The position numbers were made by a program, and so were the translations under genes. Of a stretch of 18,134 nt of DNA, positions 1 to 18,134 are shown in pieces. A model generated the notes under the pieces. The model was not told the origin of the DNA. It ran no database searches and saw nothing but the letters and a program-made list of their open reading frames with translations. How positions within the stretch are numbered: position 1 is the first letter of the stretch; every line of letters starts with the position of its first letter. The stretch comes from an uncultured Planctomycetaceae bacterium (GTDB lineage Bacteria > Planctomycetota > UBA1135 > GCA-002686595): positions 74,065-92,198 of the forward strand of contig CAYOBN010000009.1 of NCBI GenBank assembly GCA_964402175.1, written 5' to 3'.

Positions 1-1311
1 GCGGGCGCAGTGACCCTCGCGCGCATCGGCGCGAACGCCGTGGATTCGGCGCGCATCGTCGACGGCAGCGTCGGCGCCGCAGACCTCGCCGTCGGTGCGG
101 TCACATCGGCGACGATCCTGAACGGCACCATCACGGGCGCAGACCTCGCCGACGGCTCGGTCGGTGCCGCGGCGCTCGCGCCGGGCGCGGTCGACAGCAG
201 CGCGATCGCCGACGGCTCGCTGCGCGACGTCGACGTCAGCCCCACCGCGGCGATCCAAGGCACCAAGGTGCGCCCCGAGTTCGGCGCACAGACGGTGCGC
301 TCGCTCGCGGGCGCGGTCTACGGCGCGCCCCAGGGGGACCGGGCCGAGCTCGGCGCGGTCGGCGCGCCGGTGCGCGCATTCAGCGGCGGCCTCGCAGGTG
401 AGTTCAACGGGCGTGTCTCGGTCGACGCTGCGACCCCGGCGCTGCCGGCGCTCGACGTCGAGCATTCCGCGGGGGGCAGCGGCGCGCGGGTCGCGCTCGC
501 GGACCCTGCGGGGACCTCGTCGGCACCGGCGCTGCACGTCGTCGCGACCGGCGACGGCGCGGCGCGCGGTGTGCTCGTCGAGTCGCTCGGGCTCGGCAAT
601 ACGGGCGCTGCGTTCCAGGTCGTGCACAGCGGCGCGGGGGTCGGCCTCGACATCGCCTCGGGTGCGTTGCCGCTGCGCCTCGATCGCACCATCAACGCGG
701 GCACACTGATCGAAGCGCGCAACTCGCTCGACATCGAGTTCCGCGTGGACAGCTCGGGCGATGTCTTCTGCGACGGCGCGTTCCTCGGCGGCGGCGCGGA
801 CTACGCCGAGTGGCTGGCGCTCGCCGATCCGAACGAAGAGGTCCAGCCCGGCGATGTCGTCGCGGTGCGCGACGGCGCGATCGGCAAGGCGCTCGCGGGC
901 GCGCAGCGTTGGATGGTCGTCAGCACGAACCCGGTTGTCATCGGCAACCACTCGGGCGCAGAGCACGACGGCCGCCCCGGCCACGCGATCGTCGCGTTCG
1001 TCGGGCGCGCGCCGGTGCGGGTGATCGGCCGCGTGCAAGCAGGCGACCTGCTGGTCGCGTCGGGACGCGGCGACGGCACCGCGGTCGCGGTCGCGCCGAC
1101 CGCGGTGACGGCGGCGCACCTGGCGATCGCCGTGGGTACGGCTTGGTCCAGCGCAGACGGCGACGGGCCGGGGCTCGTCGAGGCCCTCGTCGGGATCGGC
1201 ACCGAGCGCTTCGCCGCCCTCGCCGTCGCGCGGCTCGAGCGCGAGGCGCGCGAGCGCGACGCGCTCGTGCAGCGCCTCGCGGCGCGCATCGAGGCGCTCG
1301 AGCGCCGCTGA
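1..1311 (+). CDS. C-terminal part of a repeat-containing fibre-like protein (5'-truncated by the window). It has ~22-aa repeats of the form xAVxSAxIxDGSVxxADLAxGAV, then a globular domain (DYAEWLAL...PGDVVAV...VVSTNPVVIGN...GDLLVAS) and a terminal coiled coil (LEREARERDALVQRLAARIEALERR). It resembles the C-terminal regions of phage tail-fibre or adhesin-like proteins.
   Basis: Frame 1 is open from nt 1 with no stop until TGA at 1309-1311. The first in-frame start in the track is GTG at 10, but the ORF most likely continues upstream of the window. Codon usage is GC3-rich and consistent with the neighbouring genes. The repeat periodicity and the Arg/Glu/Ala heptad-like tail are visible in the translation. 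The functional call comes from recalled similarity to tail-fibre C-terminal domains, not from a search. Confidence 0.5.
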   Translation, partial: AGAVTLARIGANAVDSARIVDGSVGAADLAVGAVTSATILNGTITGADLADGSVGAAALAPGAVDSSAIADGSLRDVDVSPTAAIQGTKVRPEFGAQTVRSLAGAVYGAPQGDRAELGAVGAPVRAFSGGLAGEFNGRVSVDAATPALPALDVEHSAGGSGARVALADPAGTSSAPALHVVATGDGAARGVLVESLGLGNTGAAFQVVHSGAGVGLDIASGALPLRLDRTINAGTLIEARNSLDIEFRVDSSGDVFCDGAFLGGGADYAEWLALADPNEEVQPGDVVAVRDGAIGKALAGAQRWMVVSTNPVVIGNHSGAEHDGRPGHAIVAFVGRAPVRVIGRVQAGDLLVASGRGDGTAVAVAPTAVTAAHLAIAVGTAWSSADGDGPGLVEALVGIGTERFAALAVARLEREARERDALVQRLAARIEALERR

Positions 1312-1353
1312 GGGCCAGCGCCGACCCGCAGCCGCACGGGTTCGGCGGCTCGG

Positions 1354-2061
1354 ATGAAGGATCCGCGCCGCCGTGGGTACAGTGACGAGGTCGTGTCCCT
1401 GCCGGTTTGCCGCGCAGGGTCCCACCCCGGAACCGGGCCTGCACCGCGGGCCCCGCCGATGCCCTTCACGCCCATCACCGTGCCCCTGGCCGCCCCCGTC
1501 GCGGGCCTCACCGACCTCCTCGGCGACCTGACCGCGAGCCCGCTCTACTTCGGGGCCGCCGCGCTGGGCGGCGCGGTGCTCACCCTGCAGACGGTCCTCC
1601 TCCTGTTCGGCGGCGACAGCGGCGACGGTGAGGTCGGGGCCCAGGATGCGTCGGACGGCTTCGGGTTCCTGTCGATCCGCACCGTGGCTTCGTTCCTGAC
1701 CTTCTTCGGGTTGATGGGGCTCTACGGGCGCGCGTCCGACTGGGGCACGGGGGCGACGCTCGGGGCGGCGACGGGCGCAGGGCTCGCGATGATGACCGTC
1801 GTCGCGTGGCTCTTCTCGCTGCAGCGCAACCTCGCGCAAGAGGGCACCCTCGAGCCCGCGCAGGCCGTCGGCTCGACCGCGCGGGTGTACCTGCGGATCC
1901 CGGGCGAGCGCAGCGGCCAAGGCAAAGTGACCGTCGCGCTGCAGGGCCGCACCGCCGAGTACAACGCGGTCACCGCGGGCCCTGAGCTCGCGACCGGCGC
2001 CGAAGTGCGCATCGTGCGCCAGGTCGATTCCAACACGTTCGAGGTCGAGGCTGTCGCCTGA
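1354..2061 (+). CDS. NfeD-family (short NfeD, YuaF-like) membrane protein. It has N-terminal transmembrane helices and a C-terminal OB-fold beta-barrel segment (GKVTVALQGRTAEYNAVTAGPELATGAEVRIVRQVD). A more likely true start is ATG 1459 (MPFTPITVPLAAPVAG...), which removes an Arg/Pro-rich leader.
   Basis: Hydrophobic segments (LYFGAAALGGAVLTLQTVLLLFGG; FLTFFGLMGLY; LAMMTVVAWLF) are followed by a soluble beta-rich C-terminus. The gene lies immediately upstream of, and co-directional with, a flotillin gene. Short NfeD followed by flotillin is the known yuaF-floT arrangement in Bacillus subtilis and many other bacteria. There is no clear Shine-Dalgarno at either candidate start. Confidence 0.6.
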   Translation: MKDPRRRGYSDEVVSLPVCRAGSHPGTGPAPRAPPMPFTPITVPLAAPVAGLTDLLGDLTASPLYFGAAALGGAVLTLQTVLLLFGGDSGDGEVGAQDASDGFGFLSIRTVASFLTFFGLMGLYGRASDWGTGATLGAATGAGLAMMTVVAWLFSLQRNLAQEGTLEPAQAVGSTARVYLRIPGERSGQGKVTVALQGRTAEYNAVTAGPELATGAEVRIVRQVDSNTFEVEAVA

Positions 2062-2150
2062 CCGCGGACGCACGTCCTCCGAATCCCGAGGCTTGGGCCC
2101 GAGAAGCCTAGCCTCCCGTCCCCGCCCCCCAAACGGGGCTGCGCTCTGCC

Positions 2151-3755
2151 ATGTCGACGAACCTTGCACTCGCACAGCCACTCGGAGCCGACAACCTGCT
2201 CCTGACGATGGTGCTGGCCGGAGTCTTCATCCTGGCCGGTTTCTTCCTGATCATCGCGCGGCGCTACAAACGCTGTCCGTCGAACCGGATCCTCGTGATC
2301 TACGGGCGCACGGGCAAAGGCCAATCGGCCAAGCCCATGCACGGCGGCGGCGCGTTCGTGTGGCCGCTCATCCAGAACTACGACTTCCTCAGCCTGGATC
2401 CGATGCAGATCGAGATCCCGCTCGAGGGCGCGCTCTCGCTGGAGAACATCCGCGTCAACGTACCGAGCGTGTTCACCGTCGCGATCGGCACCGAGCGTGA
2501 GGTCATGAACAACGCCGCGGTGCGCCTGCTCGGGCTGTCGCGCACCGACATCGTGAAACAGGCCGAGGACATCATCTTCGGCCAGCTCCGCCAGGTGATC
2601 GCATCGATGCGCATCGAGGAGATCAACCGTGACCGCGATGTCTTCCTGTCGCGCGTGCAAGGGTCGCTGGAGCCCGAGCTGGCGAAGATCGGCCAAGTAC
2701 TGATCAACGTCAACATCAAGGACATCACGGACTCGTCTGGATACATCGAGGCGATCGGGCGCAAAGCCGCGTCGGAGGCCATCCAGCAGGCCGCGATCGA
2801 CGTCGCCGAACAAGAGCGCTACGGCTCGATCGGTGTCGCCGAAGCAGGTAAGGAGCGCGCCATTCAGGTCGCCGAGCGCGAGAAGCAGCGCGACATCGGC
2901 ACGAAAGACGCGGAGCGCGAGCGCTCCGTCAAGATCGCCGAGCTCGAGAAGGAGCGCACGATCGGCGAGAAGGCCGCGGAGTTCCAGCGCGACGCGCAGG
3001 TGCGCGACGCCCAGCGCGAGATGCGCATCCGCGTCGCCGAAGCCGACGCCGCAGCGGTCGTCGGTGAGAACACTGCCAAAGCCAAGATCGCGCAGACCAA
3101 CGCGGACCTGAAGCTGCAGGAGGCCGACGCGTTCCAGCGCGGCGAGACGCGCCGTCGCGAAGCGGAGGCCGCGGTCCTCGAAGCGCAGTACCTCGCCGAA
3201 GCGCGCGCCGCCGAGGCGCAGGCGAAGTTGATCGAAGCCCGTAAGCGCGCAGAGCTCGAAGCCGCCGCGAAAGCCGAGAAGGCCGAGACGATCGTCGCAG
3301 CGGAGGCCGAAGCCGAACGCACGCGTATCCAGGCCGCGGGTGAAGCCTCCGCGCTCTACGCGCGCCTCGAAGCCGAGGCCAAGGGCCAGTACCAGATCCT
3401 GAAGGCCAAAGCCGAGGGCTTGCGTGAGATCGTGAGCGCGTGCGGCGGCTCACACGAGGCGTTCCAGATGTTGATGCTGGAGCACCTCGACCACCTCGCG
3501 GAGACCTCCGCGAAGGCGATCGCCAACATCAAGTTCGACAAGGTCGTCGTGTGGGACGGCGCGGGCGGCTCCGACAAAGGCGGCTCGAGCACCAGCCGCT
3601 TCTTGCAGTCGCTCGCGGGCGCGCTGCCGCCGACCCTGCAGATGATGCGCGACATCGGCGGCGTCGAGATGCCCGACTTCCTCGGGCGCCTCGTGCCGCC
3701 GGCGGAGGGGCCTCCGACCCCGAAGGGTCCCGAGCCCGAACGCGCTCAGGGATAA
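2151..3755 (+). CDS. floT: Flotillin-family SPFH/band-7 protein (FloT/YqiK-like). It has an N-terminal membrane anchor, an SPFH domain, and a long Ala/Glu-rich coiled-coil region.
   Basis: Translation: single N-terminal TM ([24 protein letters not shown]); SPFH core ([11 protein letters not shown]...[36 protein letters not shown]...); then EA-repeat coiled coil ([29 protein letters not shown]...) and a C-terminal flotillin tail. It sits downstream of the NfeD gene (89-bp gap). Stop TAA at 3753-3755. Confidence 0.85.
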
Positions 3756-4096
3756 CTGGCGACGACGACGGTCTTGATGCCGCCGCGGACGTAGAAGTCA
3801 CCCTCGACGGTCATGCGCCGCGGCGCCGTCACCGCGACGAGGTCGTCGAGGATCTTGTTGGTGACGGCCTCGTGGAACGCGCCTTGGTCGCGGTAGGACC
3901 ACAGGTAGAGCTTGAGGCTCTTGAGCTCGACACAGCGCTCCGCCGGGGTGTAACGGATCCGGATGGTCGCGAAGTCGGGCTGGCCGGTCTTCGGGCACAC
4001 GCAGGTGAACTCCGGAGCTTCGAAGCGGATCTCGTATTCGCGCTCGGGCTTCGGGTTCGGGAACCAGTCGAGGTCGGTGGAGGGGCGCGTCGTCAT
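3746..4096 (-). CDS. queF: NADPH-dependent 7-cyano-7-deazaguanine (preQ0) reductase, QueF type I (YkvM family), from the queuosine pathway.
   Basis: The translation from ATG at 4094-4096 begins [49 protein letters not shown]...[14 protein letters not shown]. It carries the catalytic Cys in a CPxTGQPDF context and the QueF signature E(S/L)K(S/A)hK(L/Y)(Y/F/W). The N-terminal MTTR matches B. subtilis QueF. The track's longer ORF (to 4222) begins at a GTG with an Arg-rich, non-homologous leader and would overlap the upstream gene, so I prefer 4096. Stop TGA (minus) at 3746-3748. The gene overlaps the flotillin 3' end convergently by 10 nt. Confidence 0.85.
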
Positions 4097-4140
4097 GGGA
4101 GCCGAAGAGGGTACCCGATGGCCGCGCCCGGCCCTGCCGG

Positions 4141-6297
4141 TCAGCGCCCGCGGCGCTCGCGCTCGAACCAGCCGGTCGCGCGCTCGACGGTGACCCCTTC
4201 GACGCGGCGCTCGAGGGACCACCTGACGTGGCGCGCCGCGGCACGCGAGCGCACCGTCGCCACCCCCACCACCCGCAGGCGACCGCCGTCCGGCGTCGCG
4301 GGGTGCTCTTCATAGGTGCGCGCCATGGGGTCCCAGAGCGCGAGCACCCAGCGCGACGCGTCGAGGGCCCGCGGATCGGCGGCGTCGGCGACTTCGAAGA
4401 CCCAGTCGTCGTCGATCGCGCGCGGGCGCGTCGCGGTGTCGGGGGAGAGGCCGCCGGGGCCAGGCAGCTCGGCGCCGAGGAGCGCCTCGCGCGGCCCGGC
4501 CAGCTCGCCGGGCAGCCGCAGGTCCCGGACGGTGCCTGCGAGCAGCCACTCGACGTCGCGCTCCAGGTCGAAGTGGGCCCGCCACCCGTCCTCGGTGCGC
4601 AGCCAGCCGCCGGTGACGGTGGGCTCCGTCCCGGCAGCTGAAGCGGGCGAGTAACGCAGGAGCGGCGCGCCGCCCGCCCGCGTGGGCTCCCCCGCGGGGA
4701 CCACGGTCAGGCTGCGTGTCCGCCACGGATCGAGCGGCGGCGCCGACGCCAGGTCGTCGCCCGGGCCGAAGCGCAGCGGCAACGCGGCGGTGTCGGCCGG
4801 GGCGGACAGCGGGCGCTCGCTGTAGGTGTCCGCTGCGGGGTCGCGCACGAGCAGCGTGGCGCCCGCGCGGCGCACGGCGTCGAAGGCCTCGGCGTCGAGG
4901 CTCCAAAGGCGCAGCGCGGCGCGGGGCAACCCGTAGACCTCGAACGGGCGGGCGGCGCCCTTGAGGAAGGGCTGCGCGACGAGGGCGGCTTCGTGCTGCG
5001 GAAGCAGGGCTGCGACGCCGGCGACATGGCGCGGCGGGTCCACGATCACGACCGCGCCTTCGTAGCCGCGTGCCTCTCCCGCGCGCAGCAGCGCGGACTG
5101 CAGCGCGCCGACGTGCTGGGCCGCCTCTTGGATCGTCGCGGCGCTGCCCGCCGCCAGGGGCGCGTAGACGGCGATGGCGATCGCGGGCAGGAGCGTGCGG
5201 CGCGCTCCGTACAGCGCAGTGGATGCCACGCCGAGGCCCGCGGCCATGAGAGCCGCGCCCGCGAGCAGGGTGCGCGCATCGCCGAGCTCCGCGGGGGCCG
5301 AGCGCACGGACCACGTCAGCGCGAGCAGCGCGGCGATGCACGCAGCCCATGCGCCGAGGATGCGCCCCCACAGCCGGGGGGCCGCGCGCGCGGCGACGAA
5401 CGCGGGGTGCAGGGCGGCGAGCACCGCGAGCACGGCCAGGAGGTAGCCGAAAACGCCGACGCCGCTCGTGTTCACGGGCAGCAGGAAGACCCCGAGTTTC
5501 TCAGCGGCGACGCCGAGCAGCGCCAGCGGACTGCGGTCGACGTGGGCGACGTGGGAGGCCTCGCCGCCGACGAGCGCGCGCAGCGCTCGCTCGATCAGGA
5601 GCGCGAGGGTGAAGCCGACGAACGTGTTCGCTGCGGTGCGGCAGCGCCGGCCGAGCTGGCGGTGCCGGTCCGCCGAAGCGAGCTCGAGCACCCCGAGCAC
5701 GACGGGCAGGCCGTAGGCCAGCGGCGAAGAAGCCGCGGACGCCAGCGTCAGCGCCCACGGCGCGGCGAGGCCCGCCCGCGAGCGCTCCTGACGCGCGTGC
5801 AGGTACACCGCGATCGCCCACAGCCCGAACGCCAAGCCGAGCATGTCCCCGCGGTCGCCGAGGTGCGCCGCCGCCGGGATCGCCAGCGGGTGCACCATCA
5901 GCAGCACCGCCGCCGTGTACCCCGCGGACCGCCCGTGTTCGAGCCCCGTCCACGGCGAGAGCCCGCGGCGCACGGCGACCCGCAGCCCGAGCGCCGCGAT
6001 CACGAGCAGCGCGAGTCCTTCGAGCCGCAGCCGCCCCGCGTCTCCGGGTGTGTAGCGCCCCTCGCGCGAGTGCCAGCGCTTCGAGAGACCGAGCGACCAC
6101 GCAGCCAGCGGCCGCCCGTGCAGCGCATCGACGCGCCAATACGCGAGCGCGCCCTCCTCGCGCAGGGTGGAGTCGAGCTCGACGAGGGTGGCGGCATCGT
6201 CCCCGAGGAAGCCGACCCCCAGCAACGGCCGGTGGGCATAGGCTGCGGCGAGGACGGCGAGGGCGACGAGGAGCGCGCGGCGCAGCCAGACGATCAT
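4141..6297 (-). CDS. Polytopic inner-membrane protein (~718 aa). It has ~11-13 predicted TM helices in the N-terminal ~430 aa and a ~290-aa C-terminal soluble (probably periplasmic) domain. A possible Asp-rich first-loop motif ([17 protein letters not shown]) recalls GT-C-fold glycosyltransferases of the ArnT/PMT type, but the assignment is speculative.
   Basis: Minus-strand ORF with proper GC3-rich codon usage. The proposed start is ATG at 6295-6297 ([20 protein letters not shown]...), directly followed by a TM helix. The track's longer ORF extends to 6825 only because no stop intervenes, and that extension is antisense to a convincing + strand gene. Stop TGA (minus) at 4141-4143, 44 bp upstream of queF on the same strand. 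The overlapping + strand ORF 4993..6345 translates to Arg/Glu/Gly low-complexity junk. Confidence 0.6.
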
Positions 6298-6345
6298 CGG
6301 GGGGAGTGTACTCGGGGCCCGTTCGGCTGCGATATCCTGGGCGAC

Positions 6346-6798
6346 ATGTTGCATCACTTCCGCCCGCTCCTCGATGCCGCGCGGGACCTCGACCTCACGG
6401 ATCCCGCCGCCGCCCGCGCCGAGCTCGAACGCCGCTTCCCGACGACCTCGCCGGCCGCACAGGCTCTGAACGCCGAACTGCGGACCCTGCTCGCTGCCGG
6501 ACAGATCGCCCACAAGGGCGAACCGCCCGTCCGCTGGTCCCGCGCCGCCAAAGCCACCCCGGAGAGCGACAGCTTCTCGATCGACATCGTCGACATGACG
6601 GGCCCCGGCCCTCGCCACCGCCACCCGAACGGCGAAGTCAACTACTGCATCGCCCTCGAAGGCCAGCCCACCTTCGACGACCAGCCGCCCGGCTGGGTGG
6701 TCGAGCCCCCCGGCTCGGAGCACGTTCCCACCGTCGATGGCGGTCGCATGCTGATCGTGTACCTGCTCCCCGCGGGCGCGATCGAGTTCGCGACGTAG
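6346..6798 (+). CDS. Small conserved hypothetical protein (~150 aa), possibly DUF4863-like (family name from memory, low confidence).
   Basis: ATG at 6346 opens MLHHFRPLLDAARDLDLTDPAAARAELERRFPTTSPAAQALNAELRTLLAAGQIAHKGEPPVRWSRAAKATPESDSFSIDIVDMTGPGPRHRHPNGEVNYCIALEGQPTFDDQPPGWVVEPPGSEHVPTVDGGRMLIVYLLPAGAIEF. This is a compositionally normal globular sequence, unlike the 5' extension of the same frame back to 4993. It is divergent from the membrane-protein gene, with ~48 bp between the two start codons. Stop TAG at 6796-6798. Confidence 0.5.
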   Translation: MLHHFRPLLDAARDLDLTDPAAARAELERRFPTTSPAAQALNAELRTLLAAGQIAHKGEPPVRWSRAAKATPESDSFSIDIVDMTGPGPRHRHPNGEVNYCIALEGQPTFDDQPPGWVVEPPGSEHVPTVDGGRMLIVYLLPAGAIEFAT

Positions 6799-6855
6799 CT
6801 GAGGAAACAGGAACGCCTCGAACAACGCACAGAGTACAGATAGCGAGAAGCGCGC

Positions 6856-7166
6856 GAGGTACCTGGTACACTTTGACGAGCGCGCGCCCGCTCCTTTTTG
6901 TCTCGCCTTTGTCTCCTCGCGCGCTCGTCAAAGTGTACCTGGTACCGTTTGATTCGGCGTTTCGGCAATGCCGCAGTGCGACGCCCCGATTCAAACGGTA
7001 CGAGGGACGCGAGGTACCTGGTACACTTTGACGAGCGCGCGCCCGCTCCTTTTTGTCTCGCCTTTGTCTCCTCGCGCGCTCGTCAAAGTGTACCTGGTAC
7101 CGTTTGATTCGGCGTTTCGGCAATGCCGTACTGCGAATCCCCCGATTCGAACGGTACCAGGGACGC
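6856..7166. repeat. Tandem direct repeat of two 155/156-bp units (6856-7010 and 7011-7166). The first 118 nt of each unit are 100% identical; the tails differ by a few substitutions and one indel. Each unit contains a perfect 22-bp inverted repeat with a 31-nt CT-rich loop, and a second imperfect 16-bp hairpin.
   Basis: Read directly from the sequence. The inverted-repeat arms are ggtacactttgacgagcgcgcg at 6865-6886 and its exact reverse complement cgcgcgctcgtcaaagtgtacc at 6918-6939; copy 2 has them at 7020-7041 and 7073-7094. The stem extends to ~29 bp with one mismatch, because the flanking aggtacct / tggtacc motifs are near-palindromic. The loop is cccgctcctttttgtctcgcctttgtctcct. The second hairpin is gtaccgtttgattcgg at 6942-6957 paired with ccgattcaaacggtac at 6985-7000, with one mismatch. 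The region is visibly lower in GC than the flanking genes and lies between the 3' ends of two convergent genes. Confidence 0.85.
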
Positions 7167-7240
7167 TCCGACAAGCGCGCTGAAAGCAAAAGGCGAGACA
7201 GAGACCCAAGGCGCGCGCTCGTCGAAGCGTACCTGGTACC
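7167..7240. repeat. Third, degenerate copy of the palindromic element. It retains the right arm and part of the left arm, and its loop is reverse-complemented relative to copies 1 and 2, so it looks like an inverted or rearranged copy.
   Basis: 7211-7240 gcgcgcgctcgtcgaagcgtacctggtacc matches the right arm gcgcgcgctcgtcaaagtgtacctggtacc with 2 mismatches. 7186-7204 gcaaaaggcgagacagagac resembles the reverse complement of the loop segment gtctcgcctttgtctc. 7171-7180 acaagcgcgc resembles the inner part of the left arm, gacgagcgcgcg. Confidence 0.5.
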
Positions 7241-7252
7241 TACGTACCTGGT

Positions 7253-7297
7253 CCCCACAAACCTGGTCCCCACATACCAGTTCCCCACATACCAGCC
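7253..7297. repeat. Three tandem 15-bp units (ccccacaaacctggt / ccccacataccagtt / ccccacataccagcc), preceded by a tacctggtacc tacgtacctggt motif. The array lies immediately 3' of the stop of the minus-strand deacylase gene.
   Basis: Read directly: units at 7253-7267, 7268-7282 and 7283-7297. The deacylase gene's stop (TGA, minus strand) is at 7306-7308, so the array is non-coding and in its 3' UTR/terminator region. Confidence 0.6.
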
Positions 7298-7305
7298 CCC
7301 TTCCC

Positions 7306-8478
7306 TCACCCTCGCCGCTGCGGTTTCTGCGCCCAAACCGCCTCATCCGCCCCCGTCACGTCGCGCTTCCTGAAGCCGAACACATGCAACGCGGCCACCA
7401 CTCCCCTCCCGAGTCGCCGCCTCGTCCTGCAGACCTTGTACCCAACCCCACCGTGCTCGGTTCGCACCGCCCGAATCCCCGGGAGCGCCAGCAACACCAC
7501 TTCGAGCCTCAGTCTCCGCACCCACCGGGACACCGTCAACCAAGTCGTCGACACCGGCCGGCAAAGGAAATACCCCTCCGCGCCCAACCCCTGATACAGC
7601 GGCATCAGCATGTACCCATCCAAAGGCGCCTGCATGAGCTCGCCGTTCTGCAGCGCCAAGCTCTGGTCGCGCCGCACGCGCATGAAGTTGCGCCAGCCCG
7701 GCTCCATCACGTAGGTGTCCCCCGCTTGCACCGGGTGGACGTACGAGAGGTCCATCACCCGCGGCAAGCCCTCGCTCACGCGGCCGAGGTGCGCGCGGGC
7801 CTCCACGACCTCGGGCCGATTTGCGTCGACCGCGCGCGCGCGCGCGAGCAACACCCAGAGCCCAGCGAGGCAAGTCCTGGTCGTCGTCGGGTCCGTGTGC
7901 TGCCCGCCCTCCAGCACCACCGCCGTGAACCCCTGATCGGCCATCCAGGTCAGCAGGGGCCCTGAGAGGCGCTCTTCGAGCCCGAGCACGACCGGCAGCG
8001 GCAGCGCCCGCGCCAGCAAGCGGCTGGGCACCGAGTCCGCGACCACCGTGAACCCCGCGCCACCGGCCGAAGTCGAGTGCAGGTCGATCAACACGACCTC
8101 GCGCGCGGGCTGCGCCGCCAGCTCGGCTTCGATCGCCGCGTGCAGCGCGCGCAGCTCGGCCTGGTCCGGAGAATCGTCCTCCTCCGGCCGCGTCCCGAGG
8201 GCCGCCACCTCCTCCGCGGTCCAGAGCCGATTCAAGTCCTGGCCCTGGTGACGCACCCCCCGCACGAGCGCGGCGCGGTTGCCGAGCAATCCGACCACCC
8301 GCCCTGCGACGTCATCGTCGCCCAACGCGGCCAACAGCCGCTCGAGCGCCTCGACGCCGCGCGGCTCGTTGCCGTGTTGGCCCGCGACGACGATCACGAG
8401 CGGCCCGCGCCGGCCCGAGTCGCGCACGCCGAGGACCCGCGGCGCGAGGGCGGCATCGTTCGTAGAGGTGCGCTGCAT
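7306..8478 (-). CDS. Succinylglutamate desuccinylase / aspartoacylase (AstE/AspA) family zinc-dependent deacylase. Substrate unknown.
   Basis: N-terminal zinc-binding motif VIVVAGQHGNEPRGVEA (GxHGNE), a second His in VVLIDLHSTSAGG, and overall length and layout fit the AstE_AspA family. ATG at 8476-8478 (MQRTSTNDAALAPRVLG...). The stop of the upstream ligase gene is 33 bp away on the same strand, so the two are probably an operon. The C-terminal ~60 aa are less certain. Confidence 0.7.
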   Translation of the reverse strand: MQRTSTNDAALAPRVLGVRDSGRRGPLVIVVAGQHGNEPRGVEALERLLAALGDDDVAGRVVGLLGNRAALVRGVRHQGQDLNRLWTAEEVAALGTRPEEDDSPDQAELRALHAAIEAELAAQPAREVVLIDLHSTSAGGAGFTVVADSVPSRLLARALPLPVVLGLEERLSGPLLTWMADQGFTAVVLEGGQHTDPTTTRTCLAGLWVLLARARAVDANRPEVVEARAHLGRVSEGLPRVMDLSYVHPVQAGDTYVMEPGWRNFMRVRRDQSLALQNGELMQAPLDGYMLMPLYQGLGAEGYFLCRPVSTTWLTVSRWVRRLRLEVVLLALPGIRAVRTEHGGVGYKVCRTRRRLGRGVVAALHVFGFRKRDVTGADEAVWAQKPQRRG

Positions 8479-8511
8479 GGCGACGGCGCGCCCACCGGCG
8501 CGCCGGGTCCG

Positions 8512-10422
8512 TCATCTGCTCGTGCGCAGCGTCTCCTGCAACAGCTTCGCAGCCGCCTCGACGAAGTCGTGTTCCGTCACGATCCCCACGAGCCGGCCGC
8601 CGTCGACGACGGGCAGGCAGCCGATGCGGTGTTCGCGCATCGTCTCGATCGCGCCGAGGGTCGTGTGTCCCGGAGTGATCGTGATCGGGTTCGTGTACAT
8701 GACCTCGCGCACTGCGATCGGCTCGCTCTCGCCCTTCTGGCGCCGCGCGAGCACCCGCAGGAGCGCGCGCTGCGAGAGCAGACCGACGAGGTGCCCCGCG
8801 TCGTCTTCGACCGGGACATACCGGATGTGCTCCCAGTCCATCAACGACGCTGCCAGGTCCACCACGTCCTCGGGGTGCACCGTGAAGACGTCGCGCGTCA
8901 TGATCTGGGACACGGTGCGGAAGCTGTGGCGCCAATCGCTGATCTCGTCGAGGTCCGCGAGGGCCCATGTGTGCACCGGCAGCCCCGCCGTCTGGCGCGC
9001 GTACATCGCCGAGGTCAGCGCGCGGTGCCGCTCGTCGAGCGTGCCGCGTTTGCCCATCTTGGCCAAGCTGTCGAGCGCCCACTGCGAGCCCGTGCGCCCG
9101 GTCGAAACCCGCTGCTCGAAGATGTCGAGGTAACGGTCGACGTCGCCGTGGTCCAGGCCGCGGTCCTTGAGACCCTGGCGCGCCGCGGGCAGGAGCGTCG
9201 AGAGGATGAGGTCGCGCGCCGTCGTCTCGCGGCCCTTGATCCAGCGGAACTGCGCCGAGAGGCCGTACCGCGCCGCAGCGAAGAAGTTCCCGCGCGCGTC
9301 GTCGAATTCCATGACCGAAGTGATGTCCTGGTACTCGTTCGACAGCGCGACCATGAGCCCGATGTAGAAGGCCGCGTTGGCCATCTGGTCCGGGATCGTC
9401 GGCCCCGCGGGCATGACGCGGTTCTCGATGCGCAGGTGCGGCTTGCCGTTGCTGATGCCGTAACACGGCCGGTTCCAGCGGTACACCGTGCCGTTGTGCA
9501 GCGACAGCGCCTTCAGCTTCGGGATCTCGCCGCGCTCGAGCACCTCGGTCGAGGGCTCGCCGAGGTTCGCGGACAGCAGCAAGCGGAAGCGCGCGACGTC
9601 CTCGCGCAGGAGCTCGAGCACCGACCCGCGCACCCAGCCGTCACCGAACGACACGCGCTGGCGCGTGCCGCGCTGCTGCTGCGTCTTGTTGCGGATGTCC
9701 AGCGTCTGCTGGAAGAGCGCCACGCGCGTCTCGTGCCACAGGCGGTGCTGCAGCAGCACCGGCGAGTTCACCGCCGCCGCCATCACCGGACCGGTGACGA
9801 CCTGCGCCAGGTTGTAGAGCTTCGCGAACTCGTCGTCGCCCACTTGGAAGTGGACCTGGAACGAGGTCGTGCACGCCTCGAGCATCACGTTCTCGTGCGT
9901 GACACGCAGCTCGTCGAGGCCCTTGATCAGGGTCTCGAAGTCCTCGCCGCGCAGGTCGCGCATGACCTTGTTCATGGCGTGGAAGCGCGGGCTCGCGACC
10001 ATGTTGTCGAGCGTCAGGTCCGACATATGCAGGGTCGGCAGGATCCCGCACATGAGCAACCGCGCTTGGTTCGCCTGCGCGACGACCCGTGCGCGCCGCA
10101 CGAGGTCCTGCAGCTCCTCCTCCATGACGGAGAGGCACTTCCCTTCGAGCACCTGCGGCGACAGGTTCGCCTCCAGGTTGAACCGGGCGAGTTCGGGGCT
10201 GTAGTTGCCCTCGAGCTGGCCGAGGATGACCTCGGACTTCGGCACCGCTTGCCAGCCGTCGTCGACGAGGAACAGCTCCTGCTCGGCGCCGATTCGGCGG
10301 ATCCCGCGCTCGATGACGCCGCGCTCGATCATCCGCTCGAGCGCGACGAGGTCATCGAGGACAGCCTTCATGAACGCACGGAGCTCCTTCGGCTCGGTGG
10401 CCTTGACGTCGTGCTCACCCAT
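8512..10422 (-). CDS. Glutamate-cysteine-ligase family 2 (GCS2, YbdK-like carboxylate-amine ligase) protein fused to a C-terminal pair of CBS domains.
   Basis: Translation from ATG 10420-10422: MGEHDVKATEPKELRAFMKAVLDDLVALERMIERG...IRRIGAEQELFLVDDGW... The acidic GAEQELFLVD segment corresponds to the conserved N-terminal motif of YbdK/GCS2 ligases. The last ~130 aa contain two CBS motifs (VSQIMTRDVFTVHPEDVVDLAASLMDWEHIRYVPVEDDAGHLVGLLSQRALL and VREVMYTNPITITPGHTTLGAIETMREHRIGCLPVVDGGRLVGIVTEHDF). The track's 1221-aa ORF (to 12177) is this gene plus an in-frame antisense read-through of the kinase gene. I truncated it at the Met where the ligase homology starts. Confidence 0.7.
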   Translation of the reverse strand: MGEHDVKATEPKELRAFMKAVLDDLVALERMIERGVIERGIRRIGAEQELFLVDDGWQAVPKSEVILGQLEGNYSPELARFNLEANLSPQVLEGKCLSVMEEELQDLVRRARVVAQANQARLLMCGILPTLHMSDLTLDNMVASPRFHAMNKVMRDLRGEDFETLIKGLDELRVTHENVMLEACTTSFQVHFQVGDDEFAKLYNLAQVVTGPVMAAAVNSPVLLQHRLWHETRVALFQQTLDIRNKTQQQRGTRQRVSFGDGWVRGSVLELLREDVARFRLLLSANLGEPSTEVLERGEIPKLKALSLHNGTVYRWNRPCYGISNGKPHLRIENRVMPAGPTIPDQMANAAFYIGLMVALSNEYQDITSVMEFDDARGNFFAAARYGLSAQFRWIKGRETTARDLILSTLLPAARQGLKDRGLDHGDVDRYLDIFEQRVSTGRTGSQWALDSLAKMGKRGTLDERHRALTSAMYARQTAGLPVHTWALADLDEISDWRHSFRTVSQIMTRDVFTVHPEDVVDLAASLMDWEHIRYVPVEDDAGHLVGLLSQRALLRVLARRQKGESEPIAVREVMYTNPITITPGHTTLGAIETMREHRIGCLPVVDGGRLVGIVTEHDFVEAAAKLLQETLRTSR

Positions 10423-10602
10423 GGGGGGTAACGGTTCTCTGTCGAGCTCTGGGGGCTCGGGCGCGCGGGGCGCGGGGCAGTGGGTCGACGGGTCCGGGTA
10501 CCGACCTCGGGACCGCGGAAGACGTCGGCACGCCCGAGGCGCTCGGGCGTTCGGGCGCATTGTAGAGCACAAGCGGCGTCCGGTCTGCACAATGCGAGGC
10601 CC
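10423..10602. promoter_or_regulatory. Divergent promoter/operator region between the GCS2-CBS/deacylase operon (minus) and the PAS kinase/response-regulator operon (plus). It contains a 7-bp inverted repeat gcattgt..N25..acaatgc at ~10557-10595, just upstream of the kinase start.
   Basis: 180-bp non-coding gap between divergent start codons. The inverted repeat is read directly from the sequence. I could not identify -35/-10 or sigma-54 elements with any confidence. Confidence 0.3.
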
Positions 10603-12186
10603 ATGGCCCTCCCCTCCGCACCTCCCCCCCCGCCGAGCGGTGCACCCCGCCCCCCCGGCGGCCGGGGCGGCTCGCCGAGCGGCGCCGGCGAGCGCCTCCT
10701 CGACGCGCTGCTCGCCGGCCTCGTCGACGCGGTGGTGGTGATCGATCCCACCGGCACCGTCGTGCGCGCCAGCGCCTCGGTGGAGACCGTCTTCGGCTGG
10801 CACCCAGCGGACCTCGAAGGCCGCAATGTGTCCGTCCTGATCCCGGAGCCGCACCGCAGCAACCACGACGACTACCTGAGCCGGTACATGACCACCGGGC
10901 GGACGTGGATCCTCGGGACGACCCGCGAGTTCGACGTCGTGCGCAAGGACGGCTCGCTCGTCCCGTGCGAGCTGTGTGTGTCCAGGATCGACCTGGAGCC
11001 GGCGCGCGGCAGCCTCCCCGCCCGGCCGCTCTTCTGCGGGACGTTCCGCGACATCTCCGACCGGCGCCAGGCCCACGCCGCCCTCGCGCGCAGCGAAGCC
11101 CGCTTCCGGGCGGTGTTCGAGCACGAGAACCAGTTCGTGCTGCTGCTCGACCAGCAAGGGCGCATCGCCGACGTGAACCTGACCGCGCTGGAGCGCACCG
11201 GGCGCGCGCGGGAGGCCGTGCTCGGCCGGCAGCTCACCGACCTGCCGATCTTCGCCAGCAGCGGCGACGGCGCGCCGGCAGACGTCTTGCACCGCACCCT
11301 CCACCGCGCCCAGGAGGTCGGCGTCGCGACGGCGCGTATCGGGGTGCTCGTCCGGCGCGACGAGCGCGACGACGCCTTCGTCGAGGTCCCGCACGAGCTC
11401 TCTGTGCGGATCGTGCCGACGGACCTCGCAGGGGTGCCCCACACGATCGTCGAGATCCGCGACGTGTCGGCACTCGTCAGCGCCGAGCGGCGCGAGTCGT
11501 CGGTCATGCGCTCGCTCGCCCGTGTCGGTGAAGAGGCGGCGGTCCTCGCGCACGAGCTGCGCAGCCCCGTCAGCGCGCTCGAGCTGGCGCTCAAGGCCGT
11601 CGCGCGCAACCTCGGGGCCGATGAGCGGCTCCTGCTCGACGATCTGCGCGGGCGGATGCGGCGGCTCGAGGACCTCCTCCGGCGCACGCTGAGCTTCTCG
11701 CGCCCGCTGGACCTCGACCTCGCACCCGTCGTCGTCTCCGACGCGTTCGGCGCGGCGCTCGAGCGCGAGTCCGCGGCGCTCGCGCGGGCGCACCTGCGGC
11801 CCGTCATCCACATCGCGCCCGACACGCCGCCGTTGCTCGCCGATGTGCGGGCGCTCGACGACCTGCTCGCGAACCTCGTCCGCAACGCGTGCGAGGCGCA
11901 GCCCCAGGGCGGTCGTTTGCGGCTCACCGGTGCCCCCGAAGCGCAGGGCCGCCGCGTGCGGGTCACCCTCGAAGATGGCGGTCCGGGCATCCCGCTCGCC
12001 GAGCGCGAAGAGGTCTTCCGCCCGTTCCGCACGACCAAACCCGACGGCACCGGCCTCGGGCTCGCCCTCGCGCGGAAGATCGTGGAAGAACACGGCGCGA
12101 CGATCACCCTCGGCGACGCCGAGGGCGGTGGTCTCCGTATCCTGCTCGACTGGCCTGCCGCCACCGACCGCCCACACACACGATGA
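10603..12186 (+). CDS. Cytoplasmic sensor histidine kinase with two PAS domains, a HisKA dimerisation/phosphoacceptor domain and a HATPase_c domain.
   Basis: ATG at 10603 (MALPSAPPPPPSGAPRPPGG...) with a GAGG 5 nt upstream. There are PAS-like segments (LDALLAGLVDAVVVIDPTGTVVRASASVETVFGWHPADLEGRNVSVLIP... and RFRAVFEHENQFVLLLDQQGRIADVNLTALERTGRAREAVLGRQLTDL...), an H-box HELRSPVSALE, and an ATP-lid/G-box TKPDGTGLGLALARKIVEEHGATI. No TM helices. The track's upstream extension to 10480 is Arg-rich and unlikely to be coding. The stop TGA 12184-12186 overlaps the next gene's ATG (ATGA). Confidence 0.8.
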   Translation: MALPSAPPPPPSGAPRPPGGRGGSPSGAGERLLDALLAGLVDAVVVIDPTGTVVRASASVETVFGWHPADLEGRNVSVLIPEPHRSNHDDYLSRYMTTGRTWILGTTREFDVVRKDGSLVPCELCVSRIDLEPARGSLPARPLFCGTFRDISDRRQAHAALARSEARFRAVFEHENQFVLLLDQQGRIADVNLTALERTGRAREAVLGRQLTDLPIFASSGDGAPADVLHRTLHRAQEVGVATARIGVLVRRDERDDAFVEVPHELSVRIVPTDLAGVPHTIVEIRDVSALVSAERRESSVMRSLARVGEEAAVLAHELRSPVSALELALKAVARNLGADERLLLDDLRGRMRRLEDLLRRTLSFSRPLDLDLAPVVVSDAFGAALERESAALARAHLRPVIHIAPDTPPLLADVRALDDLLANLVRNACEAQPQGGRLRLTGAPEAQGRRVRVTLEDGGPGIPLAEREEVFRPFRTTKPDGTGLGLALARKIVEEHGATITLGDAEGGGLRILLDWPAATDRPHTR

Positions 12187-12854
12187 ACGCCCACCGCCCC
12201 ATCCGCGTCTACGTGATCGACGACCAGGCGATCCTGCGCGCCGCGCTGCGGCGCCTGCTCGCCGACGAGTGCGGCTTCGACGTCGTCGGCGACAACGGTG
12301 ACGCGCGCGCCGCGGTGCAAGAGCTCGAGCGGCTGCGGCCCGATGTCGTGACCCTCGACCTGACGATGCCTGCGCTGTCGGGGGTCGATGCGCTGCCGCG
12401 CCTGGCGAAGGCCTCGCCGAACAGCCGCTTCCTCGTGCTGACGAACCACGAATCGGGGCGCTTCCTCGAGGAGTCGCTGAAAGCCGGGGCCTCGGGTTAC
12501 CTCACGAAGGACTCGGAGCCCGAGGAGCTGCGCGTCGCGGTCGAGTCGGTCTTCGCCGGGCGCAACTACGTGACGCCGCGTGTCGCCGGCGCGCTCGTCG
12601 AGCGCCTGCGCGGCGGCCCGGCCGAAGAGGGCGAGACACCGGCGGTCGGTCGCCTCGCGGCGCTGACCGCGCGCGAGCGTGAGGTGTTCCAGCTCCTCGC
12701 GCTGGGCAAGTCGAACAAAGAGGTCGCGCACGCGCTGGGCGTGAGCCTCGGGACCGCCAAGAAACACCGCGAGAACCTGCAGCGCAAGCTGGACGCACAC
12801 AGCCCCGCTGAGCTCGCGCGCATCGCGATCCAAGAGGGCTTGCTCTCCGGCTGA
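12183..12854 (+). CDS. NarL/FixJ (LuxR-type HTH) family response regulator.
   Basis: MNAHRPIRVYVIDDQAILRAALRRLL...DLTMPALSG is the receiver domain with the Asp pocket. The C-terminal LTAREREVFQLLALGKSNKEVAHALGVSLGTAKKHRENLQRKL is the LuxR/GerE HTH. The start ATG 12183-12185 overlaps the kinase stop codon, indicating translational coupling. Confidence 0.85.
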   Translation: MNAHRPIRVYVIDDQAILRAALRRLLADECGFDVVGDNGDARAAVQELERLRPDVVTLDLTMPALSGVDALPRLAKASPNSRFLVLTNHESGRFLEESLKAGASGYLTKDSEPEELRVAVESVFAGRNYVTPRVAGALVERLRGGPAEEGETPAVGRLAALTAREREVFQLLALGKSNKEVAHALGVSLGTAKKHRENLQRKLDAHSPAELARIAIQEGLLSG

Positions 12855-12857
12855 ACC

Positions 12858-13613
12858 TCAGCCTCGAGCAGGCCACGCGGCGAGCACACGGTTCATCGGT
12901 GTGATCGCCGCGGAGATCGCGTCCCAACGCACGGTGTAGCCCGCTCGGTCGAGGCGGTAGGTGCGATCGACGTCGAAGGCCGTGTCCCCGCCGAGCGCGC
13001 GCGCGACCGCCGGCGGCGCAGGCGATCGCCCGTGTGGCCGACAGCACGGCAGCACCGCGACGGGCCCACGCAGCGAGAGCGCGACCTCCAACACCTCGTC
13101 GGTCAAGGTCCCGCACGCGTGCACCGCGACGAGCGCGGACCCTTGTGGCAGCTCCGCCGCGCGGTCTGCGAAGAGGCCGTCACACGCGCGCAGTTTCTGG
13201 GCGGCGAGCGGCGCGACCTCGCCGACTGCGGTGAGCACTTCAGCGCGGCTCTCCGGCACCCGCCTGTCGATCCAACGCACTTCGTCGACGCTGGGCTCGA
13301 ACAGCGCATAGAGCGCCCCCACCAGCCCGTGGCTGGCCGCGACGTCTGCCACCACGGGACCGCGCACGCGCCGTCGGACACGGCCGAAGAACTCGCAGGC
13401 CTCCAGCCACTCCTTCACGCGCACCGCTTTGCGCGCCGCGAGCGCGCGCCCGAACCGCTCGAGGAGCCCCTCGCCCTTGAAATGGCGCAGACAATGCGGA
13501 TCGAGGGTGCCCGTGTTGCCGACGAACGCACGCAGCCCAGCGGGATCGAGCCGCAACGTGCGCAGCCGGAGCTCTCCGGGAACGAGCGCGGCGACGCGGC
13601 TGGGATCCTGCAC
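12858..13613 (-). CDS. SAM-dependent methyltransferase-like protein (Methyltransf_32-like).
   Basis: Putative motif I VVADVAASHGLVGALYAL (DxGxGxG-like) and a conserved-looking HACGTLTD motif, which recalls Pfam Methyltransf_32 proteins (from memory). GTG start at 13611-13613 is the only start available within the ORF. Stop TGA (minus) at 12858-12860, 3 bp after the response-regulator stop (convergent). The start is only 25 bp from the divergent kdsB start, so one of the two start calls may be wrong. Confidence 0.45.
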   Translation of the reverse strand: MQDPSRVAALVPGELRLRTLRLDPAGLRAFVGNTGTLDPHCLRHFKGEGLLERFGRALAARKAVRVKEWLEACEFFGRVRRRVRGPVVADVAASHGLVGALYALFEPSVDEVRWIDRRVPESRAEVLTAVGEVAPLAAQKLRACDGLFADRAAELPQGSALVAVHACGTLTDEVLEVALSLRGPVAVLPCCRPHGRSPAPPAVARALGGDTAFDVDRTYRLDRAGYTVRWDAISAAITPMNRVLAAWPARG

Positions 13614-13638
13614 GGGAGCAGTGTACGTTCTCTATGGC

Positions 13639-14430
13639 ATGCGTACCGTCATCGTCATCCCGTCCCGCTTCGGCTCGACGCGCTTTCCTGGTAAGCCCCT
13701 GGCCCCGGTGGCGGGGCGCTCGTTGCTCGAGCGGGTCTGGCGCATCGCTCGAGCGGTGCAGGGGGTCGAGCGGGTCCTCGTCGCCACCGACGATGCGCGC
13801 ATCGCGGCGCACGCGGAGAGTTTCGGAGCCGAGGCCGTGTCGACGCCGGAGTCCTGCCGCAATGGCACCGAGCGCGCCGAGGCGGCGCTCGCGGCGCTCG
13901 ACTTCGTGCCGGACGCCGTCGTGAACCTGCAAGGGGACGCGGTCCTGACTCCGCCGTGGGTCGTGCAAGCGGTCGTCGACGCCTTGGCGCAAGAGACATC
14001 GGGCGGACGGCGCGCGGACGTCGTGACCCCCGCGACGGTGCTGGACGAAGGCGCCGTCGCGCGGCTCGCCGCGTCGAAAGCTGGCGGCGAGGTCGGTGGC
14101 ACGACGGTGACGGTCGGGCTCGACGGCTTCGCGCTGTACTTCTCCAAGGCGATCATCCCGTTCCGCCGCGATCCGAGCCGCGCGCCCGTGCGCAAACACA
14201 TCGGGCTCTACGGCTTCCGCCGCGAAGCGCTCGCGCGCCTCGTCGCGCTGCCGCCGACGCCGCTCGAGCTCGCGGAGGGCCTCGAGCAACTGCGTGCGCT
14301 CGAACATGGCCTCGGTGTGCGCGTCGTCGAGGTCGACCTCCGCGGGCGCTCGACCCTCGCGATCGACGCGCCGGCGGACGTCGCGCGGGTCGAAGCTGCG
14401 ATCCGCGCCGAAGGGGAGCTCGTCGAGTAG
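13639..14430 (+). CDS. kdsB: 3-deoxy-manno-octulosonate cytidylyltransferase (CMP-Kdo synthetase).
   Basis: N-terminus MRTVIVIPSRFGSTRFPGKPLAPVAGRSLLERVW... is the classic KdsB signature (IPAR(Y/F)xSTRxPGKPL). Length ~263 aa is typical. ATG at 13639 is preferred over the upstream in-frame GTG at 13621. Stop TAG at 14428-14430. Confidence 0.85.
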   Translation: MRTVIVIPSRFGSTRFPGKPLAPVAGRSLLERVWRIARAVQGVERVLVATDDARIAAHAESFGAEAVSTPESCRNGTERAEAALAALDFVPDAVVNLQGDAVLTPPWVVQAVVDALAQETSGGRRADVVTPATVLDEGAVARLAASKAGGEVGGTTVTVGLDGFALYFSKAIIPFRRDPSRAPVRKHIGLYGFRREALARLVALPPTPLELAEGLEQLRALEHGLGVRVVEVDLRGRSTLAIDAPADVARVEAAIRAEGELVE

Positions 14431-14498
14431 ACTCTGCGAATGAACGCACGGGCACAGCGCGTGCGCCCGCGCCAACAGAACGGAAGCTGAGTTTGCCG

Positions 14499-15203
14499 AT
14501 GGCCGGATCGAGTGGAACCCTGGAGCTCGTCGTCGTCCGACATGGCAATACGTTCGGACCTGGCGACCGCGTGACGTGGGTCGGGCGACACGAAGACGTG
14601 CCGCTCGTCGCGAAGGGCATCGCGCAGGCGACGGCGCTCGGCGAGGCGCTCGCGCGCGAAGGGTGGCGACCCGAGCGTGTCCTCGCGAGCCGACTCGCGC
14701 GCACGCGCGGCCATGCCGAGCGCGCGCTCTTCGTCGCGGGTTGGTCGGACCTCCCCGTCGAAGTCGATCCGCGTCTGGACGAGCTCGATTACGGGCCCTG
14801 GGGCGGGCTCACGACCGAGGAGATCGAGGCGCGCGGCGACGGCGCGGCGCTCGCAGCCTGGTCCGAGCACATGCGCTGGCCCGCGGCGTTCGGCGAGCGC
14901 GAGGCCGATGCGCGGGCGCGGGTCCAGGGGCTCGCAGAGGAGCTCGCGGCCGAGGCAGCCGCGGGGCCGCACGTCGGGGCCCGTCGGCAGCCGCGGCGGG
15001 TGCTGCTGGTGTCCAGCAATGGGGTCCTGCGCTATCTGCTGGCCCTCGACGCACGGGCGTTCGAGGCGCGGCGCGCGGGGCAGGGTTTCAAGCTCGGCAC
15101 GGGCCGCGCAGGACGGCTCGTGTACAGCGCTGGCGCTTGGACCGTGCTCGACTGGGATGTGTCCCCCGAGGCGCTCGCGCTCCCGCCGAGCTCCGCGGTG
15201 TGA
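14499..15203 (+). CDS. Histidine phosphatase superfamily (phosphoglycerate-mutase-like) protein.
   Basis: MAGSSGTLELVVVRHGNTFGPGDRVTWVGRHEDVPLVAKGIAQA... carries the RHG catalytic-His motif of branch-1 histidine phosphatases within the first 15 residues, and the length is ~234 aa. It lies 68 bp downstream of kdsB on the same strand. The track ORF begins at 13956, but that extension is antisense or out of frame relative to kdsB and Arg-rich. Confidence 0.6.
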   Translation: MAGSSGTLELVVVRHGNTFGPGDRVTWVGRHEDVPLVAKGIAQATALGEALAREGWRPERVLASRLARTRGHAERALFVAGWSDLPVEVDPRLDELDYGPWGGLTTEEIEARGDGAALAAWSEHMRWPAAFGEREADARARVQGLAEELAAEAAAGPHVGARRQPRRVLLVSSNGVLRYLLALDARAFEARRAGQGFKLGTGRAGRLVYSAGAWTVLDWDVSPEALALPPSSAV

Positions 15204-15241
15204 CCGCGCCCGAATCCGGCTCGAACTGCTAACGTGGAGGC

Positions 15242-16039
15242 ATGTGGATCGCACGCCTCGTCTGCCTCGCCCTCGCCGTCGCACCCGCGGCCTCCGCGGT
15301 CTGCCCACAGGGACCTCCGCCGGAGGAGCGCAATGAGGGGCCGTCGAAGACCGAAGTCGCGGCGGCGCTCGCGGCGCTGAAGACAGGCCTCGCGGCCAAG
15401 GAGCCCAGCGAGCGCATCGCGGCGCTGCAGACCGCCGCCGAAGTCGTCCACGCGGACGTCGTGAAAGCCATCGCCAAGGCGACCGCCGATCCGGCGGTCG
15501 AGGTGCGCGACTTCGCGCTCGATCTGCTCGGGAAGATCGACGAGCCCACGGCGCTCGAGAGCCTGCACGCGTACCTGAACAAACACCGCAAGGAGCTCGT
15601 CGACGATCCGGACCGCTACGTGCTCGTCATGAAGAGCGCCGCGCGACACCGCGACCCGAAGACGATCCCGCTGCTGACGGACAAGCTCTTCGACACGCAG
15701 CACCACCTCGTCGTGCGCGCGCGCATCCTCTCGCTCGCGAACATCCCCGACAAACGCGCGGTCGAGGCGGTCTTCGAAATCGTGACCAAAGGCGATCGGC
15801 GCAAGGTCCTGCCGCACATGGAGTCCGTACAGCTCACGCTGCTCGTGCTCCTGGGCGTCGATGTCGGCACGAACCTCGACCGCTGCATCGCGTGGTGGAA
15901 CGAGAACAAGAAGACGTACAAACTCGCCGAGGCGTTTCCGAAGCTGCCCGAAGCGCGCCTGCGTGAGTGGCAGACGTTCTGGGGTCTCGAGCTGACCTAC
16001 GAGCGCAACAAAAAACGCGGCGACCGGGGCCGAGACTGA
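15242..16039 (+). CDS. Secreted HEAT/ARM-like repeat protein of unknown function.
   Basis: N-terminal signal peptide MWIARLVCLALAVAPAASA|VC. Helical-repeat-like segments follow (AALQTAAEVVHADVVKAIAKATADPAVEVRDFALDLLGKIDEPTALESLHAYL...). A GGAGG lies immediately 5' of the ATG, though the spacing is short. Stop TGA 16037-16039. Confidence 0.5.
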   Translation: MWIARLVCLALAVAPAASAVCPQGPPPEERNEGPSKTEVAAALAALKTGLAAKEPSERIAALQTAAEVVHADVVKAIAKATADPAVEVRDFALDLLGKIDEPTALESLHAYLNKHRKELVDDPDRYVLVMKSAARHRDPKTIPLLTDKLFDTQHHLVVRARILSLANIPDKRAVEAVFEIVTKGDRRKVLPHMESVQLTLLVLLGVDVGTNLDRCIAWWNENKKTYKLAEAFPKLPEARLREWQTFWGLELTYERNKKRGDRGRD

Positions 16040-16147
16040 AGGCGCCGCTACGGACTGTGGCGACCCCGGCTACGGCGGTCGGCCCATCGCGCGGGTGGCG
16101 CGGCTACGGGTGGACTGTAAGGGCGCGCTCGATCTGCGCGCCCCGTC

Positions 16148-17491
16148 ATGCACACCACCCTTCGCGCCCTCGCCCCTCTGACCTTCTTGCTCGCGCCCCT
16201 CGCCGCGGGCCAAACCCCCGACGAGCTCGTCCCGCGCCTCGAAGCGCGCCTGGCGCGCGCGGCGGAGAACACGGCCGGTCTCGCGGCCACCATCGCGGTC
16301 GGCGGCGAGTCCCTCGTCAACGCCGCGCTCGGCGGCCGGGAGTTCGACGCCCCGGTCGCAGCGCCCGCGCTACAGCGTGCCCTCACCGCTTTGGCCCTGA
16401 TGCGCAAGCTCGGGTCGGAGGTCGGTGAGTCCGGCCCGTTCGAGCTCGATCGACCGCTCTCGCTCTACCTCGCGGACTCGCTGCCCGAGGGTGCGACGTG
16501 CACGGTCCGGCAGCTGCTCGCGGGCACCTCGGGCCTGGCGCCCTACGGCGCGCTCCTGACGCGCGAGGACGAGCGCGGCGCAGAGATCGCCACACTCGTC
16601 AAACGGGTGCGAGACGCGGGCCTCGTGGCGATTCCGGGCCACTGCTTCGATCCGAACGAGTCCGAAGAGCTCTTGCTCGGGCTCCTGACGGAACGGCTCT
16701 ACGGCGCGCCGTGCAGCGAGGTGTTCACGGCCCTGGCCAGCGCTGCGGGACTGACGGGCACCGGGTACCTCGACGCCGTGCCCGACGCGACAGGCGACCG
16801 CGAGGACGAACTCGACCTCGAGCGCCATCCCCGCCCGGCCCTCGCGCCGTTCGGTGAGGACCGGCTGTACACGACCGTCAATGACCTCGTGCAGCTCGTG
16901 GATTCGCTCGCAGCGCGCGGGCTGCTCGACGAGGCTCCGCTGCGGGAGCTCTTGACGCCGCAACCGACGTTCACGTCCCGCGGCGCAGCGACGACGACCG
17001 GCTTCGGACTCGGTGTCGACCTGATCCAACTCGGCGAGTATGTCGGCGCGACGGTCGGCGGCGTTTGCGGAGACGCGGCGTTCCACGTGGTGCGTTATCC
17101 CTCGGTCGAGCTGACGATCGTCATCGCGGCGAACGGCGCGGACGCACCGCTCGCTGCGACCGCGCGCGACCTGGCGCGGATCGTGCTCGGCCTGCCCCCC
17201 CCGGGGGTGCAGGACCTCGAGCTCGACCGGGACGGGAGCGCGCCGCTGGTCGGCACGTACCAGTTCGGCTGTGACCGACTCTCGCTCCTGCGCGGCGAAG
17301 ATGGTCGGCTCGTGCTCTCCTGGGTGAACCGCCCCGCGCGGCGGCTGCTCTGGCAAGGCGGGCTCGACTTCGTGGCGGCGGATGATCCGGAGTGCCGCTA
17401 TGCGTTCCGTATGGCGCCGGATGGGCTGCGGGCCGAGGCCCTCGTGATGATGGAGCACGGGTTGCGCTCCGAGGCCGTACGCATCGAGTGA
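16148..17491 (+). CDS. Secreted beta-lactamase/transpeptidase-fold (serine-hydrolase-like) protein that appears to lack the SxxK nucleophile motif. It may be a pseudo-enzyme or a binding protein.
   Basis: Signal peptide MHTTLRALAPLTFLLAPLAAGQ. It has a beta-lactamase-family-like N-terminal strand (ATIAVGGESLVNAALGG) and the conserved LLxHTSGL-like motif (LLAGTSGLAPYG). The position where S-x-x-K is expected reads FDAPVAAPALQRAL, with no Ser-x-x-Lys. This is a recollection of motifs, not an alignment. Stop TGA 17489-17491. Confidence 0.5.
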   Translation: MHTTLRALAPLTFLLAPLAAGQTPDELVPRLEARLARAAENTAGLAATIAVGGESLVNAALGGREFDAPVAAPALQRALTALALMRKLGSEVGESGPFELDRPLSLYLADSLPEGATCTVRQLLAGTSGLAPYGALLTREDERGAEIATLVKRVRDAGLVAIPGHCFDPNESEELLLGLLTERLYGAPCSEVFTALASAAGLTGTGYLDAVPDATGDREDELDLERHPRPALAPFGEDRLYTTVNDLVQLVDSLAARGLLDEAPLRELLTPQPTFTSRGAATTTGFGLGVDLIQLGEYVGATVGGVCGDAAFHVVRYPSVELTIVIAANGADAPLAATARDLARIVLGLPPPGVQDLELDRDGSAPLVGTYQFGCDRLSLLRGEDGRLVLSWVNRPARRLLWQGGLDFVAADDPECRYAFRMAPDGLRAEALVMMEHGLRSEAVRIE

Positions 17492-17552
17492 GCTGCCGCG
17501 CGAGCAGAGAGCCTCTCACAGCGTCCGCTGCAGGATCACAGCTCAGCATCGA

Positions 17553-17596
17553 GACCAGCCTCGCAGACCTCTGCGAGCTGGTCTTCGTCTTCATCC
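17553..17596 (+). terminator. Candidate intrinsic terminator: a GC-rich hairpin (13 bp with one bulge; gaccagcctcgcag / ctgcgagctggtc, loop acct) followed by ttcgtcttcatcc.
   Basis: Read from the sequence, ~60 nt downstream of the 16148..17491 stop. The U-tract is weak (interrupted), as is common in GC-rich genomes. Not computationally verified. Confidence 0.3.
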
Positions 17597-17790
17597 AGGA
17601 CGTCGCGTGACTCACGGCCGAGCCGTCGCGCCCGCGCGCACCGGAGAACCTGCGGCCAGCGATCGAAGGAGTCCGCTTCGATTCGGCGGACATCGGCCCG
17701 AGACGCCAGGGCTACGACCGCGGATTTTCAACCCTCCAACCACGCCAACGTCTGATTCGGCGGTCATTGCCGAGCCCACCGAAGGCGAGG

Positions 17791-18134
17791 TCAGGTCTGG
17801 GCCCCAGTCGCCCGCGCATCCACCCGCGCCCGCCGCTTCATCGCAACGTGTCGCTTGCGAATACCCGGGATCGGATCCCTGTAGGACAACCCGTCCAGCT
17901 CGAACGCCTTGTACATCAGGTACGTGCGAGCTGGCCGCACGACCCCAGCCTCGCACCCACCTTCCGGAACGTTGAGGACGGGATCACTCCATCCGCTGAA
18001 CCACGCGGCGCTCGTCCAGCGATCCACCGTGGGCACACCGTCTCCTGTCCGCCAAGGATGGCCAAGGCCATGGTGTTCCCCGTTGCGCAACACGTACGCC
18101 ACTGCGTTGCGCACCTGCTGCAACGACTCCAGCA
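17791..18134 (-). CDS. 3' part of a Y1/HUH tyrosine-transposase-like gene (IS200/IS605 TnpA or REP-associated tyrosine transposase-like). The N-terminus lies beyond the right edge of the window.
   Basis: The minus-strand frame is open to the window edge (...LESLQQVRNAVAYVLRNGEHHGLGHPWRTGDGVPTVDRWTSAAWFSGW...). The YVLRNGEHHGL...W..AAWFS stretch resembles the C-terminal catalytic-Tyr region of RAYT/IS200-like proteins (e.g. E. coli YafM ...DYIYINPVKHGWV...DWPFSTFH). Stop TGA (minus) at 17791-17793. The family call is from memory, with moderate to low confidence. Confidence 0.4.
   Translation of the reverse strand, partial: LESLQQVRNAVAYVLRNGEHHGLGHPWRTGDGVPTVDRWTSAAWFSGWSDPVLNVPEGGCEAGVVRPARTYLMYKAFELDGLSYRDPIPGIRKRHVAMKRRARVDARATGAQT

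What the first reader, a model, noticed from the sequence alone, without database searches (positions are those of the whole stretch)
6856..7240. Tandem 155-bp structured palindromic elements in a low-GC island between convergent genes
Two tandem copies of a 155-bp unit sit between the convergent gene ends at 6798 and 7306. They are 118/118 identical at the 5' end and diverge in the last ~40 nt. Each unit has a perfect 22-bp inverted repeat (extendable to ~29 bp) around a 31-nt CT-rich loop, plus a second 16-bp imperfect hairpin that shares the ggtacc junction with the first. That sharing allows mutually exclusive alternative structures. A third degenerate copy follows at 7167-7240 with its loop reverse-complemented. 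Its palindromic stem is preserved, which is what an inverted insertion of the same element would look like. The region is clearly AT-richer than the ~70% GC background. That architecture fits three things. One is a MITE- or REP-like mobile palindromic element, and a Y1/HUH transposase-like gene is present at 17791-18134. Another is a duplicated small structured RNA gene. The third is a compound terminator/attenuator. No coding explanation exists: the six-frame ORFs across it (e.g. 6638..7336, 7053..7373) encode repeat-driven nonsense such as GGWYVGNWYVGTRFVGTRYVGTRY.
Basis: seen in the sequence. Interest (0 to 1): 0.75.

Follow-up and report, generated by a model that had tools for sequence, protein, structure and literature searches.

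The report
Nested-palindrome intergenic repeat element
The 450-bp AT-richer island between two convergent genes is a copy, with a partial tandem duplication, of a previously undescribed non-coding hairpin repeat that also occurs at unrelated sites in related GC-rich bacteria; it resembles the REP/BIME and MITE repeats of other bacteria and is of moderate, specialist interest.

Summary
Window 6853-7166 holds two 155-bp units, identical for their first 121 nt. Each has an 89-nt hairpin (29-bp stem, 31-nt CT-rich loop) and a second hairpin sharing GGTACC. A third hairpin has its loop inverted.

The conserved unit is not the 155-bp repeat. It is a ~240-bp nested palindrome, A-B-rc(A), at 7008-7247. 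That composite recurs at 79% identity, twice in tandem, between unrelated convergent genes on another metagenomic contig. Three relatives with the same two genes have only 16-43 bp between them, so the element was gained.

Many GC-rich metagenome contigs carry hairpins with the same invariant head, GGTACCAGGTAC...GTACCTGGTACC. Their inner stems differ and covary, and they mostly sit just after stop codons.

No Rfam family, protein homologue, plasmid or phage match, or paper was found.

Best reading: a new family of dispersed, non-autonomous palindromic repeats. It is built like BIME/NIME arrays and placed like REPs, and probably also acts as a bidirectional terminator or 3'-end hairpin. It fails the defining REP tests: no GTAG tag, and stems too long. 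The nearby Y1-transposase-like gene could not be linked to it.

A G·U versus A·C asymmetry in the stems hints at a single-stranded functional form. Interest is moderate.

The parts
6848..7300 (.). Whole repeat island. It fills most of the 507-bp spacer between the convergent PnbB-like gene (stop 6796-6798) and the AstE-like gene (stop 7306-7308).
7008..7247 (.). Composite unit A-B-rc(A), the ~240-bp nested palindrome that is conserved elsewhere
   Evidence: Aligns at 79% identity over 251 columns to L002 7630-7873, and to a second tandem copy there. The large inverted repeat is 7054-7112/7142-7200.
6853..7007 (.). Extra 155-bp A-B unit, a partial tandem duplication of the composite's left part
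   Evidence: 121 nt identical to 7008-7128
6858..6946 (+). Hairpin A1: arms 6858-6886/6918-6946, CT-rich loop 6887-6917 containing TGTCTCGCC
   Evidence: -54.7 kcal/mol, z = -10
6941..7002 (.). Hairpin B1 (GGTACCGTTTGATTCGGCG...CCCCGATTCAAACGGTAC). It shares GGTACC with A1.
7013..7101 (+). Hairpin A2: arms 7013-7041/7073-7101, same loop as A1
7096..7158 (.). Hairpin B2, the centre of the composite palindrome
   Evidence: GTACCTGGTACCGTTTGATTCGGCG is invariant between the window and the MAG copies.
7153..7240 (-). Hairpin A' (A3). It is the reverse complement of A, so its CT-rich loop is on the - strand. Arms 7153-7180/7213-7240.
   Evidence: -58.6 kcal/mol on the - strand, -49.4 on the + strand
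7226..7300 (-). Five tandem 15-bp units (GGTACCAGGTACGCT, GGGACCAGGTACGTA, GGGACCAGGTTTGTG, GGGAACTGGTATGTG, GGGGGCTGGTATGTG). They are progressively degenerate copies of the arm head.
   Evidence: 7230-7293, period 15, 4.3 copies; D3; segmentation read directly from the sequence
6878..6903 (+). Small terminator-like hairpin GAGCGCGCGCCCGCTC followed by CTTTTTGTCT. It is formed by the inner left arm and the start of the A loop. A second copy lies at 7033-7058.
   Evidence: 2 found against 0.8 expected, so weak
17791..18134 (-). C-terminal part of a Y1 (HUH) transposase-like gene. It is a candidate trans-acting enzyme only; no link to the element was shown.
   Evidence: negative flank checks

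Best explanation
**What it is.** A copy of a dispersed, non-coding, non-autonomous palindromic repeat family. It belongs to the same general kind as REP/BIME, NIME and MITE elements.

**How it is built.**
- The building block is a 29-nt arm headed by the 12-nt palindrome GGTACCWGGTAC.
- Arms alternate in orientation. They are separated alternately by a 31-nt pyrimidine-rich linker (the 'loop' of hairpin A) and a ~50-nt linker (hairpin B).
- Four arms make the ~240-bp nested palindrome A-B-rc(A).

**History at this locus.**
- Shown: the composite was copied into the short spacer between the 3' ends of two convergent genes.
- Shown: its left A-B part was later duplicated in tandem.
- Inferred: the 15-bp head was reiterated by slippage.

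**Likely effect.** This is inferred. Transcripts entering from either gene first form a 29-bp hairpin whose U-rich loop is on their own strand. The element therefore doubles as a bidirectional terminator or 3'-end protecting structure.

**Likely spread.** This is inferred and weaker. The family spreads through a single-stranded hairpin intermediate recognised at the invariant head by a trans-acting enzyme. A Y1/HUH transposase of the kind encoded 10.5 kb away is the leading candidate.
For: - **A second, unrelated locus.** The same composite is present twice in tandem (period 325) on contig CAYMSD010000062.1. Identity is 79%, and no flanking gene is homologous to the window's genes.
- **Gain at this site.** Relatives at 66-71% AstE identity have AstE and PnbB converging with spacers of 16, 43 and 23 bp and no element. 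The PnbB C-terminus is conserved up to its final residue.
- **A wider family.** The GC-rich ones (0.68-0.74) are long hairpins with the same head and different inner and outer stems. Several come from the same samples as the window's closest relatives.
- **Covariation.** In 11 A-type copies, the 26-pair helix has 98.6% of cells paired. Seven pairs changed on both sides, and 0 of 500 shuffles reached the observed score. The 12-nt head never varies.
- **Position.** Elements lie in tiny gaps just after stop codons. At least 10 of about 20 lie between convergent genes, as reported for REPs (PMC3733652).
- **Assembly breaks.** Contigs often end inside elements.
- **Strand asymmetry.** On the CT-loop strand the non-Watson-Crick cells are 9 G·U, 0 A·C and 4 other, from about 7 independent events. 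The A' hairpin is 9 kcal/mol more stable on that strand.
- **Not a known object.** No Rfam family reached threshold. There was no protein homologue, plasmid or phage match, or literature hit.
Against: - **Copy number is unknown.** No complete genome of the host is available. Only two loci carry the exact composite. A strict arm pattern found one contig among 185,579 species genomes and none in the JGI metagenomes.
- **MITE-type hallmarks are missing.** No target-site duplication, no autonomous parent element and no transposase flanked by the arms was found.
- **The head is not a terminus.** Palindromy often extends outward beyond it, which is not what a terminal inverted repeat looks like.
- **No enzyme link.** The Y1-like gene's flanks lack the arms.
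- **Termination is not required here.** Relatives lacking the element have no hairpin between these genes, so termination cannot be why it exists. The big hairpins also have no 3' U-tract.
- **Other subfamilies show no strand preference.** They have no consistent bias relative to gene orientation.
- **The asymmetry has another possible cause.** The G·U/A·C bias could reflect strand-biased mutation rather than selection.
Confidence: 0.6

Rival explanations
1. A family of functional structured RNAs: 3'-UTR-borne or independently transcribed sRNAs. The conserved CU-rich loop motif (UCUGUCUCGCCUU) would be the active part, for example pairing with purine-rich sites. The long stem would be a scaffold, and the tandem copies would be gene duplicates.
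For: - The loop motif TCTCGCC is conserved in 11 copies while the rest of the loop varies.
- The stem covaries.
- Wobble pairs are all G·U on the CT-loop strand, 9 against 0 A·C.
- The CT-loop strand is the sense strand of the abutting gene in every outer hairpin examined.
- A' folds 9 kcal/mol better on that strand.
Against: - No promoter-like site was found and no Rfam match.
- The composite is a palindrome, so its loop orientation is the same whichever way it inserts. Only about 3 orientation cases are independent.
- The invariant part is the stem base (the head), not the loop, and other subfamilies have quite different or tiny loops.
- Perfect 29-45-bp duplexes are unusual for trans-acting sRNAs. 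From general knowledge, such duplexes are expected to be RNase III substrates.
- There are no expression data.
Confidence: 0.13
2. A classical MITE: a deletion derivative of a DDE-transposase insertion sequence. The 29-nt arms would be terminal inverted repeats bound as double-stranded DNA, and the element would move by cut-and-paste with target-site duplication.
For: - Size fits: 89 bp for hairpin A and ~240 bp for the composite.
- The 29-nt inverted arms and the presence/absence polymorphism fit.
- The head reads as two direct heptamers (GGTACCA GGTACN) with conserved polarity in 13 of 17 hairpins, like multiple transposase-binding sites.
Against: - No target-site duplication is visible at any copy. 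Flanks outside the head are usually inverted, not direct.
- No full-length element with these ends occurs in about 760 kb of fetched loci, and ORFs between paired copies are ordinary genes.
- The G·U/A·C strand asymmetry is not expected for a site read as duplex DNA.
Confidence: 0.12
3. An array of double-stranded DNA binding sites for a dimeric protein that recognises the palindrome GGTACCWGGTACC, for example a nucleoid-organising, partition or regulatory protein. The hairpin potential would be incidental.
For: - The 12-nt head is strictly invariant across subfamilies, while adjacent stem positions vary freely.
- The window holds 7 to 10 head-like sites in 440 bp at roughly 75-bp spacing, plus five degenerate 15-bp reiterations.
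Against: - Full-length stems covary to keep pairing well beyond the head.
- The polarity of the central W is conserved, which a symmetric dimer would not require.
- No candidate binding-protein gene is adjacent in either locus.
- Sites are absent from about 46 kb of unselected DNA from relatives.
Confidence: 0.08
4. A locus-specific compound terminator or attenuator that arose in place by local duplication.
For: - It sits exactly between convergent 3' ends.
- The hairpins are very stable.
- A small hairpin plus T5 run lies inside A on the + strand.
Against: - The same 240-bp composite occurs between unrelated genes elsewhere.
- Relatives lack any hairpin at this site.
- The large stems have no U-tract after them.
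Confidence: 0.04

Closest known systems
BIMEs (bacterial interspersed mosaic elements) built from REP sequences, Enterobacteria/Pseudomonas (Nunvar 2010, PMC2817692; Di Nocera 2013, PMC3733652)
   Same: - Short arms in regularly alternating orientation, separated by two alternating linker types.
- Tandem reiteration of the module.
- Location downstream of ORFs, especially between convergent genes.
- Potential to fold either as small hairpins or as one large one.
- Species-specific sequence variants.
   Different: - Arms are 29 nt with a 12-nt self-palindromic head, and they pair with each other to give 29-bp stems. REPs have 5-13-bp stems within 20-40-nt units.
- There is no unpaired GTAG or CGTC tag.
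- Copy number is unknown.
- No REPtron was found.
TIR repeat families associated with tyrosine transposases (TIRtrons/TIRYTs; Di Nocera 2013, PMC3733652)
   Same: - Longer inverted repeats, some self-complementary, organised as dimers or clusters.
- Found in genomes that encode Y1 transposases but lack GTAG REPs. The planctomycete R. baltica is cited as rich in such genes and repeats.
- A Y1_Tnp-like gene lies in the window.
   Different: The defining arrangement, a transposase gene flanked by the same repeats, was not seen. The 3' flank of the window's gene and the flanks of three homologues lack the arms. The 5' flank lies outside the window.
Neisseria intergenic mosaic elements (NIMEs: dRS3 inverted repeats flanking variable RS segments)
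   Same: A short invariant inverted-repeat motif brackets variable segments of 30-100 bp, in intergenic arrays.
   Different: The motif sequence is unrelated. There is no evidence that the head serves as an integration target. The taxa are different.
Bacterial MITEs such as Correia/NEMIS, ERIC, RUP
   Same: - 70-300-bp non-coding elements with 15-30-bp inverted ends.
- Co-transcribed with neighbouring genes and folding into robust hairpins.
- Presence/absence polymorphism between relatives.
   Different: No target-site duplication and no parent IS were found. Palindromy extends beyond the supposed termini. The arms recur internally, four to six per island.

Membership tests
REP (GTAG- or CGTC-tagged repetitive extragenic palindromes) | 20-40-nt imperfect palindrome with a 5-13-bp stem and a 2-20-nt loop | tested here: not met
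   Hairpin A is 89 nt with a 29-bp stem and a 31-nt loop. Definition taken from PMC3733652.
REP (GTAG- or CGTC-tagged repetitive extragenic palindromes) | Conserved unpaired GTAG or CGTC tetranucleotide at one end | tested here: not met
   The conserved end is the fully paired GGTACCWGGTAC. No GTAG tag is present. CGTC/GACG occurs only inside stems or in the paired outer flanks of some relatives.
REP (GTAG- or CGTC-tagged repetitive extragenic palindromes) | Copies flank a RAYT gene (REPtron) | tested here: inconclusive
   The Y1-like gene's 3' flank (17492-17790) and the flanks in L129, L130 and L131 lack the arms. The 5' flank of the window's gene lies outside the window.
REP (GTAG- or CGTC-tagged repetitive extragenic palindromes) | High copy number within one genome | not testable with these tools
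   No complete host genome is available. Only metagenomic contigs were found. Contig breaks inside elements hint at multiple copies.
REP (GTAG- or CGTC-tagged repetitive extragenic palindromes) | Extragenic, mostly downstream of ORFs, between convergent or co-directional genes | tested here: met
   Holds for the window, the other contig and about 20 GC-rich relatives.
BIME | Regularly spaced palindromic units in alternating orientation with alternating linker types | tested here: met
   Six arms alternate in orientation, with 31-nt and ~50-nt linkers in alternation. This is an architectural match only, because the units are not REPs.
MITE | Terminal inverted repeats of 15-30 bp on a 70-300-bp non-coding element | tested here: met
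   29-nt arms; 89-bp hairpin A and ~240-bp composite.
MITE | Target-site duplication flanking each copy | tested here: not met
   No direct repeats occur at the boundaries in the window, the other contig, L028, L037, L086, L097 or L106. The flanks are inverted instead.
MITE | Related autonomous IS with the same ends | tested here: not met
   None occurs in about 760 kb of fetched loci. ORFs between paired copies are ordinary genes. The search space was limited.
Intrinsic (Rho-independent) terminator | GC-rich stem immediately followed by a U-tract | tested here: inconclusive
   The large stems have no U-tract. A 5-bp hairpin plus CTTTTT lies inside A on the + strand only, with 2 sites found against 0.8 expected.
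Any Rfam RNA family | Covariance-model score at or above the gathering threshold | tested here: not met
   There were 0 hits at gathering thresholds. Only generic miRNA-precursor hairpin matches appeared, far below threshold.

The most novel reading that the evidence does not exclude
The GGTACCWGGTAC-headed hairpins would be a distinct class of element in uncultured GC-rich Planctomycetota-like bacteria that works through a single-stranded form. The invariant 12-bp duplex at the hairpin base would be the recognition site of a dedicated enzyme, either a divergent Y1/HUH transposase or an RNA-processing factor. The pyrimidine-rich loop strand would be the active strand. That would make it a new REPIN-like system with its own tag and architecture.
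Probability: 0.2. Interest if true: 0.6.

Novelty: new member of a known kind. Interest (0 to 1): 0.35.

Why it matters
- **A new family in a poorly studied lineage.** Small palindromic repeats shape bacterial genome plasticity, transcript 3' ends and assembly quality. Almost all characterised families come from Proteobacteria. This one appears to belong to uncultured, Planctomycetota-like bacteria.
- **Clear features to work with.** It has a sharply defined invariant head, covarying stems and a nested-palindrome architecture. That gives a concrete sequence handle for annotating these genomes.
- **A practical consequence.** It explains contig breaks in these assemblies.
- **An open question it could address.** Tag-less palindromic repeats may or may not be mobilised by divergent Y1 transposases. 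This family offers a test case.
- **Limits.** It does not change how such elements are understood. It extends their range.

Tried and rejected
- **Strict arm patterns.** In JGI metagenomes and IMG/VR there were no hits. A looser pattern there would have been more informative.
- **Translating the island.** I used this to catch mis-called ORFs over other copies. No homologue was found.
- **blastn against plasmids and phages.** Nothing was found. The gapped head pattern gave one hit in viral contigs.
- **Rfam.** Nothing at gathering thresholds, and only hairpin noise at relaxed E-values.
- **Literature search for the 13-mer.** Only unrelated papers came up, none describing it as a repeat.
- **Covariance model of hairpin A over 264 kb of GC-rich loci.** No new A-type copies beyond those already known.
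- **REPtron test.** The Y1-like fragment and its 167-aa homologue have no Pfam, NCBIfam or PDB hit of their own. Relatives reach Pfam Y1_Tnp only weakly. Their contigs are about 1 kb, and their flanks lack GGTACC heads.
- **Cross-phylum 13-mer.** I considered that GGTACCWGGTACC is a conserved functional motif across phyla, because many low-GC contigs matched. I rejected this as a main claim. Many of those hits are (GGTACCW)n heptamer microsatellites or GTAC-rich low-complexity DNA.
- **Loop orientation as proof of an RNA function.** I downgraded this. The composite is itself palindromic, so few cases are independent.
- **Strand preference in other hairpin subfamilies.** There was no consistent pattern relative to gene orientation.
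- **Other element types.** CRISPR, integron attC, retron, invertible-segment and telomere-resolution readings were considered and dropped. The matching repeat length, core sites or neighbouring genes are absent.

Full report
**1.

- Tandem Repeats Finder reports 6853-7166 as 2.0 copies of a 155-bp unit with 95% matches. The units are identical for 121 nt (6853-6973 = 7008-7128) and then diverge, with one indel.
- Each unit has hairpin A. The arms are 29 nt and 97% complementary (6858-6886/6918-6946 and 7013-7041/7073-7101). The loop is 31 nt and 87% pyrimidine.
- Each unit also has hairpin B, which borrows the GGTACC of the adjacent A arms. The two foldings therefore compete.
- A third A-type hairpin lies at 7153-7240. 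Its loop is the reverse complement of the A loop.
- Chance does not explain this. The arm pattern has 5 matches against 0.00 expected, and the 13-mer head has 14 against 0.07. Folding z-scores are -16 and -13 for the island and -10 for hairpin A.
- GC falls to 58-60% against a 71% window mean.
- ORFs crossing the island have non-coding GC3 (0.58-0.65, against 0.83-0.92 for real genes) and no Pfam hit.
- The flanking genes converge on the island. The PnbB-like gene is 6346-6798 (+) and the AstE/AspA-like gene is 7306-8478 (-).

**2. Revised anatomy**

- One contig in the species-genome collection matches the arm: CAYMSD010000062.1, a GC-rich MAG contig labelled Klebsiella. That label is surely wrong at 69-72% GC.
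- The contig carries two tandem copies (period 325, about 96% alike) of a ~240-bp module. The module aligns end to end with window 7008-7247 at 79% identity.
- The module is A, then B, then the reverse complement of A. It is a nested palindrome whose large arms are 7054-7112/7142-7200.
- So the 'third, inverted copy' is an original part of the unit. The 155-bp repeat (6853-7007) is a later partial duplication of A-B.
- Seen another way, six 29-nt arms alternate in orientation, and 31-nt and ~50-nt linkers alternate between them.
- To the right, five tandem 15-mers (7226-7300, read on the - strand) are progressively degenerate copies of the arm head.

**3. It is a dispersed element, gained at this site**

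- tblastx found only short, weak matches outside the element (bits 41 or less), so the flanking genes do not correspond. The genes next to the other contig's element include a DUF3299 protein and an ABC/MacB-type transporter. That element also sits between convergent 3' ends.
- AstE homologues place the host near Planctomycetota. Named hits are about 50-53% identical, including Saltatorellus ferox.
- Three relatives at 66-71% AstE identity keep AstE and PnbB convergent with spacers of only 16, 43 and 23 bp and no hairpin. The PnbB C-terminus is conserved up to its final residue. About 450 bp was therefore added in the window's lineage without touching either coding end.
- The closest relative (83%) has unrelated sequence at this position, and its contig ends there.

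**4. A wider family**

- The strict arm pattern found nothing in JGI metagenomes or viral contigs.
- Many low-GC hits are (GGTACCW)n microsatellites or GTAC-rich low-complexity DNA. I do not count these as relatives.
- The GC-rich hits (0.68-0.74) are true hairpins with the same head and different inner stems. In several, palindromy also continues outward for 7-20 bp. Several come from the same samples as the window's relatives.
- An 'A-type' subgroup comprises L028, L035, L106, L124, the other contig and the window. It shares the CT-rich loop with the motif TCTCGCC.
- The other contig has a second locus with another inner stem at its very end.
- A crude GC3-based gene map places these hairpins in tiny gaps just after stop codons. 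At least 10 of about 20 lie between convergent genes. This is the distribution reported for REPs (PMC3733652).

**5. Structure is under constraint, and perhaps on one strand**

- In the 11 A-type copies, the 26-pair helix has 98.6% of cells paired and 7 pairs changed on both sides. Sliding the partner column collapses the pairing, and 0 of 500 shuffles reach the score. The 12-nt head never varies.
- On the CT-loop strand the non-Watson-Crick cells are 9 G·U, 0 A·C and 4 other. By my count these come from about 7 independent events, a one-sided p of about 0.008 if transitions were strand-neutral.
- The A' hairpin is 9 kcal/mol more stable on that strand.
- This favours a functional single-stranded form, either RNA or ssDNA. 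Strand-biased mutation is an alternative explanation.
- Other subfamilies show no consistent strand preference.
- The CT-loop strand is the sense strand of the abutting gene in every outer hairpin I checked. Because the composite is palindromic, only about three of those cases are independent.

**6. What it is not**

- No Rfam family reaches threshold.
- No promoter-like site was found. Only a weak terminator-like mini-hairpin lies inside A.
- Translations of the island have no homologues, and there is no plasmid or phage match.
- No paper mentions the 13-mer as a repeat.
- No target-site duplication and no parent IS were seen.

**7. The Y1-like gene**

- The fragment at 17791-18134 (-) has a 167-aa homologue. 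By eye that homologue shows an HUH-like motif (NHLHMI) and a YVLRN tyrosine motif.
- The fragment and that homologue give no Pfam, NCBIfam or PDB hit of their own.
- Eight of ten relatives scanned reach Pfam Y1_Tnp weakly. One scores 34.6 bits, above the cut-off.
- However, its 3' flank and the flanks of three homologues contain no GGTACC head. Those homologues sit on ~1-kb contigs.
- One weak lead remains. GATTCGGCG is a core of the B arms and occurs 6 times in the window against 0.62 expected. Two of those copies lie in the gene's 3' flank.

**8. Verdict**

- This is a new family of non-coding, dispersed palindromic repeats. It is built like BIME/NIME arrays and positioned like REPs and MITEs.
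- It fails the defining REP tests (tag, size) and the MITE tests (target-site duplication, parent IS).
- Shown: the anatomy, recurrence at a non-syntenic locus, gain relative to orthologous sites, a head-sharing hairpin family, and stem covariation.
- Inferred: a role as a bidirectional terminator or 3'-end hairpin, and spread through single-stranded hairpins by a trans-acting enzyme, possibly a Y1 transposase.
- The novelty lies in the family, not the kind. Interest is moderate.

Noticed in passing
window 7226-7300 (- strand): Five tandem 15-bp units lie directly after the AstE stop codon. They look like progressively decayed copies of the arm head GGTACCAGGTACGCT. This suggests slippage at the element's end, or an array of weaker sites for whatever recognises the head.
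   Followed up: partly
L001 3621-3758 (contig CAYMSD010000062.1, 19621-19758): A second head-bearing element (GGTACCAGGTACGAGTTTGCGGCGCG...) sits at the very end of the other contig. It is preceded by four tandem 12-mers, GGTGCAACTCCC. Short tandem repeats thus lie next to head-bearing elements in both genomes.
   Followed up: partly
window 17680-17688 and 17754-17762; also 6951-6959 and 7106-7114: GATTCGGCG, the core of the B-hairpin arm, occurs 6 times in the window against 0.62 expected. The only intergenic copies outside the element are two in the 3' flank of the Y1-like gene. L131, upstream of a Y1-like homologue, has GCCGAATCAAG twice. This is a possible but unproven link between B arms and Y1-gene flanks.
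   Followed up: partly
L129, L130, L131 and the P0123 contig: Homologues of the Y1-like protein all sit on contigs of about 0.9-1.2 kb that are almost filled by the gene. This is typical of multi-copy genes that break metagenome assemblies.
   Followed up: no
L018, L069, L081, L088, L101, L118, L121: A separate subfamily of 96-97-nt imperfect hairpins with repeated GTCAC/GTGAC motifs. In most of these (L069, L081, L088, L101, L118) the pattern is GGCC/GACC-GGTACCAGGTACC ... GGTACCTGGTACC-GGCC. They sit between gene ends in other GC-rich contigs.
   Followed up: partly
L044 191-291, L055 5655-5755 and 9165-9265, L114 2473-2575: In a low-GC (0.40) organism, a ~100-bp intergenic repeat carries three GGTACCWGGTACC 13-mers separated by ~31-nt segments. 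It recurs at several loci between ordinary genes. Whether it is related to the GC-rich family is unknown.
   Followed up: partly
L076 2655-2772, L030 6797-6893, L112 1931-2027, L073, L027, L019: Pure or nearly pure (GGTACCW)n heptamer microsatellites occur in diverse metagenome contigs. The 13-mer head equals two such heptamers.
   Followed up: no
L004 8327-8443 / L005 8239-8373: In the closest relative (83% AstE identity), the position of the element is occupied by different sequence containing another inverted repeat (GAAACTTGCAAC...GTTGCGTTTC). Both contigs end there, so the site may hold a different repeat.
   Followed up: no
L006 7143-7172: In a 71% relative the contig ends 29 nt after the AstE stop with ...GTTGTCGAATCGGCG. 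This resembles the B-arm and outer-stem motif seen in L037 from the same sample. It may be the edge of a related element at the orthologous site.
   Followed up: no
window 4141-6825 (-) versus 4993-6798 (+): Two long overlapping ORFs on opposite strands both have coding-like GC3. Comparison with relatives shows the real genes are a ~700-aa hypothetical protein on the - strand and the 150-aa PnbB-like gene at 6346-6798 (+). The 601-aa + ORF is an artefact of high GC.
   Followed up: partly
L007 10060-10290: A ~180-bp direct repeat (gaacgctcggtcatgcgccct...) brackets a hairpin, CCATCCATGACCTGGT...ACCAGGTCATGGATGG. This lies in the relative that has no element at the AstE/PnbB site.
   Followed up: no
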